Notes under the pieces: model-generated
Seen by the model: the letters and a program-made list of their open reading frames with translations, nothing else
Told to the model about the DNA's origin: nothing
Database searches by the model: none
Assembly (NCBI GenBank): GCA_030650395.1
Contig: JAUSDY010000076.1
Span: forward strand, 64,090-128,089
From: Acidobacteriota bacterium
GTDB taxonomy: Bacteria; Acidobacteriota; Vicinamibacteria; Vicinamibacterales; UBA2999
Length of the DNA stretch: 64,000 bases
Reading direction: 5' to 3'
Position numbers and translations under genes: made by a program
Shown here: piece by piece, positions 1 to 64,000 of the stretch
Layout: each line of letters starts with the position of its first letter
Position numbering within the stretch: position 1 is the stretch's first letter

Positions 1-996
1 TGTTGGACATCGTCGTGAAATCGCTCAGACGCGTGCCGACGGCAATCACGACGTCGGCCTCGCGCGCGAGCCGGTTGGCCGCCAGCGTTCCCGTGACGCC
101 TATCGCGCCCGCCGCCAGCGGGTGATCCCAGGGAATCGAGCTCTTCCCCGCCTGGGTCTCGCCGACCGCGATGCCTGTCGCTTCGGCGAAGCGGCGCAAG
201 GCATCGGCGGCCTCGCTGTAGAGCACGCCGCCGCCGGCGATGATGAGCGGGCTGCGGCTGGATCGAATCGCCTCAGCCGCGCGCGCGATCGCCTCGGCAT
301 CGCCACGCGGCCGCGCGATCGTCCACACGCGCTCGTCAAAGAACGCCTCCGGATAGTCGAACGCTTCAGTCTGGGTGTCTTGCGGTAATGCCAGCGTCAC
401 GGCGCCGGTCTCGGCAGGCGAGGTCAGTACGCGCATGGCTTCCGGCAGCGACGTCAGCAGCTGCTCGGGACGATTGATTCGGTCCCAGTACCGCGACACC
501 GGACGAAAGCAATCGTTCACCGAGATGTCCTGGCTCTGGCTCGATTCGAGCTGCTGCAACACCGGCGCGGGCACGCGGTTGGCGAAGATGTCGCCGGGCA
601 ACAGCAGCACCGGCAGCCGATTGATCGTCGCTCCGGCGGCAGCCGTGATCATGTTGGTGGCGCCGGGGCCGATCGACGTCGTGCAGGCGAGCGTCCGCAA
701 CCGGTTCGACATTTTCGCAAACGCGGCCGCCGTGTGGACCATCGCCTGTTCGTTGCGGCATTGGTAATAGCGCACCCGGTCGCTCATCTGATCGAGCGCC
801 TGGCCGACGCCGGCGACGTTGCCGTGGCCGAATATCCCGAACACGCCGGCGAAGAACCGCTGCCGGCGGCCATCGCGCTCGGTGGCCTGTGCGCTCAAGA
901 ACCGCACCAGCGCCTGCGCCATCGTCAGGCGCCTCCGTGGGGACAAACCTTTCTTGTCCGCCGAAGCGCCCCGCGCGAAGGCGGAAGGTTTGTCCA

Positions 997-1000
<4 letters not shown>
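1..1000 (-). CDS. iolD: IolD (3D-(3,5/4)-trihydroxycyclohexane-1,2-dione acylhydrolase), N-terminal part; gene runs off the left edge
   Basis: Not in the ORF track because there is no stop inside the window. My reverse translation from 1000 gives MMDKPSAFARGASADKKGLSPRRRLTMAQALVRFLSAQ...FAGVFGIFGHGNVAGVGQAL...ACTTSIGPGATNMITAAAGATINRLPVLLLPGD. This is a TPP-enzyme N-terminal domain with the RLTxAQAL/FGHGN pattern of IolD. The start forms an ATGA overlap with the tal stop (997-1000). The start is uncertain (alternative ATG at 922) because codons 1-26 are built from a REP-like hairpin. Confidence 0.8.
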
Positions 1001-2100
<1,100 letters not shown>

Positions 2101-2107
2101 ACACGGG

Positions 2108-2238
2108 GGTTCTACACAACGGTTCCAGACGAGGGTTCCAGACGAGGGTTCCAGACGAAGGTTCTGGCACGATGGTTCTCGGAACCTTCGTTTGGAACCC
2201 TCGGGAGGAACCCCTGTGGGGAACCCTCGTGAGGAACC
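2108..2238. repeat. intergenic palindromic array of GGTTCC / GGAACC words
   Basis: GGTTCCAGACGAG occurs 3 times in tandem (2121-2159). It is followed by the inverted arm GGAACCTTCGTTTGGAACCCTCGGGAGGAACCCCTGTGGGGAACCCTCGTGAGGAACC. CCAGACGAAGGTTC pairs with GAACCTTCGTTTGG with 1 mismatch. Confidence 0.6.
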
Positions 2239-2252
2239 GGCGTCAGATCTAC

Positions 2253-3152
2253 CTATAGGCCCAACGAGCGCAAGAACGCACGATTACGCAACGCACTCTC
2301 TTTCGGCGTGCCGTCGCCAGGGAACACATCCTGTTCCACGACGACCCACCCGTCGTATTGATGACGGGTCAGCACCGAGAACACGGCCGCAAAGTCCACC
2401 GCACCCGTTCCCAGCTCGCAGAACAACTGCGAGCGGACCGCGGCGAGGTAACCGAGTCCCTGCGCGCGCGCGTCGCGCGCCACGACGGGATCGCAATCCT
2501 TGAAGTGGACGTGCCACACGCGCTCGGCATGCTGTTCGAACACACCCACTGGATCGCCACCGCCGTACATGATGTGCCCGGTGTCGAGCACCAGGCCGAC
2601 GAGCGATCGATCGGTGCGGCCCATCAGCTGATCGATCTCGTGCGGCGTCTCCACGTAGCCGCCACAGTGAGGATGAAATACCGTCCGCAAGCCGGTCTCA
2701 TCACGGACCGCGCGTGCCACCCGGTCCGCACCCGCCGCGAGCGTGGCCCACGCCGGCTCCTGCAGGCCGTGCTCGGCGGTGATGCGGCCGGCATGCCGCT
2801 CGCGCTCGGGCACGCGCGCGTTGTCATCCGACAGCACGATGAACGCGCCGCTCGCTCCGGCATCGTGCATCAGCCGCGCAGTCCGCACCGCGGTCGTCAC
2901 GCCCTCGTCTTGCGCGGCCGCGTTGGCGAGCGCCACCGGCACGAAGGCGCCCACCAGCTGCAGCTCTCGCGCCGCCAGTTCCGCGCCGAGCCGGGTGGGG
3001 TCGGTCGGCATGAAGCCCCAGTCGCCCAGCTCCGTTCCGGCGTATCCGGTTTGTGTGATCTCGTCGAGCACCGTTCCGTACGGCGCGGCGATGGACTGAC
3101 TGTCGAATTCCAGAATTCCCCAGGAGCACGGAGCGTTAGCGACGCGAATCAC
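2253..3152 (-). CDS. iolE: inosose dehydratase IolE-like (xylose-isomerase-like TIM barrel)
   Basis: 299 aa. The motifs LVLDTGHIMYGGGD, RVWHVHFKD, GTGAVDF and YDGWVVVEQD match the IolE pattern recalled from B. subtilis. It lies in iol context. Confidence 0.7.
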   Translation of the reverse strand: MIRVANAPCSWGILEFDSQSIAAPYGTVLDEITQTGYAGTELGDWGFMPTDPTRLGAELAARELQLVGAFVPVALANAAAQDEGVTTAVRTARLMHDAGASGAFIVLSDDNARVPERERHAGRITAEHGLQEPAWATLAAGADRVARAVRDETGLRTVFHPHCGGYVETPHEIDQLMGRTDRSLVGLVLDTGHIMYGGGDPVGVFEQHAERVWHVHFKDCDPVVARDARAQGLGYLAAVRSQLFCELGTGAVDFAAVFSVLTRHQYDGWVVVEQDVFPGDGTPKESALRNRAFLRSLGL

Positions 3153-3158
3153 AGGCGA

Positions 3159-4103
3159 ATGATACTATCCGCTCGCTTGGCGCCTCGAGTGTTGTTCCGA
3201 TCGTCGCCGCCTTCGCCGGGCCGTACGGGTACGACAGTGGAGATCACCCGCGCACGTGCCGGCTGGCGCTACGTGCACTTCGCGGTGCGGCAGATCGTTC
3301 CCGGCAAAACGTGGGTGCACGACACGGGCGCTGAAGAGTGCTGCCTGGTGCTGCTCGCGGGACTGTGCCGGGTTTCGTACAGGCACCCCATCAAGGGGCG
3401 CCCTACTAACACGGGGAGCGACGCGCCGGAGATCACCACCACGCTCGGTCCGCGCCGCAGCGTCTTTGCCGATTACCCGCACGCGCTCTATCTGCCGCCG
3501 CGGACATCATTTCGCGTGCAAGCCGACGTCGCCACCGAGCTCGCCGATGGGCGGGCGCCGTCGCGACAGCGTCTTCCACCCCAGCGCGGCTGCCGCGCCG
3601 GGGGCCCGGCTGAACCACGACACATCCGTCCGGAAGACTGCGGATTCGAAATTCGCGGCGGCGGCAACGCGACGCGGCAGATCGTCGATATCATGCCGCC
3701 GGCGTTCGCCGCCGATCGCCTGCTGGTCTGCGAGGTTTTCACGCCGGGCGGCAACTGGTCGAGCTATCCTCCGCACAAGCACGATCAGGATCGTCCGCCG
3801 GCCGAAGTGAAGCTCGAGGAAATCTATTACTACCGCTTCGAGCATCCTGATGCGTACGGGTTCCAGCGGCTTTATGATGGCCGCACCGATCGCACCGTCA
3901 CGGTCGGTCATGGCGATGTTGTAACGGTGAGATCCGGTTATCACCCGTTTGTCACGGCGTACGGATATAACGCTTACTACCTGAACGTCCTGGCCGGCAC
4001 GCGCCGCTCGATGGCGGCCAGCGACGATCCTCGTTATGCCGCGTTTCGGGCCTGGCCGCCGCCCGATCCGCGGGTGCCAATGCTGGCGCGGCCACTGAAG
4101 TAA
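3159..4103 (+). CDS. iolB: 5-deoxy-glucuronate isomerase IolB
   Basis: This is the C-terminal 314 codons of the 581-aa track ORF. Motifs are PPHKHDQD...EEIYYYRF...FQRLYD...TVGHGDVVTVRSGYHPFV...GYNAYYLNVLAG. The upstream 267 codons are antisense to iolE. The ATG at 3159 is in frame; GTG at 3237 is an alternative start. Confidence 0.85.
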   Translation: MILSARLAPRVLFRSSPPSPGRTGTTVEITRARAGWRYVHFAVRQIVPGKTWVHDTGAEECCLVLLAGLCRVSYRHPIKGRPTNTGSDAPEITTTLGPRRSVFADYPHALYLPPRTSFRVQADVATELADGRAPSRQRLPPQRGCRAGGPAEPRHIRPEDCGFEIRGGGNATRQIVDIMPPAFAADRLLVCEVFTPGGNWSSYPPHKHDQDRPPAEVKLEEIYYYRFEHPDAYGFQRLYDGRTDRTVTVGHGDVVTVRSGYHPFVTAYGYNAYYLNVLAGTRRSMAASDDPRYAAFRAWPPPDPRVPMLARPLK

Positions 4104-4144
4104 TGTGGTGTCCGGCTGGACCCGGACCCTTACAGGAGGAAGTA

Positions 4145-7100
4145 ATGTCACGATTCATTCAGCGTGCGGGCACGATGGTTGCGCTGCTGCTGGTCTCTGC
4201 CGCCACCACTTTCGCGCAGGTCGACCGCGCCACCCTCACCGGCGTCGTCCGCGATTCGTCGGACGCCGTGCTGGCGAAGGCGAAGGTCACCGTCACGAGC
4301 CTCGCGACCGGCGCCGCGGCGACGGTGAACACGACCGACACCGGCACCTTCCTCGTGATCAACCTGGCGCCCGGCGAGTACCTGGTGCAAGCCGAGGCCA
4401 CCGGCTTTCAGCGCTTCGAGCAGACCGTCAGGCTCGAGACCGGCGCGCGCTCGCGCCTCGACCTGTCGCTGGCGGTCGGGTCGATTGGCGAGACGGTGAA
4501 GGTCGAGGGCATTACTCCTCTGCTCAGCAGCGAATCGGCCGTGCTCGGCACCGTCGTCGATCGCAACGAAGTCGACAAGCTGCCGCTCGCCATCCGCAAC
4601 TGGGACGACCTGCTCGCGATGGTGCCCGGCGTGCAGAGCGACCGCTACACCGAACAGTCGGGCGGCACCTCAGCCGGCCGCACCGGCGGCGTCAGCGTGC
4701 ACGGCAATCGCAGCCTGCAGAACAACTTCCTGCTTGACGGCGTCGCCAACAACAGCTTCTCGACCAACGTGCAGGAGCTGACGACGCAGATTTCGCGTCC
4801 TTCGGTGGATGCGATCGATGAGTTCAAGGTGGTCACGAGCCCTTACGCGGCCGAGTACGGATGGTCGCCGGGCGCAGCCATCATCGTGAACACGAAGTCC
4901 GGCGCCAATACCTTCCGCGGCACCGCCTACGACTTCTATCGCGACGACAGCTTCGACTCGACCAACTACTTTGCCAAGGCCGCCAACCAGCCCAAGCCGA
5001 CCAACAAGCAGAACCAGTTCGGCGGCAACCTCGGCGGCCCGGTGATGAAGAATCGCGCCTTCTTCTTTGCGGACTACGAGGGCACCCGCATCAAGCAGGG
5101 CGTGCTGCGAACCGGCAATGTGATGACGGCCGCCCAGCGCAGCGGCGTCTTCACCGGCGCCATCCGCGATCCGCTGACGCAGCAACCCTTCCCGAACAAC
5201 ACCATTCCGACCAACCGGATCGATCCGGTCGCGGCTGCAGTCATGGCGCTCGTCCCGCTGCCCAACACCACCGGTCCGAACAACTTCATCAGGCAGCCGA
5301 ACGTCGAAGACGAGTCGGATCGCTTCCTTGGCCGCGTCGACCTCCCGCTCGGCGGCGGCGGTCACTTCTTCGCCCGCTACATCGGCAGCGATCGCCTCCG
5401 CTTCGTGCCCGGCTGGTTCGGCGGCATCCTCGACGGCACCTCAACCTCTGCATGGGGCCGCAACTTCCTGAAGTCGCACGCGGCGGTCGCGGGCTGGACC
5501 AAGGTACTCGGCTCGAACCTGATGAACGAGGCGCGCTTCTCCTACGCCCGCGGCACCAACGACGGCCAGCAGGATCCGTTCGGCGAGAGCGGCATGGCGC
5601 AGATCGGCTTCCGCGGCGTGCCCGACGATCCCCGCGTTGCCGGCGGCATTGTGGGGATCGACATCGACGGCCACATCCGCCTCGGCTCGCCCAACTTCAT
5701 GCCGAAGTTCCAGCACACCAGCCAGTACCAGTGGCTCAACACGCTGACCTGGCTCAAGGGCAGGCATCAGTGGAAGTTCGGCACCGACATCATGATGCCG
5801 ATGACCAACGAGTACTACGACGTCGCGCCAACGCGCGGCAACCTGCGCTTCCAGAACACGTTCACCGGCCACGCCTTCGCCGACTTCCTGTTGGGCTATG
5901 CCAACCGCGCCGAGCTGACCAACGTCTTCGTGGTCACGCAGCAGCTGTGGTCGACCTCGTTCTACCTGCAGGACGACTGGAAAGCGAGCGACAAGCTGAC
6001 CCTGAACCTCGGCCTGCGTTACGACTACATGCCGCCGGCCACTGAAAAGGACAACCGGCTGGCCAACTTCGATCCCACCGCCAACGGCGGCGCCGGCGGG
6101 CTGATCTTCGCCAAGGATGGATCGATCGCCGATCGCGCGCTGGTGAACGCCGACAAGAACAACTTCGCGCCCCGGCTCGGCGCGATCTACCGCTTCAACG
6201 ACAAGACGCTCGTGCGCGGCGGCTACGGCGTGTTTTACAACCAGTTCGATCGCATCGGCTCGGAGGATCAGCTGGCGCTGAACCCGCCCGGGCTGCGCAA
6301 CATCCAGGTCAACTCGGCATCAGGCGCCACCACGCCGATCCTCCTTCTGCGCGAAGGGTTCCCGGCCAACTATCTCGATCCGTCGAACCTGGTCATTCGC
6401 AACCTGAAGCTGCGCGCCGCCGTCCAGGACGCGCCGCGCACGCAAGTGCAGCAGTTCGGCGCCGGCATCGAGCGGCAGATTGGCGCCAACTTCGTGGCGT
6501 CGGCCGACGCGGTCGGGTCGTTCACCAAGCACCTCGCGGTGTTGCGCAACCTGAACCAGCCGCTGCGCGGCACGCTCGACGCCAACGGCGCGGTGCCGTT
6601 CCCGAACTTCGGCAACATCCAGACCCGCGAGATGAACGGCGAAGCCAACTACAAGGGCGTCGACCTGTCGCTCGAAAAGCGGATGAGCAGCGGCTACAGC
6701 TATCGCGCGTCGTACACGATCGGCGAAGCGCGCGACCAGGCGCCCGAACACCTCAACGCCTCGTCGGGCCGCGCGCAGAACACCCGCGATCTCGATTCGT
6801 GGGAAGGGCCGAGCGACATGGACGTCCGCCATCGCCTCGCCGCCAACTTCATCGTCGAGTTGCCGTTTGGTCCGGGCAAGCCGCTGTTGTCGGACGGCGT
6901 GGGTGGGCAGATCTTCGGCGGCTGGCTGGTCAGCGGCATCTACAGCGCGCGCTCGGGCCGCGCGTTCACCGTCACCCAGACCGGCAACAATGTCGGCGCG
7001 GATCAGACCGGCTTGCCCAACCTCACGGGCGACCCGAAGGGTGCCGAGACCGTGGCGCAATGGTTCAACCCGGCGGCGTTCACGGCGGTGCCGTCCGGTG

Positions 7101-7348
7101 CGTTCGGCAACGCGGGCCGCAACATCCTGCGCGGGCCAGGCTGGGTGACGTTCGATCTGAGCATTCAGCGCCGCTTCGAGATCGCGAGAGCGAATGCGAC
7201 GCTGCGCGCCGACATCTTCAATGTGTTCGATCGCGCCAACTTCGGGTTGCCGGCCGCGAACATCTCGGCGCCCGCCACCGTCGGTGTGATTTCGTCGCTG
7301 GCGGGCGACCCGCGCGTGATGCAGATCTCGATTCGAGTGGGGTTCTAA
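4145..7348 (+). CDS. TonB-dependent receptor-like outer-membrane protein with N-terminal CarboxypepD_reg domain
   Basis: AGGAGGA lies 5 nt upstream of ATG 4145. Signal peptide MSRFIQRAGTMVALLLVSAATTFAQ is followed by LTGVVRDSSDAVL...PGEYLV (carboxypeptidase-regulatory fold). A plug region and long barrel follow, and the protein ends ...ISIRVGF. Confidence 0.85.
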   Translation: MSRFIQRAGTMVALLLVSAATTFAQVDRATLTGVVRDSSDAVLAKAKVTVTSLATGAAATVNTTDTGTFLVINLAPGEYLVQAEATGFQRFEQTVRLETGARSRLDLSLAVGSIGETVKVEGITPLLSSESAVLGTVVDRNEVDKLPLAIRNWDDLLAMVPGVQSDRYTEQSGGTSAGRTGGVSVHGNRSLQNNFLLDGVANNSFSTNVQELTTQISRPSVDAIDEFKVVTSPYAAEYGWSPGAAIIVNTKSGANTFRGTAYDFYRDDSFDSTNYFAKAANQPKPTNKQNQFGGNLGGPVMKNRAFFFADYEGTRIKQGVLRTGNVMTAAQRSGVFTGAIRDPLTQQPFPNNTIPTNRIDPVAAAVMALVPLPNTTGPNNFIRQPNVEDESDRFLGRVDLPLGGGGHFFARYIGSDRLRFVPGWFGGILDGTSTSAWGRNFLKSHAAVAGWTKVLGSNLMNEARFSYARGTNDGQQDPFGESGMAQIGFRGVPDDPRVAGGIVGIDIDGHIRLGSPNFMPKFQHTSQYQWLNTLTWLKGRHQWKFGTDIMMPMTNEYYDVAPTRGNLRFQNTFTGHAFADFLLGYANRAELTNVFVVTQQLWSTSFYLQDDWKASDKLTLNLGLRYDYMPPATEKDNRLANFDPTANGGAGGLIFAKDGSIADRALVNADKNNFAPRLGAIYRFNDKTLVRGGYGVFYNQFDRIGSEDQLALNPPGLRNIQVNSASGATTPILLLREGFPANYLDPSNLVIRNLKLRAAVQDAPRTQVQQFGAGIERQIGANFVASADAVGSFTKHLAVLRNLNQPLRGTLDANGAVPFPNFGNIQTREMNGEANYKGVDLSLEKRMSSGYSYRASYTIGEARDQAPEHLNASSGRAQNTRDLDSWEGPSDMDVRHRLAANFIVELPFGPGKPLLSDGVGGQIFGGWLVSGIYSARSGRAFTVTQTGNNVGADQTGLPNLTGDPKGAETVAQWFNPAAFTAVPSGAFGNAGRNILRGPGWVTFDLSIQRRFEIARANATLRADIFNVFDRANFGLPAANISAPATVGVISSLAGDPRVMQISIRVGF

Positions 7349-7354
7349 ATGCAC

Positions 7355-7530
7355 GTAGGGCACCTCTTTTGTTGAAATAACGAAGAACCAATTACGAATA
7401 AAGAAACGTTCGTTATTCTGAATTGGTTCTTCGTTATTCGAGAGAAGGGTGCCCTACAATCTCGAATAACGAAGAACCAATTACGAATAAGGAAACGTTC
7501 GTTATTCTGAATTGGTTATTCGTTATTCGA
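7355..7530. repeat. two tandem ~66-bp AT-rich near-perfect hairpins flanked by inverted GTAGGGCACC heads
   Basis: The units at 7377-7440 and 7463-7530 both read CGAATAACGAAGAACCAATTACGAATAA..TTCGTTATTCTGAATTGGTT(C/A)TTCGTTATTCG. GTAGGGCACC at 7355-7364 is the inverse of GGTGCCCTAC at 7449-7458. Confidence 0.7.
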
Positions 7531-7538
7531 ATCCCACC

Positions 7539-9026
7539 ATGACCCCCGTCCTCGAAATGCACGGCATCCGGAAGGCCTTTCCCGGCGTCGTGGCGCTCGA
7601 CGGCGTGGATCTCACGCTGCACCGCGGCGAAGTGCACATGCTGCTCGGCGAGAACGGCGCGGGCAAGTCCACCCTGATGAAGATCCTGAGCGGCGCGTAC
7701 CGCAAGGACCAGGGTCGCATCGTCGTCGACGGCAAGGACGTCGAGATTCAAAGCCCGCGCGATGCGCTCGCGCTCGGCATTCGCGTCATTTATCAGGAGC
7801 TCAATCTCATCCCCCACTTGTCGGTGGCGGAGAACATTTTTCTCGGTGCGGCGCCTACTCACAGGTTTGGCGTCATCGACTGGCGGCGGCTATCAGCGGC
7901 GACATCGCAACTGCTGACCGATCTCGGCATGAACCTCTCGCCCGACACGCCGCTGGGTCAATTGAGCCTGGCGCAACGGCAGATGGTCGAGATCGCGAAG
8001 GCGCTGAAGGGTCAAGCGTCGATCCTCGTGATGGACGAGCCGACCTCTGCGCTGACCTCGCGCGAAGTCGATCAGCTCTTCGCATTGATCGCGCGGTTGA
8101 CGGAACGCGGCGTCGCCATTGTTTACATCACGCACCGGCTCGACGAGGTCTATCGAATCGGGCAGCGGGTCTCGGTGCTCCGCGACGGACGACGGGTCAC
8201 GACCCAGCCGCTGTCGGATGTGACGGTCGCCGAGCTCGTGCGATTGATGGCCAACCGCGAGGTCGGCGATCACTTTCCGAAGCAGCGCACGACGCCGGGC
8301 AAGGAGCTGCTGCGGGTCGAGGGGCTCGGTCGCCGCGGCGCGCTGAGCGACATCAGCTTCTGCCTCCGCGCCGGCGAAGTCGTCGGCATCGCGGGCCTGC
8401 TCGGCGCCGGCCGCAGCGAGCTGGCGCGCGTGATCGCGGGCGCCGATCGATCGGACAGCGGAACTATCCAGTGCGATGGGCAGGCCACGAACTTCCGCAC
8501 GCCCGCCGACGCCATTCGGAGGGGCATCGGTCTGCTGCCGGAAGATCGCAAGGCCGAGGGCCTCGTCGCCGGCCTGACCGTCGCGCGAAACACGGCGCTG
8601 CCCCACGGCCGGCGGCTGGCGCGCTCCGGTTTTCTGCCCCGCGGATGCGAGGAGCGCCTGGCCGAGCCGATCGTGAAGGACTTGCGCGTGAAGGCGACGC
8701 CGACGCAGGAAGTGAGGCTGTTGAGTGGCGGCAATCAGCAGAAGGTCGTGCTCGGCAAATGGCTGGCCGGCGATGCGCACATCTTCATCTTCGACGAGCC
8801 GACGCGCGGCGTCGACGTTGGCGCGAAGATCGAGATCTACAACCTGATGAATCGCCTGACGGCATCGGGCGCCGGCATCATCATGATCTCGTCGGAGCTG
8901 CCAGAGCTGCTCGGCATGAGCGATCGCATTCTCGTGATGTGCCGCGGCCGCATCCGCGCGGAATTCAGCGCCGCCGACGCCACGCAGGAGCGTGTTCTCA
9001 GCGCCGCCCTGGGGTTGGCGTCATGA
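7539..9026 (+). CDS. sugar (probably inositol/ribose-type) ABC transporter ATP-binding protein with duplicated ABC domains
   Basis: Walker A motifs are GENGAGKST and GLLGAGRSE. The signature motif is LSGGNQQKV, and Walker B-like motifs are ILVMDEPT / IFIFDEPT. ATG 7539 is preferred over the 7512 track start, which lies inside the hairpin repeat. Confidence 0.9.
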   Translation: MTPVLEMHGIRKAFPGVVALDGVDLTLHRGEVHMLLGENGAGKSTLMKILSGAYRKDQGRIVVDGKDVEIQSPRDALALGIRVIYQELNLIPHLSVAENIFLGAAPTHRFGVIDWRRLSAATSQLLTDLGMNLSPDTPLGQLSLAQRQMVEIAKALKGQASILVMDEPTSALTSREVDQLFALIARLTERGVAIVYITHRLDEVYRIGQRVSVLRDGRRVTTQPLSDVTVAELVRLMANREVGDHFPKQRTTPGKELLRVEGLGRRGALSDISFCLRAGEVVGIAGLLGAGRSELARVIAGADRSDSGTIQCDGQATNFRTPADAIRRGIGLLPEDRKAEGLVAGLTVARNTALPHGRRLARSGFLPRGCEERLAEPIVKDLRVKATPTQEVRLLSGGNQQKVVLGKWLAGDAHIFIFDEPTRGVDVGAKIEIYNLMNRLTASGAGIIMISSELPELLGMSDRILVMCRGRIRAEFSAADATQERVLSAALGLAS

Positions 9027-9946
9027 GAGCCCGCCGCTTTGGCACCGTCATCGGCTTGGGCGTCCTGTGCGCCGTCCTGTGGGCGCTGACGCCGCACTTC
9101 CTCACGGTCTCGAATCTGCTCAACGTCGCCCAGCAGACCAGCATCAACGCCATCGTCGCCGTCGGCATGACCTTCGTGATTGTTTCCGGCGGCATCGATT
9201 TATCAGTTGGATCGATCGTGGCCCTCTCGGGTGTCGTGCTCGGGGCATTGTTGCAGGGCGGGCAGCCACTTGCCGTCGCGCTGGCCGCGGCGCTGGCCGT
9301 CGGACTCGGGTGCGGGCTCCTCAACGGCGCGCTGGTGAGCGTGGGCGGGCTGCCGCCGTTCATCGCGACGCTGGGCATGATGAGCGTGGCGCGCGGCGCC
9401 GCACTCGTGTTTACCGAAGGACGGCCGGTGTCGGGCTTCGATGAAGGATTCCGGTCGCTTGCGACCGGGGCGATCGGCTTCGTCCCCGCTCCCGTCGTCG
9501 TGATGATCGGGGTGTATATGGCGGCGCACGTCGTCCTGACGCGCACCACCTTCGGGCGCTACGTTTATGCGATCGGCGGCAATGAAGAGGCCACCCGGCT
9601 CTCCGGCGTCGCCGTGCGCTTCCACAAGACGGCGATCTACGGCGTCTCCGGCGTGATGAGCGCGATCGCCGCCATCGTGCTGACGGCACGGCTCAATTCG
9701 GCGCAGCCGATCGCCGGCACCATGTACGAGCTTGATGCGATTGCCGCCACCGTGATTGGCGGCACCAGCCTGATGGGCGGCGAGGGCACGCTCGCCGGCA
9801 CGCTCGTCGGCGCGCTGATCATGGGCGTGCTGCGTAACGGCCTCAACCTGCTTGGTGTATCGTCTTTCCTCCAGCAGATCGTGATTGGCGGCGTGATCGT
9901 GGGCGCCGTGCTGGTGGACACGGTCCTCAAACGTCACCGGGTGTGA
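9023..9946 (+). CDS. sugar ABC transporter permease (RbsC/AraH type)
   Basis: The start forms an ATGA overlap with the ATPase stop. The sequence is MRARRFGTVIGLGVLCAVLWALTP...VSGGIDLSVGS..., with multiple TM segments. The 491-aa track ORF is an upstream out-of-gene extension. Confidence 0.9.
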   Translation: MRARRFGTVIGLGVLCAVLWALTPHFLTVSNLLNVAQQTSINAIVAVGMTFVIVSGGIDLSVGSIVALSGVVLGALLQGGQPLAVALAAALAVGLGCGLLNGALVSVGGLPPFIATLGMMSVARGAALVFTEGRPVSGFDEGFRSLATGAIGFVPAPVVVMIGVYMAAHVVLTRTTFGRYVYAIGGNEEATRLSGVAVRFHKTAIYGVSGVMSAIAAIVLTARLNSAQPIAGTMYELDAIAATVIGGTSLMGGEGTLAGTLVGALIMGVLRNGLNLLGVSSFLQQIVIGGVIVGAVLVDTVLKRHRV

Positions 9947-10430
9947 AGGCCAGCCGCAGACCTGTCCGCCGAAACGCGTCGCGCGAAGGTGGATGACACG
10001 AATTGGAGATCATTCCGTTCGCGGCTTGAGGCCGCGGGCAGACAAGGGCTCGTCGGCCGTGCATCCTCGGTCGTGGGGCGTCCGCAGCCCAGTCGATCGG
10101 CCGTGAGAGGAGTCCGGCGACGTATTAGCCCGCGACGCTCGCGCGTATCCACGTTGGGCGCTCTCGACCGCCTTTCGGCGGTAACGCTCATGCGCTTAAC
10201 AGTTGCCTGGCATGCGGCGGCTGCACTCGGCTTCGCGGATACACGCGAGACGCACGAGTATTCGCCCAGCTCGCGGGCCAACGCGGCACCGCCGGCGCGC
10301 GTTATTGGCGTGCTATCATCCCGGCCTCGTTGCACATGCGAGTGATGAGAACGGTGGGCACCTGTCCGTAGTAGGCCGCGAGTGGTGTGTTCCGGTCTAC
10401 TCCATAGACTGTTAGGCAACAACAACCTTC

Positions 10431-11140
10431 ATGAACAAATCAGAGATTCTGGACTCCATTCGGCGCATCGCCGCCGCCAGTAACGGCAAAGCGCCGGGCT
10501 CTCAGCGCGTTGCCACGGAGACCGGTATGCGCAAGTCAGACTGGTACCCGAAGTTGTGGGTTCGATGGAGCGATGCCGTTCGCGAGGCAGGCCTGCGGCC
10601 CAATTCACTGACTGTCGCGCCGTCCGATGAGGACCTGATCAAGAAGCACATCATTCTGATTCGACAGCTCGGGAGATTCCCAATCGAGAGCGACCTCAGA
10701 CTGGAATCGAACTTTCGGGGCATCTCCAGTCTCGGGCGCAAACGCGAACGGGCCACCAAAGTTCTGGAGTACTGTCGCGAACACAGTGGCTTTGATGATG
10801 TTGTTTCCTTCTGCGATGGAGTCATCACAGCCAAGCCATCGCCGCGCGAACAGTCAGCGGCCCCTTCGGTTCGTGGTCTTGGGTACGTCTATCTGATCAA
10901 GCATGGCAATCGTGCAGAGTACAAGATCGTCGAACACTCAATCCTATCCGCCGTGAGGGAGAGATTCGTCTCGAACTACCAGAGCGACTCCAGCCCGTTC
11001 ACTTTGTAAAGACCGACGATCCCTCCGGCGTCGAAGCTTACTGGCATCAGAGATTCGCGGATAGGCGAAAACAAGGAGAGTGGTTCGCGTTGACACTCGA
11101 CGACGTGCGAGCCTTCAAGCGGTGGAAACGAATATTCTAG
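10431..11140 (+). pseudogene. HEARO-repeat / T5orf172 (GIY-YIG-like, MUG113) protein, disrupted by a 1-nt frameshift near 10929
   Basis: Frame 1 (10431-10928) ends ...[16 protein letters not shown]. The +1 frame from 10931 continues [69 protein letters not shown] (stop 11138-11140), which is the canonical T5orf172 C-terminus. Restoring one G (atcgGtcga) gives YKIGRT. Confidence 0.7.
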
Positions 11141-11149
11141 GACACCGTT

Positions 11150-11219
11150 GCCTAACATGGCATGCAGCCGACGGCGCTGACGAAATCGAGTGCGCCGCGG
11201 CTGATGCCTGACGTTATGC
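11150..11219 (+). mobile_element. attC-like recombination site
   Basis: Termini are GCCTAAC (RYYYAAC) and GTTATGC (near GTTRRRY). The internal arms GGCATGCAGCCGACGGCGC / GCGCCGCGGCTGATGCC pair, leaving two unpaired bases on the 5' arm. The site begins 10 nt after the cassette ORF stop. The arms resemble aadA-type attC (..AGCCGACGCCGC..GCGGCGCGGCT..) as I recall it. Confidence 0.6.
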
Positions 11220-11287
11220 GGGCTCGAGAATCCCCGACTATTCTCTTGTTCACGAAGCGATACCATGCGTGGTAACATCTAAACGGC

Positions 11288-11482
11288 GTGGGCAAGTATC
11301 GGCGCGGCGGCTTCATTTTCATCACCTGGAAGGGTGATCATCCGCCGCGTCACGTCCATGTCTACCGGGACGGCAAGCTTGTCGTGAAGTGGGACTTGGA
11401 CAACAAGAAACCGATGAAGGGGTCCGCGACCCGCCAGGTGTTGGCGCTGATCGCCGGTCTCGAGGCGGAGGGGCTTCTGTGA
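11288..11482 (+). CDS. DUF4160-family small protein
   Basis: 64 aa with a GTG start. GFIFITWKGDHPPRHVHVYRDGKLVVKWDL matches the DUF4160 (E/D)H-PPH-HV pattern. An extended -10 (TGgTAACAT) lies about 20 nt upstream. Confidence 0.7.
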   Translation: MGKYRRGGFIFITWKGDHPPRHVHVYRDGKLVVKWDLDNKKPMKGSATRQVLALIAGLEAEGLL

Positions 11483-11946
11483 AGATTCGGTCCGTCACGT
11501 ACAACAGCCGCCGGAAGATGTTCGAGATCCGAACGTCGACGAAGAATCTCGCGTTCCCATTTTTCAAGGCGGAGCCACCACCGAATTCGACGGATCCCGT
11601 CACGAACGCCTTCGTGGATGGAGAGGCGGGCCGCGAGGCGTTTACGTACATCTTGGCCTCCGGACGTACGGGGACGGTGCACCTTGAGGAGGTCCTTGAG
11701 TACAACCAGGATCCGCGCTACCTGAGAGACCTGCTTCTGTACAAGCTCACGATTGAGGCTCAGCGGCGAATCGCAAGGAGCGCGCTGTCGAAGCGCGAGA
11801 TTGTGCGGCGGCTGGGAACGTCGGCCGCGCAGCTGTATCGCCTGCTCGATCAGACCAACTACCGCAAATCTGTCGATCAGCTCTTGGCGCTGCTGCAGGT
11901 GCTGGACTGCGAGATCGATCTCGTCGTCCGGACAAAGACCGCTTGA
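11479..11946 (+). CDS. DUF2442-like N-terminal domain fused to a C-terminal HTH
   Basis: The start forms a GTGA overlap with the DUF4160 gene. The sequence is VKIRSVTYNSRRKMFEIRT... and the C-terminus is SKREIVRRLGTSAAQLYRLLDQTNYRKSVDQLLALLQVLDCEIDLVV (helix-turn-helix-like). The track start at 11389 overlaps the upstream gene. Confidence 0.6.
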   Translation: MKIRSVTYNSRRKMFEIRTSTKNLAFPFFKAEPPPNSTDPVTNAFVDGEAGREAFTYILASGRTGTVHLEEVLEYNQDPRYLRDLLLYKLTIEAQRRIARSALSKREIVRRLGTSAAQLYRLLDQTNYRKSVDQLLALLQVLDCEIDLVVRTKTA

Positions 11947-11970
11947 ATTCGCGGGGGCCTCGGTGACGAC

Positions 11971-12033
11971 ATGCCCAAGGGAACGCTCGCATCGGTCAAA
12001 CGACAGGCCGGGCTGAAGGCACAGAAGTCATGA
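11971..12033 (+). pseudogene. hicA: hicA toxin remnant (C-terminal 20 codons only)
   Basis: MPKGTLASVKRQAGLKAQKS* matches the conserved HicA C-terminus (..LPKGTLxxIxKQAGL). There is an in-frame stop 2 codons upstream. The remnant keeps the ATGA overlap with the hicB start. Confidence 0.5.
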
Positions 12034-12293
12034 GAACGATCCAGTATCTCGTCCGCATCAACCGTGATCCAGGCAGCGATTGGGGCGCTTCTGTCCCGGA
12101 CCTGCCGGGCTGTGTCGCGACCGGCAAGACGATCGACAGTGCCTTGCGTCGGATCGCGCGAGCCATCGAGCTTCACGTCCGTGGCATGCGCGAAGATGGC
12201 CTGCCGGTTCCTCGACCAAGCCATCGCACAGTGACGCCACGTCGTCGGCCGCGCGAGATCGACTTCTACGCCACGGTGGAAGTGGCCGCCTGA
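12030..12293 (+). CDS. hicB: HicB-family antitoxin (UPF0150-like)
   Basis: 87 aa. YLVRINRDPGSDWGASVPDLPGCVATGKTIDSALRRIARAIELHVRGMREDGLPVPRP is the typical HicB N-terminal domain pattern. Confidence 0.75.
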   Translation: MRTIQYLVRINRDPGSDWGASVPDLPGCVATGKTIDSALRRIARAIELHVRGMREDGLPVPRPSHRTVTPRRRPREIDFYATVEVAA

Positions 12294-12338
12294 CAGGCGA
12301 TGGAGCCGACGGCGTTCCAGACCGCGCCAACTCCATGG
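12288..12338 (+). mobile_element. degenerate attC half-site (5' arm conserved, no 3' core)
   Basis: GCCTGACAGGCGATGGAGCCGACGGCG matches the 5' arm of the 11150 site at 22 of 27 positions (counted by hand). It overlaps the hicB TGA. There is a partial 3' arm (..CTCCAT) but no GTTRRRY before 12411. Confidence 0.4.
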
Positions 12339-12410
12339 GGCCCACGACGACTCTGGTGTGGCAAAGTATCGAGACGAATTCCAACGATCGTCACGTAGGC
12401 TAATGACATC

Positions 12411-13343
12411 ATGCGCAAGCTGATCCTATTTGTCGTGCTTTCCAGCGCCCTGGCCCCGGTTTCGTGCAACAGAGCCGCCCCTGCGGCCGACGACAAGCCG
12501 AAGGTGGCGCTGGTGCTCAAGACGCTCAACCACCCGTTTTTCGTCGACATGCGGCGCGGCGCCCAGGAAGCTGCCGACCGGCTGGGCGTCAACCTGCAGG
12601 TGCAGGCCGCCGAGCGCGAGAGCGACGTCGACAAGCAGATGCAGATTGTCGAGAACATGCTGCAGACCGGCATCAAGGTGCTGGCGATCACGCCGAGCGG
12701 ATCGCGCGAGATCGTTTCGGCACTCGTGAAGGCGAAAAATGCCGGCGTTCCAATCGTGATCGTCGACACACGGCTTGACGCGAAAGCCGCGTCAGACGCG
12801 GGTGTCGTCGCGCAGACGTTCATCGGCTCTGACAACTACGAGGGCGGCAAGCTCGCGGGTGAGTACACGGTGACGGCCACCGGGGGCAAGGCGAAGGTTG
12901 GTATTCTGGAAGGCATTCCCGGTCATGAAACCGGCGATTCGCGTTTGCGTGGTTACCGCGACGCGGTCGCCAAGGCGCCGGGCATCACGATCGTCGCGTC
13001 GCAGCCGGCCAACTGGGAGCGCGACCAGGGCTTCAACGTGTTTCAGAACATGCTGCAGGCGCACCCCGACATCGACACCGTGTTTGCCGCCAGCGACCTG
13101 ATGGCGCTCGGCGCGATCGAGGCCATTGCCGCCGCCGGCAAGACCGGCAAGATCCGCGTCGTCGGCTTCGACGCGCTGGACGATGCGAAGAAGGCGATCG
13201 AGGCGGGCACGATGGCCGCGTCGGTGGCGCAGTTTCCGTACGAGATGGGCAAGGCCGCGGTCGAGAGCGCGGTGAAGATCCTGGCCGGCGAAAAGCTCCC
13301 GGCCGACATCATGGTCAGACTGGAGATGGTCACCAAACGATGA
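12411..13343 (+). CDS. periplasmic sugar-binding lipoprotein of the ABC transporter (RbsB/IbpA type)
   Basis: 310 aa with lipobox LAPVSC. The pattern KVALVLKTLNHPFF...GVPIVIVDT...VVGFDA is typical of type I periplasmic binding proteins. Confidence 0.9.
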   Translation: MRKLILFVVLSSALAPVSCNRAAPAADDKPKVALVLKTLNHPFFVDMRRGAQEAADRLGVNLQVQAAERESDVDKQMQIVENMLQTGIKVLAITPSGSREIVSALVKAKNAGVPIVIVDTRLDAKAASDAGVVAQTFIGSDNYEGGKLAGEYTVTATGGKAKVGILEGIPGHETGDSRLRGYRDAVAKAPGITIVASQPANWERDQGFNVFQNMLQAHPDIDTVFAASDLMALGAIEAIAAAGKTGKIRVVGFDALDDAKKAIEAGTMAASVAQFPYEMGKAAVESAVKILAGEKLPADIMVRLEMVTKR

Positions 13344-14359
13344 AGCGATTGAATGTCGGCGTGATTGGCCTCGGCCGCCTCGGGCGCGTCTACGTGCGCG
13401 ACCTGGCGGGCCGAATTCCGGAAACGAAAGTCGTGGCGGTTGCCGACCCGATCGGCAACCTGGCGAAGGAAATCGCGGCGGAGTTCGACGTGCCGCGATC
13501 GTACACCGATCCGCTGGCGATGATCGACGACAACAACGTCGACGCCATCGTGATCGTGACGCCCACGCATATTCATCGCGAGCAGGTGATCGCGGCGGCG
13601 AAGAGCAAGAAGCCGACATTCTGCGAGAAGCCGCCGGCGTTGTCGCTTGCGGAAGTCGCGGAGATGAAGGCCGCGATCGAAAAGTCGGGGATGTTCTTCC
13701 AGATGGGCTTCATGCGCCGCTTCGATCCCGGTTATGCCGCGGCAAAGAAAGAGATCGACGCCGGCCGCATCGGGCAGCCGCTGGTGTTCAAGGCGACCTC
13801 GCGCGACCCGTTCCGCCCCAGCCTCGAATACGCCAACCCCGCCAGCAGCGGCGGCATGCTGATCGACATGGGCATTCACGACTTCGACCTCGCGCGATGG
13901 TTCATGGGCGACGTCCAGAAGATCTCGGCCATTGGCGCGACGATCGCCTATCCCGAGCTGGCCACCGTCGGCGACATCGACAACGCGATCGCCAGCTTGA
14001 CCTTCACGAGCGGCAAACTCGGCGTAGTCGATCTGACCCGCAGCGGCATCTACGGCTATGACATCTCAACCGAGATCCTGGGCCTCGAAGGCACGATCCG
14101 GATCGGGTACCTGCGCGAGACGCCGATCATGGTGATGACCAAGGCCCACGGCGTGTCGCACGACACGGTGCCGTACTTCATTGAGCGCTTCCGCGACGCG
14201 TACACCAATCAACTGCAGAACTTTGCGCAAAACGTCCTGCAGGGGCGCCCGGCTCCGATCACGATCGATGACGGGATGGAGGCGCTGCGCGTGGGCGTGG
14301 CCGCCACGCGCGCCCGCGAGAGCGGTGGGTCGGTGAACGTCGCGGACATCAAATCGTGA
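13340..14359 (+). CDS. iolG: Gfo/Idh/MocA oxidoreductase, probably myo-inositol 2-dehydrogenase
   Basis: The start forms an ATGA overlap with the SBP gene. Motifs VGVIGLGRLG, FCEKP and GFMRRFDPGY match the IolG pattern. It lies in iol context. Confidence 0.7.
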   Translation: MKRLNVGVIGLGRLGRVYVRDLAGRIPETKVVAVADPIGNLAKEIAAEFDVPRSYTDPLAMIDDNNVDAIVIVTPTHIHREQVIAAAKSKKPTFCEKPPALSLAEVAEMKAAIEKSGMFFQMGFMRRFDPGYAAAKKEIDAGRIGQPLVFKATSRDPFRPSLEYANPASSGGMLIDMGIHDFDLARWFMGDVQKISAIGATIAYPELATVGDIDNAIASLTFTSGKLGVVDLTRSGIYGYDISTEILGLEGTIRIGYLRETPIMVMTKAHGVSHDTVPYFIERFRDAYTNQLQNFAQNVLQGRPAPITIDDGMEALRVGVAATRARESGGSVNVADIKS

Positions 14360-14964
14360 AACACGCGCGCCGGACTGCGTGCCTGCTGCCGTTTGTGTTG
14401 ATCGCGGCGTGCGGGCCGCAACCGGCGAAGCCCGCGGCGCCGGCACCAGCCGCCGAGGCGGCGTCAAACGGCATGGCGGTCGTCACCGGCACGGCGCCAA
14501 GCGGCTCGATCGTCGCGTTGATTCCCGCTGCCGGCGAATCACCGTTGCCCGACGGGCCGGCGGTGATGGATCAGTACTCGAAGACCTTCGTCCCGAGCGT
14601 GCTGTACGTCCGGGTCGGCCAGCCGGTGGAGTTCCGCAACAGCGAGGACATGGGCCACAACGTGAATGTGACCCGCCGCGGCACCGGCGCGGAGGTGTTC
14701 GGCGTCGCCACCGAGCCGCAGCAGAAGTACGTCCACACGTTCGACCGCGCCGGCCAGTACGACGTCGCCTGCGACATCCATCCCGGCATGCAGGCGCTGG
14801 TCGTCGCCGCGGCCAGCTCGTTCGTCACTATCGCTGATGAGCAGGGCGCGTTCTCCATCCCGAATGTCCCGGCCGGTGCCTACAAAGTGGCGCTGACGTT
14901 CGAGGGCCGCACGGTTGAGCGGCCCCTCGAGGTCAAAGGCCCACGAACTGACGTGAAAATGTAG
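14356..14964 (+). CDS. lipoprotein with a cupredoxin-like domain plus a CarboxypepD_reg-like domain
   Basis: The start forms a GTGA overlap with iolG, and the lipobox is LIAAC. GHNVNV...YDVACDIHPGM are type-1-copper-like ligands. The C-terminus is FSIPNVPAGAYKVAL. Confidence 0.65.
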   Translation: MKHARRTACLLPFVLIAACGPQPAKPAAPAPAAEAASNGMAVVTGTAPSGSIVALIPAAGESPLPDGPAVMDQYSKTFVPSVLYVRVGQPVEFRNSEDMGHNVNVTRRGTGAEVFGVATEPQQKYVHTFDRAGQYDVACDIHPGMQALVVAAASSFVTIADEQGAFSIPNVPAGAYKVALTFEGRTVERPLEVKGPRTDVKM

Positions 14965-14988
14965 AGGCGGGTCTTTCAGACCCGCCTG
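14961..14988 (+). repeat. GTAG-headed REP-like hairpin
   Basis: The sequence is GTAGAGGCGGGTCtttcaGACCCGCCTG, and its TAG is the stop codon of the upstream CDS. The same element occurs inverted at 39540-39564, and the head recurs at 51734. Confidence 0.55.
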
Positions 14989-15034
14989 CGCCGCAGGTGT
15001 AGATCTTGCAACGACCATCATTCGTGAGGAGCGA

Positions 15035-16015
15035 ATGATGAGGTTGCCGATCATCGTCCGGGTAATCGTCCTGGCGTCGCTCGTCTGGGTCTTCGACGAG
15101 TATTCGCTTCAAGCTCAGCCAAAATCGACCGCAAAGTTTGATATTGCCGAGCTCTGGCAGGACCCGGCGGATCTGCTCCAGCGCGATCTGTACGCCGGCC
15201 CGGGTGGGGCTGAACTGGCTCCGCCACGCGACAAGCCGTTCCAATTCGTGGCGCACAAGACCACCGGCGTCAATCCCGGCTACGACGTCAAAGACCCGAC
15301 CGGCCGCGCGTGGAGCGTCAAGCTGGGCGTGGAAGCACAGTCCGAAGTGACCGCGTCGCGCATCCTGTGGGCGATGGGCTTTCATCAACCGGCCAACTAC
15401 TACCTCGAGCAGTGGACGCTCGAAGGCGTCGATGCCGGCGTCAAGAGCGACGCGAGGTTTCGCACTGACACCGATGCCTACAAGCCGGGCGCCGAGTGGT
15501 CCTGGTCCGACAACCTCTTCGTCAACACCCAGGCGTTCCGCGGCCTGATCGCCACGCAGATGATCCTCAACAGCTGGGACCTGAAGACGGCGAACAACCG
15601 TGTTTATGAAGCAACCGATCCGTCGGCGTCGCCGCGCCGGCTGTTCATGGTGCGCGATGTGGGCTCGTCGCTCGGCCACTCGAAGCAGGGACGTTTCTTC
15701 GCGATGATCGGGACCCCCGGCAGTCAGGGCAGCAAGAACGACCTGGAAGGATTCGAGCGGCAGGGTTTCATCAAGAAGGTAAACGGAAATCGCGTCGCGT
15801 TCGACTATCGCGGTATGTACGGCCAACTGCTAAACAGAGTGACGCCGGCCGACGTCGTGTGGACGTGCGAACTGCTGGCGCGGCTGCCCGACACGCACTG
15901 GCAGGCGGCGTTTCGCGCCGGCGAATACACGCCGGATCAGACCGATCGCTACGTCAGGAAGATCAAGGAAAAGATCGCGCAGGGCCTGGCGTTGAAGACC
16001 GCCGGAACCCGCTGA
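15035..16015 (+). CDS. secreted/anchored protein with protein-kinase-like catalytic motifs
   Basis: 326 aa with the hydrophobic N-terminus MMRLPIIVRVIVLASLVWV. It contains WSVKLG (beta3-Lys-like), EAQSEV, NSWDLKTANN (the D-L-K-x-x-N catalytic-loop pattern) and RDVGSS (DFG-like). Confidence 0.55.
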   Translation: MMRLPIIVRVIVLASLVWVFDEYSLQAQPKSTAKFDIAELWQDPADLLQRDLYAGPGGAELAPPRDKPFQFVAHKTTGVNPGYDVKDPTGRAWSVKLGVEAQSEVTASRILWAMGFHQPANYYLEQWTLEGVDAGVKSDARFRTDTDAYKPGAEWSWSDNLFVNTQAFRGLIATQMILNSWDLKTANNRVYEATDPSASPRRLFMVRDVGSSLGHSKQGRFFAMIGTPGSQGSKNDLEGFERQGFIKKVNGNRVAFDYRGMYGQLLNRVTPADVVWTCELLARLPDTHWQAAFRAGEYTPDQTDRYVRKIKEKIAQGLALKTAGTR

Positions 16016-16016
16016 G

Positions 16017-16808
16017 TCACTTCTTCCACACTGGCGCCGCCAGCTCGATCCGCCACGACGGCCCGCCCGGAAACAGCGGGCCTTCTGACTTGACGAAGGC
16101 GGGCGCTTCGCCGCCGAGAATCCACACATGCGTGTCGGGCGGATCCTTGCCGAGGATGTCGGCCAGCAATCCCTTGATGCCACCGATGTTGACGTGCACA
16201 ACGTAGTGAATGGCCTTGCGCGCCGAGCCCGCGAAGCTGAACGGCTCCTCGCCCGCGGACGTGATCTCGAGCTTCACCAGTAACGGCTTGGGTGTGGCGG
16301 CGATGATCGACACCGCCGAGGGCGTCCCCGGCCGGACGTTCTTGAGCAGCGTCAGCATCAGGCCGTTCGACAGATCGGGAGGAATCTCCATCTGCTCCAC
16401 TTCCGTCTTCACGTCGCCATCTTCTTCGGTATAGCGGACGCTCACCTGCCCTTTCACACAGTCGATCGACATTTCCAACGGCCGCTTGAAGATCTTACCC
16501 TTCTGAATCACGCGGTCCGAGATCAACTTGAAATGACCGCTTTGCGAGAACACCGCGGTTTCGTCGTGAAGCGAGCCGTCGCTGAAGCGGAACACGAGGC
16601 GCACCGTCACGCGCCCGCCCCGCGCGACCTGGATCAAATCGCCGGTGGCGATCGCGGCGCCGTCGAGCGTACGCAGCACGAGAAAGCCGTGGACGACGCC
16701 TTCGGCAAAGCGCACCGGCACCGGGTCGGCTGTCACGCGCGCCGCGCAGATCACGGTGGCCAGCCCGATCAACAACAGCACGCCGACGCGACGCCTCAGA
16801 TATCTCAT
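16017..16808 (-). CDS. hypothetical secreted protein
   Basis: 263 aa with signal peptide MRYLRRRVGVLLLIGLATVICAARV. I recognised no family. Confidence 0.6.
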   Translation of the reverse strand: MRYLRRRVGVLLLIGLATVICAARVTADPVPVRFAEGVVHGFLVLRTLDGAAIATGDLIQVARGGRVTVRLVFRFSDGSLHDETAVFSQSGHFKLISDRVIQKGKIFKRPLEMSIDCVKGQVSVRYTEEDGDVKTEVEQMEIPPDLSNGLMLTLLKNVRPGTPSAVSIIAATPKPLLVKLEITSAGEEPFSFAGSARKAIHYVVHVNIGGIKGLLADILGKDPPDTHVWILGGEAPAFVKSEGPLFPGGPSWRIELAAPVWKK

Positions 16809-16812
16809 GTGC

Positions 16813-17214
16813 TTATGCCTTTGCCGGGGGATTGTGAAGTTTCAATAGCGTGACCAGGTCGCGGTGCGCCAGTACGACCTCGGGCAGTTCCTGCAACGCC
16901 GCGTGGTAGCGCTCGGCATACGCGCTTCCGGCCGCAGGTGAGGCCAGCTCGCGCGCTTGCGTAATCAGCGGCGCGACCGCCGGCACCTCGGGCGGCTTGG
17001 CTGCGAGCGCTTCGTCGATCCGGACAATTAGGCCAGACATCGTTCGCAGCCACGCAAAGTGTTCGTCGTTGAAGATCACCTGGAGCAATTGCATGGGCGC
17101 CATCGTGCCACGGTCGAGCTCGTACTCGGCGCGTTGCCAGTCGATCAGCGTCTTGTGCAGGTGCAGCAGGGCGGTGCGAAGCTCCCCCAAAAGCGAACGG
17201 TCAGCGTCGTTCAC
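16813..17214 (-). CDS. hypothetical helical protein
   Basis: 133-aa ORF immediately upstream of 16017-16808 on the same strand. No recognisable motifs. Confidence 0.5.
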   Translation of the reverse strand: MNDADRSLLGELRTALLHLHKTLIDWQRAEYELDRGTMAPMQLLQVIFNDEHFAWLRTMSGLIVRIDEALAAKPPEVPAVAPLITQARELASPAAGSAYAERYHAALQELPEVVLAHRDLVTLLKLHNPPAKA

Positions 17215-17302
17215 ATCCCGATCCTACGATGAACGGCGGCCGATCGGAAGATCGCTCGCCGGCACGCTACGAGGCCATCCGCGGACAGTTCGTCCGGCTC
17301 GG

Positions 17303-17959
17303 ATGCTCGCCAAGCTTGCGACCGAGCTGCCGCAGGGCGATGCGTTTCTCTATGAACCGAAATGGGATGGGTTTCGGGCGATTGTCTTCCGCGGCGGCGG
17401 CGCGGTCTACATCCAGAGCCGCGACCTGCGCCCGCTCGACCGCTACTTTCCCGAGCTGAGCGCGGCGCTGCTCGCGGCGCTGCCTGACGGCTGTGTGCTC
17501 GACGGCGAGATCGTGATCGGCACCCCGCGCGGCCTCGACTTCGACGCGCTGCAGCTGCGGCTGCACCCGGCCGCATCACGCGTGGCGAAGCTCGCGCAGC
17601 AGACGCCCTCGTCTTTCGTCGCGTTCGATGCCATCGCCGTCGATGGCAACGATCTGCGCGATACGCCCCAGCGCGATCGCCGCATCGCGTTAGAGCGCCT
17701 GCTTGCGCGCATCAAGCCGCCCATCCATCTCACGCCGATGACGCGGGATCAGGCACAAGCCGTCGAGTGGCTGTCGCAGTTCGAGGGCGCGGGACTCGAC
17801 GGCGTGATCGTGAAGCCGGCCGACGGCCTCTACCAGCCCGGCAAGCGCGCGATGATCAAGGTCAAGCACGCCCGCACCGCCGACTGCGTCGTCGCCGGCT
17901 TCCGCTGGCACAAGGCCGGAAAGAACGAGCTGGTGGGGTCACTGCTGCTCGGGTTATAT
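17303..17959 (+). pseudogene. ligD: ATP-dependent DNA ligase (LigD ligase domain), 3'-truncated
   Basis: The sequence is MLAKLATELPQGDAFLYEPKWDGFR (motif I) ...DGEIVI...GLDGVIVKP...MIKVKH...ADCVVAGF..VGSLLLGLY. Homology stops at about 17959, and the ORF then continues as 14 Arg/Pro-rich codons antisense to the Pol gene. About 85-90 aa of the OB domain are missing. Confidence 0.6.
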
Positions 17960-18731
17960 CCCAGGAGAGCGGCGCCGAGACACGGGCATCGGCGGTCGGC
18001 CTGACCGAGTAGGCGCCGGCCACGGTGCGATCTTTCGCGTTCTGGTTGTAATCGAGGAACACGCCGTGGCGTTCTTCCTTCCACCACTTGCTGGTGGCCA
18101 GCTCCGGCGCGCGCCGCTCGACTTCGCGCGCAAGCGCCAGCGCCGCGCGGCGGACCTCGTCGAACGTCCACCGCCGCTCGATGCGCACGTGGACGTGGAT
18201 GCCCCGGGAACCGGAGGTCTTGGGCCAGCCGGTGAGGCCCAACTCGTCGAGGGTGGCCCGCACGACGTGGGCGACTTTGCGGATCTGCGGCCACTCCACA
18301 CCCGGCACGGGATCGAGATCGACGCGCAGCTCGTCGGGATGATCGAGGTCGTCGGCACGGACCGGATGCGGATGCAGCTCGAGGCAGGCGAGGTTGGCCA
18401 TCCACGCGAGCGCGGCCGCGTCGCGCGGCACCACTTCTTCCGCCGTCCGGCCGGAGGGAAACTTCAGCGTGACGACATCGATCCACGGCGGACGCGACGT
18501 AGGCGCGCGCTTCTGATAAAAACACTCGCTGCCGACGCCGTTGGGGTAGCGCACGAGCACGTTCGGCCGGCCCCCGGCGCCCTGCAGCGCGCCGGCAGCC
18601 ACAGCGAGGTAATAGCGCGCGAGATCGAGCTTGGTGTAACCCGCGTGGGGAAAGAGCACCTTGTCCGGGTTCGAGATCGCCACCTCCCGTCCCGCCACCT
18701 CGAGGACGTGGGGCTCGGCCTTGCTCGCCAT
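17958..18731 (-). pseudogene. ligD: LigD polymerase/primase domain, 3'-truncated
   Basis: The sequence is MASKAEPHVLEVAGREVAISNPDKVLFP...TSGSRGIHVHV...AYSVRPTADARVSAPLSWD. Homology ends at about 17958, and the remaining 31 codons are Arg-rich antisense of the ligase gene. Confidence 0.6.
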
Positions 18732-18783
18732 CGGTCAACTATAGCCAACCGGCGAGGGCGCTTGACACCCGGCGCTGAGTGGT

Positions 18784-18816
18784 GTTATTTTTCTGGCTGT
18801 CTGTTATAAAAATAAC
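18784..18816. promoter_or_regulatory. candidate BlaI-type operator (9-bp inverted repeat)
   Basis: The sequence is GTTATTTTTctggctgtctgttatAAAAATAAC. It is AT-rich and abuts the blaI-like ATG at 18817. Confidence 0.35.
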
Positions 18817-19233
18817 ATGGCAGCGTTTCTTCATACACGTAGTGGTAGTGGTGGTCAGGCTTCTCGCTTGAGCAAGCGCGAGCGGGAGATCATGGATACC
18901 CTCTACCGCCTCGGCCGCGCCACCGCCGGCGACATCCGCGCCGCGCTCAGCGGCGAGCCGAGCGACTCCACCGTCCGCACCCAGCTGCGCGTACTGGAGG
19001 AAAAGGGCCACGTCCGCCACGAAGAGCAGGGCTTGCGCTTTGTCTACCTGCCGACCGTGCCGCGACATGCGGCCCGCCGCTCGGCCCTCAAACATCTCGT
19101 CGACACGTTCTTCGACGGCTCGCACGCCAAGGTGGTGACCACGCTGCTCGGCAGCGATGTGGCGCGGCTCTCGGACGAGGAGCTGGATCGCATCGCCGAC
19201 TTGATTGCGTCGGCTCGTAAAGGTTCCCGATGA
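18817..19233 (+). CDS. BlaI/MecI/CopY-family transcriptional repressor
   Basis: LSKREREIMDTLYRLGRATAGDIRAAL...DSTVRTQLRVLEEKGHVRHEEQGLRFVY is a winged helix of the penicillinase-repressor family. A TTG start about 17 codons downstream is possible. Confidence 0.85.
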   Translation: MAAFLHTRSGSGGQASRLSKREREIMDTLYRLGRATAGDIRAALSGEPSDSTVRTQLRVLEEKGHVRHEEQGLRFVYLPTVPRHAARRSALKHLVDTFFDGSHAKVVTTLLGSDVARLSDEELDRIADLIASARKGSR

Positions 19234-20843
19234 TGGTCTTCGACATCGGCATACGCGCCTCGATCGTCGTGCTGGCCGCGCTTGCGGTCACCGCCGCATT
19301 GCGTCATCGCTCGGCAACATTGCGTCACTGGGTTCTTGCGGCGGGGATTTTCTCCGCGGCCGCCGTCGCGCCCCTGAGCCGGGCGCTGCCCGCCTGGGAC
19401 TTCCCGCAGCTGCCGGCCACCGCCATCGACTCGCCCGCCGCGGCCACGCACTCTTCGGTGGCCGCGATCCGCGAATCCGGTGCGATCTCGCAAAACTCGC
19501 TGCCGAAGCCGGGGTCCTCGGTGCCGTTTGATTTCGGTCTGATTGCCGGCCGCGTTTGGGCCGCGGGCTTCGCCATCAGCGCGCTGATGATGCTCGTGAG
19601 TGGCCGTCGCTTGATCCGCGTGACCTCGCAGGCAACGCCAATGACGGAACCTCGCTGGCTCGAGCTGAATGAGGAGCTGTCGGCGCGCCTCGGCGTGCGC
19701 CATGCGGTCGCAATCCTCGCGACCGACCTCCGAGGAATGGTCGGCACGTGGGGATGGCGCCGGCCATGCGTGCTGCTCCCCGAGCACTACGAGTCCTGGA
19801 CCGACGCGCGCATCCGCATCGTGCTCGGTCACGAGCTCGCTCACATCCGCCGCAACGACTGGGGCATTCAGGTCGCGGCCGAGATCGTCCGCGCCGTGTT
19901 CTGGTTCAGCCCGTTCTTCTGGATCGCCTGCGGGCGCCTGCGCCGTGAAAGCGAGCAGGCGTGCGACGACGCGGTGCTCGAGGCGGGAGTGCCGGCCGCG
20001 GAATACGCTTCGCACTTGTTGGACATCGCGCGCACCTGCCGGCCCGCTGCCGTTGGTGTGGCGGTGCTGTCGATTGCTCGACCGTCAACGCTTGAATGGA
20101 GGATTACGGCCATGTTGAACACCACGCTCGCCCGCAAACGCCCGACCCGGCGCGCAGTCGCCCTGGTCGTCGCAGTCATTCTCGGCGTCGCCTTATCGGC
20201 AGCGAGCTTTCGCGCGAAGGAACAAACCGGGCCCCTGCCGCTCACCGGCGTCGTCTACGACATGACCGGCGCGGTGCTGCCGGAAGTCGCGCTGACGTTG
20301 GAAGACGCGACCGGCGCAAGCAGGACTGACACAACCGACCGCGACGGACGATTCGACCTCGGCGTCACCGCGCCCGGCCGCTACATGCTCTCCTCGAAGC
20401 TGATCGGCTTCGCGACGATTACGCAGGCGGTGACATTGCAGGAGGCGCGGCAATGGGAACAGGCGATCACGCTGCAGGTTGGAACGATTCAGGAAACCAT
20501 TACCGTGACCGATCAGCGGCCGTCAGCCGTGGCTGCGAGTCAGCGCGCGCCGGTCCGCATCGGCGGCAACATCCGGCCGCCGCGGAAAACCGAAGACGTC
20601 AGGCCGATCTATCCCCAGGCGATGCGCGACGCGGGCATGGAAGGTTTCGTGCCTCTTGGGGCTTTGATTGATGTCGAAGGCCGGGTGTCATCCGTTCGTT
20701 TGATCGGCGCGCATGCGCACCCGGAGCTTGCGAAGGCGGCGATCGACGCGGTGCGTCAATGGCGCTTTACCCCGACGCTGCTGAACGGCGATGCCGTCGA
20801 GGTGTTCATGAACGTCACCGTCAGATTCAGCTTGCAGGATTGA
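19230..20843 (+). CDS. BlaR1-like M56 peptidase sensor with C-terminal CarboxypepD_reg and TonB_C domains
   Basis: The start forms an ATGA overlap with blaI. The zinc motif is [11 protein letters not shown]. The middle region has [16 protein letters not shown]...APGRYML. The C-terminus is [17 protein letters not shown]...[12 protein letters not shown] (TonB C-terminal fold). Confidence 0.85.
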
Positions 20844-21648
20844 CGCGCGGGGCCAGTCGATACGTCCCCGGCGCGGGCATGGTCGCGTAGCCTTCGGCCA
20901 CCAGCGCGCGATTGCCGAGGCCCGCTTCCGGCCGTGACAGGCCCGTCACGCGGGCCAGCTCGCCGGGAATCGTCAGGCCTGCTCCCGCAAGAAAGCAGCG
21001 GGCGATCTCGCGCACCGCGGTTGCCCGATTCACGCGCCGCCGCAGCGCGTCGGGAAACCGTCCGACGCCAAGTGTCCAGATGTAGGTGAACTTCGGCTGA
21101 TAGTAGACCTCGCTCGGCACGACGATCATGGCGGCCTGAAGCTCGTCCAACGCTTTCGTGAACGCCGCGCGGTCGGTCACGCCCGATTCCTCACGCAGGT
21201 CCCACGTGCTCATCTCCCACTCTCTCCGAAGGACCATCAGAATCGCCCGGGCGTTCTTGCTCAGGCGCACGGGCTCCTCGGATCGCCGTAGGCCCCAGAC
21301 CGCATGGAAATAGGGAATCATGCGCGGCGCGAGGAACATCGTTTTTCCGCGGGCGAGCTTGGCGTAATAGACCTTGCCACGCCTCACCAGCTCATCCTTC
21401 AGCGTCCACGTCAGGGAGCTCTCAGAATCTTTTTGGACGTTGCGCGGCAGCACCGCGTCGCGACGGCCGCAGACGGCCACATAAAGTGACGGCCCCGGCC
21501 GGCGGGAATCGGTCAGGCAGGCGGCAAAGCCGGCCTGCTCGATGAAACGCTCGGCGTCGAGGGCGGTTTCGACCTGCCGCGTGGCCTCGCGCCGCCAGCG
21601 TTCGTCCCGGTATTCTTCAATTTCCGGTGGTATTTCGGGCTTCTTCAT
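20827..21648 (-). CDS. hypothetical protein (possibly winged-helix/AlkZ-like; unverified)
   Basis: The ORF is taken from [13 protein letters not shown]. The internal ATG is preferred over the track start at 21696. There is no firm motif. Confidence 0.55.
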
Positions 21649-21756
21649 GCAATCGTGAATTCGATTCCTTTGACAAAAAGACCGGGGTGACGCCATAGTA
21701 AGCGCGTGTTTGCGTCCGGCCTTGGCCGACCCAAATGGGACCCCCAGCCAAAGCCG

Positions 21757-22653
21757 ATGAACCGTATTAATCTCAATTTCCTCTCATTCGAAAGCCGCAC
21801 CCACAATCCCGCCGTGGCGCCCGTGTTGTTCGGGGTGTTCATCCTGGCCCATTTGGTGGTGTTATTCGCATTCCTGCGCTTCGCCTTCCCGTGGACCTGG
21901 GAACAACAGCTGTCGTCTGGATTCACCGGAATCCTGCTGACCTGCCTGGCGTGTAACCTGGTCTTCTGTTTCGGTGAGTTTTTCTTCCACCGTTACCTGC
22001 TCCACATCGACAGCGTCAAGTGGCTGGGCAAGCTGTGCTACGCCCACCGGGCGCACCACAAACTCACCTCGATCCAATTCGACGACCGACACAGCGCGGT
22101 TCGCAGCACCTATGCGATCCACGACATCGATCACGATGACTCGGCGACGTTCCCGCCGTATGCGCTGCTCCTCTTCTTTGCCTTCTGGACGCCGTTCTTC
22201 GCGGTGATCGCCTTTTCGTTCCCGCAATTCCCGATCCTGATTGGCGGGTACATCGCGCTCGCGATCGCCCACTTTCTCTACGAAACCCTTCACGTGCTCC
22301 ATCACATGCCGTACGAGCAGTGGTGGCAGCGCAAGGTCGATGGTCGCATCTTCGGTAAGGTGTGGCACAAAATGTACGGCTTCCACCAGGCGCACCACGC
22401 CAACTATCACTGCAACATGAACATTGCCGGGTTCTTCGGCCTGCCCCTCGCGGACCTCGTGCTCCGGACCTACAAGCAACCGGAAACGCTACTGCTTGAT
22501 GGCGCGCCGGCCACCAAAGCCGCGGCCCGCGCGTTGACCCCCCAGCCCCGCTGGCCCGTATCCTCGATGGACCGCGCCGTAATCAAACGGCGGGCGCGAA
22601 TGAAAAAAGAAGAAGACATGCGGGCGACGAGACAGGGGCGGCTGGCGAAGTAA
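21757..22653 (+). CDS. fatty-acid hydroxylase / sterol-desaturase superfamily membrane di-iron protein
   Basis: Histidine boxes are HRYLLH, HRAHHK, HVLHHMP and HQAHHANYH, set between TM segments. The start is ATG 21757 (alternative GTG 21706). Confidence 0.75.
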
Positions 22654-22728
22654 CAGCCCCCGGGAGTTGACCCGCCACATCCGCCGGTGGCGCTCCGAAA
22701 CCAGTAAGGGACCCCGTTCGCGCGGCTC

Positions 22729-22757
22729 TTGCCAAACCTTGCGCTTGCTCACATACT
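22729..22757 (+). promoter_or_regulatory. sigma70-like promoter candidate for the 22807 receptor gene
   Basis: TTGCCA, 17-nt spacer, CATACT. It lies about 50 nt upstream of ATG 22807. Confidence 0.3.
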
Positions 22758-22806
22758 CTGGGGCGAATTCCGTTCAGCGGAATCCTGACTTCTTTGAGGA
22801 GAGCAT

Positions 22807-25800
22807 ATGATCATGAACGCTAGGGCGTTACAGCGCTGCCTGGGTGCCTGCCTTGCCCTGTTGGTGGCCACCGCGGTCTGGGCGCAAGCGCCGGTTGGCA
22901 CCATCTCCGGTACGGTCCGCGATCAATCCGATGCCGTGGTGCCGGGCGCCGTCATCACGATTCGGCACCTGGCGACGGGCGCCGAGCGCCACCTGACGTC
23001 TGACACCAACGGCTCGTTTTCGGCCCCGGCGCTGGCCGTCGGCGCCTACGACGTTCGTGCCGAGTTGTCCGGCTTCCGTACGCAACAAACTGAGGTCGCC
23101 GTCGCCACCGGCAGGGTCGCGACCGTCGACATCCGCATGGCAGTCGGCGCGGCCACCGAGGTCGTCAACGTGTCCGCCAACGCCATTCACGTCGAGACGG
23201 AGGCCCACGCCGTCAGCGGTGTGATCACCCGGCAGAAAATCCAGGAGCTGCCGCTCAACGGGCGCAGTTTCCTGCAGCTCGCATTCCTCGAGCCGGGCGT
23301 CACGGCGAGCCCGGGCTCGACGTCGCAGTACAACTCGCTGTTCTCGGTGTCGATCCTGGGTGGCGATTCGAACAAGACCGCGATCACGGTTGACGGCGGC
23401 AACATCCGCAACAGCATCGAAGGCAACACCGGAATGAACTTCTCGCAGGAGGTGGTCGAGGAGTTCCAGCTCTCGTCGGCCAACTACGACCTGTCGACGG
23501 GCATCACCAGCGTGGGCTCGGTGAACATCGTGACGCGCACCGGCAGCAACGACCTGAAGGGATCGACGTACTTCTTCTTCCGCAACAACGACATGGCGGC
23601 CAATCCCGCGTTGCGGCCGGATCCGCTCAACCCCAATCCGGAATTCTCCCGGCGCAATCCTGGCGTCTGGCTCGGCGGGCCGATTCGCAAAGATCGGCTC
23701 TTCTTCTTCGGCAACTACGAGCATACCGATCAGGAAGGCGTCGTGTCGTTCCAGCCCAATCTCGCGTCGGCCAGCGCGCTTGGAGGTGTCTTTCCGAATC
23801 CGTACAGCGGGCACCTGATCAGCACGCGCCTCGACTGGAGAGCGACCGACAACCACACGGCGTTCGTGCGCTACTCGCATGACAAGAACAGCGGGTTCGG
23901 GCCGAGCGGCGCGGCCGCGCTGCCCTCGAACTGGCTGCGCAACGTCAACCGGTCGGAGCAAGCCGTGGTGGGCCTCACGTCGATTTTGACGTCGAAGCTC
24001 CTCAACGACTTCCGTTTCAACTTTACGTATTGGCGGAATCGCAACCTGTTCGCCGACGCGACCACCTGTGGCGACTGCATCGGCCTCGGCGGCCCGCAGA
24101 TCAATATCAACGGCACCAATATCACCGTGGGCAACACGTCGAACGCGACCCAGGGGCGCGATCTCTATCGCTACACGTTCGTCGACACGTTGACGTGGGT
24201 CAAGGGCGAGCATCGTCTCCGCCTGGGCACCGACATCGAGTACTCGCCGGGGACGGGCTTCTGGGGATTCTGCGATCCGGCGTGCAACGTCGGCTTCGCG
24301 CCGGAGTTCATCCGTGGCTTGGCGCCGGCCGCGACGATTGGCGCGTTGTTCCCGACCCTGCCGACCACGATCCGGACCGGCGCCGATCTACTGAACCTGC
24401 CGTTCGCCGGCGGCGTGGTGGGCGTCGGCGACCCCGGGCAGCCGCCGCCGTACAACGTCGACAAGGCGAAGGTGAACAGCCGCATGCGCTTCTACCTGCA
24501 AGACACCTGGCGGGTCCGGCCGCACCTGACGATCAACTACGGTCTGGCGTGGAACTTCGAGAGCACGCTGGTCAATCGCGACCTCGACAAGCCGGCGTAC
24601 CTCGCGCCGCTCTACGGCAGCGATCTTAGTCCGACCAAGAACAACTACAACAACTGGTCGCCGTCATTCGGCTTCGCCTGGACGCTCGACGAGAACAGCA
24701 AGACGGTCGTGCGCGGCGGCGCGGGCCTCTACTGGGAAACCGAGCTGCTGTGGCGGCGGTTGCGCGAGCGCGCCGCGATTGGGCCGGTCGGCAACGGACG
24801 GCTGCAGGTGCCGCACACCGCCTTCACCAACATCTTCCCCGGCATCATCAATCTCGTCACCGGCCAGCCGGTGGCGGTTGGCGCGCCGTTGCCGGCGAGC
24901 GGAGCCGTGACCAACCTGACGGTCGGCCAGTTCATGCAGATCTACAACGCGCAAATCGGCGCGTTGCAGGCGCAGCTCGCGCCGCGGGGCGACGATCTGT
25001 CGGTGCGGAACATTCAGCTCGGCAAGACCGCGACCGACCTCTACCCGCTCGAGTATCCGGTGCAGCACGCCCTCCACATGAGCCTCGGCATCCAGCGCGA
25101 GCTGCCCGGCAACATGGTGCTCGGCGTCGAGCTCGTCCGGCGCCGGTTCGACGACACGCTGCTCGGGTCGCTCGACCTGAACCGGTTCAACCGTTTCGTC
25201 AATGGCGTGCAGACACCGGTCATTCCCCGTTGCCTGACCGCCGCCGATCAAAACAACCCCAACGCGCAATGCTCGGTCGGACCGATCACGTTCTGGACGC
25301 CGGGCGGACGCGAGACCTACAACGGACTGCTCATGAAGCTCGACAAGCGGTTTTCGAACCGCTACCTGTTCGGCATCTCCTACGCGCTGACCAGCCGCAC
25401 GATCATCGACGGCATCAGCAACCTCGATAACTACTTCGCCAACGAGGGCCCGACCGGCGCGCAGCACCTCCTGAACGTGTCGGCGCTGTTCGATCTCCCG
25501 GGCAACATCCAGATTGGCTTCATCTCGGCGATGGCCAGCAAGAGCCCCGTGATGCCGACGATCACCAACGTCGATCTCGACGGCGACGGCACCACCACGA
25601 CCCCGATCCCCGGCGTGGACTACAACTGCTTCAATCGCGGCTGCAGCCAGGAGGATCTCGCGAAGGCGGTGGCGGCGTTCAACCAGCAGTACGGCGGCGG
25701 GCGTGATGCGCGCGGCCAGGTGATTGCACCGCTGGCGCTGCCGGCCAGCTACGAGTTCGGCGACGCCTTCAGCTCGCAGGACGTTCGCGTCACGAAGACG

Positions 25801-25992
25801 TTCACGTTCGGCAGCCGCAAGATCGCCGTGTTTGTGGAAGGGTTCAACGTGTTCAACATCGCCAACCTCGGCGGTTACAGCTTCAATCTCAGCAACACCG
25901 CGACGTTCGGCCAGCCGACCAATCGCGCGTCGCAGGTGTTCGGCTCCGGCGGCCCGCGCGCGTTCCAAATCGGGGGACGGTTTACGTTCTAG
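22807..25992 (+). CDS. TonB-dependent receptor-like protein with CarboxypepD_reg N-domain
   Basis: 1061 aa with a GAGGAG RBS. The signal peptide ends ...AVWAQA and is followed by ISGTVRDQSDAVVPGAVI. The protein ends ...QIGGRFTF (terminal aromatic residue). Confidence 0.85.
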   Translation: MIMNARALQRCLGACLALLVATAVWAQAPVGTISGTVRDQSDAVVPGAVITIRHLATGAERHLTSDTNGSFSAPALAVGAYDVRAELSGFRTQQTEVAVATGRVATVDIRMAVGAATEVVNVSANAIHVETEAHAVSGVITRQKIQELPLNGRSFLQLAFLEPGVTASPGSTSQYNSLFSVSILGGDSNKTAITVDGGNIRNSIEGNTGMNFSQEVVEEFQLSSANYDLSTGITSVGSVNIVTRTGSNDLKGSTYFFFRNNDMAANPALRPDPLNPNPEFSRRNPGVWLGGPIRKDRLFFFGNYEHTDQEGVVSFQPNLASASALGGVFPNPYSGHLISTRLDWRATDNHTAFVRYSHDKNSGFGPSGAAALPSNWLRNVNRSEQAVVGLTSILTSKLLNDFRFNFTYWRNRNLFADATTCGDCIGLGGPQININGTNITVGNTSNATQGRDLYRYTFVDTLTWVKGEHRLRLGTDIEYSPGTGFWGFCDPACNVGFAPEFIRGLAPAATIGALFPTLPTTIRTGADLLNLPFAGGVVGVGDPGQPPPYNVDKAKVNSRMRFYLQDTWRVRPHLTINYGLAWNFESTLVNRDLDKPAYLAPLYGSDLSPTKNNYNNWSPSFGFAWTLDENSKTVVRGGAGLYWETELLWRRLRERAAIGPVGNGRLQVPHTAFTNIFPGIINLVTGQPVAVGAPLPASGAVTNLTVGQFMQIYNAQIGALQAQLAPRGDDLSVRNIQLGKTATDLYPLEYPVQHALHMSLGIQRELPGNMVLGVELVRRRFDDTLLGSLDLNRFNRFVNGVQTPVIPRCLTAADQNNPNAQCSVGPITFWTPGGRETYNGLLMKLDKRFSNRYLFGISYALTSRTIIDGISNLDNYFANEGPTGAQHLLNVSALFDLPGNIQIGFISAMASKSPVMPTITNVDLDGDGTTTTPIPGVDYNCFNRGCSQEDLAKAVAAFNQQYGGGRDARGQVIAPLALPASYEFGDAFSSQDVRVTKTFTFGSRKIAVFVEGFNVFNIANLGGYSFNLSNTATFGQPTNRASQVFGSGGPRAFQIGGRFTF

Positions 25993-25993
25993 T

Positions 25994-26118
25994 AGGAGAT
26001 CAGGAGGTTTTGGAGATCAGGAGAAATACCCTTCTGATCTCCACCCTCCTGCACTTCTGATTGCCCCGCGCAACTTTGGCACCAACCCTTGGCACCCTAG
26101 GCACATTAGGCACCCTAG
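25994..26118. repeat. word-repeat hairpin (GGAGATCAGGAG x2 / CTTCTGATCTCC) followed by GGCACC direct repeats
   Basis: GGAGATCAGGAG occurs at 25995 and 26012, with inverted copies at 26031-26062. GGCACC-type words occur 4 times in 26078-26118. The repeat lies between convergent genes. Confidence 0.55.
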
Positions 26119-28673
26119 TCTTGCCGGAGCGTGTTGGCCGGGTCGAGGCGAGCGGCGCGGCTGGCCGGAATTGCGGCGGCCACCAGGCAGGCCGCGATGA
26201 TGATGAGCAGACTCACGGCGTAGGCGACCGGATCGAGGACGTGAACGATCTCGCCAATGGTGGCGGCGGCCGGTGTGGCCAGCAGCAACGCGGCCAGTCC
26301 GGCGGCTGAACCGCCGCCGATGACGAGGCCGAAGACGACGGGCCGGATCGATTGCGACAGGACCAACCGCGTGACATCGTGCGTGGTCGCACCAAGCGCC
26401 ATGCGGACGCCGATTTCCTTGGTACGCTGCTCGACCAGGTACGACAGCACGCCGAACAGGCCCGACAGCGTCAGCGCCAGGGCCAGCCCGCCGAGCACGA
26501 CCGTCAACCAGAACGCGATCTGCAGGAAGTAGGTTTCCATCCTGGCCATTGTCCGCATGGTCAACACCTGGCCCATGCTGGGATCGATCGTGGTCAATCG
26601 ATTGAGGAGCGTCTGCCGTGCGAGTTCCGGATCGCCATGGACGCGAACGACGAGCGAGGTCTCGGCCATCGCGGCACTCGCCGGCACGTAGACGCCGGCC
26701 TCCTTGACGTCTGCCATTATCCGGAACCCTGCGACGTCCCGGACGACCCCCACCACCGTGAACGTTCGCGATTCGAGCGGCGGCTCCACCTTCGCGCCGG
26801 GCGCTACGGCGGACAAGTCGTCGACACGGCGCGTTTCGGAATCGGGATCGGGGTCGAGGCGCATGACCTGGCCGACCGCATCGCCATTCGGCCACAGGGC
26901 GCGCGCGGTCGTTTCGGAAACGACGGCTATCGAAAGACGCGACGTGCGCTCAGACGGCATGAACGTCCGCCCCCGCACCACCGCGATATCGAGCACGCTG
27001 AAGTAATCCGACGATACGAACTTGTATGCGACCGTTGCCTTTGCGCCGCCGGTTTCCGCAAACGCCGCTCGGGGTGGGGCGGCCATGTCCGGCCACGACG
27101 CGGCCACGGCGGCGACCGACGGGTCGGCCGTCACCGCCTGCACCATCGCGTTGCGGGTCGGCTCGTTCACGATCTCGACGATGACGGTGTCGGAGGTCCG
27201 CATGCCGGGATCGACCGTGGCGGAGGCAAACGCACTTCTCAGGAACACCGCCGCCGAGATCAGCAGCAGCGCCGACGCGCTCACCTGCAGGGCAATCAGG
27301 AAATTCCGCGCCCGTCCTGGCCGCGCGTCCCTGGCCACCTCGCCCCGGATCGTCCTGATCGGTTCGATGCGCGTGGCTTGCAAGGCGGGGGCGAGCCCGA
27401 AAAACACTGTCGAGACGCCGGCGCCAATGATGAGAAACAAGAGCACGCGCCAGTCCGCGTCGGGTACCGCCAATCGGACATCTCCGATATCGGCCGCCAT
27501 GCTGGTCATCACCCCGTAGATGATCGCCTCGAGCGCCACGCGCGAGATCGCGAAGCCGGCCGCGGCGGCCACGAGGGCCAGCAGCAGGCTCTCTGTCAAC
27601 AGCTGGCGGACGATTCGGCGCCGGGTGGCGCCAAGCGACAGCCGGATGCCAATCTCACGCTGTCGCGCCACTGCCCTGGCGAGGAGCAGGTTGGCGACGT
27701 TGGCACAGCCAATCAGCAGGATGAGGCCGAACGCAAAAAACAGGGGCGCGAACAAGAGCATCGCTTCAAGAGGCTGCGGCACGGTACCGCGCCTTGGTAC
27801 CAGCGTGATGTCCGAAGCGCGACGCTCGCCCGGGCGGGCGTTCGACCGGCCGGCATCCCAGACGGTGAGTCCCGCCAATGCCGTCTGCCGCGACATACCC
27901 GGCTTCAGGCGTCCGACGATGTCGAGGCCCACACTCGCTTCGCGGCCCCGATGGATCGGCCGAACCTGACCGAGCATCGAGAGCGGCGCCCAATAGTCCG
28001 GTGGACCGACGGCCAGGCCGCGAAATCCTTCGGGCATCACGCCGACGATCTCGAACGTCACGCCATTGACGAGCAGGCCGCGACCGAGAATGGCCGGGTC
28101 ACGCGCAAACTGCCGGTCCCATCCGTTGTGGCTGAGGACCATCACCGGTTGTCCCGCTTCGTCGTCGGCGGGCGTCAAGGCGCGTCCAATCGCGGCGTTG
28201 ACGCGGACCACCTGGAAGAAGTTGCCCGTGACGAGCGTGCCCGTCATCATGCGGCCGTCTACGCGGCCGTCGATGTCGGGGTTCTCCGCGTAGGCGTCGG
28301 TGAAGACCTGGGTGTCACGACGGAGCGCGTCGAATTGCGCGCGCGTGAAACGCAGGCGCTCGCCGTCGGAGGTTCGCGGCCGCTCCACCGCGAACATTTC
28401 GTCCACGCCGGGTACCTGATCGACGCGAAACAGGAACATGTTGAGCACCGTGAACGCCACGGCGACGAGGCCCAGCCCCAGCGCCACCGTTGACACGATG
28501 GTCAACGACACTAACGGAGCGCGCTGGAAGGTCCGAAACGCGTAGAGGATGTCGCGTACCGTGTTGTCGACGAATGCGGTGCCGCGCGCGTCGCGGCACT
28601 CGTCGGCGGCCAACGGCACGGGACCGAAGCGGGCGAGGGCGCGCGCACGCAGTTTCAGATCACGGACGTTCAT
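26115..28673 (-). CDS. ADOP-type (duplicated FtsX/MacB-like) ABC permease
   Basis: 852 aa with two FtsX-like 4-TM modules, each preceded by a large periplasmic domain. The N-terminal pattern RDILYAFRTFQRAPLVSLTIV is shared with the paralogues at 47646 and 52985. Confidence 0.9.
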   Translation of the reverse strand: MNVRDLKLRARALARFGPVPLAADECRDARGTAFVDNTVRDILYAFRTFQRAPLVSLTIVSTVALGLGLVAVAFTVLNMFLFRVDQVPGVDEMFAVERPRTSDGERLRFTRAQFDALRRDTQVFTDAYAENPDIDGRVDGRMMTGTLVTGNFFQVVRVNAAIGRALTPADDEAGQPVMVLSHNGWDRQFARDPAILGRGLLVNGVTFEIVGVMPEGFRGLAVGPPDYWAPLSMLGQVRPIHRGREASVGLDIVGRLKPGMSRQTALAGLTVWDAGRSNARPGERRASDITLVPRRGTVPQPLEAMLLFAPLFFAFGLILLIGCANVANLLLARAVARQREIGIRLSLGATRRRIVRQLLTESLLLALVAAAAGFAISRVALEAIIYGVMTSMAADIGDVRLAVPDADWRVLLFLIIGAGVSTVFFGLAPALQATRIEPIRTIRGEVARDARPGRARNFLIALQVSASALLLISAAVFLRSAFASATVDPGMRTSDTVIVEIVNEPTRNAMVQAVTADPSVAAVAASWPDMAAPPRAAFAETGGAKATVAYKFVSSDYFSVLDIAVVRGRTFMPSERTSRLSIAVVSETTARALWPNGDAVGQVMRLDPDPDSETRRVDDLSAVAPGAKVEPPLESRTFTVVGVVRDVAGFRIMADVKEAGVYVPASAAMAETSLVVRVHGDPELARQTLLNRLTTIDPSMGQVLTMRTMARMETYFLQIAFWLTVVLGGLALALTLSGLFGVLSYLVEQRTKEIGVRMALGATTHDVTRLVLSQSIRPVVFGLVIGGGSAAGLAALLLATPAAATIGEIVHVLDPVAYAVSLLIIIAACLVAAAIPASRAARLDPANTLRQD

Positions 28674-28679
28674 CGGCGG

Positions 28680-28805
28680 TTATGCCAACTTCATGACGCG
28701 ACCGATCGCGGCCGACATCCGGTCCCACTCACGCGCCTCGATGGCCAGTTGGCGCCGGCCGGAAGTGGTCAGCCGGTAGTACTTGTTGGTGTCGGCTGTC
28801 AACAT
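28680..28805 (-). pseudogene. PadR-family regulator remnant (C-terminal 41 codons; winged-helix part missing)
   Basis: My translation MLTADTNKYYRLTTSGRRQLAIEAREWDRMSAAIGRVMKLA* aligns to the C-terminus of the intact PadR at 47288 (..NNRRARFYAITATGRRRLAAEASSWERTVAMVNRLL). It ends 7 nt before the ADOP start. It begins 3 nt after the propeller gene stop. Confidence 0.6.
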
Positions 28806-28808
28806 CAA

Positions 28809-29817
28809 TCACCGGACTTTCGGCGCAACGAGGATCCGCTTCGGCCCGGTGCCGCGTTCGAACTGGATGTTCGCCAGCACTTTCCGAGTCGCGATGTCGA
28901 TGGCGGCCACCGCGTGCGAGTCCCACAGGCTGACGAACAGCCTCGCCATCCGGGCGCACCGTGAACCAGTGCGGGAACTTGCCGACCCGGATCTGCGCGA
29001 TCTCCTTGAGGTCGCGCGTGCTGACAATCCGAACGAGATCGTTGACGCAGTCGGTGACCCACAGCTCCGTGTCGTTCTTCACCAGCTGCAGCGCGTGCGT
29101 GTAGGTATTGAGATAGGGCTTCGGGACGCCCTCGGGCAGCTGCGCCAGCTCGACGCGCCGAGTGACCGAGCGGCTGTCGGGATCGACCATCACAAAGCCA
29201 ATCAGGTTCGACAACGCCGTGTAGATGATCTTGCCGTTCTCAGTCGGCTCGAGCGGCCGCACGCCGTCGCTGGTCGGAATGTGGTGGAGCAGCGCCTGCT
29301 TCGCCGCATCGAAGACCGCGATCGCGTTGCCGTACTGCGCGCCGACATACACCCGCGAGCCGTCGGCAGACGTGTAGGCGTCGTGTGGTCCCTCGTTCAT
29401 GGCAATCTTCTTGACGAGCCGCAGCGGATCGAACTCGACGATCGCGACCGCGTTCTCGCCGCGCATCGGCATGTACGCGAAGCGGCCGTCCCTGGTCAGC
29501 GTCATCTGGTTGGGATCTTTCCCCAGCGGAATCTGCGCCGTGACCTTGCCGGATCGCGCGTCGATGACCTGGAAGTTGCCGGTGCGATCGCTGCCGATGT
29601 AGATCTTCGAGCCGTCGGCCGACGCGGCCAGCCCGTGCGGTTTCGGGTCGGTCGTGATGCGGCGGATCTCGGTGAACGTGTAAGCGTCGACTTCGACGAG
29701 CTGATCGGAATCGCCGAGGGTCACCCACAGCGTGACGTCCTGCCGTTGGGCAGTCACGCTCGCCGTCACGGTGATGGCAAGCAACAAGGTAAGGCCGCCG
29801 AGCCATGAGCGCATCAT
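28809..29817 (-). pseudogene. YVTN/lactonase-type beta-propeller protein with a 1-nt frameshift near 28944
   Basis: The main frame reads ...FPHWFTVRPDGE and then degenerates into Arg/His-rich sequence. The +1 frame (track ORF 28809..29027) reads ..RLFVSLWDSHAVAAIDIATRKVLANIQFERGTGPKRILVAPKVR*, a normal final propeller blade. Removing the G in ggcGagg restores PDGRLFV. Confidence 0.65.
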
Positions 29818-29874
29818 TAGCCCAGCATTCTATTCGGTTCGGCTGGGGCCAAAGCGTGTAGGCAGTTCGGCTGG

Positions 29875-29904
29875 TTGATCATGTGGCTGCGGGCGAGATA
29901 CGAT
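29875..29904 (+). promoter_or_regulatory. sigma70-like promoter candidate for tRNA-Ala
   Basis: TTGATC, 18-nt spacer, TACGAT. The -10 ends 17 nt before the tRNA 5' end. Confidence 0.3.
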
Positions 29905-29921
29905 AGGTGTCTTCCCTAAGT

Positions 29922-29997
29922 GGGCCAGTAGCGCAGTTGGGAGCGCGCATGAATGGCATTCATGAGGTCACCGGTTCGATCCCGGTCTGGTCCACCA
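29922..29997 (+). tRNA. tRNA-Ala (anticodon GGC)
   Basis: Cloverleaf folded by hand. The acceptor stem is GGGCCAG/CTGGTCC with the G3:U70 Ala identity pair. The D arm is GCGC-AGTTGGGA-GCGC. The anticodon arm is CATGA-ATGGCAT-TCATG. The T arm is ACCGG-TTCGATC-CCGGT, and CCA is encoded. Confidence 0.95.
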
Positions 29998-30301
29998 TCC
30001 TTCGCTCATGAATGCAGGCGAAGGATGCCCACCATAGCGCCGGAGGCGCGACGGTGGGCCCCAAGGCGTCCGAGCATGAGCTTCGGATGGCAGGCCCAGT
30101 CCCTGCTCAATCAATTCGGAGCTACGGTTGGCAGGTCACGTCGCTATCCTGGCTGAGCAACCGTCCGTAGTTCGCAGAATCTGCCATGCCGTCCCGGTAA
30201 CAGGCTCCCAATTCCTTCACCGCTCGGACTCCTCGCGAGCGCTTTCACACTGATTTTAAGGCCCTTTCCCTCAGGCATTCGTCTTGCGTCACAACGCGAG
30301 C

Positions 30302-30556
30302 ATGCCATTCCCTCAGACCATCGTCTACGTCATCAAGAGCGTGGCCGACCCGACTCGCTACTACACAGGTTTGACTTCTAACCTCGCTGTGCGGCTCGAC
30401 GCGCACAATGCCGGGCGTGTGCCCCACACCTCCGACGGTAAGCCTTGGATCATCGACGTTATCGTGGAGTTCTCCGACGAACGTCGTGCCGTTGCGTTCG
30501 AGAAATACCTGAAGTCTGGCTCGGGTGGCGCCTTCGCACGCCGACACCTCAGGTGA
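30302..30556 (+). CDS. GIY-YIG nuclease-superfamily small protein (YhbQ/UPF0213-like)
   Basis: MPFPQTIVYVIKSVADPTRYYTGLTSNLAVRLDAHNAGRVPHTSDGKPWIIDVIVEF..RRAVAFEKYLKSGSG matches the GIY..YIG..R..H..E..K pattern. Confidence 0.75.
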   Translation: MPFPQTIVYVIKSVADPTRYYTGLTSNLAVRLDAHNAGRVPHTSDGKPWIIDVIVEFSDERRAVAFEKYLKSGSGGAFARRHLR

Positions 30557-30688
30557 GGCTGCCGGAACACCTCTTGAGGGAAAGACACCTCCCGGAGTGC
30601 GTTCCCCCGTATTCCCCTTCGTTGTCCCCCATTTGCCAGGCTTTGACCAAAGTCGGCAGGGGCGAACCACTGCTAGAATTGGCCTGTT

Positions 30689-31285
30689 GTGGCTGCAGTC
30701 AAGATCGATCCTCTTGAGCTCACGGGACCGTGGGCTGAGGGCCACGTACTCGAGCGCCAGCACACGATCAGCAGCGAGTTCATCGGTCACGATTCGAACG
30801 GCCACGCACAGTTTGATACCAAGCGAAGCGAGCTCGGCGAGCTGGTATTTCGACTAAAGAACCGGAGTGACAAAGCAACCTTGGATCCGATCGCTGACAC
30901 AGCGGCGGAGTTCGTTCTCGCTTCTGGTATTCAGTTCGATGCCGTGGTCCCGGTGCCACCGTCTCGACGCCGAGCTTTCCAGCCGGTCGTAGAGATCGCG
31001 ACTGCCCTTGGCGCCCGGCTCGCGAAACCGGTTTTGATGAGCGTGGTCTCCAAGGTGAAAGAAACTCCGGAGCTCAAGGACGTGTTCGATTTCAGTGAAC
31101 GTCAGAAGCTGCTGCAGGGCGCATTCGCTGTTGATAAGGAAGCCGCCAAGGGCCAGCGCCTGCTTCTCATCGATGACCTCTACCGATCAGGAGCTACGGC
31201 AGCCCTCGTCGCGAAGGAACTCTCGGAAGCTGGAGCAGCAGCCGTCTATTTCCTTGCCATGACGAAGACTCGGACCCGATCATGA
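30689..31285 (+). CDS. ComF/ComFC-like phosphoribosyltransferase-family protein lacking the ComF zinc finger
   Basis: 198 aa with a GTG start. The PRTase core is VVPVPPSRRRAFQPVVEIA...GQRLLLIDDLYRSGATAALVAKELSEAGAAAVYFLAMTK (the acidic-hydrophobic-DD-x-x-SGAT PRPP loop). An extended -10 (TGcTAGAAT) lies at 30671-30679. Confidence 0.75.
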   Translation: MAAVKIDPLELTGPWAEGHVLERQHTISSEFIGHDSNGHAQFDTKRSELGELVFRLKNRSDKATLDPIADTAAEFVLASGIQFDAVVPVPPSRRRAFQPVVEIATALGARLAKPVLMSVVSKVKETPELKDVFDFSERQKLLQGAFAVDKEAAKGQRLLLIDDLYRSGATAALVAKELSEAGAAAVYFLAMTKTRTRS

Positions 31286-31818
31286 CGAAGGTCTTCATCG
31301 CTGGTTCCCGACAGATTGCTCAGCTTCCGGCCGAGGTGAGGAGCCGCATCGACACGATGGTCGAGAAGGGTTTTCAGATCCTTGTCGGCGACGCCAACGG
31401 TGCCGACAAGGCCGTCCAGCGATACTTGGCCGACAGGGCGTACCCGAACGTCCTCGTGCACTGCATGGAGAACCATTGCCGAAACAATGTTGGCGCGTGG
31501 CCCACGTTCCAAGTCGCCTCCCCTCAGGGCGCTCGCGGCTTCGACTATTACTCGCTTAAGGACCGCGCAATGGCCGACGCTGCCGAGTACGGCCTGATGC
31601 TCTGGGATGGAAAGAGCAAAGGAACCATCAACAATGTTCTCAACCTGTCGCGTGATAACAAGCTTGTCGTCGTTTACGTGGCACCTGCGAAGAGCTTCCA
31701 GACAGTTCGGTCCGCTGAGGATCTCAAGGCTCTCCTAACGAAGGGTGACCCATCGAGCGTTGGCAAATTGGTGCACGAACTTCACTTGGATTACCTGCAA
31801 GCCAATGCGGCGGGATAG
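31282..31818 (+). CDS. DprA-like / SLOG-superfamily Rossmann protein
   Basis: The start forms an ATGA overlap with the PRTase gene. VFIAGSRQ...GFQILVGDANGADKAVQRYL...LKDRAMADAAEYGLMLWDGKSKGTINNVLNL parallels the DprA core (VGSR...SGlArGIDaaAH...RNRiia..S....EA...SGsL.TA). Confidence 0.7.
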   Translation: MTKVFIAGSRQIAQLPAEVRSRIDTMVEKGFQILVGDANGADKAVQRYLADRAYPNVLVHCMENHCRNNVGAWPTFQVASPQGARGFDYYSLKDRAMADAAEYGLMLWDGKSKGTINNVLNLSRDNKLVVVYVAPAKSFQTVRSAEDLKALLTKGDPSSVGKLVHELHLDYLQANAAG

Positions 31819-32024
31819 CCGAAATAAGAACTGGGCGGCCTACTGCTTAGGCGTTGGACTAGAATCGGTCAGATCTGACCATGGCAAGGCGAAGGGAAGC
31901 CAATCAGGCGCTAGGCAGCGTCCTCCTATTTATCATCGCTCTGCCAATCTTCTTCGCCGATTGGGTTCAAGAGACACTTGGTATGCGTGCTCGCGTCTTC
32001 GATGAGAGGGGTCTTCGCATCCGA

Positions 32025-32351
32025 TCATGTCTCCTGGGACTCGATCGCGGAGATACCAGCCAGAATCACAGGATCTTGGTTCGGGAACTCCGCCACAAGC
32101 GACAGTCGCCCCCCCATTGCCTCCACGTATCCACGCAGCGTGGAAATCAAGAGGTCGCTACGCTGCTCAAGTCTGGACACGCTGTCCTGGCCAATACCAA
32201 GGACCACAGCCATTCGCTTCTGCGTCAACTTGTGCGCTTGCCGCAGTTCCTGAAGTGTCTTTTCTTCAGCGATCAACGTAGCAGCGCGTGCTGCAATCTT
32301 CTTGCGGCGAGCAGGGCTCAGCTGCTTTCGAATCTGATCTAGATTCTTCAT
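32025..32351 (-). CDS. XRE-family HTH antitoxin (HigA-like)
   Basis: 108 aa. LQELRQAHKLTQKRMAVVLGIGQDSVSRLEQRSD is an XRE HTH. The start forms an ATGA overlap with the upstream toxin gene. Confidence 0.8.
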   Translation of the reverse strand: MKNLDQIRKQLSPARRKKIAARAATLIAEEKTLQELRQAHKLTQKRMAVVLGIGQDSVSRLEQRSDLLISTLRGYVEAMGGRLSLVAEFPNQDPVILAGISAIESQET

Positions 32352-32746
32352 GATCTTTGTTTCCCCTTCTTCGTCGCGCCTCTAGTCGTTTTGGTCTTCT
32401 TCACAATTGCGAGATGAGTATCGAAACGACCATCTGCTCTTTCAATTAGCTGCCTGTAGAACCGTTTTTCGCTACCACCGGATTTGTCTCCACCGCACAG
32501 CACGATGGCTCTGCGGTTTGGATCGAATGCGAAGGCGAAACGCCAGACGCCGTCCGCGGCATCGAAACGCAATTCCTTCATATTCTTGTGTCGAGAACCG
32601 TTGAGCGTATCCACGCGTGGACGTCCGAGTTGCGGCCCAAAGACCTCAAGAACAGCAACATGCGCAAGAAGTTCGTCCTGGACGTCTTCGGGGAGCACAT
32701 TGAACTCAGCCACGAACTTGTCGTGCAGGTCTACGACCCAACCCAC
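32348..32746 (-). CDS. RelE/HigB-superfamily toxin (Gp49/DUF891-like)
   Basis: 132 aa. The motif is MKELRFDAADGVWRFAFAFDPNRRAIVLCGGDKSG..EKRFYRQLIERADGRFDTHL, and the protein has a basic C-terminal tail. Confidence 0.75.
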   Translation of the reverse strand: MGWVVDLHDKFVAEFNVLPEDVQDELLAHVAVLEVFGPQLGRPRVDTLNGSRHKNMKELRFDAADGVWRFAFAFDPNRRAIVLCGGDKSGGSEKRFYRQLIERADGRFDTHLAIVKKTKTTRGATKKGKQRS

Positions 32747-32979
32747 GGCCCATTATGGCATGCGACGCATATGTAGTCCAGACCATATTCTGCCGGCGAT
32801 TATGGGCCGTCCCGCTTTGAGCGTCATTGCCGTTAAGCTGAGACGAACAGAGTTCGAGACGAGGCTCAGGGTTCCAACTGCGAAGCTGTGGGTCCACCAT
32901 CTTCCTTCGCCGGCTGCGGCCGTCTCCAGCCCCCTGAAATCGTTTGACGCGGACGCCGCGCGGGCTTACGCTCCCGTGC

Positions 32980-35196
32980 ATGAGAAGGCACTCGCGAACG
33001 ATCGGAGCGGTTTTCGCCCTCGGGCTGCTCGGCGCGGCGGCCCTGACGGTCTCCTCTGCCCAAACGCCACCGAGGCGTGGCACCGAGAACGGCGAGTGGC
33101 GCACCCTGGGCGGTGACGTGGGGCACACTCGATACTCTCCCCTCGACCAGATCACGCCGGCGAACTTCGAGACGCTGAAGGAGGCCTGGCGCTTCAGCCC
33201 CGTCGACGTGGTCGGTCCCATGACGGCGAGAGCCACACCGAGCTACGTGGGTGGCAGGCTCCTGAGCGTCGCCGGCCCGCGGCGCCACGTCGTGTCGATG
33301 GATCCCACCAGCGGCAAGTTGCTGTGGAGTTGGGTCGAGCCTGAGACCTACCGTTCGAAGTACTCCATGCGCACCGCCTATGGAAAGGGCGTGGCGTACT
33401 CCGAGATCAACGGCAAGGGTGTCGTCTACATCGCGACGCCGGGCTTCTTCCTGGTGGCGTTGGACGCCGACACCGGCCAGCCGCTGCCCAACTGGGGACG
33501 GCCGGTTGGCCTGCCCGGCTTTCCGCGCACGGGCGTCGTCGATCTGGCCGAGGATCTGATCCGCGATTGGGATCCGTGGATCCGGCGAAAGCAGAAGTAC
33601 AACGCGAACGAGGGTGTGCCCCTCGAACTGGGCTACATCACCAGCTCCTCGCCACCACTCGTCGTCAACGACGTCATCATCGTCGGCAACTCCGCCGAGC
33701 AGGGGTATCACCAGACGCGGCAGGAGAACGTGCCCGGTGACATCCTCGCCTACAGCGCACGCGACGGGAAGTTCCTGTGGAAGTTCCACGTTATTCCGCG
33801 GCCGGGCGAGGTTGGTCACGAAACGTGGGAGAGCGACGCCTGGCGCACGACGGGTGACGTGTCGTCATGGGCCCCGCTGTCGGGCGACAACGAGCGCGGC
33901 ATCGTCTACGTGCCGACCAACAGCGCGACGGTCGACATGTACGGCGGCTTCCGGCCGGGCAACAACCTGTTCGCAGCCAGCGTGATCGCACTCGACGTCA
34001 AGACCGGCAAGCGGCTGTGGCACTACCAGATGGTGCATCACGACATCTGGAACTACGACACATCGACCGCGCCGATCGCGATGGACGTGACCGTGGGGGG
34101 GCGGCGCATTCCCGCGGTCTTCCAGGCCACGAAACAGGCGATTCTGTACGCCTTCAATCGCGTCACGGGCGAGCCGATCTGGGGATTCGAGGAGAAGCCC
34201 GTTCCGGCGTCAAAGGTGCCTGGCGAAAAGCTCTCGCCGACGCAACCGTTCCCCATCAAGCCGGCGCCATACGAGTTCATTGGCCGCAGTGCCGAGCACG
34301 TGATCGATTACACGCCGCAGATCAAGGAGCTCGCGCTCAAGCGCGTCACCGCGCAGGGCTTGCTCGCGCCGCCGTTCAACCCGGTCGTCCATCGCGGCAA
34401 CAAGGAAGGCCTCATCACGGGGCGCTTCTATCCTGGCGAAACCGGGGGCACGAACATTACGCATCCGCCGGCAGCCGATCCGACAACGGGCATCATTTAC
34501 ATTCCCTCGCATAGCGGCGGCGGTGCGCGCGCGGTGGTTCCCGGAAGCGAGATGGATTGTTTCGGGCAGACGGGAACCACGGTTTCCCGATGGGTTGCCA
34601 CGAGCGCGCTCTGCCCGGCCGAATCGGTGACGGCCGCGACCGAGATGTACCCGGAAGCGGCGAAGAAGGCCGGCATCATTCCGAGTGCGGCGGGTGCGGG
34701 CCGTACGGCCGGGGGCGATGATGCACCACCACCCGCCGGCGGCGCCGGCCGGGGCCCAGCCGCAGCGGGTGCCGCGGCTGGCAGCGATCCACTGGCCGGC
34801 TTCCCAACGCTGTTCAAAGGACCGGTCGGCCGCATCACCGCGATCGACTTGAACACGGGCGAGCATCTCTGGGTGATCCCGTACGGCGATGCGCCGCCGC
34901 AGCAGCAGGACGCGATTCGCAATCATCCGCTGCTGAAGGGTGTCGACGTGAATCCGAACCTGGGCCGCACGGGCCTTGGCGGCCTGGTCGTCACGGCGAC
35001 CATGCTGCTCGCTCCCGGCCAGACCGCGGATGGCGCAAGCAAGCTGTTCGCGATCGACAAGCGCTCGGGCAAGCGGGTCGGCACCCTCGCGACCAACGGT
35101 CTCTCCCGTTACGGGATGATGACCTATATGCACCAGGGCAAGCAGTACATCGTCGTGCAGTTGTCGAACGGGCTGCAGGCGTTCGCGCTGCCGTAG
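32980..35196 (+). CDS. PQQ-dependent (quinoprotein) dehydrogenase, 8-bladed propeller family
   Basis: Signal peptide [28 protein letters not shown]. The motif is [18 protein letters not shown] with repeated W-motifs. A Gly/Ala/Pro low-complexity insert lies near the C-terminus. ATG 32980 is preferred over 32944. Confidence 0.85.
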
Positions 35197-35256
35197 GGAA
35201 TGATGGAGGTCGAGTCCGCTTGTGGCTGGAGCCATTAGCGGACGTCGTCCACGTCG

Positions 35257-35400
35257 TCAGAGCCGCCCTGTCAGCGCCATAATCACGAGGATGATCAGAA
35301 TCAGTCCTCCGAGTCCGATACCCACGCGCGGCCCGCCGGCGTAGAAGCCTCCGCCACCGAAAAGCACGAGGAGAATAAGCAGGATCACTAGCAAGCTCAT
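35257..35400 (-). CDS. small two-TM membrane protein (DUF3309-like), 47 aa
   Basis: It is below the ORF-track size cutoff. My translation is MSLLVILLILLVLFGGGGFYAGGPRVGIGLGGLILIILVIMALTGRL*. Confidence 0.5.
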   Translation of the reverse strand: MSLLVILLILLVLFGGGGFYAGGPRVGIGLGGLILIILVIMALTGRL

Positions 35401-35651
35401 GGCATCCCTCTTCGTTTGGTACTGGCGTTCGACTTAAGGTCGAATCCCACCAAATCTCAGCTCGCTCCGTGCAATAAGCTCGCCAGTGCCCAGAGCCCGG
35501 GAATCCAGAGAAAACTAGTCAGCTGAGCTTGGGAGGGCTTCGGCCTACTCAAAATGCCGCACTCGTCGCCCTATCAGTCCCCTGGTATCACCTGATCGTC
35601 CGCGGCCGAACGTGCTGAGTAACCTCAGGACGCGTGCAATAATCCCGCGTC

Positions 35652-37394
35652 ATGTCGAGACCCATCGCGCACGTCGTACTGATCTGTTTCCTGAGCACGA
35701 TGGCTCCGTGGTTCTCGCCCGTCTCGGCCCAGCCCCAGGCCGACACCTCCGCCGACGCTCGACTCAGAGCGCTCTACACCGAGGAATGGAACTGGCGGCA
35801 ACAGGAGTTGGCACGCGGCGCTGCGGCAAGCGATCGCTTCCCGCGCGTCGATGCCGCGTCACAACAGGCGAGGCTCGACTACTGGACACGAACCCTCGCG
35901 ACGCTCGACACGATCCCGTTCGATCAGCTCTCACCCGAAGAGAAGATCAACGCGCAGATCTTCCGCACCTCTCTACGCGCGCTCGCCAGCGACGTGCGGT
36001 ACCGCACTTACGAGGCGCCCTTCAACAGCGACACGTTCTTCTGGACTGACTTCACGCCGCGCCAGGGCTTCGCCACTGCGGCCGCCTATCGTTCGTACCT
36101 CGCGCGGCTGCGCGATGTACCGCGCTATTTCGACGAACAGATCGCCAACCTGCGCGCGGGCCTGGCGCGTGGCTATACGGTGCCGCGCGTGTCGGTGCTC
36201 GGACGCGATCGGACCATCGAGCCATACCTCAAAGGCGACGCCGGCAATCCGTTGTACGCGCCGCTCACCCAGATGCCGGCAGGCATGGCGCCAGCCGATC
36301 AAGGGGCGCTCCGCGCCGAAGCCGCCATCGTCATTCGCGACATCGTCGCTCCCGCCTACTCGCGGCTGCTGACGATGATTCGGGAGGAGTATCTGGTGAA
36401 GGCCCGCACTACGCTTGCGGCCAAGGCGATGCCTGACGGGGAGGCGTTCTATCAGGCGCAGATCGAGAAACACACGACGCTGACGCTGACGCCGCAGCAG
36501 ATTCACGACATCGGCCTGAAGGAAGTGGCTCGCCTCGAGGCCGAGATGCGCACGACCAAGGACAAGGCGAACTTCAAAGGGACGATGGCCGAGTTCTTCA
36601 CGTTTCTGAGGACTGACCCGCAGTTCTACGCAAAGACGCCGCGTGAACTCCTGTCCTACTCGGCCTACGTGGCGAAGAAGGCTGACGACAAGCTGAGTGA
36701 CACTATCGGGCAGCTGCCGCGGCGCCGCCACGGCATTCGGCCAGTGCCCGATGCGCTGGCGCCCATCTTCACGGGCGGACGCGGCGGGCTCGAGGCGTGC
36801 CAGATGAACACCTACAACCTGCCGGCGCGTCCCCTCTACACACTCGCATCGCTGACACTGCACGAGTGCACGCCGGGCCACAGCTTCCAGGCCGCGCTCG
36901 CGCTCGAGGGTCCGGCGCGTCCGCCGTTCCGCAACGGCACGTCGTTTTCCGGGTACGGCGAAGGCTGGGGACTCTACACCGAATGGCTGGGCACCATCAT
37001 GGGGATCTACGAGACCCCCTATGAGGATTTCGGCCGGCTGACGTACGAGATGTGGCGCGCCTGCCGGCTGGTCATCGACACCGGCATTCATCAGTTCGGC
37101 TGGACGCGCGAACAAGCGATGAGTTACTTGCGCGATCGCGCTGCTCTAGCCGAGCACGAGATCACCACCGAAATCGATCGCTACATCGCGTGGCCGGGAC
37201 AGGCGCTCGCCTACAAGCTTGGCGAACTGCAGATCCGTCGTCATCGCCGTGACGCCGAAGAGAAGCTCGGCGCAAGATTTGATCAGCGGCGCTTTCACGA
37301 TGCCATCCTGGCCATCGGCTCGGTGCCACTGCCGGTGCTGGAGCACCGCATGGCACAGTTCATCGCCGACGAGAGCGCGGCGCCGAAGCAATAG
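35652..37394 (+). CDS. DUF885-family protein (metallopeptidase-like)
   Basis: 580 aa with a signal peptide. It contains LTLHECTPGHSFQ and EGWGLYTE, and the conserved DUF885 C-terminus IDRYIAWPGQALAYKLG. Confidence 0.8.
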   Translation: MSRPIAHVVLICFLSTMAPWFSPVSAQPQADTSADARLRALYTEEWNWRQQELARGAAASDRFPRVDAASQQARLDYWTRTLATLDTIPFDQLSPEEKINAQIFRTSLRALASDVRYRTYEAPFNSDTFFWTDFTPRQGFATAAAYRSYLARLRDVPRYFDEQIANLRAGLARGYTVPRVSVLGRDRTIEPYLKGDAGNPLYAPLTQMPAGMAPADQGALRAEAAIVIRDIVAPAYSRLLTMIREEYLVKARTTLAAKAMPDGEAFYQAQIEKHTTLTLTPQQIHDIGLKEVARLEAEMRTTKDKANFKGTMAEFFTFLRTDPQFYAKTPRELLSYSAYVAKKADDKLSDTIGQLPRRRHGIRPVPDALAPIFTGGRGGLEACQMNTYNLPARPLYTLASLTLHECTPGHSFQAALALEGPARPPFRNGTSFSGYGEGWGLYTEWLGTIMGIYETPYEDFGRLTYEMWRACRLVIDTGIHQFGWTREQAMSYLRDRAALAEHEITTEIDRYIAWPGQALAYKLGELQIRRHRRDAEEKLGARFDQRRFHDAILAIGSVPLPVLEHRMAQFIADESAAPKQ

Positions 37395-37429
37395 CGTCAA
37401 AAGCCGCGCCGACGCAGGAATGTCTATCT

Positions 37430-38356
37430 GTGACCCAAATGGCGAGCGTTAGGGCCGGAGACAGTCCGCATCGGCCGATCATGGTGGAGGAAGTGCTCCG
37501 CTGCCTTCGGCCGATCGCCGGCCAAGTCGCAATTGACTGCACCCTCGGCGGTGGCGGACACGCGCAGGCGATCCTCGAGCACCTGCAGCCTGGCGGACGC
37601 CTGATCGGATTCGACTCCGACCCTCTCGAATTGCCGCGTACGGAAGCACGCCTGCGAGCCGCAGGCTTCGGCGCCGACGTCTTCGTTACCCGCCACGGAA
37701 ACTTCGCACGCTTGCCTGAACTGCTCGCCGCAGAGGGACTCGCGGCTGCGGACGTGATTGTCGCGGACCTCGGCGTGTCGTCGATGCAAGTCGACGATCC
37801 GGCGCGCGGCTTCAGCTACCTGCCCGGCCCCCTCGACATGCGGATGAACCCTTCAGAGGGTGAGCCTGCGTGGCAGCTGCTCGATCGCCTGGACGAGGAA
37901 GCGCTCGCGGCACTGCTCACTGAAAACGCCGATGAACCGCACGCCGGGCTCATTGCCGGTTTGCTGAAGCAGAAGCCGATCAAGACCACCCACGCGCTTG
38001 AGCGCTTCGTCCGCCTCGGACTCAACAAAGCGCTGCCGAACCTGGAGAAGGCCGAGGTCAAGATGTCGGTCCGCCGCACCTTTCAGGCGATCCGCATCAC
38101 GGTGAACAACGAGTTCTCCGCGCTCGATGCGCTGCTGCGATCGCTGCCGCAATGCCTCGCGCCAGGCGGGCGCGCGGCCATCCTGACCTTCCACTCGGGC
38201 GAAGACCGCCGCGTGAAGAAAGCCTTTCAGGCTGGCGCTCGAGCTGGCGTGTATGCCGATGTTGCAAGTGCAGTGATTCGCTCCACAAAGGAAGAAACGT
38301 TCTCGAACCGGCGGGCCGCGGCGGCGAAATTGCGATGGGCCGTCCGCGCGATCTAA
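37430..38356 (+). CDS. rsmH: 16S rRNA (cytosine1402-N4)-methyltransferase RsmH/MraW homologue
   Basis: Motifs are HRPIMVEEV..DCTLGGGGH...FDSDP...DLGVSSMQVD..RGFSY...GPLDMRM...FHSGEDR. It is not in a dcw/mraZ context. Confidence 0.85.
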   Translation: MTQMASVRAGDSPHRPIMVEEVLRCLRPIAGQVAIDCTLGGGGHAQAILEHLQPGGRLIGFDSDPLELPRTEARLRAAGFGADVFVTRHGNFARLPELLAAEGLAAADVIVADLGVSSMQVDDPARGFSYLPGPLDMRMNPSEGEPAWQLLDRLDEEALAALLTENADEPHAGLIAGLLKQKPIKTTHALERFVRLGLNKALPNLEKAEVKMSVRRTFQAIRITVNNEFSALDALLRSLPQCLAPGGRAAILTFHSGEDRRVKKAFQAGARAGVYADVASAVIRSTKEETFSNRRAAAAKLRWAVRAI

Positions 38357-38430
38357 CACCTTTCGCAGGCAACTCAGCCGCGTTTACACCTTTGGTACAC
38401 CCCTTGCAATGTTTCCTGTGGGGGTTGGTA

Positions 38431-39531
38431 ATGGCTCTGTCAAAAATTCGCTACGCTGTCGTGGGGCTTGGGCATATCGCGCAAGCAGCGGTGCTTCCTG
38501 CGTTCGCACACGCCCGACGTAACTCTTCCCTTCACGCAATAGTCAGCGGCAGCGAGAAAAAACTCAACGAGATAGGTGACAACTACCGGATCCCGGTGCG
38601 CGCCAGCTACGACAACTACGAGCGCTGCCTCAAGGAAGTCGACGCCGTTTATCTCTGCACGCCCAATACTGAGCACGAAGATTACACAGTACGCGCAGCC
38701 GCGGCAGGCGTCCACGTGCTGTGCGAGAAGCCGCTCGCGGTCACCGACAAGGCCTGCCGCAACATGGTGAGCGCGTGCCGCAAGGGCGACGTCAAGCTGA
38801 TGACCGCCTACCGCCTGCACTTCGAGCCGCTCTACCTTGAGATTCTCGACCTCGTGCGCCGCGGCAAGATCGGCGAGCCGCGCTTCTTCAGCTCGTCGTT
38901 CTCGATGCACGCCAAGCCGCACGGCATCCGCACGCAGAAGGAAACCGGCGGCGGCACGCTCTACGACCTGGGCGTCTACTGCGTCAACACCGCGCGCGTC
39001 ATGTTCGGCGCCGAGCCGACCGAAGTGTTCGCCTATTCGGTCGACGGCGCCCGCGCCGACATGCCCGAGATCGACGAGATGACGTCGTGCGTGCTGCGGT
39101 TCGACGGCGATCGCCTCGCCACCTTCACCACCAGCTTCGACGCCAACGGCGTCTCCGACTTCCGCATCGTCGGCACCGAGGGCAACATTCACGCCGAGCC
39201 GGCCTACGAGTATGCCGAGGCGCTCGGCTATACGCTCACGGTCGGCGAGGAAAGCCGGAAGAAGAAGGGCCGCCGCCGCGATCAGTTCGCCGCCGAGCTC
39301 GTTTACTTCTCGGATTGCGTGCTGCAGGGCAAAGATCCGGAACCGTCAGCCGAAGAAGGGTGCTGGGACGTGCGCGTCGTCGACGCGCTCTATCAGTCGG
39401 CACGGCGCGGAACGCCGGTGTCGCTGGGTCACTTCGGACCGGAACAGCGCCCGGAGAAAATTCAAGCCGAGAATTTCCCGCCGCTGCGTCAAGAGCCGGA
39501 CCTGGTTGCGGTCCGTAAGCCGCACGATTAG
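38431..39531 (+). CDS. Gfo/Idh/MocA-family oxidoreductase (glucose-fructose oxidoreductase-like)
   Basis: The sequence is MALSKIRYAVVGLGHIAQAAVLPAF...LCEKPLA. The track ORF start at 38152 is an out-of-gene extension. Confidence 0.85.
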   Translation: MALSKIRYAVVGLGHIAQAAVLPAFAHARRNSSLHAIVSGSEKKLNEIGDNYRIPVRASYDNYERCLKEVDAVYLCTPNTEHEDYTVRAAAAGVHVLCEKPLAVTDKACRNMVSACRKGDVKLMTAYRLHFEPLYLEILDLVRRGKIGEPRFFSSSFSMHAKPHGIRTQKETGGGTLYDLGVYCVNTARVMFGAEPTEVFAYSVDGARADMPEIDEMTSCVLRFDGDRLATFTTSFDANGVSDFRIVGTEGNIHAEPAYEYAEALGYTLTVGEESRKKKGRRRDQFAAELVYFSDCVLQGKDPEPSAEEGCWDVRVVDALYQSARRGTPVSLGHFGPEQRPEKIQAENFPPLRQEPDLVAVRKPHD

Positions 39532-39539
39532 GCGGGTCA

Positions 39540-39602
39540 GGCGGGTCTAAAGACCCGCCTCTACATTCCTATCGGTGGGGACAAACCTTTAGGTTTGTCC
39601 GG
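39540..39602. repeat. REP cluster: inverted GTAGAGGCGGGTC hairpin plus a GTGGGGACAAACC hairpin
   Basis: GGCGGGTCtaaaGACCCGCCTCTAC at 39540-39564 is the reverse of the 14961 element. GTGGGGACAAACCTTTAGGTTTGTCCGG at 39575-39602 has a first 16 nt identical to 937-952. Confidence 0.55.
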
Positions 39603-40744
39603 ATGATCGCCTTGCCGTCGGCATAGACGATGCTGGCCCGGCCGAAGCCGCGGTGCTGCCAGGCGGACTTGCCGGTCTTGATGTCGAGCGCGGTCAGGAA
39701 CGCCGGGCCGAAATCACCGGTCGTGCCATAGACGTAGTCGCCGAGCCTCACCGCGTTCAGGAACATGAACCGCACGCGGTTGGTGAACCACAATTCCTCG
39801 GCGTGGGTCGCGTTGCCTTCCTGCTTCAGCTGAATGGCGCGGCTGCCGGCGCGGTAGGCCGACGACACGAACAGGATGTTGTCCGGGCCCCACAACGGCG
39901 TGGTGCAGTTGAGATCGTTGCCGGGGTCGTGCGGCGTCGACCACAGAATCTTGCCGTTGGCTGGATCGAGACCGTTGACCGTGCCGCCGCCGAACACCAC
40001 CAGCTGCGGCCGGCCGCCCATCTCGATCATGATCGGCGGCGCCTCCGAGGTGAGGAAGTCGCCGCTCTTCCACACCACGGCGCCGTCGCTCTGGCGGAAC
40101 GCCATTACCGACTGGCCGGGGCCGCCCGCGCTGCAAATGATGGTGTCGCGATAGGCGATCGGGCTGCAGCCGTATCCGGTCTTCACGACCGGCCGAATCA
40201 GCAGCTCAGGCGAGCCGAATTCCTTGATCAGGTCGTGCGACCACAGGATTTTTCCCGACTTCTTGTCGAAGGCGAACAGCTGCTTGTTGGTGCCAATGGT
40301 GAAGAGCCGGTCGCCGACCAGCAGCGGCGTCGAGTGCGGGCCGGCGCCGAAGCTGAAGTCTTCGCGGCGCGACGGGTATTTGTGTTCCCACAGCGTCTTG
40401 CCGGTCGCAGCGTCCATCGCCACCACCGTTTCTTCCGGCTCCCACGGCCCCTGCTTCGCGCGGCCGTTGCCGGCGCGATACATCGTGTAGAGCCGCCCGC
40501 CCTCCGCGAGGATGGCGGAGTGGCCAGGGCCGAGCGGCCGGCTCCACAACACCGGCGGCCCGGCGTCGGGCCACTGGTCGGCGAGACCGGTCGACGACAC
40601 GATGAAATTGCGATTGGGCCCGCCCCATTGCCGCCACGCATCGCCGGCGGCGGCTGGGCCTTGCGCTTGGACCTCGATAGGATCGGCGGGCAGCCACGAC
40701 GAAGAAATACCCGCGAGCGCGACAACCGCCACGAGCATCCGCAT
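39569..40744 (-). CDS. PQQ-like (BamB-type) beta-propeller protein, apparently C-terminally truncated
   Basis: 391 aa with a signal peptide. It is a paralogue of 50454..51737 and colinear with it up to ..IVYADGKAII. It then ends RTNLKVCPHR*, encoded by the REP hairpin, whereas the paralogue continues for about 50 more aa. Confidence 0.7.
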   Translation of the reverse strand: MRMLVAVVALAGISSSWLPADPIEVQAQGPAAAGDAWRQWGGPNRNFIVSSTGLADQWPDAGPPVLWSRPLGPGHSAILAEGGRLYTMYRAGNGRAKQGPWEPEETVVAMDAATGKTLWEHKYPSRREDFSFGAGPHSTPLLVGDRLFTIGTNKQLFAFDKKSGKILWSHDLIKEFGSPELLIRPVVKTGYGCSPIAYRDTIICSAGGPGQSVMAFRQSDGAVVWKSGDFLTSEAPPIMIEMGGRPQLVVFGGGTVNGLDPANGKILWSTPHDPGNDLNCTTPLWGPDNILFVSSAYRAGSRAIQLKQEGNATHAEELWFTNRVRFMFLNAVRLGDYVYGTTGDFGPAFLTALDIKTGKSAWQHRGFGRASIVYADGKAIIRTNLKVCPHR

Positions 40745-40754
40745 GCGCGGCAGC

Positions 40755-41132
40755 CTATCCGATCAGTTGGCGCGCCACAACAAGACCGAGCCAGCCGGCC
40801 GCGAGTCCACCGATGAGCGTGACGGCGACGTTCATCGCCGCCGCGCCGGCGGCACCGCTCTGGATGAGCTGAATAGTCTGTTCGTTGAAAGCCGAATACG
40901 TGGTGAAGCCGCCAAGCAAGCCCGCCGTCACGGCGACGTGCCACTCGGCATCCCACCAGGATGCTGCGGCCCACTGTACGGCAAACGCGATCAGGAAACA
41001 GCCGCTGATGTTCACGAACAACGTTCCGTACGGAAACGCCGTGCCGAAGCGATCTGCCGACCACACCGCGATCGCGTAGCGGAGCACGCTGCCGAGGCCG
41101 CCGGCGGCGAACACCCAGAAAATGCGCGTCAC
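40755..41132 (-). CDS. crcB: fluoride channel CrcB/FluC
   Basis: VTRIFWVFAAGGLGSVLRY...FPYGTLFVNISGCF...GLLGGFTTYSAF is the CrcB signature. The GTG start forms a GTGA overlap with the upstream gene stop. Confidence 0.85.
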   Translation of the reverse strand: MTRIFWVFAAGGLGSVLRYAIAVWSADRFGTAFPYGTLFVNISGCFLIAFAVQWAAASWWDAEWHVAVTAGLLGGFTTYSAFNEQTIQLIQSGAAGAAAMNVAVTLIGGLAAGWLGLVVARQLIG

Positions 41133-42337
41133 CGCCACCCCGAAAGCGTGTCGCCCAGGATTTCCTGGACCACTGCCCCATCGGCGCGGCCGTCGAGAAT
41201 CTGTTTCATCCGTGACATCACCGCTGCCCGTGCCTCGCCCGACAGCGCCTCGAATGCCGGCGAGTAGATCATGTGGCTGCACCGGTACTTCAACAATCGC
41301 GTTTGCAGATCCAATTCGCGTAGCGATCGGTTGCGGCTGTCGCGCCGGCCGGCAGCGGTGAACGTCTTGCCAAATCCGGACGTGCCTTGAATTGGCGCGG
41401 CGAGAGGCGCTTCTTCGACGAACAACAGATAGTCCGCAGTTTCGCGGACGAGATCGCGCAGTTCGCCGGTCGAGAAACCGAGGCGCGATTCAGCCTTGGC
41501 GATCCGCGACTGCCATCCCAGCAGCGTGAACAGGTTCACGGCGCGGCCCTGGTGATCGAACACCATCAACGCGACGATGTCGCTCGACGCGGATGGATAG
41601 AGCGTCGCGTCGACGCGTGAATCCAGCGCAGTCCTGTTCAACGTCGCGTCGCCGATCGCCGTCTCCGGATGCGAGAGGTCCGTCACCATCGAGTTCCCCA
41701 TGTGACGCGCCGCGCCGTGCGTACCCGTGACATACCAACCGCCCCACCGCTGCTCGAGCGGGTTGCGGTGGTCAACCACAAAGCTGCCCAGCTGCGGCAT
41801 GGTCCGGCCTTCCGGGCCGGTAAACATGCTGCGCACCAGCAACCCGGGAACGTCGAGCGTGTTCCCCGTGAGGTGGCAGCTGAGGCAGACCGGGGCGCGA
41901 GCGAACGAAGGCGGAGCGGCGGGCTCCTGCTTGAGCAGGTAGAAGATCACGCCCTGCCGCGGATCGTGCGAGGCGACCTCCAGGAACGGCGCATTGGGAA
42001 TGTAGCCGACGATCACGCGGTCGTTGAAGTAGAGCGCGCGCGGGTCTTGCGGGTTCGTGAACTGGTGCTGGATGCCGGTCTTCGAAAACAGCAGCACCTG
42101 CGATTCGATCGGGATGTCGAGCGCGGCCAGTACCGATCGCAAGTAACCCAGCTTGCCGTCGAACGCAAGGCCGCTGACGGCCACGCGCGTCACCTCGTCC
42201 GCGGCGGCAGTGCCGCGATACTCGATGGCCGGGTGCTGATCGAGCATGCCCGGAAACGCAGGACGGCCCGGCTGGGCGCTCGCCAGCGCAAGTGCGAACA
42301 GCCAGGTCGTTCCGGATAGAACCAGCCAGCGCGTCAC
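41129..42337 (-). CDS. secreted hypothetical protein with a single CXXCH haem-binding motif
   Basis: 402 aa with signal peptide MTRWLVLSGTTWLFALALASAQ and the motif VCLSCHLTGN. It is translationally coupled to crcB. Confidence 0.6.
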   Translation of the reverse strand: MTRWLVLSGTTWLFALALASAQPGRPAFPGMLDQHPAIEYRGTAAADEVTRVAVSGLAFDGKLGYLRSVLAALDIPIESQVLLFSKTGIQHQFTNPQDPRALYFNDRVIVGYIPNAPFLEVASHDPRQGVIFYLLKQEPAAPPSFARAPVCLSCHLTGNTLDVPGLLVRSMFTGPEGRTMPQLGSFVVDHRNPLEQRWGGWYVTGTHGAARHMGNSMVTDLSHPETAIGDATLNRTALDSRVDATLYPSASSDIVALMVFDHQGRAVNLFTLLGWQSRIAKAESRLGFSTGELRDLVRETADYLLFVEEAPLAAPIQGTSGFGKTFTAAGRRDSRNRSLRELDLQTRLLKYRCSHMIYSPAFEALSGEARAAVMSRMKQILDGRADGAVVQEILGDTLSGWR

Positions 42338-42366
42338 ACCGGCTAGCCTAACTCATTCGGATTTCC

Positions 42367-42408
42367 CCTCCTGATCTTCGTGATCTTCGTGGCTTCTTGA
42401 TCTTCGAT
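42367..42408. repeat. word-repeat element (CTCCTGATCT + GATCTTCGTG repeats)
   Basis: The sequence is CCTCCTGATCTTCGTGATCTTCGTGGCTTCTTGATCTTCGA. It lies upstream of the 42442 receptor gene. Confidence 0.5.
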
Positions 42409-42441
42409 ATGCCGTTTTAAGTCTCGTGGAATAATGGCCAG

Positions 42442-44556
42442 ATGTTGCCGATTCGCATTGCTGTCTTATTGAGCCTGCTCGTCCCCACACTGTCCTTCTC
42501 GCAAGGGAGCCAGCCGCCCACCATCACGCTGCCCAGGGTGATCGTGACGGCGCAAAAAGAACCCGCCGACATCAAGGCGGTGCCCGTCAGCGTGACGGCA
42601 GTGACCAGCGAAACCATCGCCAACGCCGGCATCCGCATCGTCAGCGACGCGGCGTTCCTGGCGCCCAATACGGTGTTCACGGAGTTCACCGCGCGCAAGC
42701 TCAGCAACCCGCGCTTCCGCGGCATCGGCTCGAGCCCGGCCAACCCGGCGATCACGACCTACATCGACGGCGTGCCGCAACTGAACAGCAACTCGTCGAG
42801 CATCGAGTTGCTCGACGTCGATCAAATCGAATTCGTGCGCGGGCCGCAGAGCCCGCTGTTCGGGCGCAACACGCTCGGCGGCATCGTCAACATCACGAGC
42901 ATCAAGCCGTCGACGTCGAAGTGGACCGGATCGGTCGTGGCGCCGTTTGGCAGTTTCGGGTCGAAAGAAGTTCGCGGCAGCATCTCGGGGCCCGTCGGCG
43001 GCAAGGCGGCCATCAGTTTCGCCGCCGGACGCCAGCAGCGCGACGGCTACACGACCAACACCATGACCGGCCACGACCTCGATTCGAGGGACGGCACGTT
43101 CACCAAAGCGCAGTTGCTGCTGACGCCGGCACAGAACTGGGAAGCCCGCGTGATCTATTCGCACGAGCGCAATCGCGACGGCGACTATGCCCTCGGCGAC
43201 CTGGGCGCGATTCGCCAGCATGCGTTCCGGGTGGCGCGCGACTTCGAGGGCTTCACCAATCGCGACATCAACGGCACGACGTTCAACCTGCGCGGCAGCG
43301 GCGAGCGGATGGCGATCGACGCCACGACCGGCTTCGTGAAGTGGAACACGGAAGACGCGACCGACCTCGACTACACGCCCTTGCCGCTGGCGACCCGCAA
43401 CAACCAGGAAGAGGATGTTCAGTTCACGCAGGAGATCCGATTTGCCTCGCCCGAGAATGCGCCGATGGCAGTGCGGGACAACGTGATGCTGAAATGGCAG
43501 GGCGGCGTCAACTTCTTCAAGCAGAACTACGATCAGCTGGCCGTCAACACGCTCGCCGCATTCGTGCTGTCGCCGCAGATTCCGTTTCCGGTCGGCATGA
43601 CCTCGCCGCAGTCGGCGATCGACAACACCGGCATCGGCATTTTCGGGCAAGGCACGTTGACCTTCAACGACAAGGCCGACCTCACGCTGGGCCTGCGGTT
43701 CGATCACGAGACCAGCGAGGCAACCCTGAACACGTTCTTCACGCCGGCGATCGCGCCCGCCAGCAACGTGGTGGCGGACGATTCGTTCTCGGACGTGTCG
43801 CCGCAATTCGCATTCGGCTATCGCATGACCCCCGACACCATGGCCTACGCGTCGGCGAGCCGCGGCTATAAGGCCGGCGGTTTCAATCCGGCCGCGCTGC
43901 CGGGCAGCGAGGCGTACGGCGAGGAGCACGCGTGGCACATCGAAGGCGGCGTCAAGTCCACGCTGGCCGGCGGCAAGGTGTCGGCCAGCGCCGCGGTGTT
44001 CCATATTGATTGGGACGGCCTTCAGTTGAACGTGCCGAACCCGTTCGTGCCCGGACAGTTCTACATCGCCAACGTCGGCTCGGCGCGCAGCCGGGGGATG
44101 GAAATCGAAGTGACGGCACGGCCGCATCGCTCGGTCGACGTCTTTGCCACGCTCGGCATCACCAGCGCCCGGTTTGCGTCGGGCACGACGGCAGGCGGAG
44201 CGGATGTCAGCCAGAACAAGATTCCCTACACGCCTGACTACACCGCCCTGGTCGGCGCACAGCTGAACCGCGCGATCAACTCCAGGATCAACATCTACGG
44301 ACGCGGCGAGCTGGCACTGTCTGGCGCCTTCGAGTACGACGAAGCGAACATGGCCGGGCAGGATGCCTATGGGCTGCTCAACTTGCGCGGCGGCGCGCGT
44401 GGCCGGTACGTGTTCGCGGAGGCGTGGGTCCGAAACGCCCTCGACAAGTGGTACGTGCCGATCGCCATCCCTTACCCCGGTTTTGCGCCGTCAGGGTTTA
44501 TCGGCGAGAATGGCCGCCCGCGCACCTTCGGGGTGTCGGCAGGCGTGACGTTCTAA
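42442..44556 (+). CDS. TonB-dependent siderophore-type receptor
   Basis: 704 aa with a signal peptide. The plug is VIVTAQKEPADIKAVPVSVTAVTSETI. Motifs are FVRGPQSPLFGRNTLGGIVNI and RGYKAGGFN, and the protein ends ..GVSAGVTF. Confidence 0.9.
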   Translation: MLPIRIAVLLSLLVPTLSFSQGSQPPTITLPRVIVTAQKEPADIKAVPVSVTAVTSETIANAGIRIVSDAAFLAPNTVFTEFTARKLSNPRFRGIGSSPANPAITTYIDGVPQLNSNSSSIELLDVDQIEFVRGPQSPLFGRNTLGGIVNITSIKPSTSKWTGSVVAPFGSFGSKEVRGSISGPVGGKAAISFAAGRQQRDGYTTNTMTGHDLDSRDGTFTKAQLLLTPAQNWEARVIYSHERNRDGDYALGDLGAIRQHAFRVARDFEGFTNRDINGTTFNLRGSGERMAIDATTGFVKWNTEDATDLDYTPLPLATRNNQEEDVQFTQEIRFASPENAPMAVRDNVMLKWQGGVNFFKQNYDQLAVNTLAAFVLSPQIPFPVGMTSPQSAIDNTGIGIFGQGTLTFNDKADLTLGLRFDHETSEATLNTFFTPAIAPASNVVADDSFSDVSPQFAFGYRMTPDTMAYASASRGYKAGGFNPAALPGSEAYGEEHAWHIEGGVKSTLAGGKVSASAAVFHIDWDGLQLNVPNPFVPGQFYIANVGSARSRGMEIEVTARPHRSVDVFATLGITSARFASGTTAGGADVSQNKIPYTPDYTALVGAQLNRAINSRINIYGRGELALSGAFEYDEANMAGQDAYGLLNLRGGARGRYVFAEAWVRNALDKWYVPIAIPYPGFAPSGFIGENGRPRTFGVSAGVTF

Positions 44557-44562
44557 GGGAAA

Positions 44563-44637
44563 CCACGAAGAACACGAAGGTCACGAAGATATCTTTGGAA
44601 AAACAATTCTTCGTGGTCTTCGTGGTCTTCGTGGTTG
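44563..44637. repeat. word-repeat hairpin: CACGAAG x3 then CTTCGTGGT x3
   Basis: The sequence is CCACGAAGAACACGAAGGTCACGAAGatatctttggaaaaacaatTCTTCGTGGTCTTCGTGGTCTTCGTGG. Confidence 0.6.
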
Positions 44638-44650
44638 CGTTTAGGATGCC

Positions 44651-45886
44651 ATGACAACACAGACGCTGAATTCCACCGCTCCGATCGCGATTGAATCGCG
44701 CGCGCTCGTGCCCGGTCCTGCCGCGATCACCTCCATGGTGATCGCACTGGCGGCCTGGTACCTGAGCACGGCGATCAGCTGGCGGCAGGGCGCGCTGTTT
44801 CTCGTCGGCGCCGGCGCGGGCGTGGTGCTGTATCACGCCGCGTTCGGGTTCACCTCATCGTGGCGCGTCTTCATCTCGGATCGCCGCGGCGCGGGCCTGC
44901 GCGCGCAGATGCTGATGCTCGCGCTGACCTGCGCGGTGTTCTTCCCGCTGCTGGCGTCGGGCTCCTTGTTCGGCCAGCCCCTGCGTGGGTCGGTGTCTCC
45001 GGCCGGCGTCGGCGTGGCGGCGGGCGCTTTCATCTTCGGGCTCGGCATGCAGCTTGGCGGCGGGTGCGCATCGGGCACGTTGTTCAGCGTCGGCGGCGGC
45101 AGCACCCGCATGCTCGTGACGCTGCTGTTCTTCATCATCGGATCCGTGATCGGCACGGCGCACACGCCGTGGTGGAATGCCCGGCCCGCGTTTCCCGCCA
45201 CCTCGGTCGTGACCACGATGGGGCCCTGGCTCGGGCTCGCGGTCTGCTTCGCGCTCTTCGGCGGCATTTCGTGGTTCACGCGCGTCGCCGAACGCAAGCG
45301 CCACGGCAAAATCGTCGACGAGACCCGGCCCGGCCCGGGAGGAAAAACTGCTCCGCGGTGGCTGAAAGGCCCGTGGCCGCTCGTGGCCGGGGCCGTCGGC
45401 CTCGCCGTTGTGAACATCGCCACGCTGACGATCAGCGGGCGGCCGTGGGGCGTGACTTCCGCGTTTGCGCTATGGGGCGCCAAGCTGTTTGCGACGCTGG
45501 GCATCGACGTGGCGTCGTGGGCCTACTGGACGGCGCCGGCGCAGGCGACCGCGCTCCGATCGAGCGTGCTGATGGATGTGACGTCGGTGATGGACTTCGG
45601 CATCATCCTCGGCGCGCTGATGGCGGCGATTCTGGCCGGCCGTTTCGCGCCGGTATTGAAGGTCCCGGGCAAATCGCTCGCCGCGGCGGTGATCGGCGGC
45701 ATCCTGCTCGGCTACGGCGCGCGCATCGCCTACGGCTGCAACATCGGCGCGTACTTCAGCGGCATTGCATCCGGCAGCGTGCACGGCTGGCTGTGGCTGG
45801 TCGCCGCGTTCGCGGGCAACATCGCCGGCACGGGGTTAAGGCCGAGGTTCGGTCTGAACGTCGAAAAAACGAAGACGGCATGCTAA
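44651..45886 (+). CDS. YeeE/YedE-family inner-membrane transporter (thiosulfate/sulfur- or selenium-compound type)
   Basis: 411 aa and polytopic. The two conserved Cys loops are LGGGCASGTLF and YGCNIGAYF. Confidence 0.85.
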   Translation: MTTQTLNSTAPIAIESRALVPGPAAITSMVIALAAWYLSTAISWRQGALFLVGAGAGVVLYHAAFGFTSSWRVFISDRRGAGLRAQMLMLALTCAVFFPLLASGSLFGQPLRGSVSPAGVGVAAGAFIFGLGMQLGGGCASGTLFSVGGGSTRMLVTLLFFIIGSVIGTAHTPWWNARPAFPATSVVTTMGPWLGLAVCFALFGGISWFTRVAERKRHGKIVDETRPGPGGKTAPRWLKGPWPLVAGAVGLAVVNIATLTISGRPWGVTSAFALWGAKLFATLGIDVASWAYWTAPAQATALRSSVLMDVTSVMDFGIILGALMAAILAGRFAPVLKVPGKSLAAAVIGGILLGYGARIAYGCNIGAYFSGIASGSVHGWLWLVAAFAGNIAGTGLRPRFGLNVEKTKTAC

Positions 45887-45890
45887 TCCA

Positions 45891-45960
45891 CAGGAGAACA
45901 GAAGATCGGGAGAAGAATATTCTCCTGATCTCATGATCTCCTGTCTTGATTCTCTGTTGG
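45891..45960. repeat. word-repeat hairpin centred on GAATATTC
   Basis: AGATCGGGAGAAgaata pairs with TTCTCCTGATCT (1 mismatch). The element contains CTCCTGATCTC (45922-45932), which is shared with 25995, 26012 and 42368. Confidence 0.55.
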
Positions 45961-45967
45961 CGGACGC

Positions 45968-47221
45968 ATGCTGCTGAACGTCCTGATGGCCCTGACGGTC
46001 ATCATGATCACCGCACGACTGGTCGGGATGCTGTTCGCGCGGCTTCACCAGCCGCCCGTGATGGGCGAGGTCGTCGGCGGCCTCCTGCTCGGTCCATCGG
46101 TGTTCGGACGCCTTTCGCCCGAAGCGGCGGCCTTCCTCCTGCCGCCGGCGTCGGCGCCGTTGCTGAGCGTCATTGCGCAGCTGGGCGTGATTCTCTACAT
46201 GTTCCTGGTCGGCCTCGAGCTCGACCTGCCCGCGCTTCGCGGCAGCATCGCGATCACACTCTCGATCTCGCTGGCCAGCATCGTCGTTCCGTTCGCGCTG
46301 GGCGTCGCCCTGGCGTGGCAGCTGTACGACGCGCTCGCCCCAGACGGCGTGATGTTCGCGTCGTTCGCGTTGTTTCTCGGCGTGTCGATGTCGATCACCG
46401 CCTTCCCGGTGCTGGCGCGCATTCTCGAGGATCGCGGGCTGCAGCGGACCCACCTCGGCATGCTCGCGCTGACCTGCGCGGCGATGAACGATGCGGTGGC
46501 GTGGTGCCTGCTGGCGTTTGTCGTCAGCGTGACTCGGGCCACTCCGGGTGGCGCGATCGTCACCGTCGCGCTCACGGCGATCTATGTCGCGTTGATGTTG
46601 ACCGTTGGACGCCGCGTGATGATCTCGACCGTGGCCCGGCTCGACCGGGCCAACCGCATCGGCGAGCAGAGCCTTGCCCTCGTGCTGGTCGCCGTGCTGC
46701 TCTCGGCGCTGGCGACCGAGTTGATCGGCATTCACGCGATCTTTGGCGCGTTCCTGATCGGCGCGATCATTCCGAGAGACAGCGCGATCGCCACGCACGT
46801 GACCGAACGGATCGAAGACATCGTCCGCGTGATGTTTCTGCCGGCGTTCTTCGCCGTCACCGGCCTGCGGACCGAAATCGGCCTCGTGCGCACCGCCGAC
46901 GACTGGCTGCTCTGCGGCGTCATCATTGTCGTCGCCACCGCCGGAAAGTTCGGCGGCACGCTGCTCGCCTCGCGTATCGTCGGGCTCGACTGGCGCAACA
47001 GCGCGGCCCTCGGCATCCTGATGAATACCCGCGGCCTCGTCGAATTGATCGTGCTGAACATCGGCCTCGACCTCGGCGTGATTTCCCCTCGCCTGTTCAC
47101 GATGCTGGTGATCATGGCGCTCGTCACGACGCTCATGACCTCGCCAATTCTGTCGGCGCTGCTCAAATCGCGGCCGTGGGCCGAGCCAGGTCAAAAGCTC
47201 ACCAGCTCACCAGGTCAATAG
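45968..47221 (+). CDS. cation:proton antiporter (CPA2/Kef-type Na+/H+ exchanger family)
   Basis: 417 aa with about 12 TM segments. The N-terminus is ITARLVGMLFARLHQPPVMGEVVGGLLLGPS. Confidence 0.85.
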   Translation: MLLNVLMALTVIMITARLVGMLFARLHQPPVMGEVVGGLLLGPSVFGRLSPEAAAFLLPPASAPLLSVIAQLGVILYMFLVGLELDLPALRGSIAITLSISLASIVVPFALGVALAWQLYDALAPDGVMFASFALFLGVSMSITAFPVLARILEDRGLQRTHLGMLALTCAAMNDAVAWCLLAFVVSVTRATPGGAIVTVALTAIYVALMLTVGRRVMISTVARLDRANRIGEQSLALVLVAVLLSALATELIGIHAIFGAFLIGAIIPRDSAIATHVTERIEDIVRVMFLPAFFAVTGLRTEIGLVRTADDWLLCGVIIVVATAGKFGGTLLASRIVGLDWRNSAALGILMNTRGLVELIVLNIGLDLGVISPRLFTMLVIMALVTTLMTSPILSALLKSRPWAEPGQKLTSSPGQ

Positions 47222-47240
47222 ATTCAGGCGTTGCGTTTCC

Positions 47241-47288
47241 TGTTGCCTTTCAACACATGATGTGAGATTTTCCTGTTGGCTATCAACA
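47241..47288. promoter_or_regulatory. two candidate PadR operators (TGTTG-N5-CAACA)
   Basis: TGTTGcctttCAACA lies at 47241-47255 and TGTTGgctatCAACA at 47274-47288. Both sit within a ~22-bp direct repeat, and the second abuts the padR ATG. Confidence 0.4.
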
Positions 47289-47620
47289 TGACACCCAATA
47301 GCGAAGTTCCGTACGGCACCCTCGACCTGATGGTGCTCAAGACACTGGCCGGACTCGGGCCGCTACACGGGTATGGCATCGCGCGCCGCATCGAGCAGGT
47401 GGCGGAAGGCTCGCTCGCGCTCAACCAGGGGACGATCTACCCGGCGTTGCTTCGCCTCGAACAAAAGGCGTGGATCAAGAGCGAATGGGGCACCAGCGAG
47501 AACAACCGCCGCGCACGCTTTTACGCGATTACGGCAACCGGGCGCCGCCGGCTTGCCGCCGAAGCGAGCAGTTGGGAGCGGACGGTGGCAATGGTCAACA
47601 GGCTTCTGGCCACAGATTGA
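47288..47620 (+). CDS. PadR-family transcriptional regulator
   Basis: The sequence is LDLMVLKTLAGLGPLHGYGIARRIE...GTIYPALLRLEQKAWIKSEWGTSENNRRARFYAITATGRRRL. ATG 47288 is preferred over the TTG at 47276. Confidence 0.9.
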   Translation: MTPNSEVPYGTLDLMVLKTLAGLGPLHGYGIARRIEQVAEGSLALNQGTIYPALLRLEQKAWIKSEWGTSENNRRARFYAITATGRRRLAAEASSWERTVAMVNRLLATD

Positions 47621-47645
47621 CGCAGATCAAGAACCGGGGCCGCAG

Positions 47646-50327
47646 ATGACGCCGATGACGCCGATCTCCAATGCCTGGTCTTCCGTACGAACAATAATCT
47701 CGCGACTGCTCGATCTCCTGCTGCGCCGCCAGCGAGAGGATCGTCTGTCTCAGGAAATTCAGGCGCATCTCGATTTGCTGACGGAGGAGCACGTTGCGGG
47801 CGGGATTTCTCTGGCCGACGCGCGCCTGGCCGCACGCAAGAGTTTCGGCGGCGTGGATCAAGTCAAGGTGCACTACCGCGAACAACGGGGCTTGCCCATC
47901 GTTGATGCGTGGTTGCAGGACGCGCGCTTCGCCGTCCGTCTGCTCGCTCGCGATCGCGGCTTCGCCCTGACCGCAATCGTGGTGCTCGCCTTCGGCATCG
48001 GCGTGAACCACATGTTCGTCACGATGGTCTACGCGCACAAGTTCCGCGGCCTGCCGATCGACCGGCCGGATCGTGTGCTCTTCATCTCGACCTACGACGA
48101 TCGGGCGCCCGACCGGCTTGTCTCACTTCCGGACCTCGAGGACATCCGCGGCGAACAGCGCACGTTCGAGGGACTGGCCGCTTACATGGGAAGCGTGGTC
48201 ACGATTGGTGATGAAGGGCGCGCACCCGATCGCTTCGACGCTGCCTACCTGTCGTCGAATGCTCTCGCCCTGATCGGCGTCAGGCCGCTCGCCGGACGCG
48301 GGCCCGAACCGCAGGAAGACCGGCCCGGCGCGGCGCCGGTCGTCATGCTCGGCGCCGACGCGTGGCGGACCCGTTACGGTAGTGATCCATCGATCGTTGG
48401 CCGATCGATCCTGGTCAACGGGTCGCCGGCGACGGTTGTCGGGATCATCCCGGATCGCTCGGGGTTTCCGAGCGTGGCCGGCATCTGGCTGCCGCTCGGG
48501 CAGCTCCCCGGTCTCGCCAATCTGAAGAGAGACAGTAGAAACTTGCGGGTCTTTGGCCGGTTGCGCGACGGTTCGACCGAGTCCGACGCCCGGGCCGAAA
48601 TTCAAAGCATCGTCGGGCGGCTCGAGGCCGCGCATCCCGACACGAATCGCAACCTGCGGGCGCGAGTGACGCCGATCAACGAGCGCTTGTTGGGCAACCT
48701 CGATGGCTGGATGCCCTTCATCACAGCTGCCGTGATCGTGATCCTCGTGGCGTCCGCCAACGTCGCCAACCTGATGATGGCGCGGGCGATGCATCGCGCG
48801 CCCGAGATGGCGATCCGGACATCGCTCGGCGCCAGCCGCTTCCGCCTGATCCGCCAGCTGATCATCGAGGGCATGGTCCTCGCGGCAATCGGCGGCGCCC
48901 TCGGCCTGGCGTTTTCGACCGCCGGCGTGCGGCTCGTCCAATCCGCGATTCCGCAGAACATGCTGCCGTACTGGCTCGACTACTCGACGGACGCGGGGAC
49001 CCTTGCCTTGCTCGTTGGCGTCTCGTTCGCCTCGGTCTTCGTCTTCGGATTGATTCCTGCCCTGCAAGCATCGAAGATCGACGTCAATCAGACTCTGAAA
49101 GACGGCAGCCGGAGCGGCCACCGCGGCCGCGCGACGCGAGTGTGGACGGCCGCGTTCCTGGTTGCCGAACTGGCGCTGGCCACGGTCCTGCTCGCGCAGG
49201 TCGCGCTCGGCAACGTGACGGCGCGACGGACCGTGCCCACCGATGCGGCGCTGCGGACCACCGCGGTGATGACAGCGGCGGTGACGCTACCCGCCGACAA
49301 CTACCCCACCGCAGGTGAGCGCGGTGAGTTCTTCCGCCGGCTCGAGGAACGCCTTCACGCGCAGCCGGCCGTCGCGGCGACGGCCCTAACGACGTTCCTG
49401 CCGGTGTCGAGCGTCCGGCCGACCGAGCGGAGCCCCGAGGTTGAAGGGCGCGCGCCTGGCGAGATCGCCGCGCCGGGTGTCTCGGTGATCGACATCGATG
49501 GTGGCTACTTCAACACTCTCGGTCTCACGCTGACCCGCGGACGCAGGTTTTCAGATCGCGATGGCTCGCCGGGCCAGGCCACAGCCATTGTCAACGAACG
49601 GTTCGTCGAGATGTTCCTGTCCGATGCGGATCCGCTCGGACGGCGAATTTTTTTGGTGACGGCAAACGCCCCGGCCACGACGCCGCGGCTGTGGACAACG
49701 ATCATTGGCGTCGCTCCTTCGATTCGCCAGCATGCGGTGCCGGAACCCGGACCCGTGGTCTACCTGCCCATTCACGCCGCTACGCCGGGCGCAGCCACGC
49801 TCATGGTGCGCACTAACCTGGAGCCATCAGGCGTGGCGTCACTCCTGCGCGACGAGGCGCGCGCGATCGATCCCAACGTGCCGTTGTACCGGATGCAAAC
49901 GCTGGAGGCGGCCATCACCGACGCACTGTGGAATTCACGAGTGTCCAACTACCTGTCGCTCACGGTCACGATCCTGAGCCTGATCCTGGCCACGGTCGGG
50001 CTCTACGCTGTGACTGCGCACGGCGTCACTCTCCGGACACGAGAGATCGGCGTCCGCATGGCGCTCGGCGCGAGATCGTTCCAGGTGAGCGGGCTGATAC
50101 TCCGAAGCGTGAGAATCCCGTTGGCGCTCGGACTCCTACTTGGCGTGGCGGGCGCGCTCGCGTGGGACCGGATGTTCTCTTCGGGCCTTGCCGACGTATC
50201 TGCCAGCGAACCGGAGGCCATCCTGATAATCGCCGCGATCATGGCAACCGTGGTCACGCTCGCGTGCTTCATCCCCGTCCGCAAGGCGACGCGGATGAAT
50301 CCGGTCTCCGCCTTGCGCCACGAATGA
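47646..50327 (+). CDS. ADOP-type duplicated FtsX/MacB-like permease
   Basis: 893 aa from ATG 47646. The track ORF from 47373 overlaps padR out of frame. It has two FtsX modules and an N-terminal amphipathic region ..RRQREDRLSQEIQAHLDLL typical of PadR-linked permeases. Confidence 0.9.
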   Translation: MTPMTPISNAWSSVRTIISRLLDLLLRRQREDRLSQEIQAHLDLLTEEHVAGGISLADARLAARKSFGGVDQVKVHYREQRGLPIVDAWLQDARFAVRLLARDRGFALTAIVVLAFGIGVNHMFVTMVYAHKFRGLPIDRPDRVLFISTYDDRAPDRLVSLPDLEDIRGEQRTFEGLAAYMGSVVTIGDEGRAPDRFDAAYLSSNALALIGVRPLAGRGPEPQEDRPGAAPVVMLGADAWRTRYGSDPSIVGRSILVNGSPATVVGIIPDRSGFPSVAGIWLPLGQLPGLANLKRDSRNLRVFGRLRDGSTESDARAEIQSIVGRLEAAHPDTNRNLRARVTPINERLLGNLDGWMPFITAAVIVILVASANVANLMMARAMHRAPEMAIRTSLGASRFRLIRQLIIEGMVLAAIGGALGLAFSTAGVRLVQSAIPQNMLPYWLDYSTDAGTLALLVGVSFASVFVFGLIPALQASKIDVNQTLKDGSRSGHRGRATRVWTAAFLVAELALATVLLAQVALGNVTARRTVPTDAALRTTAVMTAAVTLPADNYPTAGERGEFFRRLEERLHAQPAVAATALTTFLPVSSVRPTERSPEVEGRAPGEIAAPGVSVIDIDGGYFNTLGLTLTRGRRFSDRDGSPGQATAIVNERFVEMFLSDADPLGRRIFLVTANAPATTPRLWTTIIGVAPSIRQHAVPEPGPVVYLPIHAATPGAATLMVRTNLEPSGVASLLRDEARAIDPNVPLYRMQTLEAAITDALWNSRVSNYLSLTVTILSLILATVGLYAVTAHGVTLRTREIGVRMALGARSFQVSGLILRSVRIPLALGLLLGVAGALAWDRMFSSGLADVSASEPEAILIIAAIMATVVTLACFIPVRKATRMNPVSALRHE

Positions 50328-50453
50328 AGATTTCTCGAGCACCTTGAATAAAATATCTGTGTAATCTGTGTCATCTGTGGCCCTGGTGATGGGTATCTGC
50401 GTCGTCCGCGGCCTCGTGAACAACCGTGAGAAGTTGTCGAGCGTCAGAAGCCT

Positions 50454-51737
50454 ATGCGTATCCCCGGGTTGAAACACCTTCTTCTGGTCGGCGGCTTCGC
50501 CAGCCTGGTCGCTCCAGCCTCGATGGCCCAGGCGCCATCTGCGGCTTGGACCCAATGGGGAGGGCCGACTCGCGATTTCATGGTCGCGTCGACAGGCTTG
50601 GCCAACAGTTGGCCCGCCAGCGGCCCGAAACGACTGTGGACCCGCGCGCTCGGCGAGGGCCACTCGGCGATCCTCGTGGAAGGCGGCCGGCTCTACACGA
50701 TGTACCGGCCGCTCGGTTTGCTGTCGGCGGTGCGCCGCAGCCAGGAAGAAGTGGTGACCGCACTCGATGCGGCCTCGGGTCAAACCATCTGGGAATACCG
50801 CTATGCCTCGCCGACCGCCGGGGCGGATTTCAGCCAGGGCGCCGGCCCGCACGCCACACCGCTCATCGTCGGCAATCGACTCGTCGCCGTGGGATCGCGG
50901 CGCGAGTTCGTCGCGCTCGACAAGAACACCGGCAAGGTGCTGTGGTCGCATGATCTGATCAAGGACTACGGCGCGCCCTCGGTCAATCGCGGCATGGCGA
51001 ACAGTCCGCTGCTCTACAACAACACCATCCTGCTTCCGATAGGAGGCAAGTCGCAGGCGCTGGGCGCATTCAATCCCGACACCGGCGTGCTGGTGTGGAA
51101 GGCCGGCGACGTCGAGTACGCGCCCGCATCACCCGTGCTGATCACCGTTGACGGTCAGAACCAGGTAGTCCTGTTCGGCGGCGATCGCATCGCCGGGATG
51201 GATCCGTCGAACGGCAAGACGCTGTGGAGTCATCCGCACAAGACGGACTATGGCTTGAACATCAGTACGCCGATCTGGTCGCCCGCCGATCACCTGCTGA
51301 TCTTTTCGTCGGCTTATGGCACCGGCAGCCGCGCGCTCGAGCTGCGCCAGTCGGGCGGCGCCACCACCGTCGTTGAAAAGTGGGCGCTCAACCGCGTGCG
51401 CGTGCACATCGGGTCGATCATCCGGATCGGCGACATGGCCTACATGTCGAGCGGCGACTTTGGCCCGGCATTTCTTTCGGCGGTCAACGTCAAGACCGGC
51501 GCCATGGCGTGGCAGGACCGCGCCTTCGCGCGCGCGCAGTTGCTCTACGCCGACAACAAACTGGTCGTGCTCGACGAAGACGGCGTGCTCGGCCTCGCGA
51601 CGGTTTCACCGCAGGGCTTGAAAGTGCTCGCCCGCGCCCAGATTCTCGAACACCTCGCATGGACCCCGCCCACCCTCGTCGGCCGCACGTTGTACGTCCG
51701 CGATCGACAAACCATCGCCGCCTACGACCTGTCGTAG
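50454..51737 (+). CDS. PQQ-like (BamB-type) beta-propeller protein, full length
   Basis: 427 aa with a signal peptide and repeated LW/VW blade motifs. Its stop TAG lies inside a GTAGAGGCGGGTC REP head. Confidence 0.85.
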   Translation: MRIPGLKHLLLVGGFASLVAPASMAQAPSAAWTQWGGPTRDFMVASTGLANSWPASGPKRLWTRALGEGHSAILVEGGRLYTMYRPLGLLSAVRRSQEEVVTALDAASGQTIWEYRYASPTAGADFSQGAGPHATPLIVGNRLVAVGSRREFVALDKNTGKVLWSHDLIKDYGAPSVNRGMANSPLLYNNTILLPIGGKSQALGAFNPDTGVLVWKAGDVEYAPASPVLITVDGQNQVVLFGGDRIAGMDPSNGKTLWSHPHKTDYGLNISTPIWSPADHLLIFSSAYGTGSRALELRQSGGATTVVEKWALNRVRVHIGSIIRIGDMAYMSSGDFGPAFLSAVNVKTGAMAWQDRAFARAQLLYADNKLVVLDEDGVLGLATVSPQGLKVLARAQILEHLAWTPPTLVGRTLYVRDRQTIAAYDLS

Positions 51738-51778
51738 AGGCGGGTCATTGGGTTACGATGATCGATAACGCAAGCCGT

Positions 51779-51803
51779 CGTAGGGCACCCCTTTACGGGG
51801 TGC
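51779..51803 (+). repeat. GTAG-headed REP-like hairpin
   Basis: The sequence is GTAGGGCACCCCtttacGGGGTGCC. It has the same head as 7355-7364. Confidence 0.5.
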
Positions 51804-51827
51804 CGCAGGCTTTCGAAGGAGATACTG

Positions 51828-52370
51828 ATGAAGAGATCCGTTCTGGCCCTCGCGGTGACTGCGCTGGCGCTTGGCGCCGCGCTCAATGCGCAGAAGACCA
51901 CCACGCTCAAGACCGGCGGCGGCGGAAGCCCGCACGTCCGTACCGATTGGACGATCGACGGCGGCACCCTCTCGATCGAATACGGCCGGCCCTCCCTGAA
52001 GGGCCGCGTCCCCGGCAAGGACGTCGACCCCTACGACGGCAGGGAATGGCGCACCGGCGCGGATGAAGCGACCACGCTCAAGACCGACAAGATGCTGATG
52101 TTCGGCAACTTGCACGTGCCCGCCGGCACGTACACGATCTACACGATTCCCACCGGTGGCACCTGGCACCTCGTGCTCAGCAAGAAGACCGGCCAGTGGG
52201 GCATTCCGTATCCGAAGGGTGAGGACCTCGGCCGCGCGCCGATGACGCTCGGCAAGGCGCCTGCGGCCGCCGAACAACTGACGTTCTCGATCCAGGACAC
52301 GCCGGCGGGCGCAACGCTTCACATCGATTGGGGCACGACGCGGGCGAGCATTCCGTTTACGATCGGTTGA
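51828..52370 (+). CDS. DUF2911-family secreted protein
   Basis: 180 aa with an AAGGAG RBS and a signal peptide. Motifs are GRPSLKGR...PAGTYTIYTIP..WHLVLSK and ATLHIDWG. Confidence 0.75.
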   Translation: MKRSVLALAVTALALGAALNAQKTTTLKTGGGGSPHVRTDWTIDGGTLSIEYGRPSLKGRVPGKDVDPYDGREWRTGADEATTLKTDKMLMFGNLHVPAGTYTIYTIPTGGTWHLVLSKKTGQWGIPYPKGEDLGRAPMTLGKAPAAAEQLTFSIQDTPAGATLHIDWGTTRASIPFTIG

Positions 52371-52974
52371 TCCGTTGGTAATCGGCGGGCGTATCAAGAT
52401 CGATAAACGCCCCTTCGTCTGTCACGGGCACGTCGAGGATCCGCGTGCGATGCGTGGCGAACACCGCCTTCGCGCCGACACGCGGGTCCGCGGCCCTCAG
52501 CTCGTCGAACACCGACGCATCGAAGATCACCGGGTGCCCGTGGCGATCGCCATCGACGGGCCTGGTGATCGGCGCGCGGCTCGATCGCCACGCGCGCAGC
52601 ACCGCCGCCACAGTATCGGGCCGCACCAGCGGAACGTCCACGAGCGTCACGAGCAGCGCTTCGAGCTGCGGATCGGCCACGGCGTCGAGCCCCGCCACAA
52701 GCGACGACAGTTGCCCCTGTGCCCAACCCTGATGCTCGACGAGATGAAGCCGCCGGTCGGTTGACGGCATCGCCGACCGGACCGCGTCGATGTGGGCGCC
52801 GGCCACCACCGTGACATCGGTCACCCCGCCGGCGAGCAGGCCCCGGATGACGCGGGCCAGCACCGTTTCGCCCGTCGGGCCCAGCGGCAAGACCGCCTTG
52901 GCCCGGCCCATCCGAGACGACGCCCCCGCGGCCAGGACCACGGCGCAAATCAACGCGACCCCTCTGTCGACCAT
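52357..52974 (-). CDS. MobA/MocA-like nucleotidyltransferase (molybdenum-cofactor cytidylyl/guanylyl-transferase family)
   Basis: The sequence is ALICAVVLAAGASSRMGRAKAVLPLG...VTLVDVP. The internal ATG at 52974 is chosen to avoid overlap with the upstream permease. Confidence 0.75.
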   Translation of the reverse strand: MVDRGVALICAVVLAAGASSRMGRAKAVLPLGPTGETVLARVIRGLLAGGVTDVTVVAGAHIDAVRSAMPSTDRRLHLVEHQGWAQGQLSSLVAGLDAVADPQLEALLVTLVDVPLVRPDTVAAVLRAWRSSRAPITRPVDGDRHGHPVIFDASVFDELRAADPRVGAKAVFATHRTRILDVPVTDEGAFIDLDTPADYQRINRS

Positions 52975-52984
52975 GATCTCATCG

Positions 52985-55474
52985 CTATTCGCTGCGCAAC
53001 GCCGACGTCGGAGATACCATGGACGCCCGTAGAGCAGGCCCAAAGCAAGCCAGCACGCTCACCAGCACGAAGAGAAGGGAGCCCGCGGCGAGCATCGTCG
53101 GATCCGACGAACTGAGACCGAACAGCATTGACGCGGTCAGCCGGCCCGCCGCCAACGCGCACGGAATGCCAATCGCCACACCCGCCAACGTGAGCGACAG
53201 GCCGTCTCGCAGCACCATCCCCAGAACGACTGGTCGCGACGCTCCCAACGCCATTCTAAGCCCGATCTCGCGGGTACGTCGCGAGACCGAATGTGTCAGC
53301 AGCGCGAACAGACCAATCGACGACGTAAGAGCGGCACACGCGGCCCCCGCTGACGACAGCCACGCCATCAGCCGTTCCTGATTCAGGGCAATGTCGATCT
53401 GTTCTTCGAGCGAGTACAGCCTCCGCGCGTATTCGCGGCCCATGCGAGAAACGGTGTCGGCAACGGCGCGATCGATCGATGATGCCTCCACACTCGTCCG
53501 GAATACGACCACCGGCGTCCGGAAGAACCGCGGTTCCTGCGCCTTCGGCCGAAATGCGACGGGCTGATGCGAGACTCGGTAACCGCCCATCGTCGCGTCG
53601 CGCACGATGCCGATGATCTCGACGGAGCGGCGAGCGGGGTCATCGCCAATGCGAATCCTCTGGCCGATGGCGTCGCCGGCCGGAAAGAGTCGCCGGCTCA
53701 GCGCTTCGTTGACGATTGTGACCGCAGGATTCTGGAGATCGTCGCTCCACCGGATGTCGCGGCCCCCGAGTACCGGGATTCCAACCGTCTCGAAGAACTT
53801 CGGCGAGACGAATTCCATCATGCCCGTTGCGGCTTCGGCCCCGTTCGCCGCCCCTGACTTTGCGATGGCGTATTCGGCGACCAGACTGCCGAAATTGAAG
53901 AACGCCGGAAAGTGGTGCGAGAGGGCCACCGAGTCGATACCGGGCAGGGCTGACAGGCGATCCACCAGATCGGGATAGTACGTCGCGTCATTCAGATCTC
54001 GGTAGCCACCCGGCTGCGCGAAGAGGCGAGTCCAACGAATATTGTCCGTGGGGACTCCGGAATCGAGGCCGCGCAGCCGCGCAAGCGTTGCCGCAAATAG
54101 CCCGGCCGTGAAGATCAGTACCAGAGACAACGCGACTTGCGCCACGAGCAAACCCTTGGCCCAGCGGCCAGTGACTGACGTCACGCTCCTGACCGGACGC
54201 AGGCTCGTGTGCCTGCTCGCACTCCATGCGGGCAGCACGCCGATGAGCGCACTGATGCCGAAGGAAGCCGCGGCCGTCCAGCCCAGCACACGCCAATCGG
54301 GTGTCACAGACAGCATCAGCGGCGTGGCACTTTCCCAGAGAAGATTGGTCAACGCTTGCGACGCCCACCATGCGATGAAAATGCCGGCGCCGATGCCCAC
54401 CACTGAAAGGATCCAGCTCTCGATCAGGATCTGGCGCGCTAGACGACCTCCCGTTGCGCCGAGCGCGATGTGTATGGCCCACTCGTGACGGCGATCGGCG
54501 GTTCGCGCAAGGAGAAGGCCCGCGAGATTGACGCAGCCAATCGCCAGGAGCAGGGCGGTGGTCCAGGCGAGGGCAAACAACAGGTCGCCGCGCCGCGTGC
54601 GCAGATTCGAGAAACCGTTCGCGAGCGACTCTAACTTGATGCGCTGCGTCCTCACGTCAGACAGTTCTGTTGCATTCAGACCGGGCGGGATCGCGTTCGC
54701 GCGTAGAGTCGGCCACGCCGCCTCGATCACGGTACGCGCTTGGTCCAGAGACACGCCCTGACGCAGGCGTCCGACGGCATTGAGGCCGCGAAGGGGTCTC
54801 GCCGGTGCTGATGGAAATTGGTTGGTGGCAAGTTGCCGGCCGAGCACCGCCGCCGGTACCGAGAAATCGACGCCCATCTCGATATACAGACCTGTGTACT
54901 CGGGTGGCATGACGCCGATAATCGTGAACGAGACAGCATTGATCAGCAGTCGGTCGCCAATTGCACTGGGATCGGAGGCGTAGTGCCGGCGCCAGAACCG
55001 ATGACTGATTACGGTCACCGCTGCTGCAGGGCCACCTGCAGGTCCGTCAGTCGGGTCGAAAAACCGTCCGAGGACGGGCGCGAGGCCAAGGGCTTCGTGG
55101 AATCCCGGCGTCACCGCTTCGATCCCACCCTCAGTCGCGACTCCGCGCGCTTCCGCCCAGAGCACGCCGCCGCCCGAGTACAAACCAAGCGTCTCGAACG
55201 CGGACTGCTTGGCTATTTCCACAACCGTGGCGTGGTAGATCATCCTGGCCTGTTGACCTCGTTCGTCCGTAGTGGAGAGGGCAACCAACTGGCCGGGATT
55301 ACGGAGGGGGAGCGGCCGGAGCGCGACCGCGTTCAGAATGCTGAGGATCGCCGTGAGCGCGCCAACGGTGAGGGCCAGAACGCCGACGACGGAGCTCGCG
55401 AGCCCCGGCGCTCGCGTGACCTGCCGAATCGCACGACGCATGTCTTCGAACAAACGGTTCGTCGCCTTCATCAT
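52985..55474 (-). CDS. ADOP-type duplicated FtsX/MacB-like permease
   Basis: 829 aa and the third paralogue. There is no PadR gene upstream; an XRE-family gene lies there instead. Confidence 0.9.
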   Translation of the reverse strand: MMKATNRLFEDMRRAIRQVTRAPGLASSVVGVLALTVGALTAILSILNAVALRPLPLRNPGQLVALSTTDERGQQARMIYHATVVEIAKQSAFETLGLYSGGGVLWAEARGVATEGGIEAVTPGFHEALGLAPVLGRFFDPTDGPAGGPAAAVTVISHRFWRRHYASDPSAIGDRLLINAVSFTIIGVMPPEYTGLYIEMGVDFSVPAAVLGRQLATNQFPSAPARPLRGLNAVGRLRQGVSLDQARTVIEAAWPTLRANAIPPGLNATELSDVRTQRIKLESLANGFSNLRTRRGDLLFALAWTTALLLAIGCVNLAGLLLARTADRRHEWAIHIALGATGGRLARQILIESWILSVVGIGAGIFIAWWASQALTNLLWESATPLMLSVTPDWRVLGWTAAASFGISALIGVLPAWSASRHTSLRPVRSVTSVTGRWAKGLLVAQVALSLVLIFTAGLFAATLARLRGLDSGVPTDNIRWTRLFAQPGGYRDLNDATYYPDLVDRLSALPGIDSVALSHHFPAFFNFGSLVAEYAIAKSGAANGAEAATGMMEFVSPKFFETVGIPVLGGRDIRWSDDLQNPAVTIVNEALSRRLFPAGDAIGQRIRIGDDPARRSVEIIGIVRDATMGGYRVSHQPVAFRPKAQEPRFFRTPVVVFRTSVEASSIDRAVADTVSRMGREYARRLYSLEEQIDIALNQERLMAWLSSAGAACAALTSSIGLFALLTHSVSRRTREIGLRMALGASRPVVLGMVLRDGLSLTLAGVAIGIPCALAAGRLTASMLFGLSSSDPTMLAAGSLLFVLVSVLACFGPALRASMVSPTSALRSE

Positions 55475-55586
55475 GTCGAAGGGCCGGGACCTCGCCCGCG
55501 ACGCGGTCCCGGCCTCGCCGTCTGCTGGGGGGCAGATCCGACGCGGTTCGTTGGACGAGTCTGTCGTCTACTGATCGACTACAAGC

Positions 55587-55820
55587 TCATGGCGCCCGCT
55601 TCTGGCGGAACGGCGCAAAAAACTCGGCCAGCGACAGCCCGAGACCGGCCGCGAGTTTCGCCGCAGCCGTGATCCCGATGTCGCGCTCGCCACGTTCGAC
55701 ACTGCCGACGTAGTTTCGGTGCAACCCGGCTCGCGCCGCCAGTTCTTCCTGCGATACGGACCGCTGCGTGCGCAATTCTCGTACGCGCCGTCCAATCGCG
55801 ACGCGCAACTCAAGGGCCAC
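55587..55820 (-). CDS. XRE-family HTH transcriptional regulator
   Basis: 77 aa. The sequence is IGRRVRELRTQRSVSQEELAARAGLHRNYVGSVERGERDIGITAAAKLAAGLGLSLAEFF. Confidence 0.8.
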   Translation of the reverse strand: MALELRVAIGRRVRELRTQRSVSQEELAARAGLHRNYVGSVERGERDIGITAAAKLAAGLGLSLAEFFAPFRQKRAP

Positions 55821-55856
55821 GACCGTATGGTCGATGGCTTGAACACGACCGGTCTA

Positions 55857-55870
55857 CACACTATAGTGTG
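55857..55870. promoter_or_regulatory. perfect 14-bp palindrome, candidate XRE operator
   Basis: CACACTATAGTGTG lies in the divergent intergenic region and contains a TATAGT -10-like hexamer. Confidence 0.4.
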
Positions 55871-56158
55871 CATGTCGGCGGAGGGCAAATCGAAGTTTCA
55901 CCCGGCGTCGTGGTCGAAGATCCCATGCAGTGCTATCGAGCGACTTTCGGTGGACGTCATTGTGAAATTGCCGTCGGCCCCCCGACCTCTGGCGGTTCTG
56001 CTGTCGCCTGGGCGCTGTTTGTCGGACGGGATGGTCGCCTCGACCCTATTTGCGGTGAAGGCGGACTGGCTTTGCGCGAGCACGCTCCTCAGCCCGCCGA
56101 TGCCTTAGCAGCCATGCGACGGCGATTGATCGCGCTCTTCGGCGACGAGCAGTCATGA
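55868..56158 (+). CDS. hypothetical small protein (frame uncertain)
   Basis: 96-aa ORF divergent from the XRE gene. An alternative frame (ATG 55872..56108) has higher third-position G+C by my hand count. No recognisable domain. Confidence 0.3.
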   Translation: MHVGGGQIEVSPGVVVEDPMQCYRATFGGRHCEIAVGPPTSGGSAVAWALFVGRDGRLDPICGEGGLALREHAPQPADALAAMRRRLIALFGDEQS

Positions 56159-56165
56159 TGCGCCG

Positions 56166-56657
56166 CTATCGCTCTTGCGAGAGACTCGAGAACGTCAAGC
56201 CGAACGCGAGTCCCGTGTAGTAGTAGACGACCGCCGTCGAGCTGACCACGGCGCTGTGAGCGGTCTCGATCGCGTCGGTCGTCTTGAAGGACTTGACGCG
56301 CCCGAGCCCGACCCGAAAGCTCCGGCATGCACGTCCATGATCCAGGTGAGCACGTGCGATTTTGTCGATACTCTCGCACAGGTCGTTGTCGCCCGGTGCG
56401 AGGACGCCGCGCGCTGGAACGACCAGACCAGCCAGGTGGCCAAGCTGAACGAGGGTCGCCGCCTCCCCAATCCGACTGGCATGCGGATCGTGCCGCGCGG
56501 CATGAGCGGCCGCGCGGGCGACGTGAACCAACAGCGGTGCCAATTCTGCGCGACCCCTATTCTGATGAAGCATCGAATCCTCCTCGGACTCGGTGTCCAG
56601 AAGGTCGGCGGTCTGGGGTTGCCAGTATGAATCGAAGGAACCAGCCTCGTCCGACAA
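56166..56657 (-). CDS. hypothetical protein with an acidic N-terminus and hydrophobic C-terminus
   Basis: 163 aa. A hand count of third codon positions suggests a G/C-rich wobble consistent with coding. No recognisable domain. Confidence 0.45.
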   Translation of the reverse strand: MSDEAGSFDSYWQPQTADLLDTESEEDSMLHQNRGRAELAPLLVHVARAAAHAARHDPHASRIGEAATLVQLGHLAGLVVPARGVLAPGDNDLCESIDKIARAHLDHGRACRSFRVGLGRVKSFKTTDAIETAHSAVVSSTAVVYYYTGLAFGLTFSSLSQER

Positions 56658-56794
56658 CTATGGTTATACGATCTTGAGACTCCGATCTTACGCCGAAATC
56701 AAGAGTGTTTCGATATTTATTCGCCGTCGCGCGCCCTTTGGAAACCAGCGTAACGTCGAACTGCGTAAACGGTCGTCTGACGCCGTTCGTATAC

Positions 56795-56824
56795 TTGACT
56801 TCCCATTGTTGACCTGCCTACACT
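56795..56824 (+). promoter_or_regulatory. sigma70-like promoter candidate for the cold-shock gene with a long 5' UTR
   Basis: TTGACT, 18-nt spacer, TACACT. It would give a leader of about 125 nt before ATG 56956, as is typical for csp genes. Confidence 0.35.
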
Positions 56825-56955
56825 GGCGCACTTTTAGCGCGTTCCCCCTGCCGTGGCCACAGTGTAATCGGCCTCATTTCTGATACCACGGGTGTCGTGG
56901 GTGCGGCGGCTCAGAGGGCGTTTCCTTTGGGTCTCGGTTCATCGGAGGACAGGTC

Positions 56956-57162
56956 ATGCCAAGCGGGACAATTGCACGGCTCCTTATCGACAAGGGCTTT
57001 GGATTCATCCGGGATGAAGCCGGTCTCGAGCACTTCTTTCACCGCAGCTCGGTGCGCGGCGCCGTGTTCGAATTGCTGCGCGAAGGGCAGCGCGTCGAGT
57101 TCATCATCGAGGAGTCCCAGAAGGGTCCTCGGGCGGGAGACGTGCGGCTCATCGAAGGATAA
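56956..57162 (+). CDS. cold-shock-domain protein (CspA family)
   Basis: 68 aa. The sequence is GTIARLLIDKGFGFIRDE...FFH (RNP1/RNP2-like motifs), with a GGAGGA RBS. Confidence 0.9.
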   Translation: MPSGTIARLLIDKGFGFIRDEAGLEHFFHRSSVRGAVFELLREGQRVEFIIEESQKGPRAGDVRLIEG

Positions 57163-57192
57163 GGTTGTAGAAGGGGCCGGACGTTCGTCGAC

Positions 57193-57813
57193 GTGAAACG
57201 TGCCATCCTTCGTGCGACCGCCGCGGCGGCGCTTCTCCTCCTTCTTTTCACGGCACTAGCACTACCACGGCTGGGCGCCTGGCTCGTCGTGGAAGATCCT
57301 CTTGCCAAAGCCGACGCCATTTATGTGCTCGGTGGAACCATCTACGAACGGCCACTCGAAGCGCTCGATCTCTACAAGGCGGGCTGGGCGCCGACGATCG
57401 TGCTGGTGCAACAGGTCGCCGACTGGGGCGAGGTCTGGCTCAACGAACGCGGCATCACCGTGACGAACGAGCTGGAGATTCAAATCGAGCTGCTTGAACA
57501 GCTGGGCGTGCCGCGTGGCGTCATCACCTCGGTCAAGCCAATGGGCAGTACCGCCGACGAAGCCGATGCGCTGCTCGCCTTGATGCGCGAGCGCGGCTGG
57601 TCCAGCGTGATCGTCGTCACTTCCAAGCAGCACACTCGGAGGGCCGGCCTGTCGATGCGGCGCGTGCTTCGCGACGAAAAGAAAGTGAGCATGCGCGCGT
57701 CTCGCTACGACCGTTCGGACGTCGATCGTTGGTGGACCGACCGCTCGACCTTTCGGTTCACGCTGTTCGAAACTCAGCGCTACGTTGCTTACTGGTTAGG
57801 AATTGCGGACTGA
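57193..57813 (+). CDS. DUF218 (YdcF/ElyC/SanA) family protein
   Basis: Motifs are ADAIYVLGGTIYERPLEALDLYKAGWAPTIVL and VIVVTSKQHTRRA. Confidence 0.8.
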   Translation: MKRAILRATAAAALLLLLFTALALPRLGAWLVVEDPLAKADAIYVLGGTIYERPLEALDLYKAGWAPTIVLVQQVADWGEVWLNERGITVTNELEIQIELLEQLGVPRGVITSVKPMGSTADEADALLALMRERGWSSVIVVTSKQHTRRAGLSMRRVLRDEKKVSMRASRYDRSDVDRWWTDRSTFRFTLFETQRYVAYWLGIAD

Positions 57814-57950
57814 CCGAAGCTCGCGCGCGCTTCGATTCGCAAATGACCGGCCTGCGGCCGACCAATTGCTCACTCAGGACATTCGACCTGCAGGTGGCCC
57901 GCCATGAGCGAACCTGCGGTTCGCCGAAGGCGGAGCGCTGGTGAGTCGAA

Positions 57951-58046
57951 TGGCGGAAGCGCCTGGGAGTCGAACCCAGCCTGCCCCACAAGGAGGCAGC
58001 GACCGATTTTGAAGACCGGGGGGGCCACCGGGCCCCGTTCGCTTCC
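57951..58046 (-). tRNA. selC: tRNA-Sec (selenocysteine, anticodon UCA)
   Basis: The minus-strand sequence is GGAAGCGAACGGGGCCCGGTGGCCCCCCCGGTCTTCAAAATCGGTCGCTGCCTCCTTGTGGGGCAGGCTGGGTTCGACTCCCAGGCGCTTCCGCCA. It has a long acceptor stem, a 6-bp D stem with the CGGT loop, a CTTCAAA anticodon loop and a long variable arm. It is colinear with E. coli selC as I recall it. Confidence 0.9.
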
Positions 58047-58113
58047 AAAAACTTGTCCCGCCGACCTGTCCCGCCGTAGCCTGGGCGGAGGCGGAAGCCT
58101 TGGCGTAGGCGGA

Positions 58114-58803
58114 TCATATCAGCAGCGAAATTACCGCTTCGGTATCCGAGAGATCAGCGACGACCTCGTCTGCGCCAGCCGCGCGCAGATCTTCCATCGA
58201 ATAGCCGCCGGTCGCGACCGCGATCGATCGGGCACCGGCGCACTTCGCGCACGCGATGTCGTGCGGCGTGTCACCGATCACGAAGATGCGCTCGAGGGCG
58301 GCGGCCGGCACGTCGTAGGTCTCCGCGCGACGTCGCGCGATCGGCACCAGCGCGTTGCGGTCGGGTGAATCATCGCTGAAGGCGCCCCATTCGAAATGGT
58401 CGGCGATCTCGAAATGCGTCAGCTTGATGGCGGCGGCGTCGCGATAATTGCCCGTCAACAACGCGAGGTAGACATCGGGAAAATCCGACAGCGCGTCGAG
58501 CAGCTCGCGCGCGCCCGGCATCAATCCCTTGTGGCCGGTGCCGGGCTGCTGAATCTCCTCGGCCAGCAGAGGCAGGTAGGCGGTCTTGAAGCGCTCGTGC
58601 TGGTCAGGTCTATCGGGGAGGCCGGCGGCGTGCAACGCGTGCGACACCAGGAACGAATCGGTGCGGCCGCCAAAGTGCGCGCCTTCGAAGCCCTTTGCCA
58701 AGCCGAACGTGTCGTGAAACGCGCGCGTCATCGCGCGCAGCCCCGCGCGTCCGCTCAGCAACAGCGTGCCGTCAATATCAAACAGGATTAAGGCCGGTCG
58801 CAT
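58114..58803 (-). CDS. HAD-superfamily hydrolase (phosphoglycolate-phosphatase-like)
   Basis: Motif I is LILFDIDGTLL. Further motifs are ..LLTGN.. and ..VIGDTPHDI. Confidence 0.85.
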   Translation of the reverse strand: MRPALILFDIDGTLLLSGRAGLRAMTRAFHDTFGLAKGFEGAHFGGRTDSFLVSHALHAAGLPDRPDQHERFKTAYLPLLAEEIQQPGTGHKGLMPGARELLDALSDFPDVYLALLTGNYRDAAAIKLTHFEIADHFEWGAFSDDSPDRNALVPIARRRAETYDVPAAALERIFVIGDTPHDIACAKCAGARSIAVATGGYSMEDLRAAGADEVVADLSDTEAVISLLI

Positions 58804-58832
58804 TTCAGTTCTGAACTCTTAACTCTGCACTC

Positions 58833-59549
58833 TTAACTGAACAGCTTTTTTAGAAGCCCGATGGGTTTCAACTCTCCGGTGCCGCCAGTCAACACTAGCC
58901 GCTGACCGCCGAGCCCTCTGGCAAACATGTCGTCCGACGTCAGCGCGAGCAGGCCGAGGCCTCGCGAGCGCGCGACCCTGGCCAGGTCGGCGGCAAACGC
59001 CGCCACCGATTCCCTCGGCAGCGTCGCGGACGGATGCTCGGCGATCAGCACCTTGGGCCCGAGCGCCAGCGCGCGCGCCAGGTGGACGCGCATCTTGACG
59101 TCGCCGGCCGTCCGTCCCGTCGGCAGGTCGAAGCCCGCCGGATCGAGCCCGACCTCGCGCGCGAGCGCACCCGCTTCTGGAAGCACGCGCGGATCGATCG
59201 GGTCGACGACGAGGGTCAGCGACATCGCCACGTTCTGCAGCACCGTGAAGGCGTCGATCAGGATGCCGCGCGCGGTGATCATCCCGACCTGGTCCAGCGA
59301 CTTGAGCCAGGCGTCGCCGTCGGTGATCGACCGCGTGTTGCGTCCGAACAGCGACACGTCGCCGCTGTCGGGGAGCGTGGCGCCGGTAATCAGGTGGACG
59401 ACAATTTCCGCGGCGATGGCGTCCAGGCCGTCGATGGCGACGACGTCGCCGGGAGCGATGGTGAGGGCTTGCATCCGCAGCGGGCGCAGGCCCTGGTAGT
59501 CCTTGACCACCCCTTGCACATTGATCAGCGGCTCTGTGGAACCGGTCAC
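58833..59549 (-). CDS. ABC-ATPase-fold protein with all catalytic motifs degenerate (pseudo-ATPase)
   Basis: The ABC fold is colinear. The Walker A position reads IDGLDAIAAEI (no GxxGxGKS/T). The signature position reads TAGDVKMRV (not LSGGQ). The Walker B position reads VLIAEHPS (not hhhhDEP). Confidence 0.7.
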   Translation of the reverse strand: MTGSTEPLINVQGVVKDYQGLRPLRMQALTIAPGDVVAIDGLDAIAAEIVVHLITGATLPDSGDVSLFGRNTRSITDGDAWLKSLDQVGMITARGILIDAFTVLQNVAMSLTLVVDPIDPRVLPEAGALAREVGLDPAGFDLPTGRTAGDVKMRVHLARALALGPKVLIAEHPSATLPRESVAAFAADLARVARSRGLGLLALTSDDMFARGLGGQRLVLTGGTGELKPIGLLKKLFS

Positions 59550-60505
59550 GAGGCCTGCTTTCTCTGCTGCGCCTTGGCCTCGAGCGCCTCGAAGGCCGGC
59601 GCCGGCAGCGACACGACCCCGAGAACGCCGCGGCGCGCGCGCCTGCTGGAACGAGACGGATCACCTGCCCTGAGCGAGCCCGAGCGACCCTGTCGCTCCG
59701 GCGAGCCTGTCCTGAGCGAGCCCGAGCGACTTGGTCGCTCGGGCGAGTCGAACGGGTCGAACGGGTCCCCGTGAAAATCCGAACCACCGGAAATCAGCAC
59801 GCCCAGCCGCGTTGCCAGCGATGTATAGGTGCGCTCGTCTTCGGGCGCGTGATCGGAGTGGTAGACCTCGATGGCATCGAGCCCCCGATCGACCAGCGCC
59901 GGGATCAACGCGTCCCGCCTGGTCACGCCGGGATGCGCGAACGACGCCACGCCGCCGGCCTCGTGGATCACATTGATCACCGTCGCCGGGCTCGGGCCGG
60001 TGCGCGGCACGTACGCCGGTTGTCCCGTCGCAAGCCACTGATCGAACGCTTCCTGCACCGACTCGACATGGCCCGCGGCCACCAGCGCCCGCGCCAGCTG
60101 CGGGCGGCCGACCGACGACCCCGGCCGGTTGGCGGACGCGTGCAGCACCGCTTCGACGTCGACCGGCATGCCGAGCGTGCTCAACCGGATACCGATCTCG
60201 CGGACGCGCGCCACGCGCAGCGCGCGCTGCCCTTCGAGAAACGTGCCCAGCGCGATGCTGGCCGGATCGAAAAAATATCCCAGCATGTGGACGTCGCGGC
60301 CCTCGTCGATCGACGTGATCTCGATGCCGGGCACGACGCGAATCTTTGCGCTTTGCGCCGCGGCGCTGACGTCCGCCAAGGCGGCGACGGTGTCGTGATC
60401 GGTGACGCTGATGGTGGTGAGCCGCGCCTGGCTGGCCCGCGCCACGAGCTCGACCGGCGTCAGCCGTCCATCCGACGCGGTGGTATGCAGATGAAGGTCG
60501 ATCAA
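59546..60505 (-). CDS. PHP-domain phosphoesterase (TrpH/YciV-like)
   Basis: The sequence is MIDLHLHTTASDG...VTDHDT...FAHPG...GGSDFHG. The C-terminal region carries an in-frame repeat insertion. The gene has 4-bp overlaps with both neighbours. Confidence 0.85.
   Translation of the reverse strand: MIDLHLHTTASDGRLTPVELVARASQARLTTISVTDHDTVAALADVSAAAQSAKIRVVPGIEITSIDEGRDVHMLGYFFDPASIALGTFLEGQRALRVARVREIGIRLSTLGMPVDVEAVLHASANRPGSSVGRPQLARALVAAGHVESVQEAFDQWLATGQPAYVPRTGPSPATVINVIHEAGGVASFAHPGVTRRDALIPALVDRGLDAIEVYHSDHAPEDERTYTSLATRLGVLISGGSDFHGDPFDPFDSPERPSRSGSLRTGSPERQGRSGSLRAGDPSRSSRRARRGVLGVVSLPAPAFEALEAKAQQRKQAS
59664..59747. repeat. two tandem 42-bp hairpin-forming repeats inside the PHP coding region
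   Basis: The units are CCTG(C/T)CCTGAGCGAGCCCGAGCGAC(CCT/TTG)GTCGCTC(C/G)GGCGAG at 59664-59705 and 59706-59747. Each is 14 codons, in frame, and encodes SPERPSRSGSLRTG / SPERQGRSGSLRAG. GTCGAACGG x2 follows. Confidence 0.7.
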
Positions 60506-61524
60506 CGCTGCGCGGACCGGGCGCGGGCCTTGGCCTTGGCTCCTCGACCTGCGCGCGCGCGCTTCGACGCGGTCGCCTTGTGGCCCGGCAGCCGCTGGCG
60601 CTTGACGAGCGCGCGGTACTCGCGAATCAACAGCTCGAGGTGCTCGCGTTCCTCGTCTGCGAACTGGAGAAACACCTGCTTACCCTCGGAGTCTTCGAAC
60701 CGCTCGCCATAGCGCTTGAAGAAGCGGTGCGAGCCGCGCTCGCAGCGGATCCCGATCCGATAGGCCTCGAGATCGTCGACGCCGTCGCGGCGCAGTTGAT
60801 CGGTGCCGGCGGCAAACAACCCGTTGGCCGCGCCCTTGAAGAACAGGAAGGTCGGTCGCGATTCGAGCAGCGGGTCCTGCTTCAGCAGGTCCTCGTATCG
60901 AGCCTCGAGCGTCTTCAGGTGGTGCACTTCTTCCGTGGCCAGCTTGCGGAAGACCTCGCGCGCCCGCGGATCCTTGACCAACTTGACGCCGCGCCCGTAG
61001 AACTCCATGCCGCTGCGCTCGGTGGCAATCGCGATGCGCAGCGCATCGCGTGCGAACAGCAGCTCGGAATTGGAGGACTCCTCAGGCGCACGCCCGGTGC
61101 TGCACGATTCGCAGGTGCCGTAGATCTGCACCACGCTTTGCCGCGCCGTGAACGCGCGCGCGGTCGCGACCTCTTCGACGAGCGCCTCGATGTCGGAGCT
61201 GAGAAACTCGTACGAGCGGTTGCAGGTCTTGCAGATCAGGTGAAAGTGCCGCGGGTGCCGGTAGGAATGCTCGAAGCGGAAGCGGCCCTCGCCGAAATCG
61301 ACCTTGCGGGCGATGCCCGCGTCGACCATCCACTGCAAGGTGCGGTAGACGGTCGCGCGGCTGATGCGATGATCCTCGCGCTTGATCAGGTCGACCAGGT
61401 CGTCGGCGCTGAGGTGCCCCTCCTGCTTGAGGAACACGTTGACGATCAGGTCGCGCTTGCTCGAGCGCTTGGTACCGGCGGGACGGAGACGATCCAGGTC
61501 GGGAACGGCCGCCGTGGTCGCCAT
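60502..61524 (-). CDS. Fur-family regulator fused to a rubrerythrin/ferritin-like di-iron domain
   Basis: The N-terminal part is RATVYRTLQWMVDAGIARKVDFGEGRFRFEH..HFHLICKTC...GTCESC (Fur winged helix plus CxxC Zn site). The C-terminal part carries two E...ExxH pairs (ERSGMEFY / EEVHHL and ERGSHRFF / EEREHL). Confidence 0.8.
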   Translation of the reverse strand: MATTAAVPDLDRLRPAGTKRSSKRDLIVNVFLKQEGHLSADDLVDLIKREDHRISRATVYRTLQWMVDAGIARKVDFGEGRFRFEHSYRHPRHFHLICKTCNRSYEFLSSDIEALVEEVATARAFTARQSVVQIYGTCESCSTGRAPEESSNSELLFARDALRIAIATERSGMEFYGRGVKLVKDPRAREVFRKLATEEVHHLKTLEARYEDLLKQDPLLESRPTFLFFKGAANGLFAAGTDQLRRDGVDDLEAYRIGIRCERGSHRFFKRYGERFEDSEGKQVFLQFADEEREHLELLIREYRALVKRQRLPGHKATASKRARAGRGAKAKARARSAQR

Positions 61525-61533
61525 GACGCGGTC

Positions 61534-61929
61534 CTACGCGGTGAAGGACGAGCCGCAGCCGCAGGTCGACGTCGCGTTCGGGTTCTTGATGGTAAAGCCG
61601 CCGCCCGTAATGGTGTCGACGAAATCGACTTCGGCACCCTTCAGGTAGCTGATGCTCACCGGATCCACGAACAGCTTGACGCCGTTTGATTCGAACAGCT
61701 GGTCGCCGACGCCGCTGCCCTCTTCGATCATCAAGCCGTACTGGAAGCCCGAGCACCCGCCGCCCTGCACGAAGACGCGCAGGCCGCTTTCGGCTTTGCC
61801 TTCTTCGCTCAGCAGCTCGCGGATTTTCCCGGCCGCCGACTCGGTGACCGTGATGATGGGCGAGCCCGGCGCCATCGCGGGCGCTTCATGGCTGTGGGTA
61901 TGAGTATGGGTATGGGTTTCGGTGTTCAT
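61534..61929 (-). CDS. IscA/ErpA-type iron-sulfur cluster insertion protein with a His/Thr-repeat N-terminus
   Basis: Motifs are GGGCSGFQYG and C-terminal CGCGSSF. The N-terminus is MNTETHTHTHTHSHE. Confidence 0.9.
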   Translation of the reverse strand: MNTETHTHTHTHSHEAPAMAPGSPIITVTESAAGKIRELLSEEGKAESGLRVFVQGGGCSGFQYGLMIEEGSGVGDQLFESNGVKLFVDPVSISYLKGAEVDFVDTITGGGFTIKNPNATSTCGCGSSFTA

Positions 61930-61983
61930 GATTAACTTCCTATTTTATCAGGTTTCCAAGCCTGAAAAACCACGTTTTTAGGC

Positions 61984-63513
61984 CTAAACCCGGGCTTCGG
62001 CCAGCTCCGCCAGGTTCGCGCCGGACTCCTGCTCCAGGTCCTGATGGAGGCTGTTGCCGTGGGCGTCCATCGTCACGATCGCGGGGAAGTCCCTAAGTTG
62101 TAGATGCCACATCGCCTCAGGAGTTCCAAACTCCATGAGCGACACCCCGTCGACCCGATCGATGCACCGGGCGTAGAACTGGGCCGCTCCGCCGATAGCG
62201 TTGAGGTAAACGGCGCCGTGCTGCTTGAGGCCGGCCAATGTCTTGCCGCCCATGCCGCCTTTGCCGATCACCGCGCGCACGCCGTACTTGCCGATGATGT
62301 CGGCCTGGTACGGCTCTTCCCGAATGCTCGTGGTCGGTCCCGCCGCCGTGACTTTCCAGCTGCCGTCGGCCTGCTTGGCTACGACCGGGCCGCAGTGATA
62401 GATCACCCCGCCGCGCAGATCGACCGGCGGCTCGTGGCTGGCCAGATGATGATGCACGGCATCGCGTCCCGTGAATGCGGGTCCGCTGATCAACACGACA
62501 TCGCCGACCTTCAGCGCGCGGATCGCTTCTTCGCTGATCGGCGCGCGCAGCGCGACTTCGCGGCCGGTGCGCTGGAACCCGGCCTGGTCCATCATCGGGA
62601 TGGTCGGCACCGACGGGTTCCTGTAGATCCATTCCTTGATCGCGCCGGTCGTTCCGTCGAGCACCACGCCGAGTCTCCGGTACGCCCAGCAGTCGTATGC
62701 GACCGATACGAAGAAGCTCGCCGGCAGGCGATTCTGCACGCCGACCTTGCAGCCGATCAGCGAGATCTTGCCGCCGAAGCCCATCGTGCCGACGCCCAGC
62801 GTGTTGGCGGTGCGCATGATTTCGGCTTCGAGCGCTGCCAGCCGCGCGTCGGGATTGACATCGTCTAGGCTGCGGAAGAGTTGTTGTTTGGCTTCGACGT
62901 ATCCGCTGGTGCGATCGCCGCCGACGCAGACGCCGATCGCGCCCGGCGCGCAGCCTTTGCCTTGCGCGTTCCATACGGCGTGCAGGATGCACTTGCGAAC
63001 GCCCTCGATGGTCCGATCAGCGCGGCCGAGATGCGCGAGCTCCGACGGCAGCGAGTACTGCGCGTTCATGTTTTCGCAGCCGCCGCCTTTCAGCAGCAAC
63101 TTCACTTCGATGTCGTTGCGCTCCCACTGCTCGAAGTGCAGCACGGGCGTGCCCGGCCCGAGGTTGTTGCCGCTGTTTTCGCCGGTGAGCGAGTCCACGG
63201 AATTCGGCCGCAGCTTGCCGCGCTTGGTGGCTTCCTCGATCGCTTCCTTGATCTTCGATTTCAGCCAGATCTGATTCGTCCCGACCGGCGTCTTGATCTC
63301 GAAGGTGGGCATGCCGGTGTCCTGGCAAATCGCACCTTCGATCTCCGCGGCCTGATCGATGTTCTGCCCGATGATGGTCAACGCCTGCTTCGCCCGCGTG
63401 CCCTCGTCTTCCTCGTGCAGCGCATGCTTCATCGCGGCACGAACGTCGGGCGGCAGGTCGGTTGACGTCTTGACGATCAACGCCACCATCGAGTCGAAAA
63501 AACTGGGGAGCAT
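61984..63513 (-). CDS. class I (Fe-S) fumarate hydratase / tartrate-dehydratase family, fused alpha+beta
   Basis: Motifs are ICQDTGMPTFEIK and AAGPTTSIREE. ATG 63513 is preferred because the 19 upstream codons of the track ORF are encoded by the left arm of the 63547 inverted repeat. Confidence 0.85.
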   Translation of the reverse strand: MLPSFFDSMVALIVKTSTDLPPDVRAAMKHALHEEDEGTRAKQALTIIGQNIDQAAEIEGAICQDTGMPTFEIKTPVGTNQIWLKSKIKEAIEEATKRGKLRPNSVDSLTGENSGNNLGPGTPVLHFEQWERNDIEVKLLLKGGGCENMNAQYSLPSELAHLGRADRTIEGVRKCILHAVWNAQGKGCAPGAIGVCVGGDRTSGYVEAKQQLFRSLDDVNPDARLAALEAEIMRTANTLGVGTMGFGGKISLIGCKVGVQNRLPASFFVSVAYDCWAYRRLGVVLDGTTGAIKEWIYRNPSVPTIPMMDQAGFQRTGREVALRAPISEEAIRALKVGDVVLISGPAFTGRDAVHHHLASHEPPVDLRGGVIYHCGPVVAKQADGSWKVTAAGPTTSIREEPYQADIIGKYGVRAVIGKGGMGGKTLAGLKQHGAVYLNAIGGAAQFYARCIDRVDGVSLMEFGTPEAMWHLQLRDFPAIVTMDAHGNSLHQDLEQESGANLAELAEARV

Positions 63514-63546
63514 CTTGATTAAGTGTAACTGTTGGGACGCGCTTAC

Positions 63547-63768
63547 GCGCGGTGAGGGGTCTTCCGGCATTCGCGCGGCCAGACGACTCCAGCCTCCCCC
63601 GAGTCGCAGGCCTTTCGTTCGGCGGTCAAATCGACCTCGTCACATTAAGCCCTTGGGCTATGGACGCGCCAAAGACGGCAAGACGCCGAGTGTAGCCTCC
63701 GGTCGATTTGACGAGGAACTCTTGTCGTCGCCTCACTCAAGCTCACGCCGGAAGACCCCTCACCGCGC
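63547..63768. repeat. 222-bp element bounded by a perfect 22-bp inverted repeat with a nested 12-bp inverted repeat (MITE-like or structured RNA)
   Basis: GCGCGGTGAGGGGTCTTCCGGC (63547-63568) is the exact reverse complement of 63747-63768. The inner pair is GTCAAATCGACC (63625-63636) / GGTCGATTTGAC (63701-63712). Confidence 0.6.
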
Positions 63769-63787
63769 GACGCGCCTGCAGGGATCG

Positions 63788-64000
63788 TCAGACCGCATTC
63801 GAAGGGACAACTGGCCGAAATTGTCCTGCCTGAAGCTGCTCGACGATGGTCAGGCGTTCCGAGAGCTCTGGGCTCGATAACGCTCCCGTGCGATACAGGT
63901 GCCGAAAGAAGTCGGTTACTGATTGCCCCTGCTTCGAAGTGTTGCATTCGTGGCACGCAGCAACGATATTTCGATAGGAGTTGTCGACACCGTTCATTTG
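63788..64000 (-). CDS. HNH-endonuclease-family protein, C-terminal part (gene runs off the right edge)
   Basis: The sequence NIVAACHECNTSKQG carries the HNH C-H-x-C-N pattern. The frame stays open to position 64000. Confidence 0.5.
   Translation of the reverse strand, partial: QMNGVDNSYRNIVAACHECNTSKQGQSVTDFFRHLYRTGALSSPELSERLTIVEQLQAGQFRPVVPSNAV

Follow-up and report, generated by a model that had tools for sequence, protein, structure and literature searches.

Two integrase-less forms of integron element have been defined, the CALIN, for which the IntegronFinder 2 default is at least two attC sites, and the SALIN, a single attC accompanied by a coding sequence and lacking any further att site or integrase in its vicinity (IntegronFinder, PMC4889954, PMC9024848; Loot et al., bioRxiv 10.1101/2022.09.11.507474). 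Decay of a complete integron is the classical origin proposed for CALINs. Both forms are frequent, and cassettes are known to insert at genome sites other than att sites (5'-GWT-3'), where they can be expressed from resident promoters (bioRxiv 10.1101/2022.09.11.507474). A covariance model derived from 120 acidobacterial attCs has also been published (PMC8352920), and an earlier note on the DNA studied here, which had called an attC array in this setting unusual, overstated the case in this respect.

The window analyzed here, a 64,000-nt stretch of contig JAUSDY010000076.1 from a Vicinamibacterales genome, contains a sugar ABC-transporter operon in which the stop codon of the permease ORF (9944-9946) and the start of the Peripla_BP_4 binding-protein (SBP) ORF (12411) lie 2.46 kb apart, in agreement with the gene ends given in the earlier note. 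The permease is also matched by an NCBIfam ribose-type permease. The features of the locus are as follows.

9020-9946, forward strand: 3' part of the sugar ABC-transporter permease gene (host, left flank; Pfam BPD_transp_2, 8e-44)
9947-10410, no strand: unexplained GC-rich (66-67%) spacer (composition, junction comparison)
10411-10417, forward strand: solitary core GTTAGGC of the R' type, not preceded by an attC hairpin, at the left end of cassette 1
10412-11214, forward strand: cassette 1, GIY-YIG gene and attC up to the crossover G (82% nucleotide identity to locus L087)
10431-11140, forward strand: GIY-YIG (T5orf172/MUG113) gene, inactivated by loss of a single nucleotide directly after 10928
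11150-11219, forward strand: attC1, intact 70-nt attC (covariance model, profile arms, fold, orthologous attC in L087)
11214-11959, forward strand: cassette 2, DUF4160 and XRE-type pair, starting with TTATGC, own attC lost (homology to locus L099)
11288-11482, forward strand: DUF4160 gene, 64 aa, putative toxin-like partner (Pfam DUF4160, 2.9e-5)
11479-11946, forward strand: XRE-type HTH protein gene, 155 aa (Pfam HTH_26/HTH_37)
11951-12033, forward strand: hicA 3' remnant (aligned to L099 and to the complete hicA of loci L091 and L092)
12030-12293, forward strand: hicB antitoxin gene, 87 aa, full length for the family (Pfam HicB_lk_antitox, 2.4e-12)
12288-12351, forward strand: decayed attC of the hicAB cassette (homology to attC1 and to attCs of relatives)
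12352-12410, forward strand: leader of the binding-protein gene, host sequence and right boundary of the insert (common to the closest relatives)
12411-13343, forward strand: sugar-binding protein (SBP) gene (host, right flank; Pfam Peripla_BP_4, 1.2e-64)

Comparison of the permease-SBP junction across about 65 related Vicinamibacterales genomes, a check proposed in the earlier note, found none with the 2.4 kb; because the gap at this spot is only 4-300 nt in these genomes, the comparison shows the 2.46 kb of the window to be an insertion relative to them. GC content is 54-61% at about 10400-12000 versus 65-69% in the flanks, but the segment 9947-10410 is as GC-rich as the host (66-67%), and hence the AT-richer DNA, which had been thought to span the whole 2.46 kb, amounts to only about 2 kb. 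At the right-hand end, the SBP leader (12352-12410) is conserved in the closely related locus L002 and in both SBP copies of locus L090, whose upstream sequences otherwise differ. A GTAGGC at 12395 was considered as a decayed core and rejected as host sequence, since it falls inside this conserved leader. A metagenome scan with a 29-nt SBP-leader pattern matched a single contig, that of L090, which displays an odd head-to-head duplication of the SBP gene. No transposase or terminal inverted repeats were seen around the insert.

The best-preserved recombination site of the insert, attC1, starts 9 nt past the TAG (11138-11140) that closes the frameshifted GIY-YIG frame. Its 5' half consists of R'' GCCTAAC, L'' CAT(G)CAGCC, a bulged A and the stem CGGCGC/GCGCCG, and its 3' half of L' GGCTGATG, the spacer CCTGAC and R' GTTATGC. 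We searched the window with R1, a covariance model built in this analysis from six attCs of unrelated metagenomic cassette arrays, and attC1 was the only significant match in the 64 kb (61.7 bits, E=1.6e-14, full length). The same model recovered the aadA1 attC of plasmid R100 as a positive control (47.8 bits) and gave no match below E=0.01 in 80 related loci (~1.3 Mb); covariation supports the structure of the attC family, in which 93.6% of cells are paired and 14 of the 22 pairs show compensatory changes.

Scoring against the published Acidobacteria model led to the same site. For this purpose, the filter HMM of that model was transcribed from Supplementary Data 1 of PMC8352920 and applied through a glocal (whole-arm) two-arm scoring of our own to 2.7 Mb, that is, both strands of ~1.36 Mb. 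attC1 scored 19.0 + 16.8 = 35.8 bits, the runner-up reaching 15.2 bits, and was the only site in the 2.7 Mb to match both arms of the profile; each of its arms ranked first among about 29,000 anchored sites, and every near-invariant position of the profile was matched. A local nhmmer search with the transcribed filter HMM alone returned attC1 at 5.5 bits (E=30, 5' arm only), being too insensitive because the long loop of the model splits the arms. The significant scores reported for attC1 come from our glocal scoring and from R1, and not from the model used by IntegronFinder.

The bottom strand of 11150-11219 is predicted to fold at -24.9 kcal/mol (z = -4.0), with none of 200 shuffled sequences as stable, and carries, on the R''/L'' arm (its 3' arm), two single-base bulges separated by 6 bp, in a layout that reproduces the consensus-structure line of the published model, including the unpaired spacer between the R and L boxes. 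At the termini, R'' GCCTAAC fits RYYYAAC exactly and R' GTTATGC departs from GTTRRRY at the fifth base. In an array, the fifth base of R' belongs to the next cassette, and here it fits that cassette's own R'' in L099, GCATAAC, which is the exact complement of GTTATGC. No further copy of the 70-bp element was found in the window or in the 80 related loci, a distribution that is not that of a REP or other dispersed palindromic repeat, and an orthologous attC is present at 3304-3371 of L087. With core sites, a bulged hairpin, a covariance match and a position at the 3' end of a co-oriented cassette, 11150-11219 is shown to be a genuine integron attC as judged by sequence and predicted fold. The earlier description of a textbook attC, with these termini just past an ORF stop, two unpaired bases in an imperfect palindrome and a likeness to aadA-type sites, holds on each point, and the covariance, folding and copy-number checks that it suggested gave concordant results over the window and the related loci, with none of its three refuting conditions borne out.

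Compared with the Acidobacteria-type attC (Ghaly et al. 2021, PMC8352920), attC1 has the same R'' GCCTAAC followed by a 4-5 nt spacer, the same L'' with an extrahelical base after a conserved T, the same A, G and GA positions, and the same unpaired C before L', 6-nt spacer ending in C and GTTA core. It differs in its central loop, of 14 nt versus about 47 model positions, and in the T at the fifth position of R', found in ~6% of the model sequences and accounted for by the origin of this base in the neighboring cassette. The aadA1 attC (59-base element, In2, R100; GUCUAACAAUUCGUUCAAGCCGACGCCGC...GCGGCGCGGCUUAAC...GUUAGAU) has the same architecture and the shared motif AGCCGACG.CGC ... GCG.CGCGGCU, and R1 finds both sites, whereas the aadA1 site is 60 nt long, lies in a mobile class 1 integron beside intI1 and has C, rather than the G of the window site, as first extrahelical top-strand base.

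The left end of cassette 1 is marked by the core GTTAGGC, which lies 13 nt before the ATG at 10431, just upstream of the first cassette ORF as previously noted. Homology to L087 begins exactly at 10411, placing the crossover point G|TT at 10411/10412. The R'' of attC1 (GCCTAAC) is complementary to this core, and 11 nt at the core (TGTTAGGCAAC) complement GTTGCCTAACA at 11147-11157 without a mismatch; scored as a 3' arm, the core reaches only 7.9 bits, and it gave no covariance-model match even with filters off. Window positions 10411-11221 match L087 2564-3373 at 82% nucleotide identity, the match ending at the cassette boundaries and sitting, in L087, in a six-attC array, and a 75%-identical GIY-YIG cassette is found in the complete integron of locus L085, whose IntI is 48% identical to IntI1; homologs of cassette 1 thus occur both in arrays and in a complete integron. 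The nuclease-like cargo gene reported earlier does belong to the GIY-YIG family, but it is frameshifted by a 1-nt deletion: the MUG113 domain (Pfam, 1.4e-10) appears only in the -1 frame, and insertion of one G restores a 236-aa protein with full-length homologs at up to 92% identity. The identical frameshifted sequence is carried by a second assembly (L001).

Cassette 2 is delimited by its homology to L099, where positions 5737-6481 match window positions 11213-11959 at 89% identity, from the G of the attC1 R' (11213) to just before the L099 attC (6482-6552). Its gene pair, in which the start of the XRE gene overlaps the DUF4160 stop by 4 nt, is present in L099 and also in locus L101. The XRE-type protein has 5674 homologs, and among the 120 listed those at 76-92% identity are nearly all 155 aa long.

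In cassette 3, window positions 11951-12311 match L092 7523-7884. At the junction with cassette 2 (~11951-11960), the sequence GCGGGGGCC can be aligned with the end of cassette 2 as well as with an internal part of hicA. This pattern points to a deletion at a microhomology, in which cassette 2 lost its attC and hicA its 5' two-thirds. The hicB product has 1679 homologs, most of the 120 listed being 87 aa long. Together with the remnant of hicA and the preceding DUF4160/XRE genes, it matches the toxin-antitoxin-like pairs first read as cargo. As also described in the earlier note, a second site, at 12288, is identical to the attC1 5' arm at 22 of 27 positions (12288-12314), overlaps the hicB stop codon (12291-12293) and lacks a 3' core. 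Its R'' has mutated to GCCTGAC with retention of the stop codon (TAA to TGA), and its conserved 5' arm matches the attCs at L092 7860-7946 and in L099. The 3' arm pairs only partly, no GTT or R' core lies downstream, and the covariance model does not match this site even with filters off.

In keeping with the earlier note, tblastn with IntI1 (query verified at 100% against annotated intI1) and with the metagenomic IntI of L085 found no tyrosine recombinase in the 64-kb window; an IntI1 match at 710-802 (E=2e-4) was rejected, as it lies inside an IolD-like ThDP enzyme gene. The intI, attI and Pc of a complete integron have no recognizable counterpart in 9947-10410. With integrase absent from the window, the locus has the composition of a SALIN and not of a CALIN, because only one attC is detectable by model, filters off included. 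Formally, the element is a SALIN; its homologies make it a decaying CALIN left over from an array of three cassettes, the word array reflecting cassette homology and nothing else. The initial label of a CALIN-like array is accordingly sound for the three homologous cassettes, but not for the number of sites that a model can detect.

As in SALINs and small CALINs, the attC of the window stands beside promoterless, co-oriented small genes with no intI within 64 kb; the cargo is toxin-antitoxin-like, as chromosomal cassette cargo typically is; a bare G|TT forms the left junction, as expected after attG insertion; and no transposable element flanks the insert. Unlike them, it keeps only one of three original attCs recognizable, one having been deleted and one having decayed, has one cargo gene frameshifted, and resides inside an intergenic spacer of a catabolic transporter operon.

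Taken together, the locus is very probably a small, decaying, integrase-less array of three integron cassettes in the permease-SBP spacer. All three cassettes are co-oriented with the operon, and in the comparisons with L087, L099 and L092 every homology breakpoint is either a G|TT core or the deletion junction, showing that the aligned cassette boundaries fall at G|TT crossover points. An integron integrase supplied in trans would have inserted the cassettes; the simplest route would be recombination between an attC and a genome site (attG-type), a reaction that yields a bare, hairpin-less core such as the G|TTAGGC at the left end. The right-hand junction is too decayed to display the G|TT hybrid expected from such an insertion. 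Without upkeep by an integrase, sites and one gene would then have decayed: a deletion at a 9-nt microhomology probably took out most of hicA along with the attC that cassette 2 once had, and the last attC (12288-12351) has drifted past recognition. Read-through from the operon probably provides transcription of the array, as suggested by the one observation bearing on it, that no terminator-like site is predicted on the forward strand within the insert. No sigma-70-like promoter was found on the forward strand.

The first ~465 nt of the insert are, as far as can be told, not cassette DNA. Their first ~25 nt carry the GCCGCAGA motif, as does the native intergenic region of relatives in the junction comparison. 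Beyond these, no homolog, ORF family or RNA family was detected: blastn against 100 loci gave nothing significant, tblastn with the cassette proteins and with IntI1 and L085 IntI gave no match, the ORF of the spacer has no Pfam match, and its local alignment to attC1 was not significant. A 16-nt similarity of 10199-10214 to the start of attC1 did not extend, and an Rfam scan of 9800-12500 yielded no family (Rfam contains no attC model).

This segment could represent what is left of an attI/intI platform that has decayed past the point of detection, and a complete chromosomal integron may once have stood here, its intI and attI later deleted or degraded, although we consider this unlikely. The unexplained non-coding DNA does lie exactly where the platform would sit, and at the same position the closest relatives harbor different cassette-like genes, DUF104-like/MazF with a degenerate attC (15.4 bits) in L002 and a BrnA-like fragment in L090, as against the GIY-YIG, DUF4160-XRE and hicAB genes of the window, suggesting a once-active array with cassette turnover. 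The segment, however, has host-like GC and no similarity to either integrase and, at 465 nt, is far too short for intI, so that a large deletion must be assumed; moreover, 95% of CALINs are not near recognizable intI pseudogenes (bioRxiv 10.1101/2022.09.11.507474). Arrival of the cassettes along with the adjoining transporter genes, through homologous recombination with DNA of a relative in which the array was already present, is improbable. Allelic exchange would fit an SBP leader and an array position common to at least three divergent relatives with different contents, but it only shifts the original integration to another genome and leaves the G|TT-bounded cassette structure unexplained. 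That the 70-nt palindrome is instead a generic REP or terminator-like hairpin, its attC likeness due to chance and the toxin-antitoxin islet brought by some other mobile element, is scarcely credible and already contradicted by the tests that were run: imperfect palindromes are many in GC-rich genomes, the published HMM gave no significant score in local nhmmer and blastn of the 85-nt site against plasmids returned only chance-level partial matches, but no second copy of the element was found in the window or in 1.3 Mb of related DNA, it agrees with the attC profile at every near-invariant position, it has no T-run after the hairpin and no transposase or terminal inverted repeats around it, and arrays and a complete integron contain it with its gene as an orthologous unit whose homology stops at G|TT.

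Insertion of the cassettes in trans may also be viewed at the level of the lineage. The differing spacer contents of the window, L002 and L090 would tentatively allow cassettes to land repeatedly in the permease-SBP spacer within this Vicinamibacterales lineage, the inducible promoter of the operon replacing Pc in a 'mini-integron' that is embedded in the operon, lacks an integrase of its own and is supplied in trans by one whose gene lies elsewhere; we regard this extension as doubtful.

The element is real but ordinary, of a well-known kind, and does not represent a new one. It provides a natural and cleanly resolved example of integron cassettes outside an integron in an uncultured soil acidobacterial order, and true arrays, a complete integron and single insertions between housekeeping genes also harbor the same three cassettes. 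It also displays the aftermath of such an event, in the form of attC decay, an inter-cassette deletion, a frameshift, and loss of a recombination core at a site where the stop codon was retained. Its junctions are as predicted for integrase-mediated insertion at a genome site, and the example supports the proposed attG/SALIN route of cassette dissemination.

The interval under study lies between the permease and binding-protein genes of a sugar transporter, whose positions, proposed in the earlier note, were confirmed by open reading frames and Pfam domains. The surrounding gene cluster comprises the following features:

within 1-4103, minus strand, running off the window start: IolD-like ThDP enzyme
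2253-3152, minus strand: IolE-like TIM-barrel gene
ORF ending at 4103: IolB-like C-terminal region
ORF ending at 9946: permease (BPD_transp_2)
ORF starting at 12411: binding protein (Peripla_BP_4)
13340-14359: IolG-like dehydrogenase (343 bits, just below the NCBIfam cut-off of 355)

The presence of IolD-, IolE-, IolB- and IolG-like genes makes "inositol" a plausible label for this cluster. The transporter itself could be typed only as a ribose-family (CUT2) sugar system, and its earlier designation as an inositol ABC transporter thus fits the gene context but goes further than the transporter sequence resolves.

Using the binding protein as query and one genome per species, we compiled 80 loci, mostly labeled Acidobacteriota or Vicinamibacterales. 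The distance between the two genes is 4-300 nt in approximately 65 of these 80 loci, which identifies the 2.46 kb present here as an insertion, and not as a 2.4 kb stretch shared with relatives. GC content is 54-61% across approximately 10400-12000 and 65-69% outside; the AT-richer composition previously ascribed to the whole interval holds for that segment, but not for its first 465 nt (9947-10410), which are at host level. The closest relative (L002, 95% protein identity) carries genes unlike those of the window upstream of the binding-protein gene, encoding a DUF104-like antitoxin and a MazF-like toxin, and homology restarts just 59 nt 5' of the binding-protein ATG. In this relative (L002:1-1043), the toxin-antitoxin pair and an attC-like hairpin at 177-248, degenerate and with mutations in both R boxes (15.4 bits), replace the window's cassettes, and a stretch of ~70 nt ahead of the shared leader may match the window's decayed last attC (GACAGGCGA ... 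CTGGTGTGG, with similar spacing). A metagenomic contig (L090) presents a third variant, from which the leader of 50-60 nt is seen to be part of the binding-protein gene. On this contig (L090:1-1690), two binding-protein gene starts, 86% identical and each with a ~50-nt leader, lie head to head around a BrnA-like antitoxin fragment, which may reflect a genuine inverted duplication or a chimeric assembly. In a distant relative (L079:6409-10001), the two genes are separated by 3.6 kb containing ORFs of 917 and 137 aa; no attC match was found in this insert, which would therefore represent another kind of insertion or an additional operon gene.

The 70-nt site at 11150-11219 (attC1) has the termini GCCTAAC and GTTATGC and, as noticed previously, is an imperfect palindrome with two unpaired bases: folding of the bottom strand gives -24.9 kcal/mol (z = -4.0), and the R''/L'' arm bears two bulges of one base each, separated by 6 bp. 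Rfam contains no attC family. Ghaly et al. (2021; PMC8352920) built a covariance model from 120 chromosomal Acidobacteria attCs, with the consensus GCCUAAC-AacuC-GUUgAAGCgGACgG ... GCcGC-cGCUUAAc-UCGagC-GUUAGGC, and its filter HMM was copied out of Supplementary Data 1 (PMC8352920), with verification that all probabilities sum to one. attC1 agrees with all near-invariant consensus positions of this HMM (R'' AAC; T15, A18, G22 and A23; the C left unpaired ahead of L'; U89 and A91; the last C of the spacer; GUUA). A local nhmmer search with the HMM did not yield a significant match to attC1 (5.5 bits, E = 30), because a 47-position model loop separates the arms. The arms were therefore scored glocally, each over its whole length and at every AAC- or GTT-anchored position, over 2.72 Mb, the sum of both strands of the window and the 80 related loci. 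attC1 reached 19.0 + 16.8 = 35.8 bits, with the runner-up combination at 15.2 bits, and each of its arms ranked first among approximately 29,000 anchored sites.

The covariance-model search proposed in the earlier note was performed with a model (R1) trained on six attCs from metagenomic cassette arrays, excluding the window sites and the orthologous site. R1 matched 11150-11219 on the plus strand (61.7 bits, E = 1.6e-14) as the sole significant match in 64 kb. It picks up held-out attCs in cassette arrays and, as a positive control, detects the textbook aadA1 attC of R100 (47.8 bits, against 61.7 for attC1) as the sole match in that locus. When 15 distinct attCs are aligned to the model, 93.6% of cells are paired (27-39% in slid controls) and 14 of 22 pairs present compensatory changes, counts that are biased towards the model structure because the alignment was fitted to it. 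The site at 11150-11219 is hence an attC. A dispersed repeat (REP) was rejected, R1 yielding no further match in the window and none below E = 0.01 over the 80 related loci.

In the gene of the first cassette, the MUG113/T5orf172 (GIY-YIG) domain is out of frame with the N-terminal part. An extra G placed after 10928 reconstitutes a protein of 236 aa that has 1622 homologs, the closest of which are full-length (236-244 aa, identity up to 92%), and the window copy is hence frameshifted; a second assembly (L001) carries the identical frameshifted sequence. The nuclease-like cargo gene described earlier is thus recognizable by its domain, but its reading frame is broken. In three contigs (L087-L089), an 86%-identical homolog lies within a six-attC array of 4.3 kb and is followed, 10 nt past its stop codon, by an attC nearly identical to attC1. 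Other GIY-YIG homologs also have an attC 3' of the gene, and a 75%-identical one is a cassette in a complete integron (L085), the IntI of which shares 48% identity with IntI1 across 326 residues. At the nucleotide level, the window and L087 are homologous over 10411-11221 only, from the G of GTTAGGC through the attC end. The GTTAGGC core reported at 10411 is indeed present and, over a stretch extended to 11 nt, is perfectly complementary to R'' of attC1 (GCCTAAC).

The second cassette, a DUF4160/XRE pair, is 89% identical (11213-11959) to sequence from another Acidobacteriota genome (L099:5737-6552), where it stands as a lone cassette between ribBA (riboflavin genes) and ffh-rpsP-rimM-trmD. 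Its left junction there is bare (...CTTG|TTATGC) and its right junction is its own attC (36.2 bits, ending G|TTAACC), an arrangement that looks like a natural attG-type single-cassette event (SALIN). Since R'' of that attC (GCATAAC) is exactly complementary to GTTATGC, the "imperfect" R' of attC1 can be recognized as the opening six bases of cassette 2, the outcome predicted for integron recombination.

The third cassette (11951-12311) is 80% identical to a locus (L092) with the gene order attC, full hicA, hicB, second attC. In the window, cassette 2 joins the last third of hicA directly at GCGGGGGCC, and because these 9 nt are compatible with both partners, the loss of attC2 and of the 5' part of hicA is attributed to a microhomology deletion. 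The reported 22/27 identity between the site at 12288 and the 5' arm of attC1 was reproduced. This last attC retains its 5' arm, lacks R', and was not detected by any model used. In L091 and L092, R'' (GCCTAAC) contains the hicB stop as TAA; in the window and L094 this stop is TGA, giving GCCTGAC. The last attC has thus retained the hicB stop and lost its recombination core. Lone hicB genes between HAD hydrolase and glycosyltransferase genes (L094:10001-10290 and L095:1566-1850) share the TAA-to-TGA change, with hicA absent and no detectable attC. With 1679 proteins at E ≤ 1e-8, the 87-aa hicB family is highly abundant, suggesting that fossilized hicB cassettes are widespread in the Acidobacteriota.

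Related arrangements were observed elsewhere. The complete metagenomic integron (L085:3539-4504 and 5723-12963) has six long attCs (159-168 nt) downstream of the IntI gene and on the same strand; transcription of the integrase gene thus proceeds in the direction of the cassettes, whereas in class 1 integrons it is divergent. The gene caller retained just a 193-aa fragment of this IntI. On a 66%-GC contig (L097:9197-15536), about a dozen small co-oriented genes, including a GIY-YIG cassette homolog, lie between housekeeping genes, accompanied by at least three attCs (9920-9990, 10734-10802 and 11398-11461), probably constituting another integrase-less array.

Relative to its relatives, the window carries an insertion of three cassettes whose boundaries fall at G|TT points, with one intact attC and no integrase. 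In agreement with the earlier note, no tyrosine recombinase was detected in the window by tblastn with verified IntI1 and the L085 IntI; the sole weak match lies inside the IolD-like gene and is not an integrase. An integron integrase acting in trans probably placed the cassettes in the spacer through recombination between an attC and a genome site, a reaction described at 5'-GWT-3' sites (Loot et al., bioRxiv 10.1101/2022.09.11.507474). The left end, which is a bare G|TTAGGC lacking an upstream hairpin, is the product expected of such an event, and the same geometry is found in the single-cassette insertion of L099; the right end has decayed in the window. Less probably, the array would derive from a degraded complete integron, a view prompted by the 465 nt at 9947-10410, but these contain no detectable intI trace.

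This GC-rich, non-coding segment between the permease stop and the first cassette core yielded no homolog, protein family or RNA family, and similarity to the native spacer of relatives is confined to its first ~25 nt. It contains a 13-nt inverted repeat (9966-9978/10169-10181) and, at 10199-10214, 16 nt similar to the beginning of attC1; a break in the Logan contig L001 falls at 10200. Neither a terminator-like site nor a sigma-70-like promoter was predicted on the plus strand of the insert.

The default settings of IntegronFinder 2 require two attCs for a CALIN (PMC9024848). With one detectable site, the element is formally a SALIN, while homology points to a decayed three-cassette CALIN; the CALIN-like array initially proposed is hence upheld in its cassettes, but not in its detectable attCs. 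The earlier view that an array interrupting a catabolic operon in a probable acidobacterial chromosome is unusual is overstated: 3400 SALINs and 2961 CALINs have been counted in 21,105 genomes, many of the CALINs small and without flanking transposable elements (Loot et al., bioRxiv 10.1101/2022.09.11.507474), and acidobacterial attCs are plentiful enough for their own published model (PMC8352920), so that this kind of element is already known. What lends this example modest interest is its location within an operon spacer whose contents differ from strain to strain, and the spacer between the permease and binding-protein genes may be a recurrent landing site for cassettes.

Follow-up and report, generated by a model that had tools for sequence, protein, structure and literature searches.

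The 2.9 kb between the tRNA-Ala(GGC) gene and the PQQ-dehydrogenase gene very probably represent a decayed, non-mobile relic of large serine recombinase (LSR) integrative elements. The islet is located in the window, the whole 64,000-nt stretch of DNA analysed (Acidobacteriota bacterium, contig JAUSDY010000076.1). Its identification as a fixed remnant of a tRNA-targeting element in the original prediction was supported by a scar at the distal end, by cargo homology and by intact relatives, and the recombinase type was LSR. All comparators were other species or unbinned metagenome contigs, and recombination by the LSR family was read from sequence. The locus comprised the following features:

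29922..29997, + strand, intact tRNA-Ala(GGC) gene (ARAGORN; Rfam tRNA 62.4 bits)
29989..30005, + strand, proximal direct-repeat copy, GGTCCACCATCCTTCGC
29999..30024, + strand, native tRNA trailer hairpin CCTTCGC-N12-GCGAAGG (B' side in attB)
30025..30301, + strand, spacer from the trailer to the GIY-YIG gene (MAFFT alignment)
30302..30556, + strand, GIY-YIG domain protein, 84 aa (Pfam PF01541, E 3.8e-12)
30557..30621, no strand, junction of the GIY-YIG module and the LSR-element-derived cargo
30622..31799, + strand, segment matching LSR-element cargo, promoter region plus both operon genes (blastn)
30689..31285, + strand, ComF-like phosphoribosyltransferase (PRTase), 198 aa (PADLOC, TIGR00201)
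31282..31818, + strand, DprA/SLOG-fold protein, 178 aa, 4-nt overlap with the PRTase stop
32025..32351, − strand, HTH (XRE/HTH_37) antitoxin, HigA-like, 108 aa (Pfam HTH_37 28.5 bits, cut-off 27)
32348..32746, − strand, Gp49/HigB-like (RelE-fold) toxin, 132 aa (PF05973, E 7e-21, 74.5 bits, cut-off 23.9)
32856..32889, + strand, P-arm scar of attP (nhmmer; alignment of 14 scars with translations; identity to the L085/L086 attR)
32890..32910, + strand, distal core GGGTCCACCA plus B'-like TC(TTC)CTTCGC, including the distal repeat copy at 32891-32910
32928..35196, + strand, right flank with promoter and gene of the PQQ-dependent dehydrogenase

The tRNA-Ala(GGC) gene was 100% identical across 12 relatives. 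The 10-bp common core TGGTCCACCA was located at 29988-29997 within its 3' end and supplies attB with both its B arm and its core. According to the original prediction, the final 9 nt of the tRNA recur together with the next 8 nt at 32891-32910, with a 3-nt insertion; both coordinates and sequence were confirmed. The distal copy reads GGTCCACCATC+TTC+CTTCGC, in which GGTCCACCATC (the 3'-terminal 9 nt of the tRNA with the following TC) occupies 32891-32901 and is followed by the insertion. The repeat also held against its background occurrence: the exact 11-mer was present twice in the window and six times in the 5.41-Mb genome (both strands), which arithmetically gives an expectation of ~0.001-0.002 per given 3-kb same-strand stretch. 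The heptamer CCTTCGC was common, with 2,198 copies in the genome. The AT-richer interior was likewise found, with a G+C content of 0.52-0.61 across ~29.8-32.9 kb vs 0.64-0.69 on either side. This drop coincided exactly with the interval bounded by the two repeat/core copies.

The sequence preceding the distal core had been described as weakly resembling the tRNA T-arm, a reading that was not upheld. Judged by the aligned scars, GGTTCCAAC does not derive from a tRNA; it is the P arm conserved in attP, and since attP sits within the LSR gene, it codes for the recombinase's C-terminal tail. In the window, the P-arm scar GGTTCCAACTGCGAAGCTGT occupied 32870-32889. Read on the − strand, it gives MVDPQLRSWNPEPRL, what is left of this tail in degenerate form, in a frame with no stop and with ~9 of the first 14 residues family-like. 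Since the P arm codes for the recombinase tail, a remnant of ~14 codons of the LSR gene persists in the relic. The earlier statement that no recombinase remains was thus correct for an open reading frame but not for this remnant.

An nhmmer attR profile, built solely from 11 attR sites in other genomes, was run against the whole genome and matched at two places. One was 32868-32899 in the window (E 6.3e-5); the other, C126:60541-60607 (E 7.4e-5), was the far end of the genome's own intact sister element. The E-value of the window scar is good, not overwhelming, and all remaining matches in the genome had E above 4. The composite motif GGTTCCAAC-N(8-13)-[TG]GGTCCACCA occurred once in 5.4 Mb, at the distal junction. 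The distal site showed the attR arrangement of a P arm (GAGCCAGC..GGTTCCAAC-N10/11) and then the core (T/G)GGTCCACCA, with the outer part (GAGCCAGC) degenerate, and was 88% identical over 43 nt to the attR of L085/L086. It is very unlikely that the locus is no element relic at all, with a short repeat arising by chance or as a trailer motif in a variable hot spot of homologous or illegitimate recombination. The exact repeat is just 11 nt long, CCTTCGC is frequent and part of the trailer hairpin after several tRNAs, and rearrangement around the tRNA is heavy within the genus. Against this stand the match of an independent profile exactly at the junction, the uniqueness of the composite motif, the identity to a bona fide attR and a metagenome contig (L088) with the same cargo order ending in attR.

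Tyrosine integrases classically target the 3' ends of tRNA genes, and a remnant of a classical tRNA island with the usual tRNA 3'-end direct repeat was therefore considered. A second class of scar at the tRNA in G010 and G024, with ~20 nt of true tRNA (..GCGATCCCGGTCTGGTCCACCA), may derive from tyrosine-integrase elements, and the genome holds a tyrosine integrase beside tRNA-Lys on C139. In the window, however, tRNA identity of the distal repeat ended after 10-11 nt (GGTCCACCA(TC)) and did not continue for ~16 nt or more. The LSR-tail-coding P arm was found upstream, 5 nt out of T-arm register. No tyrosine integrase was present beside this tRNA in the islet, in the loci of 20 relatives or in the metagenome contigs holding the tRNA. 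LSR genes or stumps recurred at the tRNA, and the cargo was that of LSR elements. A tyrosine-integrase origin is very unlikely, and the distal copy is supported as an attR scar of LSR elements that would integrate at tRNA-Ala(GGC).

The family was defined from G006, G020, L077, L084, L085/L086 and L094 as LSR integrative elements targeting tRNA-Ala(GGC). The search proposed earlier for elements with the same att site and a recombinase was successful, with G006, G020, L084, L085/L086 (frameshifted LSR) and the unintegrated attP of L094. The family LSRs carried the Pfam domains Resolvase, Recombinase and Zn_ribbon_recom. The LSR genes of G006 and G020 overlapped the tRNA 3' end, as did an LSR fragment in G013. 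The element of G020 comprised 6.7 kb and was closed by GGTTCCAACTGGCGCTGTTCTGGTCCACCA. L084 began in the tRNA 3' end and contained the LSR, the PRTase pair and attR. In L085/L086, the order was tRNA, frameshifted LSR, PRTase pair, attR and a trailer hairpin as in this genome (98% over 54 nt). In L094, P, core and P' were contiguous, the LSR frame ran through them and no tRNA was present. Nine of 14 aligned P arms encoded (M/L)VDxxxxSWNxxxxWLxxxExxRxxA* on the − strand. Both LSR C-termini were directly visible in public gene calls, P0252, P0245 and P0244 with the tail and P0269 ending in MVDQTGIEPVTS.

The spacing from GGTTC to TGGTCC was 10 nt in the tRNA (attB) and 15 nt in all well-kept P arms (attP), including the window scar and the attP of L094. 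In the LI integrase model, the zinc-ribbon-domain (ZD) motif lies 5 bp further inward in attB than in attP (PMC3783163). The att spacing observed here would agree with this shift, GGTTC being the putative ZD motif.

Partly deleted forms were observed in other genomes. L079 retained the tRNA, a 150-aa C-terminal LSR stump, the PRTase pair and attR. The GIY-YIG gene adjoined LSR stumps in L086, L087 and G010, the last of which held 3-4 tandem scars. In G021, a frameshifted relic of the 178-aa gene was present behind the GIY-YIG gene; in G018, HigA was kept and HigB deleted. A secondary core copy was preserved in G008. In the islet, no LSR gene was present at the tRNA-proximal edge within 29998-32910 according to the ORF list and domain searches. 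When five family LSRs were compared with the islet by tblastn, only the 12 tRNA-encoded codons matched. Aligned locally with six P' arms (TCCTTTCxTTTCC..GCCGGTGCGGTTAC..), positions 29998-30107 scored no better than shuffled sequences. The sequence after the tRNA is the native trailer, i.e. intact attB, and not an element end.

The predicted gene content of GIY-YIG, PRTase/DprA-like and HigBA-like genes was in agreement with ORFs, Pfam, PADLOC and Foldseek. Positions 30622-31799 were 85-87% identical at the DNA level to the LSR-bearing elements L077 and L084. The same segment matched L087 and L088 at 85-87%, where no complete LSR was in view. Identity to L085/L086 was 81%, starting at 30592. 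The cargo proteins were 87-91% identical to those of L077, L084, L087 and L088, and the islet contained the family cargo, the operon of PRTase and 178-aa gene that is placed ~1.1 kb from the LSR start in the family. The PRTase showed an intact PRPP loop (LLLIDDLYRSGAT) and matched the C-terminal domain of PADLOC PsyrT (E 7.3e-19), ShosT (E 1.9e-6) and TIGR00201 comF (E 2e-12). It showed 88-91% aa identity to its counterpart in L077, L084, L085/L086 and L087 and is a candidate toxin. The 178-aa protein had no match in Pfam, NCBIfam, PADLOC or PDB sequences; its family comprised 3,968 homologues and no Pfam model. Its AF2 model (pLDDT 91.6) was most similar in Foldseek to ShosA 8zva (E 8.8e-5, TM 0.57), followed by H. 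pylori DprA. The protein is a candidate antitoxin.

The HigB-like toxin was well above the Pfam threshold, and its gene was located upstream of the HTH antitoxin gene with a 4-nt overlap, the arrangement of a type II HigBA system. Its homologues carry the name RelE/ParE family toxin. The HigA-like antitoxin was 87.5% identical in aa sequence to a protein of G018 at the same tRNA locus. The islet order was repeated on the metagenome contig L088 with the PRTase pair, HigA, HigB, ~150 nt and attR (E 8e-12).

The tRNA-proximal part differed in its distribution. The trailer hairpin was identical in G016 and was present 3' of two other tRNA-type 3' ends in the genome. It followed the LSR-element attR in L085/L086 (54 nt, 98%) and an attR-type scar in G005 (41 nt, 97.6%). 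The spacer was homologous in six other species and bore REP-like hairpins. The GIY-YIG gene was single-copy in the genome (tblastn) and its position was conserved in seven species. Homology to all other species with GIY-YIG ended at the GIY-YIG stop codon. At the junction position, the opposite strand carried an LSR gene lacking its 3' part in L086, L087 and G010. The module of hairpin, spacer and GIY-YIG gene (29998-30556, 0.56 kb), common to seven species of the genus, is older than the PRTase/HigBA part and probably of separate origin. Conserved synteny, named beforehand as a refutation, was limited to these first 0.56 kb in seven species, and the content beyond them was not conserved.

At the right flank, homology to the orthologous loci of relatives began at 32928-32939. 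The empty site proposed for comparison was not found: the tRNA or GIY-YIG gene directly before the 32911 flank was seen in 0 of 40 relatives. The tRNA and PQQ genes were also adjacent in none of the 40, and the gene upstream of PQQ was different in each. The right junction therefore also involves rearrangement or deletion. The surroundings of the tRNA were heavily rearranged within the genus.

In the proposed history, the LSR would recombine attP with the 3' end of tRNA-Ala(GGC) at the common core (T/G)GGTCCACCA, with a predicted crossover at CC in GGT-CC-ACCA. In intact elements, attP lies within the LSR gene, at its 3' end. Once integrated, the element is bounded by the tRNA core on one side and by the native trailer hairpin on the other. 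Its LSR gene then adjoins the tRNA and terminates in tRNA-encoded codons (MVDQTGIEPVTS and stop), and its far end is attR, a P arm coding for the detached 26-30-aa tail followed by the second core copy. In this genome, the right-hand 2.3 kb has survived with the operon of PRTase and DprA-like genes, the HigBA-like genes and an attR in degenerate form, and the LSR gene, the adjacent small gene and the P' arm would have been deleted. The left 0.56 kb would most simply have been left by a previous occupant. Behind it, the later element would have entered at a secondary core copy comparable to that of G008, a route to the position of the GIY-YIG gene between tRNA and cargo that is suggested by other genomes. 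The scar together with the cargo homology argues for a once-complete element at this site; the order of events and the cargo functions are predicted.

It is very unlikely that the islet is CIME-like and not fixed, i.e. excisable in trans by a resident or incoming LSR plus a directionality factor. Two core copies flank it, an intact LSR of the same family is encoded on C126 (65% identical), and family elements do stack in tandem. LSR excision, however, requires attL and attR with one P-type half-site each (PMC3783163). The proximal site was pure attB without a P' arm and the distal P arm was degenerate, leaving no competent attL/attR pair, and the resident LSR was tied to a tRNA-Lys-type core GGCTCACCA. 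One metagenome run with the whole stretch, probably the source of it, yielded the contiguous form only and no joint, contigs showing presence, not absence. With the recombinase and the P' half-site both missing and attR degenerate, the decayed relic cannot excise.

Known LSR elements and prophages (phiC31, Bxb1, A118/LI integrase, SPbeta, SCCmec ccr) share the Resolvase, Recombinase and Zn-ribbon set and the length of ~520-550 aa with this family, as well as short att sites, a small common core and a recombinase gene right at the element boundary. The family differed from them in targeting a tRNA gene at its 3' end, usually the territory of tyrosine integrases, and in the attP within the recombinase's own coding 3' end, so that integration swaps the C-terminal tail. 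The window differed further in holding scar and cargo only, without the enzyme. The low-G+C accessory block after a tRNA, the boundary at a tRNA 3'-end repeat and the loss of the recombinase with toxin-antitoxin genes kept were shared with tRNA islets of tyrosine integrases. Unlike in those islets, the repeat was the 10-11-bp LSR core, the attP arm and not tRNA preceded the distal copy, and relatives bore serine recombinases. SSV1-type archaeal virus integrases are tyrosine recombinases with attP inside int, and integration into a tRNA gene splits int. An att site inside the recombinase ORF, through which integration into a tRNA gene alters the recombinase product, was common to both. Int is divided into two large gene parts, whereas in the bacterial serine recombinase only the last 26-30 residues are replaced, by 12 that the tRNA encodes.

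The two-gene operon of a PRTase and a DprA-fold partner was similar to ShosTA (PMC11961720, PMC12961424) and PsyrTA/RqlHI. The acidic PRPP-loop pair required for ShosT toxicity was present (LLLIDDLYRSGAT). ShosT (424 aa) is a fusion of an N-terminal hydrolase/pyrophosphatase domain with a PRTase at the C-terminus (PMC11961720), whereas the 198-aa protein was a bare ComF-like PRTase without the pyrophosphatase domain. It also lacked the RecQ helicase of PsyrT, and its match to the 689-position PsyrT profile was confined to positions 526-686. The 178-aa protein was a bare Rossmann core without the SAM domain that ShosA combines with a DprA-type Rossmann fold, and the ShosA and PsyrA sequence profiles did not match it. 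The HigBA-like pair, with the toxin gene first, an overlapping HTH-XRE antitoxin gene and a palindromic upstream region, was by sequence an ordinary member with nothing notable setting it apart.

Two toxin-antitoxin-type modules in the cargo probably explain why the relic has persisted. One is a putative ShosTA/PsyrTA-like PRTase toxin, paired with a DprA-fold antidote, and the other is a predicted HigBA-like pair. These predicted modules would stabilise the relic, and they may provide phage defence of the abortive-infection type. The tRNA/trailer junction is an intact attB and open to new integrations. The islet relic itself is ordinary; tracing it led to a family of tRNA-targeting LSR elements for which no earlier description was found.

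The islet at 29989-32910, which follows tRNA-Ala(GGC), held the following features.

Features of the islet and the adjoining tRNA gene (window positions)
29922-29997: tRNA-Ala(GGC)
30302-30556: GIY-YIG gene
30689-31285: ComF-like PRTase gene
31282-31818: gene of a 178-aa protein, the DprA-fold partner of the PRTase, overlapping the PRTase gene
32351-32025, other strand: HTH antitoxin gene
32746-32348, other strand: Gp49/HigB-like toxin gene, overlapping the HTH antitoxin gene

This accessory gene set (GIY-YIG, PRTase/DprA-like, HigBA-like) was recovered as given in the original prediction. An Rfam scan of 29.5-33.3 kb returned the tRNA only. A recombinase ORF was absent between the tRNA and the distal repeat copy, in agreement with the earlier statement that no recombinase remains in the islet. 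The proximal repeat copy, GGTCCACCATCCTTCGC at 29989-30005, comprised the last 9 nt of the tRNA and 8 nt of its trailer. The distal copy at 32891-32910 read GGTCCACCATC-TTC-CTTCGC. The proposed att duplication with a 3-nt insertion at tRNA-Ala(GGC) was thereby confirmed, with the exact 11-mer present in only two places in the window, the two repeat copies. Since the 5.41-Mb genome contains six copies of this 11-mer, both strands counted, an extra same-strand copy within 3 kb is expected only ~0.001-0.002 times. G+C was 0.52-0.61 between the repeat copies versus 0.64-0.69 outside, so the interior is AT-richer, as had been claimed. A separate 11-nt perfect inverted repeat paired 29956-29966 in the tRNA anticodon arm and variable region (GCATTCATGAG) with 30005-30015 in the trailer-hairpin loop (CTCATGAATGC); part of it was the palindromic TCATGA of the tRNA anticodon stem.

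The distal copy was preceded by 20 nt reading GGTTCCAACTGCGAAGCTGT. Other species of the genus repeated the arrangement GGTTCCAAC, 10-11 nt and (T/G)GGTCCACCA 3' of their tRNA-Ala(GGC). It was found once in G020, 6.7 kb past the tRNA, as three tandem copies and one further fragment in G010, and in degenerate form in G005 and G008. Unrelated metagenome contigs carried it as well. An attR profile was built on 11 such sites, none of them from the source genome. Searched against that whole genome, it gave only two significant matches, at window 32868-32899 (E 6.3e-5) and at C126:60541-60607 on another contig (E 7.4e-5), the latter being the distal boundary of an intact element; the next best match had an E-value above 4. 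A weak resemblance to the tRNA T-arm had been noted ahead of the repeat, but the reading of GGTTCCAAC as a T-arm remnant was rejected: the motif lies 5 nt out of tRNA register, shows conservation across scars from many genomes and codes for the residues SWN of a recombinase tail. The window scar still reads MVDPQLRSWNPEPRL, and the frame degenerates beyond. Past the distal core, the tRNA 3' end shared by the att sites, the B'-like sequence agreed with the native trailer for TC(TTC)CTTCGC only. In G010, the three tandem scars of this type and one scar of a second type lay within 12 kb after tRNA-Ala(GGC) (locus L060: 7589, 9617, 12804, 14504). The second type carries ~20 nt of true tRNA sequence and was also present in G024, 100 nt past the tRNA. 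tRNA-Ala(GGC) is used by at least two element classes.

Elements with the same att site that carry a recombinase were found at the tRNA in G006, G020 and metagenome contig L084. In G006 and G020, a gene of 520-541 aa on the minus strand directly abutted the tRNA, and its last codons (MVDQTGIEPVTS, stop) were the reverse complement of the tRNA 3' part. A 140-aa fragment of the same gene stood in the same position in G013, at a contig end. Metagenome homologues were 73-93% identical and contained the domains Resolvase, Recombinase and Zn_ribbon_recom. The tRNA-abutting genes and these homologues encode large serine recombinases (LSRs). Full or partial copies were present in 11 of the 37 genomes of the genus.

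Nine of 14 aligned P arms, the attP half-sites retained in the scars, encoded on the minus strand and in the LSR frame the conserved tail (M/L)VDxxxxSWNxxxxWLxxxExxRxxA, with a stop after 26-30 codons. Public gene calls P0252, P0245 and P0244 ended in this P-arm tail, and the C-terminus of P0269 was the tRNA-encoded MVDQTGIEPVTS. Contig L094 contained a contiguous P arm, core and P' arm (GGTTCCAACTTCTGAGGAGT TGGTCCACCA AACCTTCC..). Because the LSR reads through this site and the tRNA is absent, it was assigned as an intact attP. Together, the P-arm tails, the two kinds of LSR C-terminus and L094 place attP within the LSR gene, at its 3' end, and show that integration swaps the C-terminal tail. 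GGTTC stood 10 nt from TGGTCC in the tRNA, compared with 15 nt in the P arms. This spacing matches the layout described for LSR sites (PMC3783163), where the attB copy of the zinc-ribbon-domain motif is shifted 5 bp towards the centre relative to the attP copy. GGTTC is accordingly the putative zinc-ribbon-domain motif, and CC the predicted crossover dinucleotide. Two candidate remnants beside the window tRNA were discarded. A tblastn match to the LSR (E 1e-5) rested on 12 tRNA-encoded codons, with the remaining 8/33 identities at shuffle level, and DNA alignments to the P' arm were no better than shuffles. An acidic protein of 58-102 aa (..CRELLG.EA.ELSDE.V.A.R.HA..MAHVLVE..) was conserved directly upstream of the LSR gene, always on the same strand (L077 4261-5407; L084 1577-1768; L086 2781-2957; G020, L059 3800-4108; C126 upstream of the LSR). 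This protein is a candidate for either a regulator or a recombination directionality factor.

The cargo of the islet was shared with these elements. The segment 30622-31799, comprising the promoter, the PRTase gene and nearly the whole 178-aa gene, was 85-87% identical at the DNA level to metagenome contigs L077, L084, L087 and L088. Identity to L085/L086 was 81%, starting at 30592. The two cargo proteins were 87-91% identical to their metagenome counterparts. In L077, L084 and L085/L086, the PRTase pair lay ~1.1 kb from the LSR gene start, with a conserved gene of 58-63 aa in between; the LSR gene of L085/L086 was frameshifted. L084 starts in the tRNA 3' end and closes with an attR (E 1.4e-11). 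In L085/L086, the tRNA was followed by the LSR, the PRTase pair, further genes and attR, and then by the trailer hairpin of the window, 98% identical over 54 nt. Since the same hairpin follows this attR, the junction directly after the window tRNA represents an attB that no such element occupies. L088 reproduced the right half of the islet: the PRTase pair, HigA and HigB were followed, after ~150 nt, by a well-preserved attR (E 8e-12). An FtsX-domain ORF stood between the PRTase pair and HigA. From this gene order, 30622-32910, with the PRTase operon, HigBA and the scar, is best read as the right-hand part of one element. Overall, the attR profile match and the cargo shared with LSR elements support the interpretation of the islet as a remnant of a tRNA-targeting element, after the corrections described here. 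Two joints seen in metagenome runs X2 and X3 (29998->31999; 32789->29989) came from short contigs of a relative, ~96% identical over the aligned parts. The tRNA end was joined to the 3' side of HigA, and upstream of HigB ~100 unaligned nt were followed by a core and the trailer hairpin. This suggests a possible mini-islet of HigBA only, between two cores.

The left part of the islet had a different distribution. The trailer hairpin, a spacer of ~280 nt and the GIY-YIG gene were homologous in G016, G008, G015, G010, G018 and G021, and homology to all six species stopped at the GIY-YIG stop codon. The hairpin itself follows three tRNA-type 3' ends in the source genome and is a general tRNA trailer. 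Behind GIY-YIG, G008 carried a degenerate P arm and GGGTCCACCATCCTTCGCTCAC, a secondary core, at a distance of 37 nt. L086, L087 and G010 carried 3'-truncated LSR genes on the opposite strand (residues ~1-52, 1-70 and 112-232, respectively). G021 held a frameshifted relic of the 178-aa gene, and in the source genome the PRTase promoter stands behind the stop. The stop was a recurrent boundary (window 30556/30557; L086 5797-5801; L087 4979-4994; G010:C1:31481-31843), which may result from piecemeal deletions kept in check by selection for GIY-YIG, or from the recombinase end being replaced in the manner of a cassette. The GIY-YIG gene is single-copy in the source genome, and a multi-copy homing cassette was rejected on this ground. 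The simplest reading would comprise three steps. An old GIY-YIG mini-islet would have ended in a core copy, at which a later LSR element would have integrated. Deletions would then have taken the secondary core, the P' arm and the LSR, in the source genome reaching to ~70-100 nt before the PRTase start.

Because the recombinase and the P' half-site are absent and the attR is degenerate, mobility of the relic is not expected. The LSR resident on C126 is associated with a core of the tRNA-Lys type, GGCTCACCA. The sole metagenome run with the full stretch, probably the source, contained contigs in the contiguous form only, which is neutral on excision; other runs yielded fragments from relatives. 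The original prediction had proposed a search for an empty site. With the PQQ protein (the PQQ-dependent dehydrogenase encoded on the right flank) and tRNA DNA as queries, none was found in 40 relatives, in which the tRNA and the PQQ gene were never adjacent. This result is uninformative, since synteny is broken throughout the genus. The gene upstream of the PQQ gene differed in each of the 40 relatives, homology to PQQ loci began at 32928-32939, ~20 nt past the scar, and the tRNA surroundings were rearranged relative to most of the genus. The right junction is therefore read as an att scar plus a rearrangement or deletion endpoint.

tRNA-Ala(GGC) is a rearrangement hot spot. When window ~18.7-22.6 kb was compared with loci L055, L056, L062, L066, L069 and L070, the gene at ~20.85-21.64 kb was found downstream of the tRNA and inverted in most of the genus. 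In G023, two neighbours (~18.77-20.84 kb) follow the inverted gene as a block; in the source genome, this gene and its two neighbours lie upstream of the tRNA. There, the conserved upstream gene and the tRNA are ~7 kb apart, and the interval includes the ADOP permease, a PadR stump and a beta-propeller gene. At 28680-29817, the PadR-family gene is cut to its last ~42 codons and a YncE-like beta-propeller ORF runs into the stump, its C-terminal ~75 residues appearing out of frame (Arg-rich).

An intact sister element of ~9.9 kb was located outside the window at C126:~60517-70440. Its LSR (68844-70391) was 65% identical to that of G006 and reads into a 44-nt 3' fragment of tRNA-Lys(CTT), so LSRs of this family can target displaced tRNA 3' fragments. 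The far end consisted of GAGCTGGTTCCAACTCGCGAAAATGC, GGCTCACCA and the trailer hairpin also present in the window. CTGACACAC was repeated at the tRNA-Lys fragment and beside an intact tRNA-Lys and a tyrosine integrase on contig C139; the fragment resembles the attR of an island with a tyrosine integrase.

The PRTase carries the PRPP loop LLLIDDLYRSGAT and matched the C-terminal PRTase part of PADLOC PsyrT (7e-19) and ShosT (2e-6), with weak generic PRTase matches only among PDB sequences. The 178-aa protein had no match in Pfam, NCBIfam, PADLOC or PDB sequences. At E up to 0.001 it had 3,968 homologues; those listed were 70-92% identical, and the best 120 (P0001-P0120) 71-92%. No Pfam, NCBIfam or PADLOC model covers this family, and nearly all existing source names are 'hypothetical protein'. 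Its AF2 model (pLDDT 91.6) was closest to the folds of ShosA (8zva; E 8.8e-5, TM 0.57) and DprA. In ShosTA, a DprA-like antitoxin counters a PRTase-bearing toxin, whose toxicity needs the acidic pair of the PRPP loop (PMC11961720). By analogy, the pair is expected to act as a PRTase toxin and a DprA-fold antidote. However, the PRTase lacks the N-terminal pyrophosphatase domain of ShosT and the helicase of PsyrT, and its partner lacks the SAM domain; the pair is therefore not a ShosTA member. HigBA was an ordinary family member by sequence. A stabilising effect on the relic is plausible for both modules, and they may have a part in phage defence.

The window relic itself is ordinary, since worn-out islands stand behind many tRNA genes. 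For large serine recombinases, a tRNA is an unusual target. Tentatively, the relic is proposed as the end state of a possibly undescribed family of acidobacterial integrative elements, a picture that, taken jointly, falls a little short of probable. Its LSRs would target tRNA 3' ends (Ala-GGC, and the tRNA-Lys(CTT) fragment in the sister element). Their attP would lie in the LSR 3' end, where a tail of 26-30 aa (..VDxxxxSWNxxxxWLxxxExxRxxA) would be swapped for 12 tRNA-encoded residues on integration and restored on excision. The PRTase/DprA-fold pair would be near-constant cargo beside the LSR, and stacked elements would decay to LSR-less islets in which toxin-antitoxin genes persist last. 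In the full-text literature searched, no description was found of tRNA-targeting LSR elements in Acidobacteria, of attP inside the LSR gene or of a PRTase/DprA-fold pair as standard cargo.

As site-specific integrases, LSRs attract practical interest, and many natural attL, attR and attP examples here define both attB (~20 bp of tRNA and trailer) and attP. The PRTase/DprA-fold pair, a stripped-down relative of ShosTA and PsyrTA beside a recombinase, is extremely conserved, with 70-90% identity across thousands of proteins from metagenomes. It makes a good candidate for a module with a stabilising or anti-phage role. The LSR stumps, the possible HigBA-only mini-islet and the tandem scars illustrate how toxin-antitoxin genes outlive their element. 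If the proposal is true, the tail exchange would act as an inbuilt physical switch, and this could bias the enzyme, or its expression, according to whether the element is integrated or free. The two C-termini thus offer a testable idea, that directionality or expression may be coupled to the integration state.

Follow-up and report, generated by a model that had tools for sequence, protein, structure and literature searches.

Two small overlapping genes of an Acidobacteriota bacterium, here called A and B, probably make up an autonomous toxin-antitoxin (TA) cassette of the addiction or abortive-infection type, of the ShosTA/PsyrTA kind cut down to its core domains. An initial annotation had singled out this pair within the window (the whole 64,000-nucleotide stretch of DNA analysed) as a candidate nucleotide-centred defence or conflict system. 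As a sequence observation that annotation is confirmed, and its interpretation is partly supported. The proposal draws on the folds and motifs of both proteins, the homology of A to PsyrT, the strict coupling of the two genes, their mobility, and the asymmetry with which they are lost.

The locus and its conserved unit

As first described, the two genes are joined by an ATGA in which the stop codon of A overlaps the start codon of B (Table 1), and this overlap couples their translation. Of about 140 homologous loci, 114 share this -4 junction. Because this overlap is kept and dN/dS is low (0.08-0.14 for A and 0.05-0.19 for B), indicating strong purifying selection, we regard A and B as real genes. 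The proposed tRNA islet, with the pair between a GIY-YIG gene and a TA module, was also located; the pair lies beside tRNA-Ala in a region of lower GC content (0.52-0.60 from about 30000 to 32900; flanks 0.64-0.70). The islet is not delimited by att-type direct repeats of the tRNA 3' end.

Table 1. Features of the A-B locus and its surroundings, in positions of the window.
Feature	Positions	Strand	Residues	Description
tRNA-Ala(GGC)	29922-29997			
GIY-YIG ORF	30284-30556			Pfam match, 3.8e-12
Extended -10-like element TGCTAGAAT	30671..30679	+		9 nt 5' of the GTG of A; read from sequence
Gene A	30689..31285	+	198 aa	GTG start; ComF-type type I phosphoribosyltransferase, putative toxin
N-terminus of A			A 1-46	Family-specific, beta-rich; four predicted beta-strands
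PPi-loop region VPVPPSRRRAFQP	30947-30985		A 87-99	
PRPP loop LLLIDDLYRSGAT	31160-31198		A 158-170	Intact, with D162/D163
ATGA overlap	31282..31285	+		Stop codon of A and start codon of B; read from sequence
Gene B	31282..31818	+	178 aa	ATG start; minimal SLOG/DprA-like Rossmann protein, putative antitoxin
GSR	31303-31311		B 8-10	
GDANGAD	31387-31407		B 36-42	
CRNNVGAW	31477-31500		B 66-73	Family-specific
WDGKSKGT	31603-31626		B 108-115	
C-terminal helical tail			B 145-177	
Weak terminator-like hairpin and T-rich tail	31907..31932	+		Consensus scan only; ~90 nt 3' of B
Gp49/HigB-like and HTH pair (HigB/HigA-like)	32025-32746	-		

The T-A--AT core of the -10-like element and the start codon of A were invariant in an alignment of seven diverse loci. 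A sigma-70 scan called no promoter 5' of A, missing this element because there is no -35 at 16-18 nt, and no Shine-Dalgarno sequence was found 5' of A. The element is probably the promoter of a joint A-B transcript with little or no leader. The hairpin downstream of B may mark the end of this transcript, with low confidence because hairpins were no more numerous than in shuffled sequences. A search upstream of A did not find an operator-like inverted repeat.

Homology to the closest relatives reaches from about 70-100 nt upstream of A to the end of B and no further. The conserved unit is thus a self-contained segment of about 1.2 kb that comprises promoter, A and B and holds no third gene. We rejected the GIY-YIG gene as a third component; it lies outside this unit and on the opposite side of the pair in a homologous locus (L093). 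The neighbouring HigB/HigA-like pair likewise falls outside. A type III retron was ruled out, as the neighbours are GIY-YIG, HTH and Gp49 genes with no reverse transcriptase and the tRNA was the sole non-coding RNA that Rfam identified at the locus.

Folds and motifs of the two proteins

A is a ComF-type type I PRTase that lacks the zinc finger. It has the PRTase fold and the PRPP loop that define type I enzymes, and its motifs, including the DD and SGAT of this loop, were invariant among 21 homologues. Annotation pipelines name it "ComF family protein". Against the NCBIfam comF model (TIGR00201) it scored 2e-12 and 47.5 bits, far under the 233.55-bit cutoff, and against Pfam PF00156 20.9 bits, under the 26.3-bit threshold. 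Absence of the ComF Cys4 zinc finger, noted from the start, follows from the absence of any cysteine in A. The "uncharacterised ~90-aa N-domain" of the initial annotation was overstated: residues 47-192 align to TIGR00201 positions 43-189, which leaves about 46 N-terminal residues as specific to the family.

The AlphaFold2 (AF2) model of A (pLDDT 86.7) matched the PurF PRTase domain (3.6e-7), ShosT (8zvd, 1.6e-4) and HpComF (7p0h, 1e-3) in Foldseek searches, with matches to PurF, OPRT and APRT spanning 1e-7 to 1e-4. The closest relative of A in sequence is the C-terminal domain of PsyrT and not ShosT. A PADLOC search, which had been suggested as a check on the pair, matched A to the PsyrT model at 7.3e-19 (C-terminal positions 526-686 of 689) and weakly to the ShosT model (1.9e-6), and matched B to no model. 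Aligned by hhalign with a bona fide PsyrT (L180), A gave a probability of 97.5% and an E-value of 7.7e-12 over 126 columns.

B is predicted with high confidence to be a SLOG/DprA-like Rossmann domain. Its AF2 model (pLDDT 94.4) is a single domain that starts at strand beta1 and shows the hallmarks of SLOG proteins, a Rossmannoid fold in which beta2 is followed by a glycine-rich loop and beta4 by one of the G-[ST] type. ShosA (8zva, 1e-5) was the first Foldseek match in the PDB, followed by HpDprA, YpsA, TRPM2 MHR1/2 and LOG; ThsA and a MoCo carrier protein were further structural matches. The top matches in BFVD were phage or viral DprA-like proteins and DUF2493/YspA proteins. The fold check on B that had been proposed at the outset thus bore out the DprA-like assignment, as profile matches and Foldseek together did the description of the pair as a ComF-like PRTase and a DprA-like SLOG protein. 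The quoted motifs (LLLIDDLYRSGAT in A; VFIAGSR, VGDANGAD and LWDGKSKGT in B) are all present. The predicted pI of B is 8.85.

The sequence link of B to DprA and PsyrA is weak. B had no usable match in Pfam, NCBIfam, PADLOC or PDB sequences, and sub-threshold hits to Pfam DUF4978 and DUF5356 were dismissed. Neither B nor two plasmid homologues matched the PADLOC ShosA and PsyrA models at E<=0.1 / 0.01, and a 59-homologue profile of B searched against PDB sequences returned noise only (SpoVT and a head decoration protein, E>0.2). Across the family, DNA_processg_A was matched weakly by 16 of 59 members (sub-threshold, best 1.1e-3) and YAcAr/DUF2493 by 9 of 59; no member matched the YpsA model (DUF1273). 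Pairwise hhalign comparison gave an E-value of 0.009 with PsyrA, a remote link with all three motifs in register, and 0.15 in the same register with E. coli Smf. By alignment mapping, Arg10 of the B GSR corresponds to PsyrA R156 and ShosA R139, the last of which is essential for ssDNA binding and antitoxin activity. ShosA R234, the second essential arginine, had no secure counterpart in the alignment with B. Invariant polar residues (S9, R10, D37, D42, Q46, R67, N69, K93, D94, S112 and N118) lie in loops at the C-terminal ends of strands.

Coupling, distribution and possible functions of the pair

Co-occurrence and co-linearity of the homologues, another check proposed initially, proved strict. 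In a scan anchored on A, B was directly downstream in all 76 loci that had sequence beyond A. Among 80 loci in a scan anchored on B, both genes were intact in 48, while an intact B was accompanied by a remnant of A in 8, by no A in 6 and by a frame-split A in 8. B therefore persisted with A missing or decayed in 14 to 22 of the 80 loci, and none held an intact A with a disrupted B. Some of the split or partial copies of A may be frameshift artefacts of metagenome-assembled genomes or long reads, or have divergent N-termini, instead of representing true decay. This asymmetry, in which A never occurs without B and B often occurs without A, is what one would expect if A is a toxin and B its antitoxin.

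The B family comprises 2129 clusters at 50% identity, and the pair is spread over thousands of metagenomic clusters and is common in soil bacteria. Calling the system acidobacterial-type was right for the copy in the window, but the family is wider, extending to Proteobacteria, Firmicutes and Cyanobacteria and to plasmids of Klebsiella, Agrobacterium and Listeria. Conjugative plasmids of Klebsiella and E. coli carry the pair next to repA (one Klebsiella plasmid copy is WP_016528968/WP_016528967), and it is present on the Neisseria gonorrhoeae chromosome too. The mobile, defence-like setting described for the window recurs elsewhere: neighbours include serine recombinases, transposases, McrBC, SduA_C, nSTAND, type IIG restriction-modification (RM) and TA genes. 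On Klebsiella IncFII/IncR plasmids the pair adjoins repA, and on Agrobacterium plasmids (and in P0375) B is fused to an "addiction module antidote" HTH. B had no match in GenBank phages, where A gave only weak matches to PRTases, so the cassette is not evidently phage-borne. The surroundings of the pair hold no conserved metabolic genes, and literature searches with Klebsiella protein accessions and "ComF family protein" found no study of it.

From genomics alone, we infer toxicity of A, a mode of neutralisation by B, a trigger and anti-phage activity along the following lines. A would be the toxin: D162/D163 and the SGAT loop would bind Mg-PRPP, and the phosphoribosyl group would be transferred or just consumed, with a disturbed nucleotide pool and damaged DNA replication as the expected outcome. 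B, a minimal DprA-like SLOG domain translated in coupling with A from the same leaderless-type transcript, would be the antitoxin. It would probably neutralise A indirectly, in a type IV-like manner and not by sequestering it, with ssDNA or a nucleotide-like molecule as the ligand of its conserved pocket (Arg10 of GSR, GxAxGxD and xGKSxGT). If B were lost or titrated, through plasmid or island loss, host shut-off or a build-up of phage ssDNA, A would kill or arrest the cell. We read A as a toxin because its PRTase domain is homologous to that of the PsyrT toxin, its structure is ShosT-like and its DD/SGAT motifs are invariant; we read B as an antitoxin because of its SLOG fold, its best solved match to ShosA and the mapping of Arg10 to ShosA R139. 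The TA reading of the pair follows from the gene order and 4-nt overlap shared with a bona fide PsyrTA locus, the coupling and asymmetric loss, the addiction and defence context (repA, the antidote-HTH fusion, recombinases, RM genes and the HigB/HigA-like pair in the islet), and a conserved unit of promoter, A and B alone, with both genes under strong purifying selection.

The same folds could serve a writer and eraser, as an analogue of DarT-DarG, a reading we consider unlikely. A would then phosphoribosylate a DNA or RNA base, a nucleotide or a protein, and B would remove the adduct as an N-glycosidase (phosphoribohydrolase). A more specific version, to which we give similarly little weight, makes the cassette a reversible phosphoribosylation switch in which A adds ribose-5-phosphate from PRPP to a DNA or RNA base or a nucleotide and B is a dedicated eraser or scavenger. 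LOG-type phosphoribohydrolases carry a PGGxGTxxE motif with a catalytic Glu. In B the corresponding stretch is DGKSKGTINN, with N117/N118 in place of that Glu; its motifs follow the non-catalytic DprA/PsyrA pattern, and in structure it matches ShosA and DprA best, not LOG. In favour of an eraser, SLOG enzymes of the LOG clade are established to cleave the bond from base to ribose-5-phosphate, the reverse of the PRTase reaction (PMC9503650), the many invariant polar residues of B sit in the loops noted above, and NADR, a pair of PRTase and NADAR genes, appears in the supplement of a paper on validated defence systems (PMC13092281). Close B homologues are also fused to NADAR (a ribosyl N-glycosidase) and DUF4326, but the NADAR-B fusion inspected had no PRTase neighbour; the contexts of the NADAR-B and DUF4326-B fusions are short contigs that lack a PRTase gene and tell little about an eraser. 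If true, such a switch would be the phosphoribosyl counterpart of DarT/DarG and would reveal the acceptor chemistry of the PRTase clade of ComF, ShosT, PsyrT and type III retrons, including ComFC of natural transformation.

Less likely still is the nucleotide-centric reading in which A of an infected cell makes a phosphoribosyl nucleotide signal that the SLOG domain of B senses to switch on an effector. SLOG domains are ligand sensors in Thoeris ThsA, where cADPR isomers are sensed, and in TRPM2, both among the structural matches of B. Some B homologues are fused to the effector-like domains Abi_alpha and HEPN_AbiU2, one of them with an A homologue directly upstream, and these fusions are as compatible with a sensor as with an antitoxin. 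However, B in the window, like most family members, consists of the bare domain (about 180 residues) without an effector, the unit stops at two genes, and the asymmetry of loss is the one expected for a toxin and antitoxin and not for a generator and sensor. We give very little credence to a housekeeping role in competence or recombination, with a divergent ComFC and DprA acting jointly on incoming ssDNA in natural transformation. The pipeline name of A, the GSR and GxAxGxD common to B and DprA, and the function of both ComFC and DprA in transformation (PMC9005727) speak for it. Against it stand the missing Cys4 zinc finger and sub-cutoff comF score of A, the failure of B to match Pfam DNA_processg_A, its lack of SAM and C-terminal DprA domains, and a patchy, mobile distribution (low-GC tRNA islet, repA plasmids, antidote-HTH fusions, and recombinase and restriction neighbours). 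PRTases and LOG-type SLOG enzymes both belong to nucleotide metabolism, yet a salvage or metabolic pair with no role in conflict seems just as improbable: mobility, plasmid location and neighbourhood count against it as they do against competence, and no conserved metabolic genes lie nearby.

As two small single-domain proteins without helicase, PPase or SAM domains, the proposed TA cassette may offer the simplest model for the acceptor of PRTase toxins (ShosT, PsyrT, type III retron effectors and OpnC), a question that also concerns ComFC. It may do the same for the question of how a toxin can be neutralised by a DprA-like antitoxin that does not bind it (PMC12961424). The family is large and unannotated as a system, and the models of PADLOC-DB v2 miss it, so censuses of defence and TA systems undercount it. 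It may also aid plasmid stability in clinical Enterobacteriaceae.

Relation to known systems

The A-B pair is a minimal variant of the TA and defence systems that combine a PRTase with a DprA-like protein, and it lies outside both catalogued ones, PsyrTA and ShosTA, because RecQ helicase, PPase and SAM domains are all missing and B fails the ShosA and PsyrA models. The kinship to DprA-PPRT suggested in the initial annotation holds in that such pairs are the nearest catalogued systems; membership does not. Its remark that DprA-PPRT has no known mechanism was out of date: DprA-PPRT (Rousset 2022) and ShosTA (Millman 2022 preprint) are one and the same, a type IV TA system acting by abortive infection, for which structures and a partial mechanism are published (PMC11961720, PMC12961424).

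The more distant comparisons share superfamilies or architecture with A and B. ComFC and DprA of natural transformation have both superfamilies and their motifs in common with the pair, but A lacks the zinc finger and scores under the family cutoff, and B lacks the SAM and DML1 domains of DprA/Smf and a DNA_processg_A match. The cassette is, moreover, mobile and its genes adjacent, whereas competence genes are typically not neighbours of each other. A branch of YpsA-family and PRTase gene pairs, identified by comparative genomics (Brzozowski, Burroughs, Aravind et al. 2019; PMC6459960), resembles A-B in the strong coupling of a SLOG protein with a PRTase gene and in its prediction as nucleotide-centred conflict systems; compared by description only, it differs in that B members do not match DUF1273. 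NADR, from the supplementary tables that accompany the DefensePredictor paper (PMC13092281), is likewise a two-gene system, with a defence-clade PRTase and a partner whose predicted targets are ribosyl-base linkages, and some B homologues are themselves NADAR fusions. Also set apart by description, it has a partner of the NADAR fold, not SLOG, and a 343-aa PRTase of the type III retron kind.

ShosTA pairs a PRTase toxin with a DprA-like antitoxin as we propose for A-B; among solved structures ShosA matches B best, and ShosT is one of the matches of A. The catalytic DD pair, whose D331A/D332A substitutions in ShosT abolish toxicity (PMC11961720; PMC12961424), and the ssDNA-binding Arg of G-x-R are kept in A and B, respectively. 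At its N-terminus ShosT (424 aa) carries a PPase-like hydrolase domain (PMC11961720), whereas A has its 46-aa beta-rich segment there; the ShosT model matches A weakly (1.9e-6) and the ShosA model misses B. ShosA has an N-terminal SAM domain, and the ShosA-type route, recruitment of RecA, may not apply to B, which has none.

The proteins of PsyrTA (RqlHI) are larger. PsyrT runs to about 700 aa and begins with a RecQ-like SF2 helicase, and the PsyrT of locus L180 (710 aa) covers the PADLOC model end to end, whereas A is the PRTase domain alone. PsyrA, of about 400-460 aa, strongly matches the PsyrA (6e-174) and ShosA (2.7e-28) models, and the 178-aa B matches neither. In the shared parts, however, the ComF-like PRTase domain of PsyrT is clearly homologous to A, and the GSR, GxAxGxD and GKxGGT motifs of the DprA-like PsyrA are in register with B. 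Like A-B, a bona fide PsyrTA locus has the toxin before the antitoxin with a 4-nt overlap, and PsyrTA too is found on plasmids and in defence islands.

The A-B gene pair and its islet

The two genes proposed in the initial annotation as a candidate defence or conflict system were present, joined as described by an ATGA that forms both the end of A and the start of B, and every motif quoted from their products was recovered (see table). Junctions of this -4 ATGA type were found at 114 of about 140 loci. Comparison with five relatives shows strong purifying selection on both genes, with dN/dS values of 0.08-0.14 (A) and 0.05-0.19 (B). An Acidobacteriota MAG encodes a protein, listed in GenBank as "ComF family protein", that has 100% identity to the window copy of A. 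An extended -10-like element, TGCTAGAAT, is conserved upstream of A, and its T-A--AT core is unchanged across seven diverse loci. Because this element lies 9 nt 5' of the GTG and no Shine-Dalgarno sequence was found in the region upstream of the A start codon, the sequence suggests that the A-B mRNA is of a leaderless or near-leaderless type.

Features of the A-B islet and other features of the window
Feature	Position	Strand	Remarks
MacB/FtsX-type ABC permease	26115-28673	-	upstream of the tRNA hotspot
tRNA-Ala(GGC)	29922-29997		
GIY-YIG ORF	30284-30556	+	small, YhbQ-like; directly after tRNA-Ala
TGCTAGAAT	30671-30688		extended -10-like element
ORF A	30689-31285	+	GTG start, 198 aa
ORF B	31282-31818	+	178 aa
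HTH_37/Xre antitoxin	32025-32351	-	4-nt overlap with the Gp49/HigB-like gene
Gp49/HigB-like toxin	32348-32746	-	Pfam 7.3e-21
tRNA-Sec (anticodon TCA)	57951-58046	-	ARAGORN prediction

The tRNA, GIY-YIG gene and toxin-antitoxin (TA) module noted around the pair were all found, in a region (~30000-32900) with a GC content of 52-60% compared with 64-70% in the flanks. Within this low-GC islet, the Gp49/HigB-like and HTH_37/Xre genes form an ordinary type II TA module. Nucleotide homology to the closest relatives (85% and 81% identity) extends only from 30592/30622 to ~31800, and the unit therefore consists of a short upstream region, A and B. The GIY-YIG gene was rejected as a member since this span excludes it. 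In at least eight further acidobacterial loci (L006, L007/8, L018, L019, L020, L022, L053, L093) this tRNA-Ala recurs 80 nt to 3 kb upstream of the pair, with variable cargo between the two. The tRNA is therefore a hotspot of repeated integration; a search of the window for att-like direct repeats gave none. GIY-YIG homologues adjoin this tRNA in L034 and L042, and in L093 one lies on the downstream side of the A-B pair. Both the GIY-YIG gene and the HigBA-like genes occupy the hotspot independently and lie outside the unit, so treating them as meaningful partners was mistaken. A similar MacB_PCD/FtsX permease is found upstream in L006 and L007, indicating conserved chromosomal synteny around a variable islet.

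Identity of the two proteins

Protein A belongs to the ComF clade of type I phosphoribosyltransferases (PRTases). Its matches to the Pfam Pribosyltran and PRTase_3 models were below threshold and that to NCBIfam comF (2e-12) was far under the cutoff. PADLOC matched A to PsyrT (7.3e-19, spanning only C-terminal positions 526-686 of 689) and to ShosT (1.9e-6). An AF2 model of A (pLDDT 86.7) resembled the PurF PRTase domain, OPRT, APRT, ShosT (8zvd, 1.6e-4) and H. pylori ComF (7p0h), and hhalign against a bona fide PsyrT from an E. coli plasmid (L180) gave a probability of 97.5% (E 7.7e-12). Across 21 homologues there is no variation in the PRPP loop (D162, D163, SGAT) or in the PPi-loop region (PPSRxR..QP). 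Protein A has no cysteine and hence no ComF zinc finger, in agreement with the initial annotation. The uncharacterised N-domain of ~90 aa that it described was overstated: residues 47-192 align with the ComF model, leaving only the first ~46, with four predicted beta-strands, as family-specific.

Protein B matched nothing in Pfam, NCBIfam, PADLOC or PDB sequences. Its fold, predicted using 59 homologues (pLDDT 94.4), ranked ShosA first in a Foldseek search of the PDB (8zva, 1e-5), followed by H. pylori DprA, YpsA, TRPM2 MHR1/2 (a domain that binds ADP-ribose), the MoCo carrier protein, ThsA and LOG. The best viral-model matches were phage DprA-like and DUF2493/YspA SLOG proteins. Profile comparisons were weak (PsyrA, E 0.009; E. 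coli Smf, E 0.15) but lined up the B motifs GSR, GDANGAD and DGKSKGT with GSR, GxARGxD and SGKxGGT of DprA. Through the PsyrA-ShosA alignment, Arg10 of B maps to ShosA R139, which is essential for ssDNA binding and antitoxin function (PMC12961424). B has neither the SAM domain of ShosA nor the Glu that is catalytic in the LOG motif. Taken together, these features define B as a minimal DprA-like SLOG domain of an undescribed clade, and the earlier reading of a compact DprA-like Rossmann/SLOG protein holds. B is basic (pI 8.85; family median 9.2).

Coupling, loss and mobility

The B family comprises 2129 clusters (50% identity, E<=1e-3), and the relatives retrieved by a word-indexed search numbered 3968 for B and 1008 for A. 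Ten independent contig contexts showed A followed by B, the two genes either overlapping or separated by a few bases. In an A-anchored metagenome scan, B was immediately 3' in 76/76 loci with sequence past A, confirming co-linearity; three further loci stop at a contig edge and one holds a decayed A without B. A B-anchored scan of GTDB species genomes found 349 loci. Among the best 80 of these, both genes were intact in 48, and an intact B accompanied a remnant of A in 8, a frame-split A in 8 and no A in 6 (assembly artefacts or divergent N-termini may account for some of the split or partial copies); an intact A with a disrupted B was found in none. An asymmetry in this direction is predicted for a toxin (A) with its antitoxin (B).

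Neighbours elsewhere include genes for large serine recombinases, transposases, McrBC, SduA_C, NYN and nSTAND proteins. Solo B genes, directly beside McrBC (L031), a RecD-like SF1 helicase (L061) or a type IIG Eco57I/MmeI-like methylase (L069), may be orphan antitoxins or reflect alternative partnerships. The pair is carried on plasmids of Klebsiella (~20 plasmids, adjoining IncFII repA), Agrobacterium, Xanthomonas, Sinorhizobium, Listeria innocua and a few E. coli (5/5426 genomes), and on the N. gonorrhoeae chromosome; no B was found in GenBank phages. On one clinical K. pneumoniae plasmid (L173; NZ_CP142406.1, 53318-54456), where the genes are annotated as a ComF family protein and a hypothetical protein, they lie ~1.4 kb from IncFII repA, the vicinity of which is a usual site for an addiction module. 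The Agrobacterium plasmid B is fused with an "addiction module antidote" HTH, and other B fusion partners are Abi_alpha, HEPN_AbiU2, NADAR and DUF4326. At L179 (168-2227 and 2224-3465) an A homologue precedes a B-Abi_alpha fusion (491 aa), with a SocA_Panacea / SocB TA cluster as immediate neighbour. At L178 (2-751 and 841-1935) a DUF4326-B fusion directly follows a canonical DprA-like ORF, placing two different SLOG proteins in tandem.

Proposed mode of action and relation to ShosTA and PsyrTA

In both PsyrTA and ShosTA the toxin has a PRTase domain and the antitoxin is DprA-like (Millman 2022 preprint). ShosT toxicity requires PRPP binding (D331/D332); the toxin disturbs purine metabolism and causes damage to DNA as well as filamentation. 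ShosA neutralises ShosT without binding it, and for this it requires ssDNA binding, dimerisation and RecA interaction (PMC11961720, PMC12961424). Proposed triggers are T7 Gp0.7 host shut-off combined with unstable ShosA, or phage ssDNA (PMC11961720, PMC12961424). The initial annotation was right about the kind of system and outdated in stating that DprA-PPRT, now ShosTA, had no known mechanism.

From the homology of A to PsyrT and ShosT, that of B to ShosA, PsyrA and DprA, and the identical operon logic, we infer that the pair would act by the same scheme, with A as PRTase toxin and B as antitoxin. The main alternative, that B erases a phosphoribosyl adduct, draws on the NADAR and DUF4326 fusions and on the PRTase and NADAR pair "NADR" in the DefensePredictor supplement (PMC13092281), but the motifs of B are of the DprA type and lack the LOG catalytic Glu. 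Effector fusions of B homologues suggest a sensor, a role that does not fit a two-gene unit or the asymmetric loss of A and B, while a competence or metabolic function does not fit the mobility of the pair.

We found no experimental or naming literature on the minimal pair; one comparative-genomics figure (PMC6459960) mentions a "YpsA-family plus PRTase gene pair", possibly the same family. The A-B family is large, clinically present and not annotated as a system, and it may be the simplest model in which to study the PRTase acceptor. The L180 PsyrTA (NZ_OX030731.1, an IncF plasmid, 37352-40869; PsyrT 710 aa, PADLOC E=0; PsyrA 462 aa; 4-nt overlap) interrupts a type I restriction-modification operon between its hsdS and hsdR genes. 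A real PsyrA strongly matches both the PsyrA and ShosA models, whereas B matches neither; A lacks the RecQ helicase of PsyrTA and the PPase-like domain of ShosTA. With these differences and the missing SAM domain, the pair belongs to neither system, and it extends the PRTase and DprA-like architecture already recognised in both.
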